Origin: Chloropicon primus
Taxonomy: Eukaryota
Direction: 5' to 3'
NCBI GenBank assembly: GCA_023205875.1
Contig: CP060760.1
Location: 310,001 to 374,000 of the forward strand
DNA: 64,000 nt
In this document: positions 1 through 64,000 of the stretch, piece after piece
How the letters are laid out: each line of letters begins with the position of its first letter
Position numbering within the stretch: the first letter of the stretch is position 1
Translations under genes and position numbers: made by a program
Notes under the pieces: generated by a model
Told to the model about the DNA's origin: nothing
The model's input: only the letters and a program-made list of their open reading frames with translations
Database searches by the model: none

Positions 1-2
1 AA

Positions 3-710
3 GTGTCGTGGGAGGTCAAGCACCAGGAGGAGAAGTTTGTTGTTCCTTGTCAGATCTCTTCCGTGTTGGGTGTGCAGGTGGACACGAAGACGAACATCAT
101 TTCAAGGCTGTGGAACTACATGAAGCTGAAGGGGTCAGCCACGACGAACGAGGCGGCTGCTGTGGAGTTCACCAACCCGAGCATAAAGGCGTTCTTCGCC
201 GAGGGGGAGAAGACTTCGGACTTGAAGCTTCCGGTGATTGGTCAGAAGTTGCGGAAGGCCTTGGTGCCTTCGAAGCGACCATGCCTGGAGTACACCATAC
301 CGAGGGCAGATGATGACCAGGGGATCGACGACGTGAAGTCCCTCTCGTTCGTGGTCAGAATTCCTTCCAAGTCCTTCGCCGCGACCCTTTCGGACGCGGA
401 CAAGCTGTTGAAGAAGGTCAAGAACACAAGGGCGTTCGACCTGATGGACAAGGACATCAAGAGGCTCGTGGACGAGATCAACGAGAGGAAGAGGAGGAGA
501 AACTTTTATTTGGGGTTCTCGCAGTCCCCCGTGGACTTTGTGACGAGCTTGATAGAGTCCCAGCAGAGAGATCTCAACCAGATGATGAATTACGAGGCGA
601 CCGATATTCACCAGAGGTCCCACATTTTCCGGGACGCGTGGGTACACGACGCCTCCATCAGGTACCTCCACCAGAGGATCGCGGGCAACGAGAACGGAAG
701 CCAAAACTGA
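3..710 (+). CDS. SWI/SNF BAF60/SWP73 (SMARCD) family subunit, 3' part; 5' end lies outside the window
   Basis: SWIB-like segment (IISRLWNYMK) and the conserved BAF60 C-terminus KRRRNFYLGFSQSPVDFVTSLIESQQRDL...WVHDASIRYL. Confidence 0.85.
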   Translation: MSWEVKHQEEKFVVPCQISSVLGVQVDTKTNIISRLWNYMKLKGSATTNEAAAVEFTNPSIKAFFAEGEKTSDLKLPVIGQKLRKALVPSKRPCLEYTIPRADDDQGIDDVKSLSFVVRIPSKSFAATLSDADKLLKKVKNTRAFDLMDKDIKRLVDEINERKRRRNFYLGFSQSPVDFVTSLIESQQRDLNQMMNYEATDIHQRSHIFRDAWVHDASIRYLHQRIAGNENGSQN

Positions 711-1259
711 TGGAACAACTGTGATAAAACTGTAGTTATAGATGATGTAGCATTCGCAAGGCCTCAAGGTCAAGTTTGAGCCGACGAAGACCTCAAAAAC
801 GGCATCCGCAGACCTCTCGGATCGAGCAAGAAGATCTGGTGGCCATCCCAAACCCATTGACCTCCACCCACCTTAGCGTTAGTGATGCGCTGTGCGCTTC
901 TCTCTCACGTTTCGTTTTCTGGTGGATTTCTAGGTTTTAGCTGAACCATCATAACGGGCGAACACGAAGGCGAACGAGGATGGGACGAGAGAGAAACGAA
1001 GAGGACGGGAGCGCGAGGAGGGGACACATTGGGGAGTGCTCCTCTTCGTCATGAGAAAAAGCCAAAATGGTCAAAAAGAAGCTCTGGTGAGGACACAGGA
1101 TGGAGCCGGGTGCGAATATGGTGAAGGCGGAGAAAGAGGAGAGGAAAACCACTGGTGAGGGAAAGAAAGGAGGGTAACGCGGCAACAACGGGTGTTTAGC
1201 CAGCAAAATATCCACCATTCGACTCCTTGGTTTAAAGAGATCACCTGGCACGAGGCACC

Positions 1260-3150
1260 CTTTTTTTAGTTTTGATAAATGCAGAATGCGCAAAATATGT
1301 AAAGTATAGAATGCGACAATGCTCCGGACAAATATGGCAAACCTGTTCTCGAACTGACTCCAGTATTCGTTGACCGCGCAATCTTTCCACCACATGCATT
1401 CTTTAATGAAACTCGCAAAGAAGTGCTTGGTGCTTGGCGCTTTTCATGACAAATCTATATGTGTTTCCCCCTGCGCGCCCTCAAAGAGTCACCGTTAAAA
1501 GCCAATTTACTTAATGTAAGCATTTCCTTCAACGCGTGCCTACGTTCTAACCGATGCCAGTGAAAATAGACACACACAGACAAACACCAAAAATATAATT
1601 CCTTCGTAATACCAAATAAACTTTTTTGTATGTCAAGTAACTTGTGGTTTCATCAATATTCATAGATGTTTCCGCAATGCCCTTCTTGAAATATGATATA
1701 ATCGATAATCATTTACTGCTATCACGCAATTATGCTGCTATTATTATTTTGGTTGGGTAACCTGGACTTCGTATCTGGTAAACAACCAAACAAATGCATA
1801 TCATATCTTCTAAAAATATTGTTTCAAGAGCTGTTTAGCAGAAGGTAGCGACTGATTGTCTAATTTCCCATGCCCTTTCATTACAGCATTCATCAGAGCA
1901 TTCAGCGATATTGTCTGCTCAGAACCGAACCAGAATGCAGCCCAATTAATCCCGAGATGACTGCATAAAAATGCATCCCTTTCGGTTTAATAAATTATTC
2001 TTTAAAAGCATTTTGTTTCACTATCAAAGTAAAACCAAATAACTCAAACAATGTAATAACATATTTGGGGGTGCTTTTTAGGGCAATCAGTTGTATTGCA
2101 TGGCATGGCATTACATGGTCAAAAATGGATAGAGATAAACAGGAGGACATGTCTTCAAGAAACAAATTGAGTGCCGCAACAGAAACTGCAGTTAAGCAAC
2201 CATACTTGCATCATCCAAAAGCAATACTTTCTGTACCAAAAATCTTTCTGTTGCATCGCATTGCTTTATTTTTTTGGAAACTTATTAAACTGAAAGAGAA
2301 TGCATATCAAAAGCATATTTATTTGTTTCTTTATGAACGTAAAAGATACCGAAAATGCATATTTTTTCTTACATATTTGTCAGATTATGCAGCTGGGACT
2401 GTCGAATCAATTAAATGACAAATTCAAACAATGAAGATCACCGTACGAGTTTGTAGCGAAGTTGGAATTAATCAATGTTCGAAATTTTTGTTAATGGTAT
2501 ATCAAGGCCAAAACTTAATCAAGAAAGCAAATTCTTCGCTGAAATTCTTATTTTGCTATTGTCAGAATGAACATAGAGAGAGAGAGGACATCTTTTGAAA
2601 TCTAAATGGTATCGGTGAACAACAGCTCAGATTTATTACATGAAAGTTTCATGCAAGTATCATTGCCTTCGTACGAAATAAAGACATGAGAAGTCCTTTG
2701 AGTGTACACTTCTTCGTTAATTTGTTGCTGATGTAAATCTTTTCTTTCAAGCGCGCTAGCATAATTGGGTGGGTGTGCATTTGCGCCCAATAAATGCATT
2801 GCAATGCGCTCAAATTGAAGTTTTCGCTTAAGATAAGATAAGGGGGCGTGAATGCAATAGACCAACATTTCATCTACTATGTTGAAATTTGTCACTCCAG
2901 AGTTGGGTTTGTCAAAAAGGGGCCCTTGACGTGAGGACTGTTGGCCTGCGTGAACCCTGTGGAGAGTTCTGCAAAATGGAAGCGTCTTGATGGGAAACTC
3001 CTTGTTTGATAATTTTTTAGTTTCAGTCTCATACACAGGATGGCATTTCCGCGTTTAATCCAGCTTCTTGCGCATTCCCTTCTGCAGGTCAGGAGCTTAA
3101 ACACACGCATAGCGTGCGCAAGTCATTTGAACATACAAAAGATACAAAAT
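1260..3150. other. AT-rich island without a recognisable gene
   Basis: Hand counts: 1981-2040 is 13/60 GC and 2281-2340 is 15/60 GC, against GC-rich flanking genes. Only short, unrecognised ORFs. Boundaries are approximate. Confidence 0.85.
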
Positions 3151-3156
3151 TATGTT

Positions 3157-4752
3157 TTACACGGTGAAATCAAAAGTGAAAGTAACTTGTTCGGCGTCGT
3201 CGCCTTCCCACAAAGAAGGCCGTGTTTCCCTGACCACGCCTCTTGGGTTTTTGTGCCGACTCTCAAAGTATTCCGTGGCTCTCTTGAGAATTTCCGATGA
3301 TGTCCCGGTTGCTCCTTTTCCACTATGATGCATGTCTCGTAGTAGGAAGACAAGCTCCATGGCCCCGGAGTAATCCAGGTACAGCGAGCATATCACCTTC
3401 CACTCTAGGTACTCTCTGGGCTTCTTGGACGAGAGCTCTTTGGTGAAGACATCGACATTGAACTGGCACCTTTTCCACCAGCTCGCTCTCTCCGACCACA
3501 GCCCGTTGATCTCCGCAAGAACCTCCACTTGAGAGATGTTGGCGACCTCCAAAAAGCCGGCACCGTCCCTCTTGTCCGTTCTCTTGATCTCATCTAAATG
3601 CGTTGCGAGGCGACGCCAAGCTGCTTCGCTAGTGCTGCAAACGTCCAGGTGAATAAAAGCCAGCTTTGTCCCCTCCAGGAGCACGCTGGACTTCCACTCC
3701 GTCTGATCCAACCTTTCCATCCTTTTAGTTTCTATCTTCTCCTCGACAATACGAAGAGCTCGAAGGGGTATCGGGGACGAGGGGGCGTCTTCTGCAAGCT
3801 GCAGCATGCTGGAAAAGACGGCTTTGTTGTCCAGAATCAGGCACATCAAGAGCTCAAGCTTCACAAGATAAGGCTTGTGCGGCATTTTCCTCCTTCCCCT
3901 GTCCCTCTTGTCCTGGGTGGCGGACAAAAGAGTCCCCAGGTCATTCACGGCCAAGTGCAAGTGGAAAAGCCTGCTCAGCACGTCTGCTTCTAGGGTGAGA
4001 TCCATGGGCTCCTGGACATCAAAGTAACGCATGAGGAACCTCATGGCCTCCCTGTGAAGGTCGGAAGTGGATCTATCCCAGCGCTCTGCGCGATCGCTCT
4101 GTAGCTCTGGCGTATACCTCACCATTTCAACGGGGCAAGACATAAGCTCGTTGACATCCAGCGCAAACTCAGGGCCCCGGACGCTCATGCAGTTCCTCCA
4201 CTTCTGGTACACAATAAGGCCAAGGAGAAGGTCGTGGCCAATGCATATCGAGCCTCCCCTCATCTGCTGGACGATCGCAAACGTCCGCCCGGGGTCATCG
4301 TTCACGAGGTGAAGGTCTATGAGCCCGTTCACAACATCAGTCCTCAAGCGAGCTTGGCGTATGAGCGAGTAGACCAGCCTGGTGAAGTTCGACAAGATAT
4401 TGAACGAAAAGCTGTCCGGAAACTGCCGGGCAATCTCGATCACGGCCTTCCAGACATCGACGAGCGTTTCCCTCGAGTGCGTGCTCATCGGGATCTTGGA
4501 CGTGTTGTACCTTTTCCTCTTCCTCTCCGTGTCAACAAACTCGGAGCTTGCAAGCTCCAAAAGTAGCGCCGCCACCTCCGCCGCACAGTGCCACTCCTGC
4601 TGCCTCACGAACCGCTTGGCGAGACCCAGCAGGTTCTCCCTGTGGCTCGTGTGACCGACCCCAACCCACGGCCTCACGACGGCCCTGAACTCCAAGGAGT
4701 ACGGGTGCTCCGAACATAAAGGCCTCGTCGTCGAAAATTCAGGCCGCAGCAT
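3157..4752 (-). CDS. 531-aa helical protein, possible RNA polymerase I factor RRN11/TAF1A-like
   Basis: Long ATG-started ORF. HRENLLGLAKRFVRQQEWHCAAEVAALLL and DVWKAVIEI resemble the N-terminal pattern of Rrn11/TAF1A as I recall it. The CDS is solid; the function is tentative. Confidence 0.5.
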   Translation of the reverse strand: MLRPEFSTTRPLCSEHPYSLEFRAVVRPWVGVGHTSHRENLLGLAKRFVRQQEWHCAAEVAALLLELASSEFVDTERKRKRYNTSKIPMSTHSRETLVDVWKAVIEIARQFPDSFSFNILSNFTRLVYSLIRQARLRTDVVNGLIDLHLVNDDPGRTFAIVQQMRGGSICIGHDLLLGLIVYQKWRNCMSVRGPEFALDVNELMSCPVEMVRYTPELQSDRAERWDRSTSDLHREAMRFLMRYFDVQEPMDLTLEADVLSRLFHLHLAVNDLGTLLSATQDKRDRGRRKMPHKPYLVKLELLMCLILDNKAVFSSMLQLAEDAPSSPIPLRALRIVEEKIETKRMERLDQTEWKSSVLLEGTKLAFIHLDVCSTSEAAWRRLATHLDEIKRTDKRDGAGFLEVANISQVEVLAEINGLWSERASWWKRCQFNVDVFTKELSSKKPREYLEWKVICSLYLDYSGAMELVFLLRDMHHSGKGATGTSSEILKRATEYFESRHKNPRGVVRETRPSLWEGDDAEQVTFTFDFTV

Positions 4753-5067
4753 GACGTCCCCTTCGCTTCACAGGATCACATCCCTCGCAGCAACACAACA
4801 ACGAACCAGTTTCAATCCAAACCAACCCGTCCGTTTTCCACTTTCCATCCCACGATGACGTCCCCTTGTCCCAAGTGAAGGCTCGTTCGAAAGAGCAGAA
4901 CACGATGCTTGTGATGACGCGACGCTCTTCCTCCCTCGCGCCGCCCCTCGCCCTCAATATCGAACAGTCCCCCTACACCTGGGTCCCCTCTCCTCCGACA
5001 GCTCTCGGCTTGAAATTGCGGCAGAACCCAGAGGGCGGCGAAGGTCGAAGAGGTAAGCGATCGCCCA

Positions 5068-5093
<26 letters not shown>
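5068..5093. repeat. (AG)n microsatellite; many similar GA/TC tracts lie in UTRs and introns across the window
   Basis: Perfect AG dinucleotide run. Confidence 0.9.
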
Positions 5094-5104
<11 letters not shown>

Positions 5105-5422
5105 GGAGGATGAAGGCGACTTTGCAAGACTTTTAAGGGTCACATGAACCAACCCCGTGGAGAGGAAGAAAACCAAGCGTTCCTGGCACACCACAATTTA
5201 CTCGTTTTCGTGTGAATTCAGTGAATGTTTCCGATAAAGCTGCGGGCGGGAGATAAACTCAAGTGCCCGCGCCGGTGACATGTCCTGAGACATCCATCAC
5301 CATCGTCGTCGTTGTCGTCGTCGTCGTCGTCGTCGTGAACTCTTTCTTTTCCTCGTCTGACTCTTTTTTTTTGTTCTTTTTGGCAGCAAGAAGTTTGTTT
5401 GATCTCGTTCTCTTCCGCGAAG

Positions 5423-6676
5423 ATGGGAGCAGAGAGGAAGAAGTCCAAGAGGGACAAGAAGAAGGAAAACCCATGGCTGAAGAACGACGGTAAGTCATGC
5501 CACTCGTCGTGAGGATTCACGCTCTATGTCTGTCTCTGTCTCTCTCTCTCTCTCTCTGTGTCTCTCGTTCGTTCTCAATCTCCCTTGTGCTCATGATGCT
5601 CACGCTTTGTATGCCTCGTTCGTTTTCTTCTTCTCTACCCAGTGGACCCGAGCGTCCCGTCACTGAAGACGGAGAACAGGGAGAGGTTGTTTGCTTTCAA
5701 CCTCCCGCAACCACCTGGAGATCCCAAGCTGCTTGAGGTCCCGGTGGACTCGGCCAACGCGAAGATGAAGTTCCAGCCGGGCGTGGGCAAGAGCATCGGC
5801 CACGCTGGAGTCGGCCTTTTGAAGACCAAGCACGTGCACTTGGGGCTCCAAAGGAGGGCGGAGCTTCCGGCGGTCAACCTCGGCGAAGGTCTGAAGCTCC
5901 TGGGCATGGCGCCCTACAACCTGGCGGGCCAAAGGGAGTTGTCTCCGGAGGACCTGGGGATTTTGGACAAGCAGAAGCCGTTCCTGAGCGGCCACGGGGA
6001 CGACCTGCAGCCCAACAGGTCCGCGGCGGCGAGGCTGGACCAGAGCATCTCCGGCAAGATGAGCTGGGTGATGAACACCACGTACATCTCGGTGATGGAC
6101 AGGCAGAAGAAGAAGGGGGCCCGCGAGGGCACGACCGCTATGGACAGGGCCGAGATGGAGGAGGGCTCGTCCGTGGACGTGATCAAGAAGCAGTTCGATT
6201 CCGTCCAAACGGCGCCGAAGCACCCGGCGAAGAGCGGGCTGAAGATGGTGTCGTCCACGCCGATCGTTCCTTACAAGCGCGGGGACCACAACGAGTACCT
6301 GGAGCTCCAGGTGAACGACAGCGACCCGTACCCAACGCGGGGGCACGTCAGGAGCTCCATCTTGAAGCAGTGCACGATCACCACGGACGATCACGCCGAG
6401 CCCGTGGAAGTCTCCATGCTCATGCTGCCGGAAGGCTCAAAGGGTGAGACCGAGGACGGCACGCAGGAGACCTACAAGCTCGTGAGCGGCTTCAAGTACG
6501 GCCTGGCCCCCTCGCGGGACAGGTTCATGTTCATGCTTAGCGAGGACAAGGTCGAGTACGTCGACTTCTCGGCGAAGATTTTCTTGTCCAAGCTCCAGAC
6601 GAAGAACAAGGAGGTTACGGACGTCCTCTCGAGCGTCAGGAAGAGCTCCCCGGTCCTCAAGAGGAAGAGGCAGTGA
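5423..6676 (+). CDS. PAF1: RNA polymerase II-associated factor 1 (PAF1/ELF7); join(5423..5489,5643..6676)
   Basis: Motifs NLPQPPGDPKLL, SWVMNTTYIS and HPAKSGLKMVSSTPIVP match PAF1. A phase-1 GTAAGT...CCCAG intron joins ATG 5423 (MGAERKKSK...) in frame. Confidence 0.85.
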
Positions 6677-7384
6677 TGGTGGCAGGCGAGGAAGACGGAG
6701 GGGGAGGAGGATGGGAGACGTGCGGAGCTCTCTCTCTCTTTCTTACATCTTAATTGTCTTATTTTTTAAACCGACTCTAGACAAACAAAAAACTTTCTAC
6801 TTTCTTTCTTGAGAGAGACAGAGAGAGAGAGACAGAGAGAGAAACGCAACCACGGCCCTGGCACTCGCCGCTTTTACTTTGAGGCCCAGGATCTGAACGT
6901 GGCCAGCATCCGTCCCGACCAGGAGAACCTCTCCGACCCAGCGGCTGCCCTCGACTGGTTCGCCGAGGCGATCTGCTGCTTCCTATAACTTGGCTCGCGG
7001 CGGAATTGATTGCCGCACTGAGCTCTCTGGGCTGCAACCATGTTGCTCTGCGACATGGCGGTGACAATCATTTCGTGAGAGCGTGAGAGAGGAGTCCGAG
7101 ATAGCGTGAGCGAGGGCGTGAGCGCGAGCTGTGAGAAGGTCACACCACACCCTCCCCCGCCAGGCCTCCCAGACGAAAAAAGGTCACGCCCGTGATTTCA
7201 TCTCTCCTCTCCTAACGTTACACTTTTTGTAACGGATTTCGCACCATTTTTGTAAATTCGCGCCAAATTTTTTTTAATCGATCGGGGCCGAAAGAGCGGA
7301 GAGAGTGAATCCGAGTCCTCAGGGAAAAGAACAACAAGATGAACATGTAAGGAACTACTTGTTTGATGTACATAAAATTTCAGT

Positions 7385-10300
7385 TCAAGCAGCGAATGCT
7401 TTCAAGTCCAGGGTGAAGCTGTTAGAAAAGCCCGACTCCGGATTTCTTGTCACGCCATGCAGGCAATCGGCCTTGTCGTAGAAGGTGTCCTTGAGCGAGA
7501 TCACGATGGTCTGGAACTGCTTGGACCTCCCTCTGAGAAACCTGGCCACCCTCGAAACGTTCGTAGAGTCCAGCGCGGCATCGATCTCATCGAGAACGAA
7601 GAACTCGGCGTCTCCGGGACTGCTCAAGTTGATCGCAAACAGGAGAGCAAGTGCGGCCACTGTCTTTTCCCCGCCACTCAGATCAGTCATGTCCCTGAAC
7701 CTCTTAGTGGGAGGCATGGCAGTGTACTTGATTCCCGCAAGGTATGGCTCATCAGGGTTCTCCAAGCTCAGGTAGGCTGTGCCCCCAATGTCCCCCCCCC
7801 GCCCAGAGCCTCCAGTCAATTCCTTGTAGATGGAATCTATGCTGGAGGTGACAGCCTCAAACGTCTTCATAAACGCTTTGCATCTCTTGTTCTTGATCAC
7901 CGTGAATTCCTTTGAGATGGCGTCACACTCTTTCCTCGCACTCTCAAGCTCCTCTCCAAGCTCCTTCTCCTGCTCTACAGTCTTCTCGTACTGCTCGGCG
8001 GCTTTCAGGTTTGGATTCTCTCTTTCTAGCTCGACCTGCATATTTTGGATCTCTTCCTTCTTGATCTCCTCGAAATTCTGCTTGTCCTTCGCATTCGCGA
8101 GGGACTTCACCGAGGCGTCGAGTGAATCAAACACGTACGACTTCCCGCCGATGACAAGACCTTCCAGAGGATTGCTCACTTTCTTTGTTGAGGTGGGCAG
8201 TTTGACATGGTCGATAACTGCAGATTGCAGGATGTCCTCACACTCCGTCCTGTGCTGCTCGATGCTGTTCTCTTTGGTCTCAATCTTCCTGGACGCTTCT
8301 TTCAGATTCTTTGAAACCTCAGTGAACTTGGACTTCGCAGCCTTGGTCTTTTCGTCGGCATCGCTGTGCTGCTTCTGGAGTTCTGCCAACTCATTCTCAA
8401 GATTGATGATTGATTCCTTCTCCACCTTGCTCTTTCCGATCAGCTCTTTCTCTTTCTTCTTGAGCTTCTCGAGCTTGGTTGTGTCCTGAGAGATCTGCTT
8501 CTCCATTTTCTCCAATGGCTTTGCCGTGTCCCTCTTTCTCTCGTACTGAAGTTGGGACCTGATCTTGCTCAGCTCGGTGTTGAAAAGAAGTCTCTTCTCA
8601 CGAATCTCGTGCTGCTCCTTCAGTTGAAGCTCCTCGTACTCCCTGATGTTCTTGACGCCGACTTTGCGACTGAAGTCCTTGAAGACGGTGTCAGTAATCT
8701 CGTTCAGCTGAGCATCAATCTTCTCAGAGTCCTTGTTGTGCTTGTCGACCTTGTCACGGCAGGCTTTCAGAAGTGGAACATGCTTGCTCTTCTTCTCCTG
8801 CACTGCTGCAACCTCTTTCACGAGGTGCCTGCTCTTGTCCTTCTGAGCTTTCGATTCGGCCTTGAGGTACGAGAGCTGCTGCTGAAAGCCTTCAATTGCC
8901 TTTTGGTTCTCTTGCTCATCTGCTATCATCTGATTCAGTGATGGCAGCTGCCTGTACTCGGCCGAAAGAGACTCGTAGGACTTTTTGATGTTCTGCACAT
9001 GGGCCTCATTCCACCGCTGCACAAGCCTCTCCATGCCTTGACTCTTACCGCCCGTGATTGTTCCTGCCTTGTCAAAGAGGGTGCCATCCTCCGTTACGAC
9101 CTTGTGCCGCTCCCTTCCGTAGGCCAAAGACTTGGCTTCTACATGGCTCTCACACACCACGGTGCTCCCGCAGACAAACCGCACCACGCGTTCAAACTGA
9201 GGACTGAACTGAACGATGTCATAAGCTAGCTTGGAGGTTCCACCCAAGTTCCTGCTCATCTCATTGATTGGCCTTGCTTTGATAGTCCGAAGCGGGAGGA
9301 ACATCATGGGCGGGAGGAAGTGGTTCTTCAGCCACTGAATGCACTCCTTCGCCGTCGACACATCTTCCACCACAACTGCGTCCATGTTTTTCCCCAAGGC
9401 CACAGTGATTGCAAGGGTGTACTTGCTCTCAGATATCTTGCACAGCTCAGAGAGCCTTCCATAGACTCCAGTGATAGTCTGCTTGAGGTTTGTGATAGCG
9501 GTAAACATTCTCGCATCCCTTTCTCTTTGCTTTTTGTAGGATTTTGCTTCCCTCATTTCCCCCTCCAGCTCGCCCAGCTTTGATTGAAGCTGATCCCTCC
9601 TGGCCGAGTTCTTCTTGTGCCCTTGGCTCAGCTGCTTTTGCTCCTTCTGCTGGTGCTTGAGCTTGCCTTCGACCTCCTTCAGAGACTCGTCCTTGGAAGA
9701 CAAGTTCCTGTTCACTTCCTCGTTTTCCGCCTCGAGCTGCTGAAGGGTCTGGTTCAGCTCGCGAGCTTCTGACTCCAGGGCAACCAGGGTGTCCTTCTCC
9801 GCCTCCTTGCGCCTTTCCAGAGCATCCTTATCCTGCTGGAGGATCGCACTCTGCTTGCCGGCCTCCGCTTTCAGGGAGTTGTACTCGTCCTCGTCCGCGG
9901 CTTTGACTTTTCCTTCCTTGCTCTTACCGCTCGCGCTGGCCTCCAAGTCGGCCAGGTCCTTCTCCTTCAATGCGGCCTGCTCCTCCAAGCTCTCGATTTC
10001 CTCGACGTGCTGCTTGTTCTGCTCGGTCAATTTCTTGACCTTGGCCTCGTTGCTCCTCAGCTTCTTGATGGTCTGGTTGATCTCACCCTCCACGTGCTTC
10101 AGTGACACCGCAGACCCGTTCTGGCTCGCCTGCTTCTTGGCTTTCGAAAGCGCTTTGGCCACTTTGGTGCTCGACCTCTGCACCTTGCCGCTCTGCGCCC
10201 TCGCCTCGTTGAGCTCCTTCTCCAAGCCGCTGCACTCTTCCGTGAGCGACGCCACGGTTTCCTCCAGCTCCCCCTTCTCTTCCACCTTGTCGTTGATCTG

Positions 10301-11269
10301 CTGGGCTTGGAAGTACAGCTTCGCCAGCGCAAGCTCGGCCTTGACCTCCTCCAGGCGCTTCGTCTTCTGCACGAACCTGTCCGCTTCCTCCTTCTGGGCT
10401 TTCATGTCCCTCTTCTCGGCGGCGACCCCCCTCTTCTTGGAGTAGGCCAAAGAAGTCTTCTCGTCCGCCTCGCGCTTCTGAGCCAGCAAGCCGTCGTACG
10501 CCTCCTTCATCAGGATGCTCCCGCTCGAGTGCTCGAAGAGCGTACAGAGCTCCTTGGACGTCCGGGCGGCGAGGCCGTCCACTTCACCCTGAAACACAAA
10601 GAGGAAGCTGCTGCCGCAGAGGGGGGCCACCTCGTCCGCACCGCTTTCCCCGCCGTCCTGATCCGCCCCGCCCTCGCTCGAGACGCTGGTTCCGAGGTTG
10701 TAGCTCTTGATCGACGAGTTGCAGAGGATTCCCGCGCGCTGGAGCTCGCCCTTGTAGGCCTCCCACGCCACCCTCCTCCCGTTCACGCGGTACTCGCACG
10801 TCCCCCTCGTGTTGCACGAGCGCTGGATCTCTAGCCTTCTTCCCTGGCCCCCCTCGCCGTCGAGTGTCGAGAGGTGGGCGGACACCACCGCCTCGCGGGG
10901 GCCCGACCCCTCGCCGTCCTCGTCCTCCCCGTCCTGCTCCCCGGCCTTGGGCGTGTGGACCAAGTCCTTGAAGGAAGACGCGCACCTCAGGTCCTTCGAC
11001 TTGCTTCCGAGGACGAACGCGATCGCGTCCATCACGTTGCTCTTCCCGGAACCGTTCGGCCCGATCACCGCGTTCACTCCCTCGTCGAACGGCCCAAGCT
11101 TGTGCGTACCAGCATAACTCTTGAAGTCCGTGAGCTCTATCCACTCCAAACGGTAACCCTCTCCGGATGTCCTCACCCTCGAAGGAGAAACAGATCCTGC
11201 TCCAGCTTCGGCCTGACCCTCCGCACTCCCACCACTCCTGCCCCTACGCGAGGACCTGACGCCGACCAT
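7385..11269 (-). CDS. SMC1: Cohesin subunit SMC1
   Basis: FKSY, Walker A GPNGSGKSN, hinge GVYGRLSELC, YTAMPPTKRFRDM, signature LSGGEKTVAALALLF, Walker B FFVLDEIDAALD. First ATG is at 11269. Confidence 0.95.
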   Translation of the reverse strand: MVGVRSSRRGRSGGSAEGQAEAGAGSVSPSRVRTSGEGYRLEWIELTDFKSYAGTHKLGPFDEGVNAVIGPNGSGKSNVMDAIAFVLGSKSKDLRCASSFKDLVHTPKAGEQDGEDEDGEGSGPREAVVSAHLSTLDGEGGQGRRLEIQRSCNTRGTCEYRVNGRRVAWEAYKGELQRAGILCNSSIKSYNLGTSVSSEGGADQDGGESGADEVAPLCGSSFLFVFQGEVDGLAARTSKELCTLFEHSSGSILMKEAYDGLLAQKREADEKTSLAYSKKRGVAAEKRDMKAQKEEADRFVQKTKRLEEVKAELALAKLYFQAQQINDKVEEKGELEETVASLTEECSGLEKELNEARAQSGKVQRSSTKVAKALSKAKKQASQNGSAVSLKHVEGEINQTIKKLRSNEAKVKKLTEQNKQHVEEIESLEEQAALKEKDLADLEASASGKSKEGKVKAADEDEYNSLKAEAGKQSAILQQDKDALERRKEAEKDTLVALESEARELNQTLQQLEAENEEVNRNLSSKDESLKEVEGKLKHQQKEQKQLSQGHKKNSARRDQLQSKLGELEGEMREAKSYKKQRERDARMFTAITNLKQTITGVYGRLSELCKISESKYTLAITVALGKNMDAVVVEDVSTAKECIQWLKNHFLPPMMFLPLRTIKARPINEMSRNLGGTSKLAYDIVQFSPQFERVVRFVCGSTVVCESHVEAKSLAYGRERHKVVTEDGTLFDKAGTITGGKSQGMERLVQRWNEAHVQNIKKSYESLSAEYRQLPSLNQMIADEQENQKAIEGFQQQLSYLKAESKAQKDKSRHLVKEVAAVQEKKSKHVPLLKACRDKVDKHNKDSEKIDAQLNEITDTVFKDFSRKVGVKNIREYEELQLKEQHEIREKRLLFNTELSKIRSQLQYERKRDTAKPLEKMEKQISQDTTKLEKLKKKEKELIGKSKVEKESIINLENELAELQKQHSDADEKTKAAKSKFTEVSKNLKEASRKIETKENSIEQHRTECEDILQSAVIDHVKLPTSTKKVSNPLEGLVIGGKSYVFDSLDASVKSLANAKDKQNFEEIKKEEIQNMQVELERENPNLKAAEQYEKTVEQEKELGEELESARKECDAISKEFTVIKNKRCKAFMKTFEAVTSSIDSIYKELTGGSGRGGDIGGTAYLSLENPDEPYLAGIKYTAMPPTKRFRDMTDLSGGEKTVAALALLFAINLSSPGDAEFFVLDEIDAALDSTNVSRVARFLRGRSKQFQTIVISLKDTFYDKADCLHGVTRNPESGFSNSFTLDLKAFAA

Positions 11270-12153
11270 CCCTTTCTCTTCCTCTCCTTCTCCTCCGTCG
11301 TCCTTGGACAAGTCTCGTACTCGATCCCTTCCAAATCCTCCACGAACCAACCCCTCACCGCTTCGTTCGACGGCTCGGCTTTCGTTTCTTCCGCAGCGGG
11401 CGTCGTCCACCAAACTCCACCACTCACGAAAGACTCTCTCACGTCGAATGCCCTGTAACTCCTCAGCGTCGTCGTCCCGAACGCCAGCGATGGTGTCACC
11501 ATCCGATCGATCACCTCACGACTCACGACACGATCGATCGCTCCTCCCTCTTCCTCTCCTCTTCTCCGATTTTAGGCGCGAAAACGAACCTTTCCATTTG
11601 GAAATGTCATGGTCAACGGTCCGAGAAGAAGAAGAGGAGAGAGGAATTCGTACATGTACATGGCGTGGTCGGTCAAGGACCTCTTGGGACGAAGACCACT
11701 TGCTTGACGAGCACGCCTTTGGGTTTGTTGGTTCCAAGACGAAGGTGCACTTGTATTGGTTTTCATTTTTCCGTGCTCTGCTTCACCTTTGGCTTGGCTT
11801 CTTTCCTTCATTCGACTCACTTCACTTTGGTGTGGACAAGACAGAAGGCAAGACCATAGCTTCGTGTTGTCCTACGAGGTGCTTGGGTGGGTGGGTTGTC
11901 CCCTGTGCAGCAAGCAGGACAGGCAAGGCCTTGGGCGAGTCCAGTCCCAGGAGGATAACGACAAGGAGTGCTCGCGCTGCGAGCGAGAGCATGTCGGGAG
12001 AGGGCCTTTGACTTGTACGACGACAACGCCCTCAACCCTGGTGTGGTTGCGAGAAGAAGAAGGAAGGGAGAGAGAGAGAGAGAGAGAGAGAGCGTTGGCA
12101 GAGTTCTTTCATTATTATTATTATTATTCGTGGATTGAATAACGGTTGCTGAG

Positions 12154-15100
12154 ATGATGAGCAGCTACGGAGGAGGGACTGGGACTGGGAAGGCCGCCAC
12201 AATGGGGACGAGCCAGATCCTGAACGCCGCGACGGCTTCGCAGAGGCAGGCCAAGGCAGAGACCATGCTATCGGAGGCGTGCACGACGCGGGCGTCGTGG
12301 CTTGGGAACTGGACGGCGGAGGCCGGGGAGCTCGACGGGAAGGTCCTGGACGACGACCTGGACTTCGAGGTCCTGCTGGAGACGCTCCACAACACAGACG
12401 GGAGCGGCGAGGGGGAGAGCGGCGTGTTCTTGGAGCGGCAAGTCGCGGCGCTCACGAGGGTTGCCAGGCTTCGCGTCGACGGGTTCTTCATGAGCGAGCT
12501 CTCGCAAGTCGAGAAGGTCATCGAGTTCGCCCTCGCCAAGGTGCAGGAGGAGGAGAGCGGGAGGCTCTTCGTGGAGCCCGTGTGCAGGCTTCTCCAGTGC
12601 GCCTGCAGGCCTTTCGTGCGCACCTCGACGACGGACAACATCAAGTACGCGGAAGAGACCGTTTCCTTCGTGCAGACGCTCGGCCTTGCGCTCGACAGCG
12701 AGATGCCAAGCGAAGTCATCTTCCACGCTTCGGAGTCTTTCGCGACCTTGTCCAAGACGGCCACCGGCACGGGAAAGGTGGAACAGTACATCACGAGGAG
12801 CGGGATCATCCTGAGGGCCTTGCAGTGCCTTCGCACCATCCTGTACAACTCCGTCTCCGGCAAGCGGAAGGTTGGAGACACGGTCGTGTTCCTCCTTCTG
12901 CGGGCGCTGGACACCTGCAACGTGTCCCACGACATTGCCGCCTTGCTTGCGGACAATGGCCTCTTTGCCTGCGTCGCGGTGGTTCTGGCGAATCACTCGT
13001 CCAGGGAGAGGGTCGCGATCGCCTGCCAGGTCGTGAGGACTGTCCTCGACATGACCGAGGACAGCGTGGAGGTGAAGACGACAGAGAGCTGCGAGGCGAT
13101 CATGTCCCTGTACGACAATGTTCCGGTCTCCAGCTTGTTCTTCGAGTCCCTTTCGAGGCTCCTGGAGGACATCGTCTTCAAGGGTTTCGGGATGCAAGAC
13201 AAGGACCTGAGGAACGAGATGTGTCTCCTCGTCTTGCTGCTGGCCAAGAATGCCGGGAACAGGCAAGCGCTGGTGGAGTCCAATCTCCTGGACACCATCT
13301 TCTTCGTCGCAACGCAGCCAGAGAGGTTGAGCCAGAGCGACGCCAGCAAAACCGCGCAGGCCCTCATCTCGTCGAGCAACAGGAACATCAGGGCGTTTGC
13401 GTCCACGAGGGAGCCGGAGGACCTGGAACTGAAGCTCACCACGTGGTACGTGGTGGTGGAGATATCAAAGGGGCAGGAGCAGAACGACACGTTCCTCGAG
13501 AAGCTGCAAAGGAGCCAGCTGATCTCGTGCCTCTTGCTGTACTTGGAGGACGGGCAGGGAAGCAAGCAAGTCAAGTGCCTCAAGAGGTGGGCGCCGTACC
13601 AGCTGCAACACCTGAAGTGCGAAGCCATTTGGACGCTAGCGTCTCTGGTCAACATGCTGCCGCAGGACTTTCTCTCCGCCAACGGACTGAACCTGACCCT
13701 GTTTTGCGTGTCCACCATCGCGAATTTCCAGATCCTGCAAGCGTCCATGCACCTCCTGCACCAACTCAGCAAGATCCCGACCTTGAGGCTCCAGTTGAGC
13801 AACAAGGGGGTGGTGGGCTCCCTCCTCCAGGTGTTCCGGGAATTCAGCCGAGCCAAGAGCTCCTGGACGGGCGGGGTGGCCGATCCGAACGATGTGCTGA
13901 AGATGGGCATGCCCCTGGGCACGGAGTCCTACGTTGTGCAACAGGACGTTGCGGCCGTCCTCATCGCCTTCTGCCAAGACGAGGGGGAGGAAAACCCCGA
14001 GGCTGCTGTTTCTGACTTGAACCTGAAGCAGTTCAGCCGCTGCGAGGGAGTTGAGGCAGTTGTTCAGGAGCTCAACATGCTCTACGAGGAAGGCCTGTCC
14101 TCGCCAGCTTCTTATACGGTGTCCCTCCTCCACATGCTGTGGCGCTGTGTGGTCAAGGGCGGCAGGGGGGAAAGTGGCCAAGTCAACCTGAAAACTTTCC
14201 TCGTCCTCGGAGGCATGGAGCTTCTGCTTGACATCGCCTGCGTCGCGGACAAGCGCGTTTGCTCGGTGATCTTGTCCGTCCTCGCCGACGCCATCGAGAG
14301 GGGTGGCGAGCAGGCAAAGGTGATCTGGCACCAGTGGAGATCCACGAGCTCTGGCAACGCGACCGTGAAAGGAGTCAGGGGAGGCGAGGGGATCACTGCT
14401 ACCCACATGCTTCTCCAGAAGTGGCGAGAAGAGGAGAGGGCCAGGAGGCTGACCAGCGAGAGGGGCGTCATTCAGAACCTCAGGAGGCCCTTGGCCGGTA
14501 TGGGCCACGTCCCCCCGATGACAAAGTACAAGGACGGCAGCCACGGCGCTCTAGATAGCTTCATCGACACGATGACGCCGACGACCAGCCGCCCGAGGGC
14601 GGGCACGCTTGCAATGACGGCTGTCATGAACCCGAACGCCGAGGACTTGAGCATATTCCCGAGGGTTCATGCCGTGCTCAAGGTGCTAGGATTCGATGCG
14701 CTCGCCGGAGGGAGCAGGGAAAACGAGTTCTCTTGCCAGGACAAGGCGACCCTGCAATTCATTCAGGAGTACGTCAAGTTCAAGCAAGGGGAAGTTTGGC
14801 TGGACATTGCCGAAAGCTTCGAGAGCGACGGAATGGTGCTCACGGACTTCGACCAGGCCAGGCTTGAGAGCGGCATGGACGCGTCTTACTTGCTAGCCGA
14901 GCAGGTGCAGGAGAAGCAGAGGGAGATTTTGGAGGGAGGCTTCCTCATGGACACCATGAAGGAGCAGAACTTTTACGACAGCATTCTGCTGCAGCAGGAG
15001 CAGGAGCGGGCCGGCCTGCTTCACAAGAAGGACAAGGGCAACCTCACGATGAGAGAGAGGCTCGAGGCCAAGCTCAAGAAGGAGGCCATGCTGAAGAACA

Positions 15101-15414
15101 GCGTGAGGTCTGCGATGGACTCCCTTTCCCAGAAGGACCTCATGAACACGGAGAACGACGGAGGTGGACCCGACGACGAGGAGGATCACGACTCGGACGA
15201 GGACCTCGACGAGGAGACCGTGGAAATGGCCGCTGCCGTGGCCGAGGCAGTGGCCGAGGCCCTTGCAAGTCACGAGGACTCGTCTGACTTGGAGGGATCC
15301 GACGAAGAAATGGACGGCATGGATACCATGATGTCCTCCTCCTCTTCTTCCTCTTCCTCTTCTTCTTCCTCCTCCTCCTCCTCTGCGTCTTCGGAGAACA
15401 ACGAGACGATGTAA
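12154..15414 (+). CDS. CFAP69: Cilia- and flagella-associated protein 69 (ARM-repeat)
   Basis: EDLELKL, KRWAPYQLQHLKCEAIWTL, FLVLGGMELLLDI...VILSVLAD, LLQKWREEE...GVIQNLRRPL and YVKFKQGEVWLDI occur in the order of CFAP69 conserved blocks. Acidic and poly-Ser tail. Confidence 0.8.
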   Translation: MMSSYGGGTGTGKAATMGTSQILNAATASQRQAKAETMLSEACTTRASWLGNWTAEAGELDGKVLDDDLDFEVLLETLHNTDGSGEGESGVFLERQVAALTRVARLRVDGFFMSELSQVEKVIEFALAKVQEEESGRLFVEPVCRLLQCACRPFVRTSTTDNIKYAEETVSFVQTLGLALDSEMPSEVIFHASESFATLSKTATGTGKVEQYITRSGIILRALQCLRTILYNSVSGKRKVGDTVVFLLLRALDTCNVSHDIAALLADNGLFACVAVVLANHSSRERVAIACQVVRTVLDMTEDSVEVKTTESCEAIMSLYDNVPVSSLFFESLSRLLEDIVFKGFGMQDKDLRNEMCLLVLLLAKNAGNRQALVESNLLDTIFFVATQPERLSQSDASKTAQALISSSNRNIRAFASTREPEDLELKLTTWYVVVEISKGQEQNDTFLEKLQRSQLISCLLLYLEDGQGSKQVKCLKRWAPYQLQHLKCEAIWTLASLVNMLPQDFLSANGLNLTLFCVSTIANFQILQASMHLLHQLSKIPTLRLQLSNKGVVGSLLQVFREFSRAKSSWTGGVADPNDVLKMGMPLGTESYVVQQDVAAVLIAFCQDEGEENPEAAVSDLNLKQFSRCEGVEAVVQELNMLYEEGLSSPASYTVSLLHMLWRCVVKGGRGESGQVNLKTFLVLGGMELLLDIACVADKRVCSVILSVLADAIERGGEQAKVIWHQWRSTSSGNATVKGVRGGEGITATHMLLQKWREEERARRLTSERGVIQNLRRPLAGMGHVPPMTKYKDGSHGALDSFIDTMTPTTSRPRAGTLAMTAVMNPNAEDLSIFPRVHAVLKVLGFDALAGGSRENEFSCQDKATLQFIQEYVKFKQGEVWLDIAESFESDGMVLTDFDQARLESGMDASYLLAEQVQEKQREILEGGFLMDTMKEQNFYDSILLQQEQERAGLLHKKDKGNLTMRERLEAKLKKEAMLKNSVRSAMDSLSQKDLMNTENDGGGPDDEEDHDSDEDLDEETVEMAAAVAEAVAEALASHEDSSDLEGSDEEMDGMDTMMSSSSSSSSSSSSSSSSSASSENNETM

Positions 15415-15717
15415 AGTGGTGTATGCCTTTGACGGATCGGATGATGATGGGGTTCCCTTTGATTCATTCCATTTGTACTATTATTTATGATACCCCGTGC
15501 CTATTCCTGGCTATTCAAACACATCGAGGATAACCTTCTCAGACTCACCACCCCACACGACCTGCCCTGGTCCTGGTTCTCTTCCTCACCACCATGCCAT
15601 TCTTGCCATCCCCCTCCCGTCCTGTCCCTCCACACTCCAAAGGCCTTGGCTCCTGGAGCAACAAAATAACTCTGCAAGGCGGCGGCTGACAGGGGGAACG
15701 AACGAGGAAGAGAGAGG

Positions 15718-16749
15718 ATGGACGAGTTCATGGGCGAGCTGATCGGGCTGCTGGAGGACAAGAAGGAGGAGGTCAGGACGGAGGCCTCCACTGCTGTCGC
15801 GGGTCTCACGGGCTCGGTCGACGGCAAGGAGTTGCTAGAAAGGACAAGTGACAAACTTTTTCCAGTTCTCCTCAGGCTCCTTCACGACGAGAGCGCCAAG
15901 GTGACTGCCCAGGTGTACGCCGCTCTGGTGAACCTGTCCCTCGATGAGAACGCCTGTCGGTCTCTCCTCTCCCTCGGCGTCGTCCAGAGGGTCATGGAGA
16001 TCCTCAGGGGGAGCAGCGGCGACAAGGTGCACGACAACCTGCAGCTCACGGCGAAGCTCCTTTCCAACCTCACGCTTCATCAGGAGGCCGTGGACCAGCT
16101 GCTTCAGAAGGGCCGTGGCCCTCTCGAGGGATACTTTGTCTCCTGGGTCGTCACCGCGATCGTCTCGGAGACAGCGGAGGGGAGGGGCGAGAGAGAGTAC
16201 TTTGCTGGCGTCCTCACCAACGTGAGTCAGGACAAGGTGGGAAGGAAGGCCCTCCTGGATGGCGCCAACCTCAAAGTACTGAGCGAGGAAGTCATGCTGA
16301 CGAAGACGCAGAGCGACTTCAGGCGCGAGAGCTTGTGCAGAGTCTTCCGGAACGTTTTCATGGGCTGCGCGAAGGACGGCACGGTCGGCCAAGTCATCCA
16401 GAGCGGGTCCATCGAGGCCTGCATCGTTCTCCTGGCCAGCCGGATGGAAGGCGGGGACGCCTCCTCGCTTGGGGTGGCGCTTCCCCCGCCGGGCGCCGCG
16501 GTGGAGGCCCGGGGCGAGCTCACGGTCCCCTGCAGGGAGGCTCTGCTGGAGGGCGTGCTGTGCTTGGCCGAGGAGGAGGAGTCCAGGAAAGTCCTGTGGA
16601 AGGCTAAAGTTCCGGAGATACTCCAGAAGCTGTACGAGAAGGAGTCCGAGCAGGAGATCAACGAGATACTCGAGAGGTGCGCGGACATCTTCATCAGCAA
16701 CCAGGGGGACGGGGAAGACGAAGTGGGGACCGTGGAGGAGATCCAGTGA
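15718..16749 (+). CDS. HGH1: HGH1 homolog (ARM-fold eEF2 chaperone, FAM203)
   Basis: ELIGLL...VR..A...VAGLTGS, ALVNLS, LLSNLT, VLTNVSQ...GR, RRESL...FRN and REALLEGVLCL match the HGH1 domains. Confidence 0.8.
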   Translation: MDEFMGELIGLLEDKKEEVRTEASTAVAGLTGSVDGKELLERTSDKLFPVLLRLLHDESAKVTAQVYAALVNLSLDENACRSLLSLGVVQRVMEILRGSSGDKVHDNLQLTAKLLSNLTLHQEAVDQLLQKGRGPLEGYFVSWVVTAIVSETAEGRGEREYFAGVLTNVSQDKVGRKALLDGANLKVLSEEVMLTKTQSDFRRESLCRVFRNVFMGCAKDGTVGQVIQSGSIEACIVLLASRMEGGDASSLGVALPPPGAAVEARGELTVPCREALLEGVLCLAEEEESRKVLWKAKVPEILQKLYEKESEQEINEILERCADIFISNQGDGEDEVGTVEEIQ

Positions 16750-16854
16750 AGCCCGTTGTTGAGAATGAGAAAAAAATGAATGAAAAAAATGAAAGTGTTG
16801 TTTGTACCATATATTTATTCGCCTCTTCAGAGTCGGAAGCAAGCGCCGCGCAGC

Positions 16855-17662
16855 TCACGCGTCGGGTTTGTGCCTCTTCCTCTTCAACAGGGACTCGATG
16901 TAAGATTCCAGCTCCTCCTTCACTTTCAGGAAGCCCTCGCGCATGCTGGCCAGCTCCCTCTTGGTCTCCTCCGCGTTCTTCTCGACGCAGAGCTTCCTGA
17001 TGTCTTTGCAGTAGCCGCACATCTGCGCGATCCCGATGTTCAAGGAGCTCCCCTTGAAGCGGTGGATCAGCTTCTGGATCTCAGGAAAGTCCACCGCCTT
17101 GTCCCCCCCGTTGCTGAGTTGGACGAGGCTGCCCAGGGTTTCCTCCCCATCACTAATGTACAAGTTCAAAATCTCTGGAAGGAGCTCCTCCCCCACGTCG
17201 TCCTTCAGGCTCACGAAGTTCTCGTCGAAGACGCCCTCGCCGAGCTGCGCAAAAGAGGGAGGACACGGCGGCCAGCGACGACGGGCACAGTGCAGAGGAG
17301 CAAAAAGGAAAAGTGTCAGCGTGGTGCGTGTGCGTCGGGTGGTAGAGGCTCGCAACTTGCAAAAATGGTCGAGACGCCAAGAGTGTTGCGGGACTCACCA
17401 GTCGCTTCTCGATCTCCTCGGTCGTTTCGTGGCCCCTGCCCGAGCTCGAAGCCTTCTTTTCGTCATCCTTGCGAGGGCCCTGCTCCTGGGGACCCGGCCT
17501 CTCAACCTCAGGTTGCCCTATCTCTATCGTGGGGTCCCCCTTGCCCTCCCCGCGCGGGTTCTCGTCGCGCTTGGCTTCTATGTTGGACAGAGGGGACTCG
17601 ACGACGACAACGCCGGTGCCAATGCCCCCCCCCCCTTCAGCCGTCTCGCGCAACTCGACCAT
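16855..17662 (-). CDS. Histidine-containing phosphotransfer protein (AHP/Ypd1 family); complement(join(16855..17244,17399..17662))
   Basis: HPt motif IHRFKGSSLNIG with the phospho-His intact, plus EGVFDENFVSL. A phase-0 GTGAGT...GCGCAG intron joins a low-complexity N-terminal exon. Confidence 0.85.
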
Positions 17663-17898
17663 GCCCTTGACTGAACTCTTCAATCCTCAAAGACGAGGCG
17701 CTTCTCTGATATTTACAACTTTATCGCCATTGGACGGGAAAAGTCCCACGTTTTTTTCAAGATCTTGAATACACTTGTTCTTGTTACAAAATACAAAAGG
17801 CAAGGGGAGGGGAGGGGGCCTCCTCAAAACTTTTTTATCCCTCTCTGCTCTCCCTCTGCGCGTCTCCTTCTCCTCCCCCTCCTGCTTCCTCCTCCTCC

Positions 17899-20800
17899 TC
17901 ACACCTCGTAGACCATGCTTTTCCTGGAGCTGCTGGACATGCTCTTGCTCTTGCGGAGCGCGGGAGGGGGCTCCGCCCTGCAGCGGCTGCTGAACACGTC
18001 GATCCACGCGCCCCCCCCGGTTGAGGTGAGCATGTCCTCCGTCATGTCGATCGACTTGAGGTGGTTGAAGCTGTTGCTCCTGAAGTTGTTGAGAATCTCG
18101 AGCTTGGCCTCGTTGTGCTCCCTTATGCTTTCCTTGGACTCCATCAGGGAATGGGTCTGCACGGCGAGCTCCGACCTGCACACAAAGTTTCTCTCCAGGA
18201 GCCCCCCCGCGAAACCGAGGAAGATCTCGTCCAAGGTCGTCGGCGAGACGGAATAGTCCGTGATGTAGCCCTGCACCAGAAGCCTCTCGAGCTTCTCGAA
18301 GATCTCCGCCAAGTCTATGGTGGAGCCCAGAATGATTCTGATCTCCGAGCCGCAAATCTCGTCGACGGTCAGCCAGTCCTTCTTCGCGAGGGCGTTCAGC
18401 ACGTCCAGCATCCTGTCCGGCGACACGTAGAGAATGCCGGTGTACCCGCTCCCAAACCTCCGCTTCAGGTGAGCGATGGTGCCGAACGCGTGGAACTCGC
18501 CGGCGGACATCAAGCCAATGTAGTCGCAAAGAGCCTCGCACTCTTCCATGCTGTGGGACGTGAGCACGACCGTCTTGTCCTGCGTGCTGTTCGTTATGGC
18601 ATTCCACAGGGAACGGCGGGAGGCCGGGTCCAAGCCCGCGGAGGGCTCGTCCAGGAGCACCAGCGCGGGGTCTCCAAGGAGGGCGACCGCAACACTGACT
18701 TTCCTTTGGTTGCCTCCGCTCAAGCTGCCGGTCTGCTTGTCCAAGAACCTCGTGATCCCGAGGGTCTGGACCAATTCGGCCACCGCGGGCCCGATGTCCT
18801 TCCTGTCCATACCTTTGATTGCGCCGTAGAGCTGGAGCTGCTCGGTGACCGTCAGCCTCGGCAGCAGCGCGTCGGCTTGAGGGCAGTATCCGACCAACTT
18901 GGACCTGCTGGTCTTGTCCGTCCTGAGCAGGTCGACCCTTTCACCGCCCTTCATGACCAATACCTGGCCATGCACGGCCGTCGTCGCCCCTGTCAGAATC
19001 TTGAAGAACGTCGATTTTCCCGCGCCGTTCACACCGAGAAGCCCAAAGCACCGCCCCTCCCTCAGGCCGAAAGACAGGCCTTTCAGTATCATCTTCTTGC
19101 CGTAACCCACCCAAAGGTTCTTGATCACGACAAGGTCCTTCTTGCCCAACCTGTCGGGAAATGACGTTTCCGAGGCCGAAGCGGTGCTGCTGTCCCCGGT
19201 CACGTGCCCCGTGCTCATGACCCTCTCCCTCTCCGCATTTACGTCCTCGTCGATGAGGCGGGGATGGAAATCGGCGGGCCTTCTCGCAAGGCAGCCCAGG
19301 GAGAAGAGGTCCATCTCGATGGCCAAGAACAGCGCAAAGTAGATCACGGCCTCGCAGGCCAGGTAGATCACCATCCTCGTCACCAAAGAATTCCACGTGT
19401 TCGGTGAGTCGAAAGGCCTGTACACAGAGCACTGGAAGACGTTTACGCACGTGATGGGGTAGTAGCGGTAGACGGAGAACCAAGTGATTTCGAACAGCCC
19501 CCGAGTGACTGCATACACGGGATGCAGTGGGAAAATGTATTCGAAGACCTCCTGCACCGTGAATATAGTACCTTGATCGACGTAGACGGGAAAGTTGACA
19601 ACCACAAGGATTGCTGAAATGTCAAACAGAATCAAACCCGCTATCGCATTGATGCCCAAGATCACACCAAAGCTCACCATCTCACTCCTGAAAGGAAGTT
19701 GCAGCAAGTAGCCAAAGCTCACACTCGCTGGCCCGAAGAGCAGGAGCAAAGCAATCGTGGCCCCCAACCCGGACGAGAAGTCAAAGAAATCTCTCGTCGG
19801 CAGCGCGAAAATCACAACAAAAATAAGGATGCACACAACCAAGTACACACCAAGGTCCCAAACGTAATTTGACAAGTGATACAAGATCTGGTTTGCCCCC
19901 GACAATAGCTGCAGGGTGTTGGCACCTAATCGCTTTTCATACGTCACGTACGTTGCCAAGCAAGTAGCGATGAGCCCAAGTCCGAGGACAAAGGTCGTGA
20001 ATGTGATGTTGCAATTCTGGATGAAGTAGTTGATGGACGGGTTCTTCGCCACTCCGATTTTCGGAAGAGGATGGTTCTCCACGTATATTTCCAACCCTGC
20101 ATTCGACCCGTTCTCTCTCCGAAGCATGTACGTGTCAAAGAGATTCACGGAAGCGGCTGGAGAATGGTAAGCGGTCTGGCTGAACAGCAGAGTGTACAAA
20201 GCGTTTTCACCAATGTCCGTTCCTGTCACGTTCGGGGCATTTTCATAGTAAAGAGCACCGCACGTCTGTTGACGGTCCCTCTCGCACGAAGTCCTCTGAT
20301 TTGTGATGTTGGAGAGGAGGTTCTCCTGGAAGTCGCGCAGGCTCATGGCGGTCGAATTGAATCGGAACGAGAAATCTTCCGCGTAAAGATTCTGCAAGTC
20401 TTCCTGCATGAGCACAGGATCTGAAAAGTTCTGTGCGACAGCAAGAGGACTTGGTGGAGCAGCGAGATTCCTTTGGGAGGACACATAGGCAGCACCCTGC
20501 TTCGATGGGATCGCCGGGGCGATGACTTTCAAGAGCACCCCGCAGCCAATGATAATGAGCACGATGCAGCCGAGCGATTGCAAGACAATGCTAACGATAT
20601 CCCTTTTGAGATCCACAAACCTCTTCCACAAGAAGACTGCAAACTGGCTCTCCCACAACTTGCTCGTAGTTTGGGTGTTCAGCTTCGCGCTGCAGTGAAC
20701 TGAATGCTCCTCGCTTGGAGGCATGGTGCTCATCTTGATAATTTCAAGGAAAACGTCTTCCATCGTCGTGCAGGTAAGCCCGTACGATTCTATGCCGAGC

Positions 20801-23800
20801 TTCCCTTCATTCGACGCAATGGCCCGCAAAAGATGAGGAAAGTTTTTCCTCTCGCCATCTGCCAGGAGCACTTTCAGCTCTGTACCCGCCATGGGTTCAA
20901 ATTGAGCGGCCGACATATTTGCCTTTATCAAGTCCTCGACGCGCTTGCCTTTGGCTGCCTCCTCGCACAAGAACCGAAGCTGGTACCCCAGCTTCAACAC
21001 GACTTTCAGGTACGAAGGAGTTCCCCAGCACTTCAGGCTGCCGTGGGACATAATTGCGATCTTGTCCCCCAGAGTTTCTGCCTCGTCCATGTAATGGGTG
21101 GTGATCAAAATGACCCTCTCCTGCTTCGCCTTGGCGATGAAGTCCCAAGTATCCTTTCTCGACTTTGGATCCATGCCAGTGGAAGGCTCGTCCAAAAGTA
21201 TGAAGTAGGGGTCCCCGAGAAGAGCCAAAGACAAGTTCAACTTTCTTCTTTGACCACCCGAGAGGTTGGAGGATAGCTCGTCAATCTGGTGGGAAATGTC
21301 AAGCTGGCTCAAAGTTTTGCTCATTTCTTTCACAGCCTTCCCGACATCAAGACCTTTGACGTAAGCAAAGTACACCATGTGCTCTCTCACCGTCATCAAT
21401 GGCCACAGACTGTCGTACTGGGTGCACACCCCCATCGCTCTCCTAATCAGAGAGATGTCCTTCAGCAGGCTCCTTCCCAAGATTCTTGCATCTCCGGATG
21501 TCGGGCTCAGCCTTCCCGTGAGCATGGAAATCGTCGTGCTCTTTCCCGCGCCGTTTGAGCCAAGAAGGGCCGTGACTTCTCCCTCGTACATGTCCATGGT
21601 CAAGCCCTTCAGAGCCTCCACTCCGTTGGGATACACCTTTCTCAGCTCCTCAATCTGCACCGTGGGGATATCAGTGGTCTGCAAAGTCTGGTACATTTTC
21701 TTCCTCTCTCCTGGGCCTGTCCAGATCGAGACCGTTCGGCCAAAGCTATTGTTTGACTGTAACTTGGACAAGGCAAAGTCGAACATCTTCTTGTACACCT
21801 TTTGGTTGAAGAACCACAGGAAGAACAAGTACAGGAAGACGTCAAACGCCGCCATGATGATGTACGTGCGCAGCGTGATGTGCTCATTGGACAAGAAACT
21901 CTCGCCCAAGTTGCTCCATTGAGCCCCTTCCATGACACTTTCCAGCTGCATGACCTGCTGGCCAAACGCAAAGGCATTGCTCGCGGGGAGGAGTGCGATC
22001 ACAATCCAAGCAGCGTTGCCACCAGGATAAATCATGCAAACCACAAGACCTGGGAGGAGTGTGCCAATGTATATCATCACTGCGCCCACACAGGCAGTGG
22101 ACACCCTTTCGAAGAAGAGGGAAAGCGCCGCCACAAAGGACGTGAGCGAGGCTTGGAACACCAAAAAGAACACCAGAAGCACTGTCCAGTTACTGTGCAC
22201 AAACCCCCCCTTGGGATTACCCGCAACTCCAGCGGCAGCGAACGAGATGACTATCTGCGGAACAAACGAGATCACAAAGTGCATGAACCAGTACACCAAA
22301 GGATTCAGGCCCATGATGAACTGGAATTCTTCAAGGCCCGTTTCCTTCTCAAAGACAAGTGTGTAGGTCTGAATGACGACGGAAAACATCCAGGCCACAC
22401 CAAAGATGAGCCCGAGGCCCATGTTCGCGACTTTCTCCAAAGATATGGTCGTGTACTGCCCAGTGGGGTATCCGCTGATCTGGAAAACAATGTCTTCAGA
22501 CGGCGAGGTCGGAGCAGTATCATTTCCTTTCATGAATCGCCCGATTGCCTTGTCGACGGAGTGCTGGATATTGACGAACGGGTAGTAGCCCCTCCACCAA
22601 AAGAACTTTTCATCTGCTCCGAGACTCTGCCAGTTCAAAAAGTTGTCTCTCACGGGCGCGATGTCAGTCGCGTTGACCCTGATCTTGTACTCATACGTGT
22701 CGTCGCCGGGGTCCAGGCCCCCGTCCTCGAAGCTAACGACCCCCATGACAGCGGTGGGGTTTTCCGCCACAAAATCGAGTGCTTCCTCCTCGGTCGCAAA
22801 CCCCTTCAAGAAAAGATCCAAGTGCTTCGACACGCAGGTGTCGTTATTCAGGCAGCTCTCCTCGCAGGGATCATTTCTCACAATCGATTGCAGTAGCTCG
22901 AGTTCCGGAAAGGAATCAGCGTTGACCTGAGTCACACAGCGAAGCAAGTTTCCAAGGTTCGTGGAGTTCTGCCTGGTGATGTCCCCAAGCTGGCCGAGAA
23001 CGATTTCCGTGGGCTCTTTGGCTCCGCTTGAATCGGTTAGGAAGTCCTTGAAGAATTTGGCGCCAATGCCGTCGATGCCAACCCCGCCCAAGCACTCGTC
23101 AAAGAGGAAGTACAAGTAATTGCAAGTGGCAACTTGCTCCAGGTACGAGTGCGTCGTGTTCTTTGTGAAGACGCTGCCGTAAGCGAGGTACGCGAAGTAA
23201 CTTGCAGGTAAGGCAGGCGAGGACGTCACACCGGTCAGCTGCTTGAGCTCCCAATTGAAGACTTCGTCGGCGGGCCTCGAGCACAACAATGTTTTCGCGG
23301 CGTTCCGCATCAATCTCGCGTGCTTCTCGTCGTTGGGGGCAAACAGAAGCTGGTTCGCTGGCGAGAACGTTGGCTTGGCCTGCCCCAGCGTGAACGTCGA
23401 AAAGATGTTGTTCAAGGAATTCCCTGCTCCCCCCATGTAAGAGCAGAAGTTCACCTTGTCCGAAGCCTCTATCTCCGATTCATTGAGAGGCAGGGTCCAA
23501 CGGACGTCCATGATCGGAAATGGGTAACCGACGGTCGCTTCCGTCCTCTTGTACTCGAGGAGATCCTGGCTGTCGTTGCTGGACGCCTGGTCGTTTTTCT
23601 TGGCGAGCTTTGAAACCCCCAGCAGCGCGAAGAAGATGACGGGAACGGCGATCTCCAGCAGCAGCGTGACGACGTTCGAGATCCTCTTGTACTTGATCCT
23701 GTAATTCTTCTTCAGCAGGGCTTTCACCTGGCTCACCAGGTGGCTCTTTGATTTCCTCTTGGAGGTCGACAGGCGCTGGGCCGGCGTGGGCGGCACCGAC

Positions 23801-24003
23801 GAAGAGTCCGTCGACATCGGGGACATCTTCATCGGCGAGTTCTTCATCAGCGAGTTCTTCCTCTGGCTCGACGTGGAAGGCACCTTCGCCGGACTCGACG
23901 CCGACCTTGACAAGGTCAAGCTGGAATTCAAAGAACCCGCGCGGCTCCCTGGGCTTCCCTCAGGGTGGGGCACCTCCTCCACCTCTTCCTGCTCGCGGTC
24001 CAT
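17899..24003 (-). CDS. Full-length ABCA-subfamily ABC transporter
   Basis: Two TMD-NBD halves: GSNGAGKST / LSGGQRRKL / LLDEPSTGMDP and GVNGAGKST / LSGGNQRKV / LTSHSMEECE. Large extracellular domain after TM1. Confidence 0.95.
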   Translation of the reverse strand: MDREQEEVEEVPHPEGSPGSRAGSLNSSLTLSRSASSPAKVPSTSSQRKNSLMKNSPMKMSPMSTDSSSVPPTPAQRLSTSKRKSKSHLVSQVKALLKKNYRIKYKRISNVVTLLLEIAVPVIFFALLGVSKLAKKNDQASSNDSQDLLEYKRTEATVGYPFPIMDVRWTLPLNESEIEASDKVNFCSYMGGAGNSLNNIFSTFTLGQAKPTFSPANQLLFAPNDEKHARLMRNAAKTLLCSRPADEVFNWELKQLTGVTSSPALPASYFAYLAYGSVFTKNTTHSYLEQVATCNYLYFLFDECLGGVGIDGIGAKFFKDFLTDSSGAKEPTEIVLGQLGDITRQNSTNLGNLLRCVTQVNADSFPELELLQSIVRNDPCEESCLNNDTCVSKHLDLFLKGFATEEEALDFVAENPTAVMGVVSFEDGGLDPGDDTYEYKIRVNATDIAPVRDNFLNWQSLGADEKFFWWRGYYPFVNIQHSVDKAIGRFMKGNDTAPTSPSEDIVFQISGYPTGQYTTISLEKVANMGLGLIFGVAWMFSVVIQTYTLVFEKETGLEEFQFIMGLNPLVYWFMHFVISFVPQIVISFAAAGVAGNPKGGFVHSNWTVLLVFFLVFQASLTSFVAALSLFFERVSTACVGAVMIYIGTLLPGLVVCMIYPGGNAAWIVIALLPASNAFAFGQQVMQLESVMEGAQWSNLGESFLSNEHITLRTYIIMAAFDVFLYLFFLWFFNQKVYKKMFDFALSKLQSNNSFGRTVSIWTGPGERKKMYQTLQTTDIPTVQIEELRKVYPNGVEALKGLTMDMYEGEVTALLGSNGAGKSTTISMLTGRLSPTSGDARILGRSLLKDISLIRRAMGVCTQYDSLWPLMTVREHMVYFAYVKGLDVGKAVKEMSKTLSQLDISHQIDELSSNLSGGQRRKLNLSLALLGDPYFILLDEPSTGMDPKSRKDTWDFIAKAKQERVILITTHYMDEAETLGDKIAIMSHGSLKCWGTPSYLKVVLKLGYQLRFLCEEAAKGKRVEDLIKANMSAAQFEPMAGTELKVLLADGERKNFPHLLRAIASNEGKLGIESYGLTCTTMEDVFLEIIKMSTMPPSEEHSVHCSAKLNTQTTSKLWESQFAVFLWKRFVDLKRDIVSIVLQSLGCIVLIIIGCGVLLKVIAPAIPSKQGAAYVSSQRNLAAPPSPLAVAQNFSDPVLMQEDLQNLYAEDFSFRFNSTAMSLRDFQENLLSNITNQRTSCERDRQQTCGALYYENAPNVTGTDIGENALYTLLFSQTAYHSPAASVNLFDTYMLRRENGSNAGLEIYVENHPLPKIGVAKNPSINYFIQNCNITFTTFVLGLGLIATCLATYVTYEKRLGANTLQLLSGANQILYHLSNYVWDLGVYLVVCILIFVVIFALPTRDFFDFSSGLGATIALLLLFGPASVSFGYLLQLPFRSEMVSFGVILGINAIAGLILFDISAILVVVNFPVYVDQGTIFTVQEVFEYIFPLHPVYAVTRGLFEITWFSVYRYYPITCVNVFQCSVYRPFDSPNTWNSLVTRMVIYLACEAVIYFALFLAIEMDLFSLGCLARRPADFHPRLIDEDVNAERERVMSTGHVTGDSSTASASETSFPDRLGKKDLVVIKNLWVGYGKKMILKGLSFGLREGRCFGLLGVNGAGKSTFFKILTGATTAVHGQVLVMKGGERVDLLRTDKTSRSKLVGYCPQADALLPRLTVTEQLQLYGAIKGMDRKDIGPAVAELVQTLGITRFLDKQTGSLSGGNQRKVSVAVALLGDPALVLLDEPSAGLDPASRRSLWNAITNSTQDKTVVLTSHSMEECEALCDYIGLMSAGEFHAFGTIAHLKRRFGSGYTGILYVSPDRMLDVLNALAKKDWLTVDEICGSEIRIILGSTIDLAEIFEKLERLLVQGYITDYSVSPTTLDEIFLGFAGGLLERNFVCRSELAVQTHSLMESKESIREHNEAKLEILNNFRSNSFNHLKSIDMTEDMLTSTGGGAWIDVFSSRCRAEPPPALRKSKSMSSSSRKSMVYEV

Positions 24004-24776
24004 CCCGAAACTCCGCAAAAAATGTCAGGAGCGCAACTCGCAGCGGTAGCGTCTTCAGGCAAGCTGCAAGGACCACCGACCACCCCAAGTCCCCCGCCTC
24101 GCCTTGTGACTGCTGGCTTGCCCCGCAGACTCCTCGACTCCTCGACGACGATGAAAGCGAGAGAGAGGGAGGGGGAGGCAGAGCAAGAAAGGCTTTGCGC
24201 GCGAGTGGAAAGAGTTGCGCGCCGAAAGGTGACGCCCTCGTCCCAGGCCAAGCCCAAATGCGATGCTCTCTCTCGGTCACGCCCACCGCACGGGGTCACG
24301 TCGTCGAGGTCCTCCCACCTTTCCCGTCCCCAAACCCTCACCAGAGCGCCACTCCTTTCGAGCGAGGGCTCTTTCGAAAGAGGAAGAGAAGCCCCTTTCG
24401 TCTGTCCCTTCCTATCGCGCACCTTGCGTCCCCGTCGCTCCCGTTTTCTCTCTCTCCTCCTCCAATCTCTCGTCTACCTTGAGACGGGCGGTTACTGGCG
24501 AATGACTCATGCGAATGATCGATCATTCGATCGCTTGAGGTTGGCAGCGGCCGCCCGAAGAGAGAGAGGGGAAGGGGAAGCGATCGATCGCGAGGGGAGG
24601 GGGCGCGGAGGGGCTTCGGAGGGGAGAAGCGAAGGGAACAATCGCAAGGAGCATCTCACGAGCTTTGGATCGACCTCTCGCTCGAAGGGAACGGCGCTCT
24701 GAGGAGGGACAGAGAGGAGGAGGAGAGGAGGAGAAAGGGGAAGGGGAAGGGGAAGGGATCGATCGGGAGGGATGGG

Positions 24777-27700
24777 ATGGTGAAGGCGGAGGGTTCTGGT
24801 GCGATGGAAGCGTCGACGTCGGCGTTGGATCCTGTGCCGGGGTGCGACGGCTCGGACGCGCGGTGGTGGAAGAAGGCTCTGAAGCGTGCGGAGAGGCTGG
24901 AAAGGGAAGAGGAAGTGTTGGAGGCGGCCAAGGTGGTGAATGAGAGGTTGCAGCGTAAGCTCGGCTCCCGGATCGTGTTCACGTCGAAGCCGCTTCCGGC
25001 GTTCCCGGAGCCGAAGAGGACGAAGGCGCACTGGGACTACCTGATGGACGAGATGGTTTGGCTGGCCAAGGAGTTCCAGAAGGAAAGGAAGTGGAAGCAG
25101 TCCCAGTGCAGGAAGTTTGCCCGGATCGTGGAGAGATCGAAGCTTGACGTGGACTCGAGGCGGGTGAAGAGGGAGCAGCAGCAGGTGCTGGCGATCAGGA
25201 AGAAGGCGTCGGAGCTGTCGAAGATGGTGATGACGTGGTGGAGCAAGGTGGAGAGGGTCGTGGTCCACAAGCAGCAGCACGAGGTGGAGAAGATCGAGAA
25301 GCACAGGCTGGACAAGCGCCTGGACAGGCTGGTGGCGAAGACGGAGAAGTGCTCCAAGTTGTTGGCCAAGAGGGTGGGAACGTTCATGCACAACGAGACG
25401 CCCGCGAGGAGCGAGTCGATGGCCCACAGCCAGCCCAGGTCTCAGAGGCGAGTGACTTTCGAGGACCAGCCAACGGAGGACCGCATGAGCGACGTGAACG
25501 AGGCCACCTCCAGGAAGCTGGACCAGATGTTTAGGGACGAAGCGAGGGACGGGGACTACGTCGGGAGCGACGAGGAGGTGGACGACGAGACAACGATCAT
25601 GGAGGAGGAGAGGGCCGCGGCGAGGGAGGGCAACAGGGGGGAACAAACCAAGAGGGAGCTCAGCACCCTGAAGGATGAGAACGAGATGCCCATTGAGGAG
25701 ATCCTGAAGCGGTACTACGCCAGCATGGAAGCAGAAGACAGCACGGGAGCGCCGGAGGGGGGAGGTGCGGAGACTGCGGGGGCTGCCTCGACTAGCGGCG
25801 CGGAATCTGGCCGGGACGAGGACAACGGGGTCGTCGTGAACGGGGATATCATCTTCAGGGAGGACAGGAACGACACCGAGTACGAGATGTCAGAGGACGA
25901 GGTGGACGACGAGAAGACGTTCGCCGAGGAAGAGAGGCTGGCGAGAAAGGAGGGGAACTTGAAGCAGAGGGAGGCAGAGGAGCTTGACGCCCTTCAGAAG
26001 GAGAGCGAGGTTCCGGTAGAGGAGCTGCTGGCGCAGTACCGCAGCCAGGTGATGGAGGGCGCGGGCCTTGGAGAGAGTGCTGGTCCTGAAGAAGAAGGTG
26101 GCGCGGACGAGGGCATTTTCAGGGAGGACAGGAACGACACCGAGTACGAGATGTCAGAGGATGAGGTGGACGACGAGAAGACGTTCGCCGAGGAAGAGAG
26201 GCTGGCGAGAAAGGAGGGGAACTTGAAGCAGAGGGAGGCGGAGGAGCTTGACGCCCTTCAGAAGGAGAGCGAGGTTCCGGTAGAGGAGCTGCTGGCGCAG
26301 TACCGCAGCCAGATGATGGAGGGCGCAGGTCCTGAAGAGGAGGAGGCGGAGACGCCGCCCCGGACTCCGATGACGAGAAAACGGAAAGCGGAATCCTTGC
26401 TGTCGAGTGAGACGAAGAGGACAAATTCGGATGTCCCAATGGAGGACGTGGAGCCTTGCACGAACGAAGTCAACAAGTTCAAGCCCCCTTTCCTCTTGAA
26501 GTACTCTTTGCGAGAGTACCAGACGGTCGGCCTGCAGTGGTTAGCCGCGCTGAGACAGAAGTCCTTGAACGGCATATTGGCGGACGAGATGGGGCTCGGG
26601 AAAACCATTCAGACAATTGCTTTGCTGGCCGACCTGGCCTGCAACCATGGCTATTGGGGACCGCATCTGATCGTCGTCCCGACGTCTGTCATGCTGAATT
26701 GGGAGATGGAGTTCAAGAAGTGGTGCCCCGCGTTCAAAATTTTGACGTACTACGGGACCGCCAAGGAAAGGCAGGCGAAGAGGCAAGGCTGGTCCAAGTT
26801 CAACAGTTTCCACGTGTGCATTACAACGTACACGCTCATCCTGCAGGACAAGAACATGTTCAGAAGGAAGAAGTGGGACTACTTGATCTTGGACGAGGCC
26901 CACATGATCAAGAACTGGCAGTCCCAGAGGTGGCAGACGCTGCTGCGGTTCAATGCACGCAGGAGAATCTTGCTCACAGGCACGCCCTTGCAGAACAACC
27001 TCATGGAGCTGTGGAGTCTGATGCATTTCCTCATGCCAAAAATCTTCGAGTCCCACGATGAGTTCAAGGAGTGGTTCAATAACCCCTTGACGAGTGCAGT
27101 GGAGGGCCAGGCGTCATTGAGCAGACAGCTCGTGAAGCGCCTTCACGGGATATTGAGGCCATTTATCCTCAGGAGGTTGAAGGCCGAGGTCGAGAAGAAG
27201 CTTCCTGGGAAGGTGGAGCACATCGTTTACTGCAAGCTCTCGAAGAGGCAAAGGAACCTGTACGAAGATTATGTTGGCAACTCGGAGACTCAGTCGACTC
27301 TGGCGAGTGGAAACTACTTTGGCGTGTTCAACATTCTCATGCAGCTCCGGAAGGTCTGTAACCACCCAGACTTGTTTGAAGGCAGGGCCATCAAATCAGC
27401 CTTTGACGCAAAGTGTCTCTCTTTGCGCTACCCGAAGCTTTGCATAATGGATGTGAACGTCAGCGCAGCTGAAGCAGTGAACCTCTTCTCCGTTGGCTTT
27501 GCCAAGGCACCGTCCTCAGCTTCTGTCCTGACGTCTTGGGACTGGGACTTTCTCGAGGCTCACCAAACCCCTCTGAACGTCTTTGAAGAGAGCGCGAATG
27601 CGAAGGACGCAAAGCTCTACCCAAAGTGGCTCAATTCAGTGGCGAGCCCGACAAAGTCCATCGTCATGAAATCCATTCTTGCCGCTGCCAACAAGGCGAA

Positions 27701-29135
27701 AAGTTGGAGAAGGAACAGAAACATCTTCTTCTCTGCGCTGAATTCTGTGCGGTGTGGCGTCAGGCCAATGTACACAAGGAACCTCATCGAGAGCGTGACG
27801 ATAGAGAAAAGGGGGAGCATTCTTCGGCAGTGGAAGCCACTGTGCGTGACCTTTGAGGGCCGGTGCGAAGGCTACGCTGAGACGTTGGAAAACTTTACGT
27901 TTGCGATTCCGAAGGCGAGGGCAATCATGCTAAAGCTGTGGTGCAGCCACCCCGACTGGAAGAAGAGGTACGAGCTGGACTGCCCGGAAGACTTCAAGGC
28001 GAAGGCCCTTGCAGTCATGGGGGCATTCCACAATGTGGCAGCACGTCTGCGGCTCTTCTTTCCGGACAGGAGGCTCGTTCAGTTTGATTGTGGAAAGCTG
28101 CAGCAGCTTGCTGCCCTGCTTCACAAGCTGAAAGCAGGGGGGCATCGGGTCCTGATATTCACGCAAATGTCAAAGATGCTGGATATCCTGGAGTCGTTCT
28201 TGAACTTGTACTCCTACACGTACCTGAGGCTTGACGGGGCCACGAAGCCGGAGCAGCGCCAGGCCTACACCCAGAGGTTCAACACCGACAAGAAGATATT
28301 CGCGTTCATTCTCTCGACGAGGAGTGGAGGCGTGGGAATCAACCTCACCGGGGCTGACACTGTCATCTTTTACGACAGCGACTGGAACCCCGCCATGGAC
28401 CACCAGGCCCAGGACAGGTGCCACAGAATCGGGCAGACGAGGGAAGTGCACATCTATCGGCTTGTCACCAAGCACACGGTGGAGGAGAACATCATGAAGA
28501 AATCCAACCAGAAGCGCCACCTGGATCACCTCGCGATCCAGAGCGGAGAGTTCAATGTCGACTTCCTGAGCAACGCAATGAATGCGCAGGATCTTCTGGG
28601 AGGCTCGGGGGGGTTGAAGAAGGGGGCGCAGCAGCAGCAGGGGCGGGCGGGGATGACGGCAAAGGACATCCGGGACGCTCTGAACAATGCGGAGGATGAC
28701 ATCGATAAGGAGGCCGCGAAAGTGGCAGAGAAGGAAGCCGAAGCCGATATGGCTGAGTTTGTTTCGGAGGGAGGCTCGGTCCTCGAGGGCGAGGGCGGGG
28801 AAATGAGGGCGGCGGGTGCAGGCGCGGAGGCCGACACGCCCCCAGACGGCGAGATCAAGGAGAACGTGTTCGACTTCAAATCCTTGGAGGAGCTTCTGAA
28901 TCCCGTGGACCTGTACGCCATTCGTTTCTACGAGAACCTTTATCCCTTCGACCCGCACCAGTACGTCAAAGTGGCTGATGTAGAGGAGGTGAAGGAGGCG
29001 CACGTGGAAGCGGACGAGGATTTGGATATCCAAGAGTTCAACGAGGAAGACATCCACGAGCTGAACGTGGTGAGTGAGTGGGACCCGGCGGAGGCCCGGC
29101 GCGTGTACAGGGACCTCGTAGGTCAATCGTCATGA
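24777..29135 (+). CDS. SWR1: SWR1/PIE1 (SRCAP) H2A.Z-exchange Snf2 helicase
   Basis: HSA domain (EPKRTKAHWDYLMDEMVWLAKEF), GILADEMGLGKT, DEAH, split ATPase with insertion, CGKLQ, QAQDRCHRIGQTR. Confidence 0.95.
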   Translation: MVKAEGSGAMEASTSALDPVPGCDGSDARWWKKALKRAERLEREEEVLEAAKVVNERLQRKLGSRIVFTSKPLPAFPEPKRTKAHWDYLMDEMVWLAKEFQKERKWKQSQCRKFARIVERSKLDVDSRRVKREQQQVLAIRKKASELSKMVMTWWSKVERVVVHKQQHEVEKIEKHRLDKRLDRLVAKTEKCSKLLAKRVGTFMHNETPARSESMAHSQPRSQRRVTFEDQPTEDRMSDVNEATSRKLDQMFRDEARDGDYVGSDEEVDDETTIMEEERAAAREGNRGEQTKRELSTLKDENEMPIEEILKRYYASMEAEDSTGAPEGGGAETAGAASTSGAESGRDEDNGVVVNGDIIFREDRNDTEYEMSEDEVDDEKTFAEEERLARKEGNLKQREAEELDALQKESEVPVEELLAQYRSQVMEGAGLGESAGPEEEGGADEGIFREDRNDTEYEMSEDEVDDEKTFAEEERLARKEGNLKQREAEELDALQKESEVPVEELLAQYRSQMMEGAGPEEEEAETPPRTPMTRKRKAESLLSSETKRTNSDVPMEDVEPCTNEVNKFKPPFLLKYSLREYQTVGLQWLAALRQKSLNGILADEMGLGKTIQTIALLADLACNHGYWGPHLIVVPTSVMLNWEMEFKKWCPAFKILTYYGTAKERQAKRQGWSKFNSFHVCITTYTLILQDKNMFRRKKWDYLILDEAHMIKNWQSQRWQTLLRFNARRRILLTGTPLQNNLMELWSLMHFLMPKIFESHDEFKEWFNNPLTSAVEGQASLSRQLVKRLHGILRPFILRRLKAEVEKKLPGKVEHIVYCKLSKRQRNLYEDYVGNSETQSTLASGNYFGVFNILMQLRKVCNHPDLFEGRAIKSAFDAKCLSLRYPKLCIMDVNVSAAEAVNLFSVGFAKAPSSASVLTSWDWDFLEAHQTPLNVFEESANAKDAKLYPKWLNSVASPTKSIVMKSILAAANKAKSWRRNRNIFFSALNSVRCGVRPMYTRNLIESVTIEKRGSILRQWKPLCVTFEGRCEGYAETLENFTFAIPKARAIMLKLWCSHPDWKKRYELDCPEDFKAKALAVMGAFHNVAARLRLFFPDRRLVQFDCGKLQQLAALLHKLKAGGHRVLIFTQMSKMLDILESFLNLYSYTYLRLDGATKPEQRQAYTQRFNTDKKIFAFILSTRSGGVGINLTGADTVIFYDSDWNPAMDHQAQDRCHRIGQTREVHIYRLVTKHTVEENIMKKSNQKRHLDHLAIQSGEFNVDFLSNAMNAQDLLGGSGGLKKGAQQQQGRAGMTAKDIRDALNNAEDDIDKEAAKVAEKEAEADMAEFVSEGGSVLEGEGGEMRAAGAGAEADTPPDGEIKENVFDFKSLEELLNPVDLYAIRFYENLYPFDPHQYVKVADVEEVKEAHVEADEDLDIQEFNEEDIHELNVVSEWDPAEARRVYRDLVGQSS
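25854..26326 (+). repeat. Intragenic direct repeat in SWR1: 25854..26062 and 26118..26326 (209 bp, period 264)
   Basis: Near-identical copies with three substitutions seen by eye (GAC/GAT, GCA/GCG, GTG/ATG). Confidence 0.9.
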
Positions 29136-29284
29136 TAAGCGGGGTGCATATTGTTGTGTAATGAATCCATGATGGGTTATTAATGCGTGGTGGTCTTGAT
29201 GCATTATTACAAAGCTCTTTCTTTTATTAGAAGGCAGGTCCCTCTGATCGAAAGCCCTTTTCCTCTTCTATTCGGTGCGATCAA

Positions 29285-30475
29285 TTACTTCGACTTTGCT
29301 TTGCTTCTGTTCTGGAGCTCCGTGTACAACGCGGTACCGGCGAGAGCAATGCAGGTTCCGAGGATCGTTTGCCTGGTCAGAATGTTGCCGAAGAAGAGCA
29401 CGGAGCTTCCGATGATGATAATCCTCTTCACCACGTTTGCAACGCCGTGGGAAACTGGGTTCACGCGCTGCAAGGTGTTGAAAGCGAACTGGTTGTAGAG
29501 GTGGTAGAACATTCCCACGGCGACCAGGTACAGGCAGAATTGCGTGGCCCCGATGCTCTCGATCGCAGCCTCGGCGCCGGCCTTCAGGGTCGGGCCCTCC
29601 ACGATCAAGGCCAGTGGCGCGCAGACCAAGAGGGAGATGAGCGTGGTGTAAGCGTAGAGGGAGGTGCTGCTGAGATCGGTCAAGGCCCCCATCGTCTTCT
29701 TGGACAAGACCGCCCTCAAGCCGAACGTCAAGTTGCTTATCATGGCCCCCGCAAAGCCCATGAGGTTGAAGGTGAGGTCCCCGCACACCGCCATGGCGAC
29801 TCCCCCGATGATGGGGACGAGGGACAGGAGGACCGGAACCGGCGTGGCTTGGCCCATGATCAGCCACTGCAAGCTTGCGCTGAAGACGGGCTCCAGGGTC
29901 TTGACCGTGTGGGTCAGCGAGATCGCAACGGCGGCGAAGGACAAGTTCGCGGCAATGTGACCGAGGGCGTGCATCGACGCGGGGGCGAAAATCATTCCAA
30001 ACTCCTTCTTCGTGATTGGCCTTCCGAAGGACGCCTTCTTGGCACCCACTGCGTAGGCCAGGGCGCAGTAGATCGTCCCCACGAGGACGTGGACGGTCGA
30101 CACGGTCCAGGGGTACGGGAAGTGCTTGAAGAGCGACTTGTTGGTCAAGTTGAAGGCCACGTTGACGGCGTACCAGAGGGTAATGAAGCCCGCCGTGATG
30201 AGGGTCTCCTTCGTCGGGCCCTTGGCCGCCGGCGGCGTGACATCGACGGGCTCGGACGAGGCCCTCGCCACGTGGCGGGGACCCGACGTGGCCGAGACAC
30301 CCCTCGCACCGAGGGCAGCGATGGAGCCCGTCCTCCTCCTCGCACGGGGGGTAGCCTCACGCGCCACGGTGGCCGCACCCCTCCTCAGCAGGTGGGCCCG
30401 CGCCACGGCCGATGTCTTCGCCACGGTGGCCAACGCCCCCGGCTTCCCAACGCTCGTCGTCATCATCACCACCAT
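29285..30475 (-). CDS. TPT: Plastid triose-phosphate/phosphate translocator
   Basis: Ala/Arg/Ser/Thr-rich transit peptide, WYAVNVAFNLTNK, SFAAVAISLTHTVKTLEP, GMFYHLYNQ, SHGVANVVKR. Confidence 0.9.
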   Translation of the reverse strand: MVVMMTTSVGKPGALATVAKTSAVARAHLLRRGAATVAREATPRARRRTGSIAALGARGVSATSGPRHVARASSEPVDVTPPAAKGPTKETLITAGFITLWYAVNVAFNLTNKSLFKHFPYPWTVSTVHVLVGTIYCALAYAVGAKKASFGRPITKKEFGMIFAPASMHALGHIAANLSFAAVAISLTHTVKTLEPVFSASLQWLIMGQATPVPVLLSLVPIIGGVAMAVCGDLTFNLMGFAGAMISNLTFGLRAVLSKKTMGALTDLSSTSLYAYTTLISLLVCAPLALIVEGPTLKAGAEAAIESIGATQFCLYLVAVGMFYHLYNQFAFNTLQRVNPVSHGVANVVKRIIIIGSSVLFFGNILTRQTILGTCIALAGTALYTELQNRSKAKSK

Positions 30476-31018
30476 CACCTCACCCACCAAGTCCGTTAAA
30501 GCAAAAGCAAACTCCCTTGGGTCCGGCCGGCCCTCTCCTCGAAAACAAACAATGCAGAGAGTGGAAGAGCGCGAGAGCGACACACCGTGCTCAGCTCGAG
30601 AGGCGGCGAGAGAACAGAACGCACACAACAACAACAACGCCTCGTCGTCAAGTCACTCGTCGTCAAGGTCACTCGTCGTCGTCAAGTCCGTCGGTTACGT
30701 TAGGTTTTTGGTTTTCTGAAAAAGCCCTCCTCGCTTTACACCTCGAACAAACCCAAGTGGTGCGCCTTGGCGAAGGAGGAGGTAAGGGAGGTCGACTTGC
30801 CTTGGTTGTTCGCGAGGGAAATGGACCCTTTTCCCGTGAGCACCCTGGACGCCTCCTCGTTCTCCTGTCCGAAGAGGACTCCATGACTGAAGCTCTTTTG
30901 TCCACTTTGTCTCTCCATGATATACCTTTCTTCTTCTTCTTCATTCCATTTCGTTTTTGCCGTGGTGGTTGGCGTGTGCAGGAGCGAGCGAGGGGAGAAG
31001 AAGAGAGGAGGCGGCGAC

Positions 31019-31889
31019 ATGGTTTTGGTGCTTTGTCTTGGGGACTTGCACGTCCCTTATAGGACGAGCGATTTGCCTCAACAGTTCAAAGATATTCTCC
31101 TTCCAGGAAAAGTAGGTCAGATCCTTTGCACGGGAGATATCTGCACCAAGGAGATGTACGACTACCTGAAGACCATATGCACCAACATCCACGTGGTGAA
31201 GGGCCAGTTCGACGAGGACCACGCGTACCCTGAGACCAAGGTAAGGCAGAGAGAGCGGGGGCGCGGGGGGGGGGGATATGATGATGGAGGTCTGCAGCAC
31301 GGAGTCCACCCAGAAGTCCTTCTTTTTCTTCCTCTTTAGTTTGCCTCGGACCCCACGCTGCTGGCTGCCTCTTCAGGTGGCTTCCACCGGGCAGCCTGCT
31401 CTTCCTGCCCTTGAAGGAGAAAGAGAACTGACCCTTTCTTTTTTCTTTTGCCCCCCGCCTCCCGCGCGAAACAGGTGGTGAAGATAGGAGACCTGAAGTT
31501 TGGTCTCGTCCACGGGCACACGGTGATTCCTTGGGGCGACATTAGCTCCCTCGGCATGGTTCAGAGGCAGATGGACGTTGATGTATTGATTAGCGGGCAC
31601 ACGCACGAGTTTAGGACGTACGCTTACGAAGACAAGCTCCTGGTCAACCCAGGTTCGGCGACGGGAGCCTACAGCAGCAAGGAGGCTTCGACGACGCCGA
31701 GTTTTTGCCTCTTCGATGTGGATTCTACAAAGGTAAGCAGGGCGCAGGCTCAATGGTGCGATGCAGGAACACGCCGACGCTGACATACACGCACACGGAC
31801 ACGTCTCTCTCAAGGCCACCATATACACGTACAAGTTGAAAGACGGCGAAGTGAAGAAGGAGAAGATGTTCTTCGAAAAGAGAGCTTGA
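31019..31889 (+). CDS. VPS29: Retromer subunit VPS29; join(31019..31240,31475..31732,31815..31889)
   Basis: MVLVLCLGDLHVP, GLVHGH, ISGHTH and NPGSATGA motifs. Two phase-0 GT-AG introns give a 184-aa product. Confidence 0.95.
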
Positions 31890-32296
31890 AGAGGAAAGGA
31901 AAATAAAATTAAAAACCGAGAATGGGCTCACGGTCCTTGGGCACTGGTTCCCGTGTCCCAGCTCCTCGATGAGTAAAGCCACGCCACCCCTGTAATCAAA
32001 AAGTGAAAGTATCCGAAGTATTTTCCTATTTTCCATCCGCAAAACCAAAACCAAGAAGATCGACCTGCCGACCGCGCGAAAAGACGGAGACGTACGACCT
32101 AGAGGTACCCTTTGAACGAATTTGGGACAAGAGCGACGGCAGAATCCTCCCGAGGACGACTTGATCCTTCCACCTCACCCCATTGTCCAGGCAAAGGGGT
32201 GGTGGTCCCTCCTTCCTTCCTTCCTTTATAGGTTTGGTTTTGATAGACTCTATAATATAGTGGGACCAGGCCGAGGGCTGGCTTTGATTGGAGACC

Positions 32297-33556
32297 ATGA
32301 GTGCCGAGAGACTTAATGCCCTGAGGGAGTAAGTGACTCGGGATGCGGAAGACGTGTTCAAGGTGAGACCTTTGCGTTTGTGTGCCACTAACACTTTGGG
32401 TTTCATTGGTCTTTGCCTCCATCTTGATCTTGTGTGCGTGTGAACGCGATGGTTTGTTAGGAACCTTGCCAAGGACGAGCTCAAGCTGGAGAGGCAGAGC
32501 TTTTTCATGAGCGTGGAGAACAGCTTGAACTTGGTGAAAGCGGAGAAGAACTTGAGGCTGGCGAGGAAGGCGAAGAAGGTTGCGGAGGAGTCCAGCAAGA
32601 GGAGCAGGACTTCTTCTGCTATGTTGTTGGGTTGGTCCTCGACGTTCGCGCAGCAGGAGGCGACGGACGCTCCCTCGACCTCGAGGGACCGCACGACAGA
32701 GGCCATGGGCATCAAGCAAGTCATCCAGGACAGCCTGAAGACGAGGAGGCAGGCAGGCCCACCCAGGGAGACCTTCCTGAGCAGCAGCAACAGCAGGGAG
32801 TCCCCGCCGAGAACGAGCTTCGCGGAGAGGAACGTGAAGGCGACGACGCCCAAGCCCAAGGAGGGGGAGACGGGCGAGCAGGAGGGCTCCTTCGAGAGGT
32901 GGCTGAGGCTTCGCAGCGTGATGATGAAGAAGGACTGCCTGGTGAGTGCGGAGAGAGCCAAGCCCTCGCCCCTGGCGGACCCCAAGGCCACGGTGGAGTC
33001 CCTCTTCAAGTCCTGCGCTCCCGGCGCCCCTCCGTCCATCTTTGGATCGTCCTCGACGTCGTTGGAAAGGCGGAGCAGCAGGCCTCCGCCGCAGAGGCCT
33101 CCACAGCTGTACTCGCAGACGAAGAGGCACTTGCAGCAGATCCTACAGCAGCAGATCCTACAGCAGCAGAACCACGCCGCGGCGGCGAAGAGGCCCAGGG
33201 AGGAGCCTCAGCGCCCAACGAGCAACCAAGAGGACCAGAACCAGCGCAAGAGAAGGACCAAGGCGATGATGTTGTCCCTGCTGAACGAGCCTCAGACGTA
33301 CCGGCTAAGCGACCTGCTGGAGGAGAACTGGCCCAACCAGCAGGAGAAGAAGCAGCAGGACGCCGTCGTCGTGGAGAGGAAGGGGGAGGGGGACCCGCGA
33401 CCGCCGGTGGTGAAGGAGGCCAAACAGCCGGTGGTGGTGCCGGAACCAAAGTCCCAGGCCCACAGCCAGCACGAGCTGATCGAGCTGGGCATGAAGAGCG
33501 CCCTGGACCTTGCGAAGAGTTTCTCCCGGTCGGTGCTCCACCACAGCAGCAACTAA
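32297..33556 (+). CDS. Hypothetical low-complexity protein; join(32297..32328,32461..33556)
   Basis: A phase-2 GTAAGT...TTAG intron links MSAERLNALR to the 349-aa ORF. No recognised domain. Confidence 0.6.
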
Positions 33557-33863
33557 CTGAGAGAGAGAGAGGGGGGGGGGGAGGACAAGAAAGAGAAAGG
33601 AAGGGGGAGAAAGAGAGGGAGAGAGGGACTTCCACTCGTCTTGGCGGGGCTTTGCCTTCCTATTAGAGAGGAGCCTGGTCGCCGAAAGGGCTCGTAAGTT
33701 TGTAACGTCTTAAACCGACTCCAAGAAAAATAACGTGCGACGAATCCATCAGCGCAGGAGGCGATGAAGGAGAATGAATGCGATGCGATGCAGAGTGACA
33801 GGGGACCTCCTCGTCGTCGCGCGACCACCTCACCGTGATCCCTCCTCCCCGGTTTGGTTCGAC

Positions 33864-35393
33864 ATGAAGGCCTTGCCCCTTTTGTGCGCCCTCCTCGTGG
33901 CGTCTTCCGCAACCATCGCCACGGCGCAGCAGCAACCGCAGCAGCAGCAGCCGAGGGTGTCTTACAATGGTAATGGCGGCAATGGCGGTGGCACGGGACC
34001 CCCGCGACAAAGGCCGAGGGGCACGAGACCCCCAGATCCCGAGCCTGAGCCCAGCAACTTGTTCGACAACCTTTGGAACATCGCGCAGAAGACCGTCTCG
34101 GCCGTGAGCGACGCTGCCGTGGAGGCCGATCCGGAGAACGCGGAGGCCGCGAACGCGTGGAACGTGGTGATGAACACGGCTGGGAGCGTCGGGAGCACGA
34201 TCGTGGGCTCCGACCCGGGCAATGCGGAGAACAAGGGCACCGTCGAGGGCGCCAAGGGTTTCGTGGACAACCTCGGCAGCATGAGCGGGGACGAGTGGAA
34301 GGACTTGGTGGACTCCACCATCACCGACTTGACCTCCGACAAGTTCGTGCAGCAGAAGGCCGCGGACACCCTAAGCGGCCTGCTCGGCGCCCCCCCGTCC
34401 GACGCCCAGCAGCTGGACTTGGGATCCGGGGGCTACTACGATTACTACGACGACGACGGTTACTACTACGACGGCGACGGTTACTACGGCGACAGCGGCC
34501 TCGAAGTGATCCGTGGAACGCGGGAGGACCCCCGAGTCTGCGAGGTCGAGTACAACGCGAACTACGAGGGCGAGCTGCTGAGCGAGGGCAAGGTGCCTTT
34601 CGCCGAGTCCGAGGGCGAGTGCTGCAGCCTATGCAGGAGCACCGCGGGCTGCAACACCTGGGTGTACTGCGGGGAGAAGACCGGTTGCGGCGCCCCCTAC
34701 TACGAGTACGGCCAGTGCTACCTGAAGAAGCAGGATTATCCGGAGAACAGGAAGGCGTACGAGAGGGGGGACGGGGTGTACTGGACCTCCGGAATCGTCA
34801 GGGAGTCTGGGTACCAGATCACGAAGAAGTCCTACTCGGACGGGGCGGGCGGGGAGATGGGCAGAGAAGTCCTGCACGTCAGCGGGGTGCCCGCGACTTG
34901 GAGGTTCGATAACCAAGTCGTCGAGGCCGACAGCCCGATGACCCCGAGGGTGGTGCAGTGCGGGTCCTTCAACGTGCTCCCGGGCGTCGCGTCTTACAAC
35001 AAGGATTTCAACATGAGGATCGAGGCCCCCGCGGTGACCCGCATGAGGCGAGTCCTGCTCGTCTGGAGCGATGCGACCGGGAGCGTGACACTCCCGAGCG
35101 GGTTCAAGGGGAGTCCCTGCGGGCAGCTGCCCCTGGGTCTGGGAGCCCCGAAGGGCTCCCTCATGGCCACGGCAGACAGGGAGGGGTCCGCGGACTTTAT
35201 CCTGGACGGAATCAACAAGAGCTCGGGCACGTGCCACAAGTTCCTCTACCAGTACGTCGACCTGGCCACGTGCAAGGTCTCGGCATTGCTCGACTCGAGG
35301 TCGAAGGCCCCCTCCTCAAGAGGCAGGAGATCTCAAGGCACCGGCGGGGGCGGTCTGCAGAGCAGGTCGCTGTCCACCCCGGCCCAGGGGTAG
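33864..35393 (+). CDS. Secreted PAN/apple-domain protein
   Basis: Signal peptide MKALPLLCALLVASSATIATA. PAN cysteine pattern CCSLCRSTAGCNTWVYC...CYLK...WTSG. Confidence 0.8.
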   Translation: MKALPLLCALLVASSATIATAQQQPQQQQPRVSYNGNGGNGGGTGPPRQRPRGTRPPDPEPEPSNLFDNLWNIAQKTVSAVSDAAVEADPENAEAANAWNVVMNTAGSVGSTIVGSDPGNAENKGTVEGAKGFVDNLGSMSGDEWKDLVDSTITDLTSDKFVQQKAADTLSGLLGAPPSDAQQLDLGSGGYYDYYDDDGYYYDGDGYYGDSGLEVIRGTREDPRVCEVEYNANYEGELLSEGKVPFAESEGECCSLCRSTAGCNTWVYCGEKTGCGAPYYEYGQCYLKKQDYPENRKAYERGDGVYWTSGIVRESGYQITKKSYSDGAGGEMGREVLHVSGVPATWRFDNQVVEADSPMTPRVVQCGSFNVLPGVASYNKDFNMRIEAPAVTRMRRVLLVWSDATGSVTLPSGFKGSPCGQLPLGLGAPKGSLMATADREGSADFILDGINKSSGTCHKFLYQYVDLATCKVSALLDSRSKAPSSRGRRSQGTGGGGLQSRSLSTPAQG

Positions 35394-35855
35394 GCCCCCG
35401 TTTCGCCCAACAACAGCAACAAATCCAACATCCTTCCTAGCAAGTCTTTATTTCACAACTGTAATCCAACACCAGCCTTTCTTTACCGCTCCCTCAATGT
35501 CTCCCACACGCCCGCTCACCCTCCCATGTGGCCCTCACCTTGGACTCCTCCTCCTCCTCCTCCTCATCGTACTCCTCCTCCTCCTCATCGTACTCCTCTC
35601 CTTTCCTGCAATGCAATCCATGGATGACGGGGTCGGCCTTGGGCCTTCCGCACAGGCATGTGCGAAACCGGGACACCCTCCCCTTGCATCAAATGGATCG
35701 ATGATCTCCCCCTCCCTCCCTCCTCCCTCCGTCAGGAAAACTCGGGCCAGACATTTCAGCTCCCCCTTTTCGAGCCGAGCCGTCAAAAAACCCCAGGGAG
35801 AGAGACCACTGCTCGAGCGCGACAAGGACGGACACAAAACGACGACCGGTACACC

Positions 35856-36360
35856 ATGCTTCAGGTGCGTCCGAGGGGGAAGACCCCGCATCCAACGGAA
35901 CGAGCCTTCCGTCGACGACGACGCAGGAGTCTCATGCCCCACGCACGGTGGTACTGACTCATTCCCTTTCGCATTCATTCTCTCTCTCTCTCTCTCTCTC
36001 TCCCTCTCTCTCACTTGTTTGTGTATACCCAACAACTTCAGGCTCTTTTGAGGAACAACAAGGCTTACGTCGCGTTCATCTTCGCGGGCGCTCTCGTCGG
36101 CGAAAGACTCGTGCACAACACCAGCGGAGCGCTGTGGGAGATGAACAACCAGGGGGTGAGTTGGAGTCCTTCCCTTCAAACACTTCCTTCTTCGAGAGCC
36201 AGAGCTTGGAGGTGGCGGAGGCTTGTTTGAGTTGAATCGCGCAATCGTTGCTGACTTTCGTTGTCTGTCTTCCGTTCCGTTCGATTCCCCTTGGCAGAAA
36301 CTCTACAAGCACTTGGAGGGCACCGTCATCGGAGGCCCAAAGGACGACGACGACGAGTGA
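35856..36360 (+). CDS. QCR9: Cytochrome bc1 complex subunit 9 (QCR9/UQCR10); join(35856..35864,36042..36155,36298..36360)
   Basis: Spliced product MLQALLRNNKAYVAFIFAGALVGERLVHNTSGALWEMNNQGKLYKHL... matches plant QCR9. The 9-nt first coding exon is inferred. Confidence 0.85.
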
Positions 36361-36569
36361 AGGTGTCTGCCTGCCTGTCTGTCGTGAAGATGTGGGCGGG
36401 GCAGGGTGAGGTGCGAGGAAATTGAGGTGCGAGGAGGCCTTTTGCCTCTCCTCAAGGACCGGTGCACGCGAAAAATAGTATCCCCCCCCATATTTTAACA
36501 GTGTACTATTTTATTAGAAACCCTTTTTTAAACTGTTGACCCCCTCTCCCTCCTGTCTCTCTCAACTAT

Positions 36570-38294
36570 TTATACACTCTCCTGGTGGCTCTCCTCCGCC
36601 GCGTCCTTCTTCTTCTGCTGCCAGGCCTCTGGCCGAGAGGCCGTCTTCAGAATGGGGGGCATAGGCTTCTTCGTTCGGACGTGGATCTCAGGGACGCCAT
36701 GATCGATGATCTGGGTGATGACTTTGACGAGGTCCTGGCCAGACTCTTCGGAAACCATCAGAATCGCGTGCAGGAACTCCTCAAAGTTGAGGTTCCTCGA
36801 GTAGATTTCCTTGACCGCCGCGAAGAAGATGTCGGCTTCCGCCAGAGGCAGGTCGGAGATGATGCCGCACTCCCTGCACAGCTTGGCAAAGTTGTTCCCT
36901 TCCATCGTGTTCGAGTGCTGGGTTCTCTCCTCGCCGTGGCCCATGCCGAAGGAGCAGTAGGTGAAGTAAACCGCCTTGAGAAGCTTTGCGGACAGCGTGT
37001 TCAGCTTGGGGACGTTCAGGTCGATCCTCCTCCCGAAATGCTTGGTCTTTTTGTGCCTTGGCAAGAGGTCTTTGTAGAACTCCCCGAGCTTCATGCTCGA
37101 GGAAGAGTCTCCCTCCTCCGGCAGCGCGAGGGGCACCGGAGCGGGCAGCTTCATGGGCCTCTTGTCCGAATCATTCTTGAGCATGAAAAGGAGCTCCTTG
37201 AGCCCCGCGAGCGAGATGAGGCCGTCCCCATCAGCGTCAATTCTCTGGAACAACGATTCTAACGTCTTCTCGTCCAAATCGGTGTCAAACGTCGTCTTCT
37301 TCTTCCTCGAAGGCTTTTCCTTCTCCAGGTTCACCCCGGCGTTCTTGATGCACTCGGTCACCACGTTGATGTCCTGCAGAACCAGCTTCCAGCCCTTGGT
37401 CTTCTCCCGGTCGCTCTTGTCCGACGTGCTCAGTGCTCTCATTGCCTCGTCCACCTTCCTTGAGAGGGCCCTCACGAGGAGCAGACTCTTGCGCAGGATG
37501 TACTGCTGCCACTTTTCTATGTTCTTGATCTCGAACTTCTTCACCAGGAGCTTGTCCTGCAGATCGAGCTTGTCCTCCAGCTGCAAGGACATCGTGATCA
37601 TGTCTTGCTCCAGGTCGCTGACTTGCTGCTCTAACATCTTTTGCTTGTATTCCGCTTTGAGACACCTCTCCTTCCACTTGCCCTCGAGGAGGTTCCCGGA
37701 CGGCGTCGCCGCCCCTTCCCCGTGCAGGACCAACTGCTGCGACGACGCTTTCTTCACCGGGGAGGTGTAGTGGACCACCTTCCCTGCAGTGCTCGGGGAG
37801 GCCGAGGCCGAAAGGGTCTGACTCAAGTTCCTCCTCTCTGGAGTGCCGAACATAGCCGGACTGCCATAGAACCTCACCTTCTTCGCGCTCGTTCCCTGGT
37901 CCACTCCACCGAGCTTGAGCGTTCCTATGACAGGCGTCCCGGTGGACTGGAGCTTCAAGTGCTTGTCGTACGTCACTGTGTTGTCCATGGCGTGCTTACC
38001 CTCCGATATGGGAGGCCTTGACTCCCGAACATCCTCCTCTCTCCTCGCCAGTACTTGCTTGGGTGTCTTTATCAAGGTGCCTGGCTCTTCCGGGTAAACC
38101 ATGTTCGACATGGTCGTCTCCGCCGTCTGAAGGTCCTTGTACGTCTGCAGGTGAAGCTGCCTCGCTCGATCGAGCTCCTTGGAAAGCATGTCGATGTCTT
38201 CCTTGAGCCTCTGCTTCTCGCTCCTTTCCGAATTAAGGATTTCCACCAGTGCTGACCACAGAGGGCCGCTCTCGTCAGGAACCTGGACGCTCAT
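36570..38294 (-). CDS. Coiled-coil protein with EF-hand and C-terminal p25alpha (TPPP-like) domain
   Basis: EF-hand FQRIDADGDGLISLAGL. p25alpha-like YCSFG...MEGNNFAKLCRECGII...ADIFFAAVK...LNFEEFLHAI. Confidence 0.75.
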   Translation of the reverse strand: MSVQVPDESGPLWSALVEILNSERSEKQRLKEDIDMLSKELDRARQLHLQTYKDLQTAETTMSNMVYPEEPGTLIKTPKQVLARREEDVRESRPPISEGKHAMDNTVTYDKHLKLQSTGTPVIGTLKLGGVDQGTSAKKVRFYGSPAMFGTPERRNLSQTLSASASPSTAGKVVHYTSPVKKASSQQLVLHGEGAATPSGNLLEGKWKERCLKAEYKQKMLEQQVSDLEQDMITMSLQLEDKLDLQDKLLVKKFEIKNIEKWQQYILRKSLLLVRALSRKVDEAMRALSTSDKSDREKTKGWKLVLQDINVVTECIKNAGVNLEKEKPSRKKKTTFDTDLDEKTLESLFQRIDADGDGLISLAGLKELLFMLKNDSDKRPMKLPAPVPLALPEEGDSSSSMKLGEFYKDLLPRHKKTKHFGRRIDLNVPKLNTLSAKLLKAVYFTYCSFGMGHGEERTQHSNTMEGNNFAKLCRECGIISDLPLAEADIFFAAVKEIYSRNLNFEEFLHAILMVSEESGQDLVKVITQIIDHGVPEIHVRTKKPMPPILKTASRPEAWQQKKKDAAEESHQESV

Positions 38295-39340
38295 GCTGCC
38301 ACAAGCTTGACCCGACAAGGGAGAAAGGCAATGTGGTTTGTCCTTCACGTCACGTAGCGCAGGGGTTCCACCAAAGGCGAGGTCTTGGTCCTTGGTCCTT
38401 GGTCCTCTTGGTCAGCAGCAAAGTCTGCAATGCTTCGCTGTCCAACGAGTCAATTACCAAATTTGGAATGACGAGAGGGCGAGCAGAAACTTTGACATGG
38501 CGAACATGACAAGGGGCGAGGTGGACGAAGGGGGAGAGGACGAGGAAGGGGATTGGGCTTGCTTTCAAGAATTCTTTCTTTCCTTCCAGCTGGGCTGATC
38601 TCTCCGTCGCTTTCCCTCGTCATGATGGAGGAGGAGGTGGGCTTCAAGCTTGACTCAAGCTGCCTGAGTGGCTGGAAGGGGGACTCTTTCCCGTCCCTTT
38701 TCCCTCGGCATCGAGGAGGAGAAGAGCGAGAGGAGGAGAGCGGGAAGTGGGCGATGGCGATGATCGAGAGAGGGTGGCAAACGTCGTTTCTCATTCTTCC
38801 CCTTCCCTCTTCATCGAGGAGGAGGAGGGGCTGACGAAGCCTCAGAGAAGGAGAAGAACACTTTCCTTTCTTGGCCTTGGCATCGAGGGGGAGGGGCCCG
38901 AAGGCAATGTCGATGTGTCAGGCAGGGAGAACGCCGATGACGCAAGGTTGCCTTACCCATCATGGGCACCTTTGGAGCCCTCCTCTTCGACCTCGCCTTG
39001 GACAATTAACGTCATCCCGTTTCCAACCAACGGTACTCTCTAAAGATCATAAACGACAGATAGACTAAAACGACGAGGAGACTGAGAGAGGGAGATCAAG
39101 ACCATCTCGGGAGCGGCAAGAAGGGACGCAAGGCAGTCTCGGGAGGGTCACTCGTGCTGGACGAAGGCTTCATCGCAAGGGCTTCCGTTTGATCCCTCTC
39201 CTGTGGCTTTCGACGCCAGGAGTGAAAAGTTGTGCCAAGTTTTGAGGTGGAGGGGAAGGAAGGGACTTTCTCTAAGGATTGGGAATGACTTGAGGGAGGG
39301 GACAGAAAGAGGAAGCGAGAGAAAGGTAGAGCGGTTCAGG

Positions 39341-41577
39341 ATGAGGACTGTCGCGGCAGTGGACTCCATGTCCAAGATCAACGCTCAGATGCAGCTCTCC
39401 AAGTTGCAGGTCGAGGTGGAGAACACCAAGATAACTTTGAAGTCCGTCCAAAGGAACTACGAGAGCTTGTCGTCAAGCTTCCAGAAGAAAGAGAGGGAGT
39501 GCCAAAAGGTAAGACCGCGTCACGGGTTCTCTATCATCGCGAGGACACAGGGAACTAAACTCGAAGGTCTTCCATCTTCATCTTCTTCTTCTTCTTCTTC
39601 TTCATCATCCCTGCGTGAATAAAGCTTGAGGCACTCCTGTCGAGTGAGAGGGAAGTCATCCAAACGCTGCTGCAGCAGCTCGAAGAAAGCAATGGCCGGG
39701 CGGTGTCCGAAGCCCAGTCCGCGAAGGAGGACACCAAAACCAAAGAGGAGCTCGAGCACAAGTCCAAGGAGCTCGAGAAGGCCAAGGGCGAGATCAAAAG
39801 GCTGCAGAAGGACAAGGCCAAGTTCGACGCGGAGGGCAAGTCCTTGCGAAAGAAGATGCTTGAGGCCGAGTCAAAGTACCACGTCGTGGCGAGGAACTTG
39901 AAGGCGTCCGTTGAGGACAACAAGCTCCTTCAGGAGAACATCGACAAGGTGCTGCAAGAAGCGGAGTCCTGGCACAAGAAGTACAAGGAGGCTTCGGCTG
40001 TCGTGGATAAGCTCGAATCGGAGAAGGAGAACCTCAAAGGTTCTCTGGACGAGTCACTGAAAGGGGCGAACAAGGGCATGGAGGGCAAGGACAAGGAGAT
40101 CGCCGACCTGAAGAAGGATGTTCTGAACTTGAACCACCAGCTCCATGACTTGGGGGAAAGCAACAGGGTTTCTGACGCCCGGTACAAGTCCTGCAAGATC
40201 CAGATGGACTCCATGGAGCTGGAGCTGAAAGCGAAGGTGGGCAGCCTGAACGAGCTCCAAGATGAGCTGGACAGCGTGACCGCGGAGCGGGACAGCAAGC
40301 AGAAGGCCTTGGACTACGAGAAGGGCATCGCCTTAGAAAACAAATTCAAAATGGAGCAGCTCGCCGCGCAGCTCGAGGGAGAGAAGTCAGCCATGGCGGA
40401 GCTGCTCGCGAAGAAGACGAGAGAGGACTCGGATCTTGACGTCTTGTCCAAGCGTGTCGCGGAGTTGCAGCAGCTGATAGACGACAACGCGAAGAGGGAG
40501 GCGCGGAGCCTTGGCTTGCACACCGAGCAGATCAAGGGCAAAGACGAGGAAATCTCGAAAGGGCTTGCAGCCCAGCGCAAGCTCAGGGGTGAGATGACCG
40601 AGTGCAGAAAGGAGCACCAGGATCAGCTCAAGGCTTGGCTGGGGGAGTTCGAGCGAATGTCTTCGCACGTCCACGGCCTCCAGGCGCGCATCGATGTGCT
40701 GGCGGGCGAAAGCGAGGACGCCAAGGGGTTGTCCATCGTACAAAAGTTCCATGAGATTAGCGACGAGTGCCTTGAACGGGAGTGCGACATCTCCGCGCTC
40801 GTGGAGAACATGGAGTCCTACTTCAGCAAGATGCAGCAGTGGTCTGAAAGCGCCTGCATGAAGATCGAGAACGCCGAGATTTTGCGCAGCAACGAGTCTG
40901 AGGAGAGCAACCAGAGGGACGAGGTGATCCGAAACCTGGAGGAGATGATCGCAAAGATCCAGAAGGAGAGGGAGGATGGGGAGGCCTCCGCCAGAGAGAA
41001 GGTGGACAAGCTCGCGGCAGAAGTGGAAACGCTGAAGGACAAGCTGGACTCCACGCTGTCGCAGCAGCACAAAGCGGTGAACGTGATGAACGAGATGATG
41101 GAGGCCGAGCGCTTTGCGTCCAAGGACAGGATATCTTCCCTGCAGAAGGCCATGGAGGAGATGGAGAGGCAGTTCAACGCCGAGAAAATGGCGAGCAGCG
41201 CCATGCTTGAGAAGACGGTTGGCAACCTCAAAAGCCTTCACAGCGAGGCGGTCAAGAAGTCTTCCAAGCTGCAGTCAGACCTGGACGAGGCGAGCTACAA
41301 GTTCCTTGATCTCAGCAACCAGAACGGAAGGATCTCCAAGCAGATCGAGAACATCAGCGAGGATCTGGGCAAGTACAGCGAGCACCTGCTGGAGCTAAAC
41401 CTGGTCGCGAAGGAGGACGTCGAGGACCTCGGCAATTCTCTCTCCGCACCGACGGGCTCGCCCATGAATCTCGTGAGCCAAGTCTTCGCCCTCCGCACGA
41501 AGTTCTTGAAGGTGACCCAGCTGAACCAGGACGTGGCGTCCAAGTACAAGGCCTTGCAGATGGCTGCGAGCGCGTGA
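39341..41577 (+). CDS. Long coiled-coil hypothetical protein; join(39341..39508,39625..41577)
   Basis: Heptad-rich E/K/L sequence. A phase-0 GTAAGA...AAAG intron joins the two ORFs in frame. Confidence 0.75.
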
Positions 41578-41808
41578 CGATGGCGCGCAACGTACTTAAC
41601 TTTGTGCTTGCCGTCGCGGTTTGCGAGGAGGATTTCGTTTATTGTAAAAAAAAAAGCCGGGTTAGGCGTGGGCGTGGGCGTGTGCAAAAAAGGTAAAAGT
41701 TACAACAATCGTCGCGCGAGCGCATTCACGCAAGTGTTAATAATATATCTGTCTCTATGTGATCTTGCTTCCTGGACTATCTCTCTTTTCTCCCTATATA
41801 CGTGTGCT

Positions 41809-42432
41809 CTATCTCCTCCCAGGTAATCTACAGTAGTCCTCGCCCTCGTCCCCGCAAAGCGCCGGCTTGCTGCCCTTGCCGAACGACGGCATCGTCGTCC
41901 CCCACCTCTTCTCCACGGCCTGGCAGTCGAACCGAGGGTTTCCCACGCTCTGGTTCACGACGTTGTGCACCTGGCACAGCCAAGTCCGAAGCTCCGAGCC
42001 GCTCGAGACCCTCGGTGGGAAATCGCGCAACACCTCCCCCCAGTGCTTGGCGCACGAGTGGCACGGGTAGACGTGCTCCAAGGACCGGATCAAGCTCGCC
42101 GCCGCCCTCCGCTGCCGCCTCGTCGGGTACTCGGGGAACTGGGCCCCCATGGTGTGCAGCAAAGTCCACGTCGCTTGCCCGAGCTCCTCCCTCGTCACCG
42201 GCACGCTCAAACCCAAGCTCGAAGCCGAGGAGGCCGTCGCCACCTGCCTCCTGTCGAGGGCCGACACTGCGGCCACCGCCCTCGACGCGAATATCTTCCT
42301 CTCCCTCACCGCCGCGGTGAGCCCCCCGAGGACGAGGCCCGCTCCCACTCCCGCAACGATCTTTCTCCGGTACACCTGCTCCGGCACACCCCACAGCCTC
42401 GCCGTCGTCGTCGTTCGAGGCGGCGGCGCCAT
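41809..42432 (-). CDS. ERV1: Erv1/ALR-family FAD-linked sulfhydryl oxidase
   Basis: TREELGQATWTLLH, YPCHSC, WLCQVHNVVN...FDC and a C-terminal cysteine pair. Confidence 0.9.
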   Translation of the reverse strand: MAPPPRTTTTARLWGVPEQVYRRKIVAGVGAGLVLGGLTAAVRERKIFASRAVAAVSALDRRQVATASSASSLGLSVPVTREELGQATWTLLHTMGAQFPEYPTRRQRRAAASLIRSLEHVYPCHSCAKHWGEVLRDFPPRVSSGSELRTWLCQVHNVVNQSVGNPRFDCQAVEKRWGTTMPSFGKGSKPALCGDEGEDYCRLPGRR

Positions 42433-42964
42433 GACGACGACACGACGCGAAACGACGACGGAAAGACGCGACGCGCCCTCGAACCAAACACGCGCGGCCG
42501 TCCTCCGACCCCCGACGCTCCTCCCTCTCCCTCTGGTCTCTGTGCCCCTCACCCAATGGCCTGGGGGCCAAAAATCCTCACCACGTCACCGTTGTCTTCG
42601 ACCAAGGGGTCGACAGAAAGCGCGTGAGACGAGAGAGACGATCGATCGATTTGGACCCCCTCAAAAAAAGTCCTCGACCCCTAGTGTCTCCTCCTTCCCC
42701 GTCCCGCAACCCAAACACACGGTCCCGGTCCTCCGCCGACGACGACCAAGATATGCTTGAAGATATTGTAGATCTTCTCGGCGCCGTGTCCAAGATGTCC
42801 GATATGAGTGTAAAGTGAAAGGAAAAACGTGGGGCTGTCGTTTGTCGTTTCAGGATCAGATTTCACTGGAGCGAGCGGAGGAGGAGCGGAGGAGGAGAGA
42901 CCAGTGAGGGGTTGCTGCTGCGACGAATTAGTGGAGCGAACATAGGAATTGGGTGAGACCTGAG

Positions 42965-44143
42965 ATGATTGGAGCGAAGAGTGTGAGCGCTGGGCGCAAA
43001 GTTGTTGCGTCGACGGGTGCGACGGCGGCGACGACGACGACTTGCAGGAGGTCGGGTGCCTCGAGGTCTTCCCAGAAGAAGGCGTTGTTGGGATCTGTCA
43101 AGTGTGGGTTCAAGGGGGTTGAGGTCTCGAAGGCGAGCAGGGGTGCTGCGAGGAGGGCGATGAGGGCGCAAGCCGCGAGGGCGGAGGTCGGGGACACCCT
43201 CGAGGAGTTCCTGGAGAAGAGCACCGACGACAAGAAGCTCAGGACTTTGATGCTCAGCATGGGGGAGGCCATCAGGACGATTGCGTTCAAGGTTCGCACG
43301 GCAAGCTGCGGCGCCACCGCTTGCGTGAACTCCTTCGGGGACGAGCAGCTCGCCGTGGACTTGCTCGCGGACAAGATCTTGTTCGAGACCCTCAAGTTCT
43401 CCGGGTGCTGCGAGCTCGCTTGCAGCGAGGAGGTTCCGGAGCCGCTCCAGATGGGCGGCGAGGGCTTCTCCGTCGCCTTCGACCCCCTCGACGGCTCCTC
43501 GATCGTCGACACCAACTTCTCCGTGGGGACGATCTTCGGAGTCTGGCCGGGCGGAGAGCTGACGAACGTCACCGGGAGGGACCAGGCCGCGGCCGCCATG
43601 GGGGTCTACGGCCCAAGGACCGTGTACTGCCTCGCCCTCAAGGACGCCCCTGGCTGCCACGAGTTCCTCCTCCAGGACGACGGAAAGTTCGTCCTGGTGA
43701 AGACGACGACCCAGATCAAGGAGGGCAAGATGTTCTCCCCAGGAAACTTGAGGGCCACCGCCGACAACCCGGAGTACGCCAAGCTCGTCAACTACTGGAT
43801 CGACAACCAGTACACCCTGAGGTACACCGGAGGCATGGTCCCAGACGTCTTCCAGATCATCGTCAAGGAGAAGGGAGTCTTCTCCAACGTCATCTCCCCG
43901 TCCACCAAGGCCAAGCTCAGGCTCTTGTTCGAGGTTGCCCCGCTCGCCCTGCTCGTAGAAAAGGCCGGCGGCGCCAGCAGTTGCGACGGAAAGTGCGTCT
44001 CCGGACTCGACGTCAACGTCGACGTGCACGACCAGAGGACCCAGATCTGCTACGGATCCGTCGGAGAGGTGAAGAGGTTCGAGGAGACCCTGTACGGCAA
44101 GTCCGAGCGATTCGCCGAGGTCACCGAGAACGTCACCGCTTGA
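42965..44143 (+). CDS. SBP: Plastid sedoheptulose-1,7-bisphosphatase
   Basis: Transit peptide, redox motif [49 protein letters not shown]. Confidence 0.97.
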
Positions 44144-44354
44144 ATTTGACCCAACGAAGCAAAATCACACACACACAAAAAAAGATCAACTTTAAGGGAG
44201 CGCCAGCAAACGAGGCGCGGCGTTTGCCACACTTGTAACCCCCCAAAACATTCCACGTTTGAACAAAGAATACCAAATTACATTTTTCAACGCTTTTTAG
44301 TGTCCAGGCCAACATAACTGCTGCTGCTTGACTCACTTGTCGGCCGCCCCCCCG

Positions 44355-46002
44355 CTAGTCCTTGATCGCCAGACCCACGTAGTCCATCGGCAGCGTGACG
44401 GTTGGAACGAAGGCCGCCAAGTACGCGACGGCATACACCGTTATCGCTATCGGCCTCAGCCGTGTGTTGTCATTGAAGATGCTGAAGAAAAGCGGGGACA
44501 TCGCGCCCGCGATGTGGTCAAAGATTTGGGCGTTGCCGAGTCCGCTCGCGCGCACCAACGTGGGGTACGCTTCGACCGAGGTGCAGTTCAAGAGAGAGAA
44601 GCAGCCCTCCATCGAGCCACGGAGCAAGATGCTCATCACGATGGCCAAGAATTCGTTCTTGAGGAAACCCATCGTGGTCAGCATGAACATGAAGACGGAT
44701 GCCCCCGCCGCGACGTAGTACGCGGCCAGAGAGTACTTCCTCGACCTTTCCACGACGAAATAAGCGATCGTGAGGCCTGGAATGAGGCCAAAGACGCCCC
44801 AAAGCAGGTCCAGCGCGATCCTCTTCTTCGAGACGGAAAAAGTCTCGTCGAAGATCTTCGGGAGGGCGAACACCATGCCCGAGGAGGAGAACTGCGTGAG
44901 AAACCACATGAGCCAAAGCCTCGGAGTGGTGGCTCTCAGGATGTCGCCCTTGAACAGCAGAGAAATTTTGCCATGCATGCTGGTGCTGCTTTCGCTTTCC
45001 CCCGAGCTTCCCTTCTTCCTGAGGGGCGCCAGCTTGCCCCGCGGCAGAGGGACCCCGTTTGTCTCCGCAACCTTCTCCAGTATGCTCTGCGCCTTGTCCA
45101 CCTCGCCGATCGCCAGGTGGTACCTCGGCGACTCCGGCACGTGCCTCCTCAGCACGGCCATGATGCCCACCGGGATCGAAACGATTCCGAGGACCCACCT
45201 CCACTTGATGTCCTCCTTTCCCGAGAAGGAGTACGCGACGATGGCGGATACGAACAGCGCGGGGATGACGCCCACGGCCCCCACCAGGACAATGTGCGAC
45301 CCCCTCTTCTTGGCGGGCAAGAACTCGAGGAATATCGTGTAGTCCACCGGAAGCATCCCCCCGATACCGAAAGCTGCCAAAAACCGGAGAGTAAACAGAA
45401 TGGGGTAGTTCGGCGAGAAGGCCGAGAGGAAACCCCCGATGAACGTCATCCACACCGTGAGGGAAAACGATATCAGTCTCCCGAACCTGTCCGAAATGTA
45501 TCCCCAGAACACCGCGCCTGCCGCCATCCCGATGAAAGAAGACGAGCCAAGCAAGCCGTACTCGACAGTCGAGAGCCCCATGTCCTGCAGCAGCAAGCAA
45601 GCGCGTGAGGGTGGAGTCAGTGGAACCAAAAGCGGAGGAGTCGCACACACACACACGCACACACACAAAACATCTCAAACCTTGTTGTTGCTGCACACGA
45701 ACCTTTTCTATTGCGGGCGCGACGAAGCCGACGATCACAAGCTCTGTTATCTCCGCAAAGTAACCGACGCCGCAAAGCATGAGAAGCTTCCAGTGGAACC
45801 GCCCAAAACCCATGTGCTCCACGGCGTGGTCGAAGGTGTACCTCCCATCCAAGCCCCACTCGTCAAGCTTGCTTTCCTCATCTTCATCGTCTTCCAGCAC
45901 ATACTTCTCGCTCGAGCTTCCGTTGGCCCCCGACAGCAACCGCACCGTGTCCCTCTGCACCTCCTCCTCGGGCTCCACCGCCTTGAGCTCCCCTCCACTC
46001 AT
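44355..46002 (-). CDS. MFS transporter, SV2/SVOP-like; complement(join(44355..45584,45703..46002))
   Basis: GFGRFHWKL, GYISDRFGR, EFLPAKKRG, PESPRY and EAYPTLVRASG motifs. Phase-0 intron with (TG)n tracts. Confidence 0.9.
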
Positions 46003-47014
46003 TCCTCCGAAGCCAAGGAAGGACCTGCAAGGAGGGGCGTTAAACCTTTCGACAAAAGCGGTTCCTCGCGAGAGTGGAGTCTGATCCTTCGCGAGCGGGC
46101 GACACGATCCTTCCCGCTGTGCCTCCCCCAACCTCGCCCTTCGCGACCGTCACCACCAACAAGGAAGGAGAAAACATCTCAATTTCGTGTGTTCAGTTGT
46201 TGATCCTAAAATCTTCACCACGACGCCGTTCCTTCCCAGGGAGGGCTCTTTCGAAAGATCGCGAGACATTCATTCCACCACTCCGTCGCTTCCCCTGCCT
46301 CCTCCCCCTTGCTGTCCTCTCACTCACCGTCAGCCTTCACTCGCGGATGGGAAAGAGATCGAGTTGTGTTCTCACCAGACACAAACGCAAACGCAAACGT
46401 TTCTCGCTCCGTGGGTAACGCCAAACCCGCGAGAGAGCGAGAACGTGCGCGAAGAAGGCGAAGCGCTGTGTTGCTCCAGCCACCGCACCTCCGCCGCCGC
46501 CACCTCACCTAACCAACGCCGAGCTCCGATCAACGCACTCCCCTCTGGTGCGCCAGCTCAGGCCTCCATGTGATCGGCGCGATCGATCGATCAGAGCAAG
46601 AAGCCAGAAGGGGTGATCGATCAGAAGCGATCGTAAGAGGGAAGGAGAAGGTCAGAGCAGAGGAGGGGGGGTTGACAAGCGGAAGCGGTCTTGTTTTGAT
46701 CTCTCGCGCGAGAGAGGGAGGTGTTCGGTTGGCATTGGAACGAAAGAGACGGAGGGAGGGAGAGGGCATTGGTCATTGGTTACTTTTTGCGAGGTGTTTG
46801 GGGTTGGAAAGGACGGTCTTTGTGATTCGGTTTAGGCGAGCGAGAGGTTGCGTTCCTTACGTTATTCGGGAGGCCTTTCGTTTCGTTTCGTTTCGCTCGA
46901 AGCGGCTCGAAGCGGTAGAGGTCGTCTCCAGCGTCGTCGATCCCAAGGACTTGGTTTTTGGATCCCTCAGAAGGGAAGGGAAGGGAAGGGAAGTTTAGCC
47001 AAGCCATCATTCCC

Positions 47015-48508
47015 ATGGCCATGGAGGTGGAGGCGGACAAGGGAGGGGACTGGAGGGAGGTGGTGAGGGAGTTGTGCATCGTGGAGCCGAAGAGTTTGGC
47101 GACTGGGGGCGGTGCGAGTCGTCTGTTCGGCAAGTTCGTGGACGCGGGGCTGGTGAGGCAGGTGGGTCCGACGCGGATACTCACGCCGGTGAGGAACCTT
47201 GAGCTGCCGAGGCACGGCGGGGTGGAGGCCTGGCACCTCTTCGCGCTGTTTGACTGCGCTCTGGAGGGCGGGTTCCCTACCGTGATCCTTGACTACGTTG
47301 TCCAGGTCTCGCTCGACAGCCAAGCCGTCTCCAGCGACCCGAGGGAGTCCTTCCTGATGAACCAGAGCCTCGTGGAGGCCTGGTGCGAGGAGGTGGCCCT
47401 TTACCTCAGAAGGGAGTTCCACTCCCTCGTGGAGACCATGGACCCCAGGTCCCAGGAGTTCACGCACAAGGGGCCTTGGATAGAAAAGGTCCTCAGCAGC
47501 CTGCAGGCCGTCTTCGAGGTGCTTGCGAAGCCGGCGGCCTCCTCTGCCGCTGGGGACAAGGCGCCTGCCTTCCTCAGGTGCTCGGACCAAGTCACACTCG
47601 TGCTGGAAGCTTGCAAGACGTGCAATTGGTTCTGCAGGGAAGGCCTCGTCCAGATGCTGCCGAGCTCGCCCAGGTCGAAAGGGCGTGGCGGCCGCAGCAA
47701 GGGGGGCAAAGGGTCGTTCATCGAAGACCTGCTTTCGGAACTCGGCTTGGGCCCTGAGGTCTACCCCTTTGGCTCCTTTCTCGACGCCTTGACGAAGATC
47801 TTCTTGGTGGACAAGGGAGAGACGTCCGCCAAGACCGGGACCTTGCACGGAAAGAAGAAGGCCTTCCTGTACTATTTGATTGACATTGGCTGCGAAGAGG
47901 CCACCGTCACGAGCTTTGCGGCCGAGTTCGACCTGACGAGTGCCGAGTGCGCCGCGATTCGAGCGTACTGCCTGGTCGACAGTCAGGACGCCGCCTCCAT
48001 CGACGAGGCGTGCCTGATCTTCCCTAGCATTACCAAGCAGATCAATCACACCAAGGTGATCCAGGCTTTGATGGCTCTCGGGAGGTCCCAAAACGCCCTG
48101 GACATCATCAGGTCGAGACTAGACGCCGGGATTTTTCCGACAATGGAGGAGGCCCTCCTGTCCTTGGAGTGCAAAGGCCTTTACGAGGGGTTCCTGCACT
48201 GCAGGGAGCTCTGGGAGGGTGCCACGGACGACGCATGCTTTGCAATCGCCGAGCAGTGCACGAGGACTTGGAGCGAGAGGCACGGGGCGAAGGGGAAGGT
48301 CTTGGAGCTCCCATTCAACGCGAAGGAGGAGACTTGCCTGTCGGACAGCGCCCTGCCCCTGTACCTGGTGACGCGGAGAAGGTACAGAGAGGCTCAGGAG
48401 GCCCTTAAGAAAGGGAAGGGGAGCAGCAACGGTCCGGACAGGGAGATGACGGACATGCTTCGCTCACTCATTGAGACTGCCATGAGCGTCGTTCCAGCGG
48501 AGACATAA
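47015..48508 (+). CDS. HOS1: HOS1/ELYS-like nucleoporin
   Basis: LFALFDCALE, YVVQVSLDSQAVSSDPRESFL...LVEAWC and YPF...KKKAFLYYLID match plant HOS1 blocks and the ELYS domain. Confidence 0.75.
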   Translation: MAMEVEADKGGDWREVVRELCIVEPKSLATGGGASRLFGKFVDAGLVRQVGPTRILTPVRNLELPRHGGVEAWHLFALFDCALEGGFPTVILDYVVQVSLDSQAVSSDPRESFLMNQSLVEAWCEEVALYLRREFHSLVETMDPRSQEFTHKGPWIEKVLSSLQAVFEVLAKPAASSAAGDKAPAFLRCSDQVTLVLEACKTCNWFCREGLVQMLPSSPRSKGRGGRSKGGKGSFIEDLLSELGLGPEVYPFGSFLDALTKIFLVDKGETSAKTGTLHGKKKAFLYYLIDIGCEEATVTSFAAEFDLTSAECAAIRAYCLVDSQDAASIDEACLIFPSITKQINHTKVIQALMALGRSQNALDIIRSRLDAGIFPTMEEALLSLECKGLYEGFLHCRELWEGATDDACFAIAEQCTRTWSERHGAKGKVLELPFNAKEETCLSDSALPLYLVTRRRYREAQEALKKGKGSSNGPDREMTDMLRSLIETAMSVVPAET

Positions 48509-48540
48509 GATTAACGTGCCAGCAAACACCAAAGAGGGGT

Positions 48541-49608
48541 TTAAGTGGTGGTGATGTGAAATAGTTTAGTTTTATACAAGTCTGGGCTCGCCCTGAGCCA
48601 GAAGGATGGCGCTGGCTTCCAGGGCAAGAGCTGGATTTTCAGATCCGAGCCCTCCACCGCCTTCACGAACTCCTCGAGCGTCGCTTCGTTGCGGGGCATG
48701 GCCGCGATGAAAGCCTGGCAGCCCTCCTTTCCGCACAGAATTCTCTTGAGAAGCTTTGCCAGACAAGGGACGAGGTCGACGTCGTAAGTGATGTCGCTTC
48801 CCAGCACAACATCGAACTCAAAGGGACAGTCCTGGTCCTCCTCCCAGGCGAGCCTCCCGCAGTACACGCTAGCGTTGTTCTGCTCGGAGGAAGGCAGGGA
48901 CAGGCTCCGCGCATCAATCCCGTTCAATCGAAGGTTTCTCGCCAAGTTATCCAGCGAGTCCTCGTTCGCATCGGTAAACATGGCCAATTTCGCATTGACT
49001 CTCTGCAAGCCCACGCCAAGCAGCCCGCACCCTGCCCCCAGCTCCAAGCAAACCTTGTCCTGAAAGGAGTGCCTGTGGGTCAGCACGTACTCGTAGAGCA
49101 CGAAAGACGCCTCCCAGCAATGGCAACCCGTGTTTCCCTGGAGCATGTTCTTGGCACTATTCATCGCGACGTGCTTGGTCTCAATCGGCGCCCTCAGATC
49201 ATCAACGCTGGTGCCCTTCCCTCCCTCCCTATAAAACCACATTCTCCTCTCAAAGCCATCGTCATCGCCTTGGACGGTCGTGCTCGCCGTCTTCGCCTGA
49301 AAGAGCTCCACGAGGTCGTCATCCCACGCCTCGTTGAACTCATCGCACGCCGCGAAGACCTCCTTAAGAACATCCACGACGTGCGACGATCGCTCAAACG
49401 AATCGTCCAGGAGTGGACACACCTTGGTCACAAGGTCACGCACAATCGCGACCCGCTCCGTTCTTCCATCCTTCCTGAGAAAGGAAGCGACCCTCTCCTT
49501 GGCTTGAGATCTCTGCAGAAGCGCCGCGCAGCAATCCAGAGCACCGGCGTAGAGGTCCTTCGCCTCCTCGCCGCACGCTCGCCACACCAGTGCGCCCAGT
49601 CCCTCCAT
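48541..49608 (-). CDS. Protein-lysine methyltransferase, family 16 (EEF2KMT/FAM86-like)
   Basis: TGCHCWEASFVL, LELGAGCGLLG, FTD and DVVLGSDITYD motifs. Confidence 0.8.
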   Translation of the reverse strand: MEGLGALVWRACGEEAKDLYAGALDCCAALLQRSQAKERVASFLRKDGRTERVAIVRDLVTKVCPLLDDSFERSSHVVDVLKEVFAACDEFNEAWDDDLVELFQAKTASTTVQGDDDGFERRMWFYREGGKGTSVDDLRAPIETKHVAMNSAKNMLQGNTGCHCWEASFVLYEYVLTHRHSFQDKVCLELGAGCGLLGVGLQRVNAKLAMFTDANEDSLDNLARNLRLNGIDARSLSLPSSEQNNASVYCGRLAWEEDQDCPFEFDVVLGSDITYDVDLVPCLAKLLKRILCGKEGCQAFIAAMPRNEATLEEFVKAVEGSDLKIQLLPWKPAPSFWLRASPDLYKTKLFHITTT

Positions 49609-49697
49609 TATTTGTGCAGATGCTGGTGCTCGAGAGGGGAAGGAAGGAAGACACGTCCGTCCGCGCAGGAGAGGGACGATAAATGAATTGAAACGAA

Positions 49698-51182
49698 TTA
49701 CAAGGTCAGGAACTCGTAATCCTTTAGAAACTCGGTCACGATAGCCATGGTCTGCTCGACGCCACCCTCCATGTTACTCTCGGCATTTATGACGATGAGT
49801 GGGTCGTGCAGGCTCTGCCTGATGAGAACCCAGCCCTCCCCGTTGAGCACGGAGACTCTCCACCCCTCAAAATTGCTGTCGGCGCTGGCCCATCCCTCCG
49901 GAGCGCTGTCGCCCTCGCAGAACTTCTGGAACCCTTCAACGACGAGAGTGCCGTACCCATCGGGGGCGGATTCGCTGTACTTCACCCTCATCTCGGTGGC
50001 CTCCAGTGGCTCCTCGAAGCCCTCCACGAGCCCGGCCAGGTCTCCGTTCCTCCTGGCCGCCTCGATGATCATCTTGACCGCCATGTAAGCCCCGTCGTCC
50101 AGGTAGTGGTTCTCCGCCATGGCACCGTGGCCGCTCGTCTCGATCATCAGGGGACAGTTCTCGATCTGCTTGCCCTTCTCGATGACGTTCTTATACCCCC
50201 TCTTGAACCTGAGGTGCTTGCCGCCCCTCGACTCGATGAACGCGGTGAGGGCGTCCGAGGTGACCGAGTCCGTCACCACCGTCGCGCCAGGCTTGTCCCT
50301 CAGCGAGATCGCGGCCATCGCCGCGATGAGCCTGTTCTTGTTGAAGGCCACCCCCTTCGAGTCCACAATTGCAGATCGGTCGACGTCCGTATCGAAGATG
50401 ACCCCGAGATCGGCCCCGGTGCTCGCCACGGCCTCCTGGATGCTCCTCATCGCCTCCTCGTTCTCCGGGTTCGGGACGTGGTTGGGAAACATGCCGTCGG
50501 GCTCCAGGAACTGCGAGCCTGCGATATCTGCCCCAAGGGGCTCCAGCACGTCCCTTGCGAAGAACCCTCCCGCCCCATTCCCGGCGTCCACCACAATCTT
50601 CAATCCCTTCAAGGGCATCTCTCCGGCCCCCACCCCCGACACGATCTGGTCCCTCAGAAACCCGGCATAGGTCGGCATGAAGGACGCCGCGGACTTGTGC
50701 CCCCCGCCGCCAGAGGCCTCATCCACCGACCCGTCGATCCCCTCCGCCATCTCCAAGATCTCCGCAATGTCCGCCTTCCCGAGCCCTCCCTCCGGGGTGA
50801 AGAACTTCATCCCGTTCCTGTCGTAGGGAAGGTGGGAGGCCGTCAGCATGATGGAACCAGAGTACTCGAACCCAGGCGTTATCGTGGACATGAACATGGC
50901 TGGCGTGGTGGCCAGGCCCAAGTCGTAAGCCTTGCAACCTGGACCAGCATCCACGATCCCCTTCATGGCCTCCTCGCAGAGCTCCTCCCCCGTGACGCGG
51001 GAGTCCCTTCCAATGCCCACGGACACGTTGCTGGCCTTGTTCCCCTTCCCACCCCTTTGCAGCCTCAACGTGAAAGCTTTCGCGATGTTTCGAACCATCT
51101 TCGGGGTCAGTGTGACCGCTTCCTGCTTGCCGAGGGCGACACCCCTGACGTCCGACCCATTCTGGACCCTCTTGTACGACAT
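49698..51182 (-). CDS. Alpha-D-phosphohexomutase (phosphoglucomutase/phosphomannomutase)
   Basis: QNGSDVRG, phospho-Ser motif TASHLP, metal loop DTDVDR, ETSGH. An alternative ATG lies at 51203. Confidence 0.92.
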   Translation of the reverse strand: MSYKRVQNGSDVRGVALGKQEAVTLTPKMVRNIAKAFTLRLQRGGKGNKASNVSVGIGRDSRVTGEELCEEAMKGIVDAGPGCKAYDLGLATTPAMFMSTITPGFEYSGSIMLTASHLPYDRNGMKFFTPEGGLGKADIAEILEMAEGIDGSVDEASGGGGHKSAASFMPTYAGFLRDQIVSGVGAGEMPLKGLKIVVDAGNGAGGFFARDVLEPLGADIAGSQFLEPDGMFPNHVPNPENEEAMRSIQEAVASTGADLGVIFDTDVDRSAIVDSKGVAFNKNRLIAAMAAISLRDKPGATVVTDSVTSDALTAFIESRGGKHLRFKRGYKNVIEKGKQIENCPLMIETSGHGAMAENHYLDDGAYMAVKMIIEAARRNGDLAGLVEGFEEPLEATEMRVKYSESAPDGYGTLVVEGFQKFCEGDSAPEGWASADSNFEGWRVSVLNGEGWVLIRQSLHDPLIVINAESNMEGGVEQTMAIVTEFLKDYEFLTL

Positions 51183-51459
51183 GAAGCACGCCGCTCCCCT
51201 CATCCTTCGCTCCCTCCAGATATTTGTGAACTTTTGCTTTTCTGCTGCTTCCGCTCTCTTTGGGTGATGATGATGATGATGACAAGGGCAATGAGAGGGA
51301 CGAGGGTGAGGGTGAGGGAAGGAGGATCTGTCCGAGTGATTCACACCCTCTCTGCCTCTCTCTCTCTCTATCTATTTGTGTCCCTGTCTCATTGCGGAGA
51401 ACCTCCATTTCATCTCCAATGATGGGAGGAGAGGAGAGGGAAGCAAACGAGCCACCTTC

Positions 51460-51536
51460 CCCAGCAGAGGGAGTCTTGCCCAGCAGAGGGAGTCTTGCCC
51501 AGCAGAGGGAGTCTTGCCCAGCAGAGGGAGTCTTGC
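51460..51536. repeat. Minisatellite: 4 perfect copies of CCCAGCAGAGGGAGTCTTG (19 bp)
   Basis: Head-to-tail copies at 51460, 51479, 51498 and 51517, with no spacers. Confidence 0.95.
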
Positions 51537-51649
51537 GAGTGCGTGTACAGTCTTTGTCTTGATGAAAACAGCGATCTTACTTGTCTTTACTTGCTGCAGG
51601 GCCCAAGATGATTATTCCAGTGAGGACAGCCTCGTTGTTCGCGTGAGAA

Positions 51650-51710
51650 TCTCCCTTCGGCCACCTCAAGGCCACCAACAGTGGCTTGTAAGAGGCGGCG
51701 TCATTGCGAT
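51650..51710 (-). promoter_or_regulatory. Type II SECIS element in the glutaredoxin 3' UTR
   Basis: Minus strand reads ATGA-c-gccgcctc-ttac-AA-gccac-tgttg-gtggc-ctt-gaggtggc-c-GA. Helix II gccgcctc/gaggtggc and apical minihelix gccac/gtggc both pair. AUGA at 51704-51701, AA at 51687-51686, GA at 51658-51657. Confidence 0.85.
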
Positions 51711-51759
51711 GCTTGGGGCCCGTCCGACGTTGCCTGGGCCCGCCGTGTGGACGTCCGTT

Positions 51760-52446
51760 TTAGGCATCCAACGCACCAACGGCTTGAAGCATAGGCACGA
51801 GCTTGCCTTCCTCCTTCAAGGTCATGATGCCCGGTCCGTCGTTGCATCCACCGATCCCCTCGCCCCCGATGAAGGTGTTGGGCACGGAGGTGCGACCGGT
51901 GCGCTCAGCGAGCTCGGCGCGCAGCGCCTTTCCCCTGTCGCCCATTTCGTTCAGCTCAAACACAGCGTAATCGACCCCTAAGTCGGTCAGCACCTGCTTG
52001 GCTTTCTTGCAGAATGGTCATGTAGTGAAACTAAACGAAGGAGCTTCAGTCAGTCGCCTGGAATCCTTCCCAGAACATCGGATGCTTCGAGGTGCGACTC
52101 ACCTGAACATGACGACAGGGTTCGATGAGATGATGTCCTGGAGTTCGTTCTTCGTCGTCTCCGCGTCGTAGTCGCCTGCCTGCGTCTTGGCCAGCCAGAT
52201 CTTTCCCTGGTTGATGGGCGACGACTGCACGAACTCGGTCAACCCGGAGATGAACTTCCCAGCAGCCCCGCCGAGGAACTCGTCCGCCTCGGCTCCACCA
52301 ACGTCCTCAGGGTCCGCTCTCGCGACCAAGACCCTTCGTGGCCTCCGCGTCGTTGTCGTCGTCGTCGTGCGGGCGGCCCGAGGGGCGCAACCCTTCGGCG
52401 CGACGCTCCTCGCGGTGGACCTCGCCCTCGCCGCCACGGGACTCAT
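51760..52446 (-). CDS. Selenocysteine-containing class I glutaredoxin (UPFC), probably plastid-targeted; complement(join(51760..52030,52103..52446)), Sec TGA at 52020-52018
   Basis: 72-nt GTGAGT...CTGAC...TTTAG intron. Spliced product ...NPVVMFSFTT-U-PFCKKAK...TGRTSVPNTFIGG...IGGCND (204 aa, U119). Downstream SECIS and an Arg/Ala/Thr-rich N-terminus. Confidence 0.88.
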
Positions 52447-52737
52447 TTCCTCTCGCCTCTGCGCTGCTCTACGTCGTCGTCGTCGTCGACAAATCAAGCG
52501 GCGTTATGGGACGTTATCCAAAAATTGCTCTCCATTGCTTTCGATGGATCCAGACATGAATGGATCGGCCCCTTGCTTGCTTTGTAACGCACGCGGCGGT
52601 CTCGTGTCGGCATCGATCGATATTGATGAGGAGAAAAGGCACAGAGTGATATTTGTATCTACAGCTTGCTTATACTCTCTCCTAAGGTTTGTTTTGCTCT
52701 CCGCAACAATAATCTCCCTCCTCTCTCTCTCTCCTCA

Positions 52738-55700
52738 CTACTGCTCCTCCGGCTCCACCATGACGAGCAAATCGCCGATGCTGACGTTATCCTTGCTCTG
52801 GACCGCAACGTGGGCCACGGTGCCGTCAATCGGGCAGCTCACCGTGGTTTCCATCTTCATGGCGCTCAGGACGACCATGGGGTCTCCCGCCTTGATCTGC
52901 TCCCCGGGCTTGCAGTTCACGTCGATGACCTGGCCGGCCATCGGGGCGCCGACGGAGCCCTCGTCGCTCGGGTTCGCCTTCTCCTTGGCCATGCTGAGGG
53001 TGTCGCCGATGGCCACGGTCTCCTCCACGACCTCGATCACCCTTGGAAGCCCGTTGAGCTCGAAGAAGACTTCGCGGGTCCCCGAGGCCTGCCTGTCCCC
53101 GACGGCCTTGAAGACGATCTCGGCCTTCATTCCCTTACCCAGCTCGAGGAGAATCATCTCGTCCGTCTCCAGCGGCCTGAGGAACGCCTTGGTGGGCAAG
53201 ATGGAAACGTCAGAGTACTTCTTCCTCGTCTCATAGAAGTCGTCGAAGACCGAGGGGTACAGGGCCCTCGAGATGACGTTGAGCTCGCTCATGGCCTCCT
53301 TCCCGTACTTGTCCACGATCTTCCCCTCCTCCAGGGCGAAGTTGAAGTCCTCCATCTCGCTTCCTGGCCTGCCAGAGACCGTGGGCTTGCCCTTGAGGAC
53401 CTTCTCCCTCAACTCCTCCGGGAACCCCCCCGGCGGCTGCCCGAGGTAGCCCTGGAAGTATTCCACGACGCTCTTCGGGAAGTCGAGCTTGTCGGCGACG
53501 TCAACGATCGTGCTCTCTGTGAGATTGTTCTGGACAATGAATTGGGCCAGGTCCCCAACGACCTTGCTCGAGGGCGTGACCTTGACAATGTCGCCAAGTA
53601 TGTAGTTCCCCATCCTGTAGGCCTCCTTGACCTCCTCCCACTGCTCCACGAGGCCGTTCTGCATGGCCTGGAACTTGAGGTTGGTGTACTGCCCGCCCGG
53701 CATCTCGTGCTCGTACACCTCGGAGCTGCCCGACTTCATGCCGCTCTCGAACTGGCCGTATTGCGCGCGAACCTGCTCCCAGTAGGTGGAAAGCCTCAAG
53801 ACCCTCGAGGGGTCAAGACCCGTGTCCAAGTCGGTTCCCTTGAAAGCGTTGAGGAGGGATCCCATGCTGGGCTGGGACGTCAGCCCGCTCATGCTGTCGA
53901 CGCAGCAGTCCACCACGTCAGCGCCAGCCTCGGCGGCGGCGATCATGCTCGCCACGCCCATGCCCGGGGTGTCATGGGTGTGCACGTGAATGGGAATGTC
54001 AGGGAACTCCTTTCTCAGGGCGGAGACCAGCATATTCGCGGAGGCTGGCTTCAAGAGCCCCGCCATGTCCTTGATTCCAAGAATGTGGACCCCAGCATCC
54101 ACGAGCTCGCGCGCCAGGTTGAGGTAATAGTCCAAATCATACTTGGGCCTCGAGGGGTCCGTCAAATCGGCCGTGTAGCAAATGGTTCCCTCCGCGACGC
54201 CGTTCGTCTCCAGGACGGCTTCGATGCCAAACTTGAGGTTGTCGATGTAGTTCAACGAATCGAACACCCTGAAGATGTCCACGCCGCACTCGTTGGCCTT
54301 CTTCACGAACTCCTTCACCAGGTTGTCGGGGTAGGAGGTGTACCCGACGGCGTTCACGCCCCTGAGAAGCATCTGGAAAGGAACGTTCGGGATCCTCTTC
54401 CTCAGCTCCTTCAACCTGTCCCACGGGCACTCGTGGAGGAACCTCATGGACACGTCAAAAGTCGCGCCTCCCCAGACCTCCAGACTCATGCAATCCTCCA
54501 AGGCCCAAGCCGAGTAGTCCGCCGCCCCGAGTATGTCGTACGTCCTCACCCTCGTCGCCAGCAGACTCTGGTGCGCGTCCCTCATCGTGGTGTCCGTCAG
54601 CAGCAAGCCCTTGTGCCCCCTGATGCTCTTGGCGAATTCTTCTGGGCCCTTCTCGAGAAGGAGTGGCCTCCAGCCCTTCTTGCCGGCCTGGCCCCTGAAC
54701 TCTTGGGGCACCTTTGGGATCACGGGATCCGGCAGCCCCTTGGGGTACTCGCCGACGGCTCCCGGGTGCTTGGCGCCGTTGACCGCGGTGTGCGCGAGGT
54801 ACCTCAACAGCTTCGAGGGCAAGTCCGTGGGAAGCAAGGGGAAGTCAAAGAGCTCCGGAGTGGACTCGATCAGGGAGGTGTCCGCAGTCCCCGACAGGAA
54901 CTTGGGGTGCTTCAGCACGTTAGTGATGAAAGGCACGTTGGTCCTCACGCCCCTGAGCCTGAACTCGTGGAGGGCGTTCTCCAGCTTCTTGGCGGCCCCC
55001 TGGAAGGTGTGAGCGTGCGCGATGCACTTGACGAGAAGCGAATCGTAGTAAGGAAGCTGACTGCCCCCGGAGGCGATCGCGCCGTCGAGCCTGATGCCTG
55101 GCCCCCCGGGGGTGCGGTACGCCTCTATCCTCCCGCTGTCCGGACGGAAGTCGTCCTCGGGGTTCTCGGAAGTCACGCGGCCCTGGATGGCAAACCCGTC
55201 GCACCTCACCCCCTCCTGGTTCGGAATCCCGATGTCGGTCAAGGAGCTCCCCGTCGCGATCAAGATCTGGCTCTGCACGATGTCGATCCCGGTGATCTCC
55301 TCCGTGATCGTGTGCTCCACCTGGACCCTCGGGTTCACCTCGAGGAAATAGTGGCTGCCGTCGGGCGCGAGCATGAACTCCACCGTCCCGGCGTTCACGT
55401 ACCCGACGTGGCTGGCGATCTTCTTCGCGTCGGCGTACATGGCCTGCCTCGTGGACTCCTTGATCCCCACGCTCGGGGCGACCTCAATGATCTTCTGGTG
55501 CCTCCTCTGCACGCTGCAGTCGCGCTCGTAGAGGTGCACGGTGTTCCCGTACTTGTCCGCGAGGATCTGGATCTCGATGTGCCTCGGGTTCTCGATGTAC
55601 TTCTCGACGAACATCCTTCCGTCCCCGAAGGCCTGGAGGGCCTCGTTGCTCGCCCTCTCGTACGCGGGCTTGAACTCGGCCCCGGACCTCACCACCCTCA

Positions 55701-56475
55701 TCCCCCTGCCTCCGCCTCCCATGGCCGCCTTGATCATGACGGGGAAGCCAATCTCCTCGGCGTAGTTGTACGCGGCGTCCACGTCGAGGCTCTCCTCCTG
55801 CAGGCCAGGAATCACCGGAATCCCGCACTCGATGGCGAGCTCCCTGGCCTGGGTCTTGTCCCCGAACCTTTGGAGGTTCTCCGCCGAGGGGCCGATGAAG
55901 ATGATTCCCTCCTCCTCGCACCGCTTGGCGAACGCGGTGTTCTCGCTCAAGAACCCGTACCCGGGGTGGATGGCGTCCACGTCGTTCTCCTTCGCGATGC
56001 GGATCACGGTGTCGATGTCCAGGTACGCCCCCACCGGGCTCAGCTCCTTCTCCCCGCACTTGAGCACGTACGACTCGTCAGCCTTGTACCTGTGCACCTG
56101 CAGCCTGTCCTCGAAGGAGAAGATGGCGACGGAGCGAATTCCGAGCTCGTGAGCCGCGCGGAACACCCTCGTCGCGATCTCCCCCCTGTTCGCGCACATC
56201 AGCTTCTTAATCCCCTGCGAAGGCGGAGCGAGGTCGGCCAACGACGAGGACGAGGAAGAGGACGAGTCCACGTGCTGGTCGGCGGGCACCTCCCCCACCG
56301 CCCTCGCGACAACGCCACCACGCACCCCCCCGCAGCTCCGGGCGACGGGCAATTGCCCCCTCTGCACGACGGCGGCGGGCTGCCTCCGGGACCCGCCATG
56401 GCTCCCAACACCGCGGCAGGACTTGAGCCCCTGCCCCCTCGAAGAAGCCGCCTTTGCCTTGTTGTGGCCCTTCAT
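52738..56475 (-). CDS. PYC: Pyruvate carboxylase with N-terminal organellar transit peptide
   Basis: BC domain (ANRGEIA, HPGYGFLSEN, RDCSVQRRHQK), CT domain (RDAHQSL, IKDMAG, HTHDT) and biotinyl motif AMKM. Confidence 0.97.
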   Translation of the reverse strand: MKGHNKAKAASSRGQGLKSCRGVGSHGGSRRQPAAVVQRGQLPVARSCGGVRGGVVARAVGEVPADQHVDSSSSSSSSLADLAPPSQGIKKLMCANRGEIATRVFRAAHELGIRSVAIFSFEDRLQVHRYKADESYVLKCGEKELSPVGAYLDIDTVIRIAKENDVDAIHPGYGFLSENTAFAKRCEEEGIIFIGPSAENLQRFGDKTQARELAIECGIPVIPGLQEESLDVDAAYNYAEEIGFPVMIKAAMGGGGRGMRVVRSGAEFKPAYERASNEALQAFGDGRMFVEKYIENPRHIEIQILADKYGNTVHLYERDCSVQRRHQKIIEVAPSVGIKESTRQAMYADAKKIASHVGYVNAGTVEFMLAPDGSHYFLEVNPRVQVEHTITEEITGIDIVQSQILIATGSSLTDIGIPNQEGVRCDGFAIQGRVTSENPEDDFRPDSGRIEAYRTPGGPGIRLDGAIASGGSQLPYYDSLLVKCIAHAHTFQGAAKKLENALHEFRLRGVRTNVPFITNVLKHPKFLSGTADTSLIESTPELFDFPLLPTDLPSKLLRYLAHTAVNGAKHPGAVGEYPKGLPDPVIPKVPQEFRGQAGKKGWRPLLLEKGPEEFAKSIRGHKGLLLTDTTMRDAHQSLLATRVRTYDILGAADYSAWALEDCMSLEVWGGATFDVSMRFLHECPWDRLKELRKRIPNVPFQMLLRGVNAVGYTSYPDNLVKEFVKKANECGVDIFRVFDSLNYIDNLKFGIEAVLETNGVAEGTICYTADLTDPSRPKYDLDYYLNLARELVDAGVHILGIKDMAGLLKPASANMLVSALRKEFPDIPIHVHTHDTPGMGVASMIAAAEAGADVVDCCVDSMSGLTSQPSMGSLLNAFKGTDLDTGLDPSRVLRLSTYWEQVRAQYGQFESGMKSGSSEVYEHEMPGGQYTNLKFQAMQNGLVEQWEEVKEAYRMGNYILGDIVKVTPSSKVVGDLAQFIVQNNLTESTIVDVADKLDFPKSVVEYFQGYLGQPPGGFPEELREKVLKGKPTVSGRPGSEMEDFNFALEEGKIVDKYGKEAMSELNVISRALYPSVFDDFYETRKKYSDVSILPTKAFLRPLETDEMILLELGKGMKAEIVFKAVGDRQASGTREVFFELNGLPRVIEVVEETVAIGDTLSMAKEKANPSDEGSVGAPMAGQVIDVNCKPGEQIKAGDPMVVLSAMKMETTVSCPIDGTVAHVAVQSKDNVSIGDLLVMVEPEEQ

Positions 56476-56718
56476 GCTCCCTGAAAGTCAAGACAACTTT
56501 ACGAACGAACGTTCAACCTCCCTCGTAACGTCCGTAACGCCAGAAAAGAGGACAAAGTCGAGGTGGTGACCAACGCAACGCCTCTCTCTCAGCCTCTCTC
56601 TCAGTCTCTCTCTGTCTCTCTCGAGCGCGCGCGCCGCGTAGCGGTGGTTTGTGCGTAAAGACACGACTGCCGCCCACGAGGCCACCTCAGAAAAAGGAGA
56701 GATTGAGATTTTGCGATT

Positions 56719-56739
56719 TTTAGGGTTTAGGGTGTAGGG
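56719..56739. promoter_or_regulatory. Telomere-like/telo-box motif TTTAGGG TTTAGGG TGTAGGG upstream of PYC
   Basis: Sequence seen directly. The regulatory role is inferred. Confidence 0.45.
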
Positions 56740-57032
56740 TTTTTTTTTTTGAGGATAAGACGCGTCATCTTGAGGGAGGAGTTTGTGGCTCAGGAGAGAG
56801 AGAGATTCTGTGGTCTGCACTTTTTTTCTTTTCTTGAACAAGGACGAGGACGAGGACGAGGAGTTGTGAGCTTTGGAGCGGAACCCCCACAGTCCTTTTT
56901 GCAGTGGCCAAGCCCGTAGAGTGTCGGGCAGTTGCACGCGCTCTCTCTTTGTGCGCGTCTCGGTGTGAGGGTGCGAGAGACCAGACCTTGGCTGTAGTGG
57001 CAAAGAGAAGAGAGAAAGGGTTCTTTCCTTCT

Positions 57033-57085
57033 CTCTCCTTCACTCTCCTTCACTCTCCTTCACTCTCCTTCACTCTCCTTCACTC
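57033..57085. repeat. 10-bp tandem repeat (CACTCTCCTT), about 5 copies
   Basis: Direct reading. Confidence 0.9.
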
Positions 57086-57165
57086 GTGAGGAGGTGTCCT
57101 CTGCCGTGCCGCGGAACGCACGGGAGACACGACACGCTTGGAACCCCCTCCTCGACGTGGTGGTC

Positions 57166-57786
57166 ATGATGATGGTGAACCCGACGACGACGTGGAGGGT
57201 CAGCAATCGGAGCGCGGCGTCGGGGGGAGCGAGCACTTCGCTCGGTACTTCGCTCGGCACCGTGGCGTCTCCTCGCCGGCGCCCCCTCGTCGTCCGCCGT
57301 CCGCGAGCGTCCGCGAACATTGGCAAGCCAGGGGACGACGGCGACGACGTGAAGGGCTGCTCGACGAGCGAGCAAATGAGGAGGCTGAAGAGGGTCGCCC
57401 TGAAGCTCTGGAGGGACGGGCCGTCCTCGGACGACCACATGACGAGCGCCGTGGCGCTGAGGGCGGCGGAGGCCGAGACCCAGGCCGCCGCGGAGAGGTC
57501 CCTGCTCCAGGCCAGGTGCCAGTTCATGGAGGAGAAGATCGCGGCGCAGTCCGAGTACATCAGGGAGCTGAACACCACCCTCGGGGTCGCGAAGCGCGCC
57601 CTGGTGTCCGCGATGAAGTGCCTGGACAGCGAGGCGGAGATCCCGCTGCCCGACCTCGCGGAGTACATCCCGGCGGACCAGGCGCGGGGCGAGGAGGAGG
57701 AGACTTGCGACGTGGACTCGTTCTCCAACATCGAGAACGCGCTGTGGGCCGCGGACGTCCTCCTGAAGGAGAGCGCCCAAGGTTGA
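57166..57786 (+). CDS. Hypothetical protein with transit-peptide-like N-terminus and short coiled coil
   Basis: S/T/R-rich leader, typical codon usage, no recognised domain. Confidence 0.6.
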   Translation: MMMVNPTTTWRVSNRSAASGGASTSLGTSLGTVASPRRRPLVVRRPRASANIGKPGDDGDDVKGCSTSEQMRRLKRVALKLWRDGPSSDDHMTSAVALRAAEAETQAAAERSLLQARCQFMEEKIAAQSEYIRELNTTLGVAKRALVSAMKCLDSEAEIPLPDLAEYIPADQARGEEEETCDVDSFSNIENALWAADVLLKESAQG

Positions 57787-57919
57787 CGACGAACGGAAGG
57801 AAGCAAGGAAAGCATCCATCACCCCGCGCACTGCTGAGACGAGTGCGCCTGTAAAACAATCAAGTATAATACTGCTACACGACCCTTTACGGTATGTGAA
57901 ATTGCTGACGGCGAGGACG

Positions 57920-59138
57920 TCAGCCCCGACGACGGCTGCTCGCCGCCGCCGCCCTCCTCCCCCTCGCGAAGAACCACCAGCTCTTCCCGGTCTTGGCCGA
58001 CCGCAGTCTGGCGTACGCCATCAGGGAGGTGCAGAAAGCGAGGGTGAACCAGGTGAGCGCGTAATTGATGTGGTCCTGAGGGGTCACGTTGAAGCGCAGA
58101 AAGTCTCCTAGCGTCCGCTGGATGGGCAGGAAGCTCGTGTTCAGCTTGTTCAGCAGGACTTGGACCCCTCGGTCCACCCTGGCCGCGTCTCCAGCGGGAA
58201 GCTCCCCGCCCTTCCACAGATTCCTGTCCGTCCTGAACGCCAAGACGTCCATCGCCGTGCTGAGCTTCACCCTCTTCGTCTCCGCGGACTCCTCCATGTC
58301 GACCTCCTCGACGAGGATCGTTCCTCCCTCCTCGCCCCCACCGGTCGCTCCCACCCCACACGCTCTCGCCTGGCCGAAGGATCGATAGGACAGCAGGAGA
58401 GTAGGACGTGCTCAACAACGTTAGCAAGGGGGTCAGCCGCCCCGATCATCACGAACGAAAGCCCTGCTCTCTCTCTCACTCACTCACTCACTCACTCACC
58501 ATGGCTGGAACGTCGTAGAAGAACCACTGGCCTATCTCAGGCAGGTTTGCTGGCGCGAAATACCCTGGATTGTCGCTCGGCTTCACCAGCCCCTGCACCT
58601 GCACGACTTGGTCCGGACCACCCCTGAAGTACTCGAACCTCTCGGGCTCGTCCTTCCAGGCCTGAGGGACCCAGCCCCTAAGAACGAGCACAACCTCCTT
58701 CCCCTTGCCTTCCTCATTGACCCTTTGCCCGAACAAGGAAGACCCGAACCCAAGCTTGCCTCCCCCTCGCCCTCCCTCCAGCTCCAGGGGCGTGACGACC
58801 ATGTAGCCCTGGAAGGCCTGGCCGAGCTCGGACCTGACCCTCGGACCGACGAAGATGCTCCTGTCGTGAAGGAACTTGCCGCGGCACGTCACGGGCGTGT
58901 GCCTCTCCAAGATCCTCCCCCTGCTTCCCTCCCCCTCCCCCCTCCGCTGCTTGCCGCTTCCGCCGCCGTCGTTGTTGTTGCTGCTGTTCAAGTCCAATGG
59001 CTCCCTGCCCAAGAGCTCATGCCTGTACTCCAGCTCCGTCTTCTTCTGCTCCAAGCGCTGGACCTGCCACACGCCGAGGCCGCAGGCGAAGGCCGAGGGG
59101 GCGAAGAGGAGCGCGCTCCTCAGACCACCGGGACTCAT
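57920..59138 (-). CDS. SURF1: SURF1/Shy1 cytochrome c oxidase assembly factor; complement(join(57920..58369,58500..59138))
   Basis: GLGVWQVQRL, GYMVVTPL, VLRGWVP, WFFYDVPAM and HINYALTWFTL motifs. Phase-0 GTGAGT...CCAG intron. Confidence 0.92.
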
Positions 59139-59490
59139 GCCTGAGGGGACAACCTTCCTACCAAAGCTTTCCTTCGCCTTGCTGCTGCTGCTCTAGAAGA
59201 AGATCTTTCGTTTGTGGCTCACAGCAGGAGAGTGAGAGAGAGAGAGGGGAGTGAATGGCGTGGAGCAGAGGGAGGAGTCGAGAGGGAAGGACACAGGGTT
59301 TGTTGTTCTTTGCTGTTGTTTCTTTCTCTCTCTCTATGTGTGTGTGTGTGTGTGTGTTCTCCATGAAAAAGAATATAGATAAAAAATAATGTTTGCGTCG
59401 GCGTCGTCAGTAACCTTTACCCCCCCCCTAGCAACAGCAAAGGAAGGGTGTGTGTGTGCTATTAGTCTTTAAGCGCGACACCGCTTCGGC

Positions 59491-60537
59491 TTACTTGTAA
59501 TACCGCTCGAAGGGGTTGTTCTTCATGCTGGCGTGCGCGACCGTGACCTCGGTCTGCCTCCCCTCCTCCGCCCTGGTCGGGTAAGGAAGGGCGACGTCCT
59601 GAAAGGCGATCTTGCTGTCGACGAGCGTGACGTAAGAACCCTTTCCCCCCGGGACCTGACCCTTGACGTAGACCAAGTTGTGGACCGGGTCGACCTTGTA
59701 CACCAAGAGCTTCTGCTGGGTGCAGGTCTTGCCTCCCATTCTGCCAGGCATCTTTTTCCCCTTGAAAACTCTTCCCGGATCTTGGCACTGGCCCGTCGAC
59801 CCTATGGTCCTGTGCGCCTTGGTCGTCCCGTGGGAAGCGGGGCCTCCCTTCATCCCGTGCCTCTTCATGCCTCCCGCGAAGCCTTTTCCTCTCGTCGTCC
59901 CTTGCACGTCCACCAACTGACCCACAACAAAGTGGTCCGCGTTTATCGCTTTCCCTCCCTCCAGCAAGCAGTTCTCCGTCACCTTGAACTCCACCACCTT
60001 GCGCGACACCTCCGCCTCCTTCCCCAAGTGCTTCACGTAGTGACCCACCACCGCCTTGTTCAACCTCTTCCTCCTCCTCGAACTGGCACCCACCTGCACA
60101 GCGTAGTGCCCCTCCTTCTCCACGCTCTTCACCTGCACCACCTTGTTCTCGTCCAGCCACAACACCGTCAGTGGCACCCCCACGCCGTTCGCGTCCCACT
60201 CCCTCGTCATCCCACACTTCATCGCCACCGCCCCGCAACGCTTGTGAGCCGTCGGAAACCCTTCCCGCTTCCTCGTCTTCGGATCCCTCGGTTCAATGAA
60301 ACCACCCTCCATCATCCCCACTCCTCCACCTTGCTGCTCCGTGGACAACATGGACGTCGCCAAGGACCTCTCAAACGTCGAACCATGCCCTTGACGATAC
60401 CCATGAAAAGATGACGTCACAAGATTCGGAACACGGAGAGATGAGGAAGCCTTCGACTCAAGGGAGGAAGCCAAACTCAAACTCCGCCTCAAGAGGGACG
60501 TCAAACCCAAACGCATCGTCGTCGTCGTCGTCGCCAT
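59491..60537 (-). CDS. MRPL3: Mitochondrial ribosomal protein uL3m
   Basis: Mitochondrial-type presequence, KCGMTREWD, GKGFAGGMKRH, ASHG, DPGRVFKGKKMPGRMG. Confidence 0.92.
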   Translation of the reverse strand: MATTTTTMRLGLTSLLRRSLSLASSLESKASSSLRVPNLVTSSFHGYRQGHGSTFERSLATSMLSTEQQGGGVGMMEGGFIEPRDPKTRKREGFPTAHKRCGAVAMKCGMTREWDANGVGVPLTVLWLDENKVVQVKSVEKEGHYAVQVGASSRRRKRLNKAVVGHYVKHLGKEAEVSRKVVEFKVTENCLLEGGKAINADHFVVGQLVDVQGTTRGKGFAGGMKRHGMKGGPASHGTTKAHRTIGSTGQCQDPGRVFKGKKMPGRMGGKTCTQQKLLVYKVDPVHNLVYVKGQVPGGKGSYVTLVDSKIAFQDVALPYPTRAEEGRQTEVTVAHASMKNNPFERYYK

Positions 60538-60582
60538 GGGCGCTTCTCTCCGCTGCCAAAAAAAAAAAATAATTGAAAAAAA

Positions 60583-60592
60583 AAACCCTAAA
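60583..60592. promoter_or_regulatory. Telo-box AAACCCTAAA between divergent uL3m and bL34 genes
   Basis: Exact motif about 45 bp from the uL3m ATG. Telo-boxes are typical of plant ribosomal-protein genes. Confidence 0.5.
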
Positions 60593-60911
60593 ATAGGACG
60601 AATACGAGTGTACTGAGTCGTTATGTGGGTGTACATGAGAAAGTGGATAAGAAAATGATAAGAGCCACAAAATCGAAGGGAGCGGCGCGGCCACCATTGG
60701 GTCGCCTTTAGGCTTTCGAGGTAAAGTGCGCCACGACGGAGGTTGGGGTGACCGATATTGTGCGGTCAGATGGACTCCTTGTTTTTTCCTCTTCCGAACG
60801 ACACTCGCCTCGTGGAGAGAGGTGGCCGGACGAGGATTTGACGCTGACTTTTGTTCCCCTCTCTCCGTGGTTTGGTATTATTTAGAAGGTTTTTGCTTTT
60901 GTGCGAGGAGC

Positions 60912-61477
60912 ATGAGAGGGATGGTGATGAGGTCGATGGGTGCGACTGTTCAGACGCGGCTGGTCACGGGAAGGACGGCGGTGTGCGGGAGTGTCGGACT
61001 CAGGAGAACCTGTGGCGCTACGGCGTCCACCTTCGTCGGGGGTGAGTTGGAGGAGCACAGCACACGGACGGAAGAAGGAGAAGGAGAAGGAGGAGGAAGG
61101 AAGGAAGGAAGGATGCTTCTCGACGCTCCGCAATTCTTTTCTCTTTTTTCGTTCCTCTCTTCACCATCACTCACTCGCTCACTCGCTCGTCACTGCTACG
61201 ACGCCTCTTTGTCTTTCTCGCAGGTGGTGCCGGACTCTCCGCGGCGAGGCGAGCCGTCGGAGCGCAGACCAGGAGCAGAGGGGGCGCTCTCATCGTGGAG
61301 GCGAACGCGAAGCGCTGCCTGGGTAGCACCAAAGGAGGCACGAACAGGCACAGGGCGAGGACTTCTGGGTTCAGAGTCAGAAAGAGAAGCGCGACCGGGT
61401 CCAAGGTGCTCAAGAATAGGAGAAAGAAGGGACGCAAGCAGCTCGCTCCAGCGAGCAAGTTCTCCGGCAAGAAGTGA
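60912..61477 (+). CDS. RPL34: Organellar (probably plastid) ribosomal protein bL34; join(60912..61041,61224..61477)
   Basis: [31 protein letters not shown]. The transit-peptide exon is joined by a phase-1 GTGAGT...GCAG intron. Confidence 0.88.
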
Positions 61478-61849
61478 GGAACACCTTAACTTGTTCGGAG
61501 AGCATCTCCATCGAACGGTTTTTGGCTCCCGTGTAATGTAAAACGTCTTTTTCTCGAAACACCAACACGAGAACGTCCGCGTAAACATTCTTTTCCCAAG
61601 CCCAGCAACAGCGGATTGGAGAGTGGGAAGCCGTGGTGTGTGCATGGATGGATCCCTGCACCAGAGCAAGAACTCCTCTGCCCCTCTTCCTTCCTCTCTC
61701 TCTCTCTCTCTCTCTCTCTATAGGTGATACGAGCAGATCGAGGCGCTCAGCAGAGAGAAGGAGAGAGAGAGAGAGAGGACGTCGTCGTCGTCTTCTTCTT
61801 CGAGGAGGAGGAGGAGGAGGAGGAACGCAATGACGGAGGGAGGAGAGTG

Positions 61850-64000
61850 ATGGCGTCCGAATCACCCAACAACCTCGTAGCACAACTCCTGGCGCTGGAG
61901 AAGGACGACGCCGACCACCACGACCCACAGTGCGAGGTAAGTTGATGATGCTGATGATGCTGATGAAGAAGGTTGAAGTTGAAGATGATGCTCTTCTGCT
62001 TCTTCTGCTTCCTCTGCTTCCTCTTCGAAAGTCTTGCGACTGACTCGTTTCGCTTTGCCGCGTCGCTCCTCCCAGCTGCTGCTGGAGTTCGTCAGGGAGA
62101 ACTGCTCCTCGAGGGAGAACTGCTCCTCGGGATGGAAGCGAGTGAATCAAGTTCTGAGCGGTCTGGCGAGGAGCACGAGAGCGAGGTCCACGTTTGGCGA
62201 GGTCATCGTTCCCATTCTGGTTGCTCTCGCCGCTCTGCAGGGGAATCGGAAGGACGCGGGACTGAAGAAGGTGAGCAGTGGGCCAAGACAACGCTTCTCG
62301 CTTGACAGCACCAAAAACTGACGACACACGACGTGCACCGCGCGGTCAACCTCGATGGGAATGAGAAGGAGCGTCGTGCTTTGTGGGAAACATGCTTCCG
62401 CTCGGCTGCGTCGTCTGCCGTGCCCAGTATACTGGAGCAAGGACTGCGGTGCGATCCGGAGGCCGTGAATAGCGTGGAGTGTCTCACGCCCGTTCTGATG
62501 GTGTGCAGCACGACGAGTCACTTGGGCCAGCAGCTCTTGGCAAACCTCGCTTGCCACGAGGGGCAGCTGCTGCGGGTCACGGAGGTGGTCCTCGAATGCA
62601 TCGGGGGCTCCTTGGAGGCGAACCCTCCGGCGAGGGCGATTGCGTTGGAAGTCGTAGCCGCGGCCGCTCACTCTCGAGCCGAGATCCGTTCGCTCGCGGC
62701 ACGAGCGTTGCAGAGGCTCTCCCTCGAGGGAAAGCTTGTGAAGATTCTTGAATCTTTGACCGCAAGCGGCAGCCCAGAATTTGACCTCGACGTTCACTTC
62801 GGCTTCTTGGACCTGGTTCTAGAGCACGTCCATTTCGCGGACCTGTTCGAGCGAACGATTCCCAACTTGATCGGAACTTGGTTTCACAAGTCAGCGTGCG
62901 TTTCCAGGCAAAAGCAAGTCTTGTCCGGCGCGATCCAGCTGTGCCTGAGCCACCCCGAGCCCTTGGAGTTCCATTGCCTCTTCAAGAGGAAGAGCGTGCA
63001 AAGCCTTTTTCAGTCCAGGTGCGCCAAGGGCATCGCGGGCGCGAGGGCCGTGGAACGTATAACAGAGGCAGCCCAAGACATGAGATCCCACGCAGGATGG
63101 CTGAAGGGTTCCATCCTGAACAGCACTGTATTGGGTGTGAAGAACCCTTACGTTCTGCGAGCCCTGAGCTCTCTGGTCATTGCCGCAGGGGCGGCAGAGG
63201 ATTTGTTCCATTTTGTTTCGGAGACCCTGGGAGTGGCCGAAAGCAGCAACGTTATTCTTTGCGAGATCATGCTGCACGCAATCGCCGAGAACGAGGTCAA
63301 TCTGACGCGACGGCTCCGCGAGGAGCTCAACCTGTCCATGAAGCCAAGAGATGACACTTGCTCCGAAAGGCACAAGAAAATTCTTGCACAGATCTCTTTG
63401 GCCGCCTCGATTGCGAACGGAGGTGACGCCACCATAATGGGCGCGAGCGCTATTGAGGAGACTCTCAAGGAGATGTTCGGGAGTCCCGCGAGGCTGCGAA
63501 ACGAGTCAAAGGATTTTGACAGGCTTGTTCACTCCCTGGACAAGCTTTACTGCATCATTCTCTCTGGCTTGGCAAACGAGTGGAAACTTGATTATGATGT
63601 GAAGAAGCTCGCGAGTATCTCCAACTCGGGTCAGAGGGACGAGGCTCTGGACAATCTCTGCGTGGCCCAGGACATCCTGATAAGGGCTTTGAAAATCGAT
63701 CATGACAGCGAAAACCAAGGCAGCTGCACGTCTTTGCACCGTCTTTGCGAGCACGCCAAAGCGATACACAAGCACCACATGCGGGCGAACCAAAGCTATC
63801 AGAAGCAAAAAACGACGGACCTGGACGGCCTGCCGCAGCACTGTTTTCAGGCACTTGCGTCAATATCGTTGGCCCAATGCTCTCGTGCGGACTTGTGGTT
63901 CCCGTCCGTGGCCCAGGCTTTGAAGATGCCGGTGGACGGCAGCGGATTTCATGAGCATAGGAACAGCTCGTACTACGACGGTGATGCCGATTTCAAGTCC
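61850..64000 (+). CDS. Large helical hypothetical protein running off the window end; join(61850..61936,62076..62270,62309..>64000)
   Basis: The frame from 62309 stays open to 64000 by manual translation, so it is absent from the ORF track. Two phase-0 GT-AG introns are inferred. Confidence 0.65.

Follow-up and report, generated by a model that had tools for sequence, protein, structure and literature searches.

A predicted plastid glutaredoxin of the green alga Chloropicon primus with an in-frame UGA at its catalytic position, very probably decoded as selenocysteine

The window analyzed here, a 64,000-nucleotide stretch of Chloropicon primus contig CP060760.1 (class Chloropicophyceae, Chlorophyta), contains a glutaredoxin (GRX) gene whose reading frame is interrupted by a short intron and by a single in-frame TGA (Table 1). 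In the spliced translation, this TGA occupies codon 119 and is directly followed by PFC, with a TSVP motif starting at residue 162 and a GGC motif at residue 175. The intron contains two branch-like words, CTGAC and CTGAA, 23 and 19 nt upstream of its end. The GRX gene is flanked on the same minus strand by a pyruvate carboxylase gene (52738-56475, above the NCBIfam cut-off) and a phosphohexomutase-family gene (49698-51203, below all cut-offs), neither of which shows a sign of a functional link to the GRX. A 19-bp tandem repeat of 4.3 copies (98% matches) is found at 51456-51536, in the interval that separates the GRX 3′ end from its neighbour.

Table 1. Coordinates of the glutaredoxin gene and its features in the window.
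Feature	Position	Strand	Description
GRX gene	ATG 52446 to TAA 51760	minus	204 codons after splicing, one internal stop
Exon 1, coding	52103..52446	minus	Transit peptide (predicted), helical N-terminal extension specific to the subfamily, then the first helix and strand of the GRX fold
Predicted chloroplast transit peptide, residues 1-44	52315..52446	minus	Composition rich in R, A and T
Intron, 72 nt, GT-AG	52031..52102	minus	GTGAGT...TTTAG; in-frame TGA if retained
Exon 2, coding	51760..52030	minus	FTTUPFCK active site, TSVP, GGC, stop TAA 51762-51760
In-frame TGA, codon 119	52018..52020	minus	Putative selenocysteine, catalytic (first) position of CxxC
3′ UTR to limit of transcript contigs	51544..51759	minus	Contigs extend to 51544 (two runs) and 51580 (one run)
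SECIS-like element with apical mini-stem	51656..51704	minus	55 nt behind the stop
AUGAC core	51704-51700	minus	Part of SECIS-like element
Helix (8 bp)	51699-51692/51667-51660	minus	Part of SECIS-like element
Unpaired AA	51687-51686	minus	Part of SECIS-like element
Apical stem (5-6 bp)	51685-51681/51675-51671	minus	Part of SECIS-like element
CGAA	51659-51656	minus	Part of SECIS-like element

A first-pass annotation made from the sequence alone had proposed that splicing of the 72-nt intron joins two open reading frame fragments into one gene. Transcript contigs from all four initial runs, which come from three studies and whose RNA nature is a prediction rather than a record, skip exactly this interval and carry the TGA unaltered. 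Among four further runs (alignment at 80% likeness), the same joint recurs in two, both recorded as RNA, and a contig from an oligo-dT RNA library has no differences across the TGA; the contig of another of these four, run X10, spans neither the intron nor the TGA. Transcript contig cover begins at 52498. The annotation had asked for an RNA check of junction and TGA, and both are confirmed in the contigs; it had also named reads with TGC or TGT (i.e., an assembly error) and splicing that skips the TGA as ways in which its reading could fail, and neither was found, the contigs carrying TGA and the observed splice retaining it. An assembly error as the source of the TGA is thereby ruled out. In addition, of the 57 GT-AG introns that keep the frame and leave no more than one internal stop, none retains PFC without the TGA. 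The sole mismatch listed for the contigs of the four initial runs is a G>C at 51940, present in two of them and silent at a third codon position of exon 2. Supplementary Data 7 of PMC6731263 lists a G>C heterozygous site under the same locus tag, labelled ‘intron’, which is probably position 51940.

The exon 2 product, with C read for U, matches PF00462 with 59.9 bits against a cut-off of 22.9, and its UPFC active site is of the CP[Y/F]C type, as opposed to CGFS, by which class I GRXs are defined (PMC3866529). TSVP and GGC align to GRXs of the PDB, so that the conserved Pro loop and the GG motif are present, and the earlier statement that the remainder of the fold is intact, including the cis-Pro, holds. 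The best NCBIfam model, GRX_euk (TIGR02180), gives 66.4 bits for exon 2 and 64.3 bits for the whole orthologue P0004, yet neither reaches its cut-off of 87.25, pointing to a divergent subfamily. The fold was inspected on the AlphaFold model of P0004, which has Cys at the active site; this model (mean pLDDT 89) contains three helices ahead of the standard GRX fold and superimposes on class I GRX structures with an rmsd of ~1.1 Å over ~107 columns, leaving the extension unmatched.

The best solved relatives of the exon 2 product are plant class I GRXs (GrxC1-C4 and plastid GRXC5/S12; PDB 2e7p, 3fz9, and 3rhb), which are also its best sequence and structure matches and share with it the PF00462 fold, the xP[Y/F]C site, and the extra Cys of GGC. 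In contrast to these proteins, the Chloropicon GRX would have its catalytic Cys replaced by selenocysteine (Sec), its subfamily has ~50 additional residues, with three predicted helices, preceding the domain, and it reads GGCNDG followed by a short insert where the plant enzymes read GGCD. No named land-plant protein is among the matches listed for this GRX. Chloroplast transit peptides are commonly predicted from features such as N-terminal composition. Residues 1-44 lack any acidic residue, the first being residue 45, and the red-lineage orthologues begin with signal-peptide-like N-termini; on these two grounds, the GRX is likely targeted to the plastid. A plastid location, predicted in Chloropicon, is a further feature in common with C5/S12 (PMC8256493).

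A homologue search returned 374 matches at E ≤ 0.001, of which 120 full-length homologues were listed, and all 120 have Cys at the column of codon 119 (116 CPFC and four CPYC), a set that is biased toward Cys because protein databases cannot display U. The proposal that the TGA stands at the N-terminal catalytic Cys of a CPFC motif is thus borne out. A DNA pattern that requires TGA at this column retrieved 98 metagenome loci, 67 of which belong to the subfamily: 51 contain the whole domain and 16 its N-terminal half only, while the 31 with neither were excluded from the family, most of them looking like chance matches and one, L078, possibly being an intron-split member. The Sec/Cys alternation anticipated at this column is therefore found as TGA in 67 of 98 metagenome loci versus Cys in the listed homologues. 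The 83 codons 3′ of the TGA are under purifying selection, with pN at 0.10-0.14 and pS at 0.50-0.65 in comparisons with four close TGA relatives. Given Cys in every listed homologue and purifying selection behind the TGA, its position at this column is not due to chance.

Protein databases contain products cut at the same point. Ten proteins match exon 1, of which seven end in FSFTT, two in FSFPK, and one at the retained-intron stop; nine of the ten thus stop exactly before the TGA column, including records named for C. primus and C. laureae. A second group of marine relatives (P0138, P0139, and P0173-P0179) is cut at the same column and ends in FSFPK, and probably represents another lineage with the Sec form. 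A UniRef record under the name Chloropicon primus matches all 118 residues preceding the TGA without a difference. The NCBI model (QDZ22273.1/UPR01489.1, 172 amino acids) places a 168-nt intron at 52102-51935 and thereby loses the active site. In C. roscoffensis, the gene is split into WZN65372.1, ending in FSFTT, and WZN65373.1, a 72-residue protein without the motif; similarly, the C. laureae record ends in FSFTT, i.e., at the TGA column. The expectation that standard annotation would truncate or misannotate this gene is therefore realized in all three species, and the public gene models are corrected here. With the defective C. primus model as the query, Supplementary Data 2 of PMC6731263 reports matches only in Chlorella variabilis among 13 green genomes and none in Mamiellales, Chlamydomonas, or Volvox. 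Such sparse matches to the defective model may be the reason that surveys overlooked the subfamily.

Eukaryotic SECIS elements follow a consensus of an RUGA..AA..GA core on a stem. The first-pass annotation had invoked a 3′ UTR SECIS without locating it, and a conserved SECIS-like hairpin is found at 51704-51656. It lies within the transcript contigs of three of the four initial runs, the fourth contig ending at 51720. A strict pattern resting on this consensus has this hairpin as its sole match on both strands of the window, and a relaxed pattern has ten matches, of which this one has the lowest energy; both patterns were composed after the element had been seen. Among orthologues, the strict pattern matched just 6 of 37 UTRs (vs. 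1 of 37 reverse complements), and the relaxed one was subsequently adopted. SECIS-like hairpins were found in 17 of 39 orthologue UTRs versus 0 of 39 reverse complements; among 34 distinct UTRs of TGA orthologues, 14 contain one and 20 give no match, compared with 2 of 170 shuffles that contain one. An Rfam search (E ≤ 10) returned 14 weak matches, none of them to a SECIS family. The folding z-score of the region, 0.33, is uninformative, the stability being no greater than that of shuffles.

Base pairing in the hairpin is maintained in relatives. Between the window and the relative L060, all 13 pairs are kept, with four double changes and one G-U to G-C change, and the covariation score, computed from these two sequences only, was matched in 28 of 500 shuffles. 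Pairs were counted on these two because a four-sequence MAFFT alignment set L016 and L062 out of register. In X6, a related transcript, a different sequence fills the 50-nt spacer from the stop to the hairpin, whereas the interval 51614-51709 has only four substitutions (one changing G-U to G-C, two within the apical loop, and one outside the element) together with six gap letters whose positions are partly shown. L016 and L062, both close TGA orthologues, have at the hairpin positions (L016:861-932 and L062:767-838, minus strand) a similar hairpin in which one A replaces the AA, and L016 has U rather than a purine before UGA; these are possible non-canonical SECIS elements. The 3′ UTR of L073 contains two near-identical SECIS-like hairpins, at offsets 185 and 372, behind one TGA orthologue.

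In eukaryotes, SBP2 and eEFSec insert Sec at UGA by a standard decoding reaction, and TGA otherwise terminates translation in this window, as the stop of 8 of 22 long open reading frames, so that it is not a reassigned codon. These 22 frames contain 237 TGY codons for Cys and 152 TGG codons for Trp. The supplement of PMC6731263 assigns PSTK, SBP2, SEPSECS, selenophosphate synthetase (SPS), and eEFSec to C. primus, PSTK and SBP2 as secondary KO matches, and a C. primus tRNA-Sec is listed in a supplementary figure of PMC7678280. Thus, the absence of tRNA-Sec, eEFSec, and SBP2, named earlier as an outcome that would count against a selenoprotein, does not apply, all three being annotated in these supplements. 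Similarly, the transcriptome of strain CCMP1205, which is C. primus according to PMC12301720, was reported with eEFSec, SecS, and SPS and with zero Sec proteins (PMC6627142). ARAGORN found no tRNA within the 64-kb window.

Three other readings of the locus deserve consideration. In the public model, the 168-nt intron removes the UGA and leaves a 172-residue protein without an active site; this intron is an in-frame GT-AG choice that reproduces the NCBI protein (P0140) exactly. However, its joint is absent from the C. primus runs, in which only the 72-nt joint is seen (contig assembly loses rare splice forms), and the interval 51935-52030 is covered by contigs at full depth. Moreover, the model would discard a motif conserved in 120 of 120 homologues, and the transcripts carry the silent third-position G>C at 51940, inside the supposed intron. 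As the main splice form, the 168-nt intron is refuted by the 72-nt joint, and we give the public model practically no credence.

If the UGA were instead a true stop, the locus would be a pseudogene, or would encode a 118-residue N-terminal piece and a separate downstream reading frame. TGA does end more than a third of the long reading frames in the window, and both fragments stand as separate proteins in databases, but dozens of divergent orthologues share this TGA, purifying selection acts on the frame 3′ of it, the listed downstream fragments begin after the PFC motif, and a conserved SECIS-like hairpin follows, which together make termination very improbable. The homologous residue is Cys, and the identity of the inserted residue is deduced, which leaves some room for a UGA read as Cys or Trp by reassignment or leaky read-through. 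Against this stand the ordinary use of TGA as a stop and of TGY and TGG for the two amino acids, as well as the SECIS-like element and the annotated Sec machinery, and we consider such decoding highly unlikely.

The gene therefore very probably encodes a 204-residue class I (dithiol) GRX with a UPFC site, in which UGA 119 would be read as Sec by way of a 3′ UTR SECIS, and which is predicted to be imported into the chloroplast. Transcription, the splice, the UGA, the conserved frame, and the conserved hairpin are directly supported here, and the attributes expected of a selenoprotein occur together: a UGA in the mature mRNA, a conserved Cys column, conserved coding on both sides, and a SECIS-like hairpin, the last recognized by an in-house pattern and covariation. 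On this evidence, the locus is best understood as the Sec-GRX that the first-pass annotation had suggested, with Sec itself inferred.

In the mechanism we envisage, the SECIS would bind SBP2 and recruit eEFSec with Sec-tRNA in the cytosol, leading to insertion of Sec at codon 119, and the transit peptide would be cut near residue 44 after plastid import. In class I GRXs, the first active-site residue (CysA), which is indispensable for catalysis, attacks protein-glutathione adducts, and either glutathione or the second Cys regenerates the enzyme (PMC3866529). By extension, the Sec119 selenolate would attack protein-glutathione mixed disulfides, and regeneration could proceed by the monothiol route, with glutathione, or by the dithiol route, via a Sec119-Cys122 selenenylsulfide. 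In plants, PRXIIE and MSRB1 are recycled by class I GRXs of the plastid (PMC8256493), and, by analogy with these land-plant enzymes, a plastid peroxiredoxin and a methionine sulfoxide reductase would be likely clients. Under selenium shortage, the UGA may terminate translation, leaving an inactive 118-residue piece.

Sec-GRXs as a class are already known. Jiang et al. 2020 (PMC7539508) found Sec-containing GRX only in SAR and haptophyte species and none in Plantae, and its main text does not name Chloropicon. Like these proteins, the Chloropicon GRX is eukaryotic, alternates between Sec and Cys, and would be decoded through a 3′ UTR SECIS. It probably belongs to the same subfamily, because TGA orthologues are placed among Cys sequences from named diatoms and Pavlovales; a Cys orthologue from Tribonema bears the NCBI name ‘selenoprotein’. 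As a difference, the Chloropicon-type Sec sequences form a clade separate from the supported one that holds the other Sec sequences. The bacterial Sec-GRX of the Clostridium oremlandii type (PMC13188914) likewise has UxxC in a PF00462 domain, but relies on bacterial decoding and has neither transit peptide nor intron, and the closest relatives of the Chloropicon GRX are algal. According to a review, Sec raises catalytic efficiency in the bacterial enzyme (PMC13188914). The description of the class as rare in the first-pass annotation has to be revised, Sec-GRXs being known from SAR algae and haptophytes (PMC7539508) and from bacteria (PMC13188914), with TGA forms common in marine metagenomes.

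Fig. S2 of PMC6627142 shows a ‘grx’ family in which one or more genes carry Sec, for genomes that include Aureococcus, Thalassiosira, and Emiliania, and a green Sec form may be among its entries; the word ‘glutaredoxin’ is absent from its main text. The main texts of two Chloropicon genome papers contain neither ‘selen’ nor ‘glutaredoxin’, and the examined sections of PMC8003979 and PMC10298544 do not mention the subfamily. Literature on Chloropicon selenoproteins or green-algal Sec-GRX, within a scope outside most subscription journals, yielded nothing on this gene. The new element thus appears to be a Sec-GRX in a green alga, with the decoding mechanism itself standard, which would extend Sec-GRXs to the green lineage, against the finding of none in Plantae in PMC7539508. 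The naturally occurring Sec and Cys orthologues of a single plastid-type GRX can be paired to test what selenium contributes to thiol-disulfide catalysis, and the Chloropicon gene suggests a tie between plastid redox control in open-ocean picoalgae and selenium supply.

The origin of the Sec form was approached with an unrooted 54-row tree of 141 columns, in which the Sec/Cys column was masked. Of the 160 rows of a first tree, computed in quick mode, 106 were dropped (mostly near-duplicates and members of a sister group with Cys alone), and the groups were defined once that first tree had been seen; the trees contained no C5/S12 sequences, and the lineage labels of metagenome loci derive from named tree neighbours only. 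The window protein groups with four metagenome loci in one clade (100/98), which attaches at an open fork shared with Cys orthologues of named green algae. Every remaining Sec row falls into a supported clade (97/94) with Cys rows from named Pavlovales and diatoms, and this clade excludes the Chloropicon-type clade. Uniting the latter with the haptophyte-like Sec rows was rejected (p-AU 0.006), whereas placing it as sister to the whole 97/94 clade (p-AU 0.31) or to its diatom-like half (0.30) was not. Since both sister positions stand, ancient retention of Sec with many losses, or an early transfer, remain open. An independent gain in Chloropicon and its close relatives, combining a Cys-to-Sec change with a new SECIS in a plastid GRX, is a tentative reading that we rate as rather doubtful; if true, it would be a rare de novo gain of Sec, convergent at this site with the Sec of haptophytes and diatoms, and would make this the first Sec-GRX of the green lineage. 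All named green algae recovered with the subfamily (Mesostigma, Neomeris, Raphidocelis, Sanguina, and Pterosperma) have the Cys form only. The Mesostigma Cys orthologue (P0006, 354 amino acids) also contains PF04134, indicating a fusion or a merged gene model.
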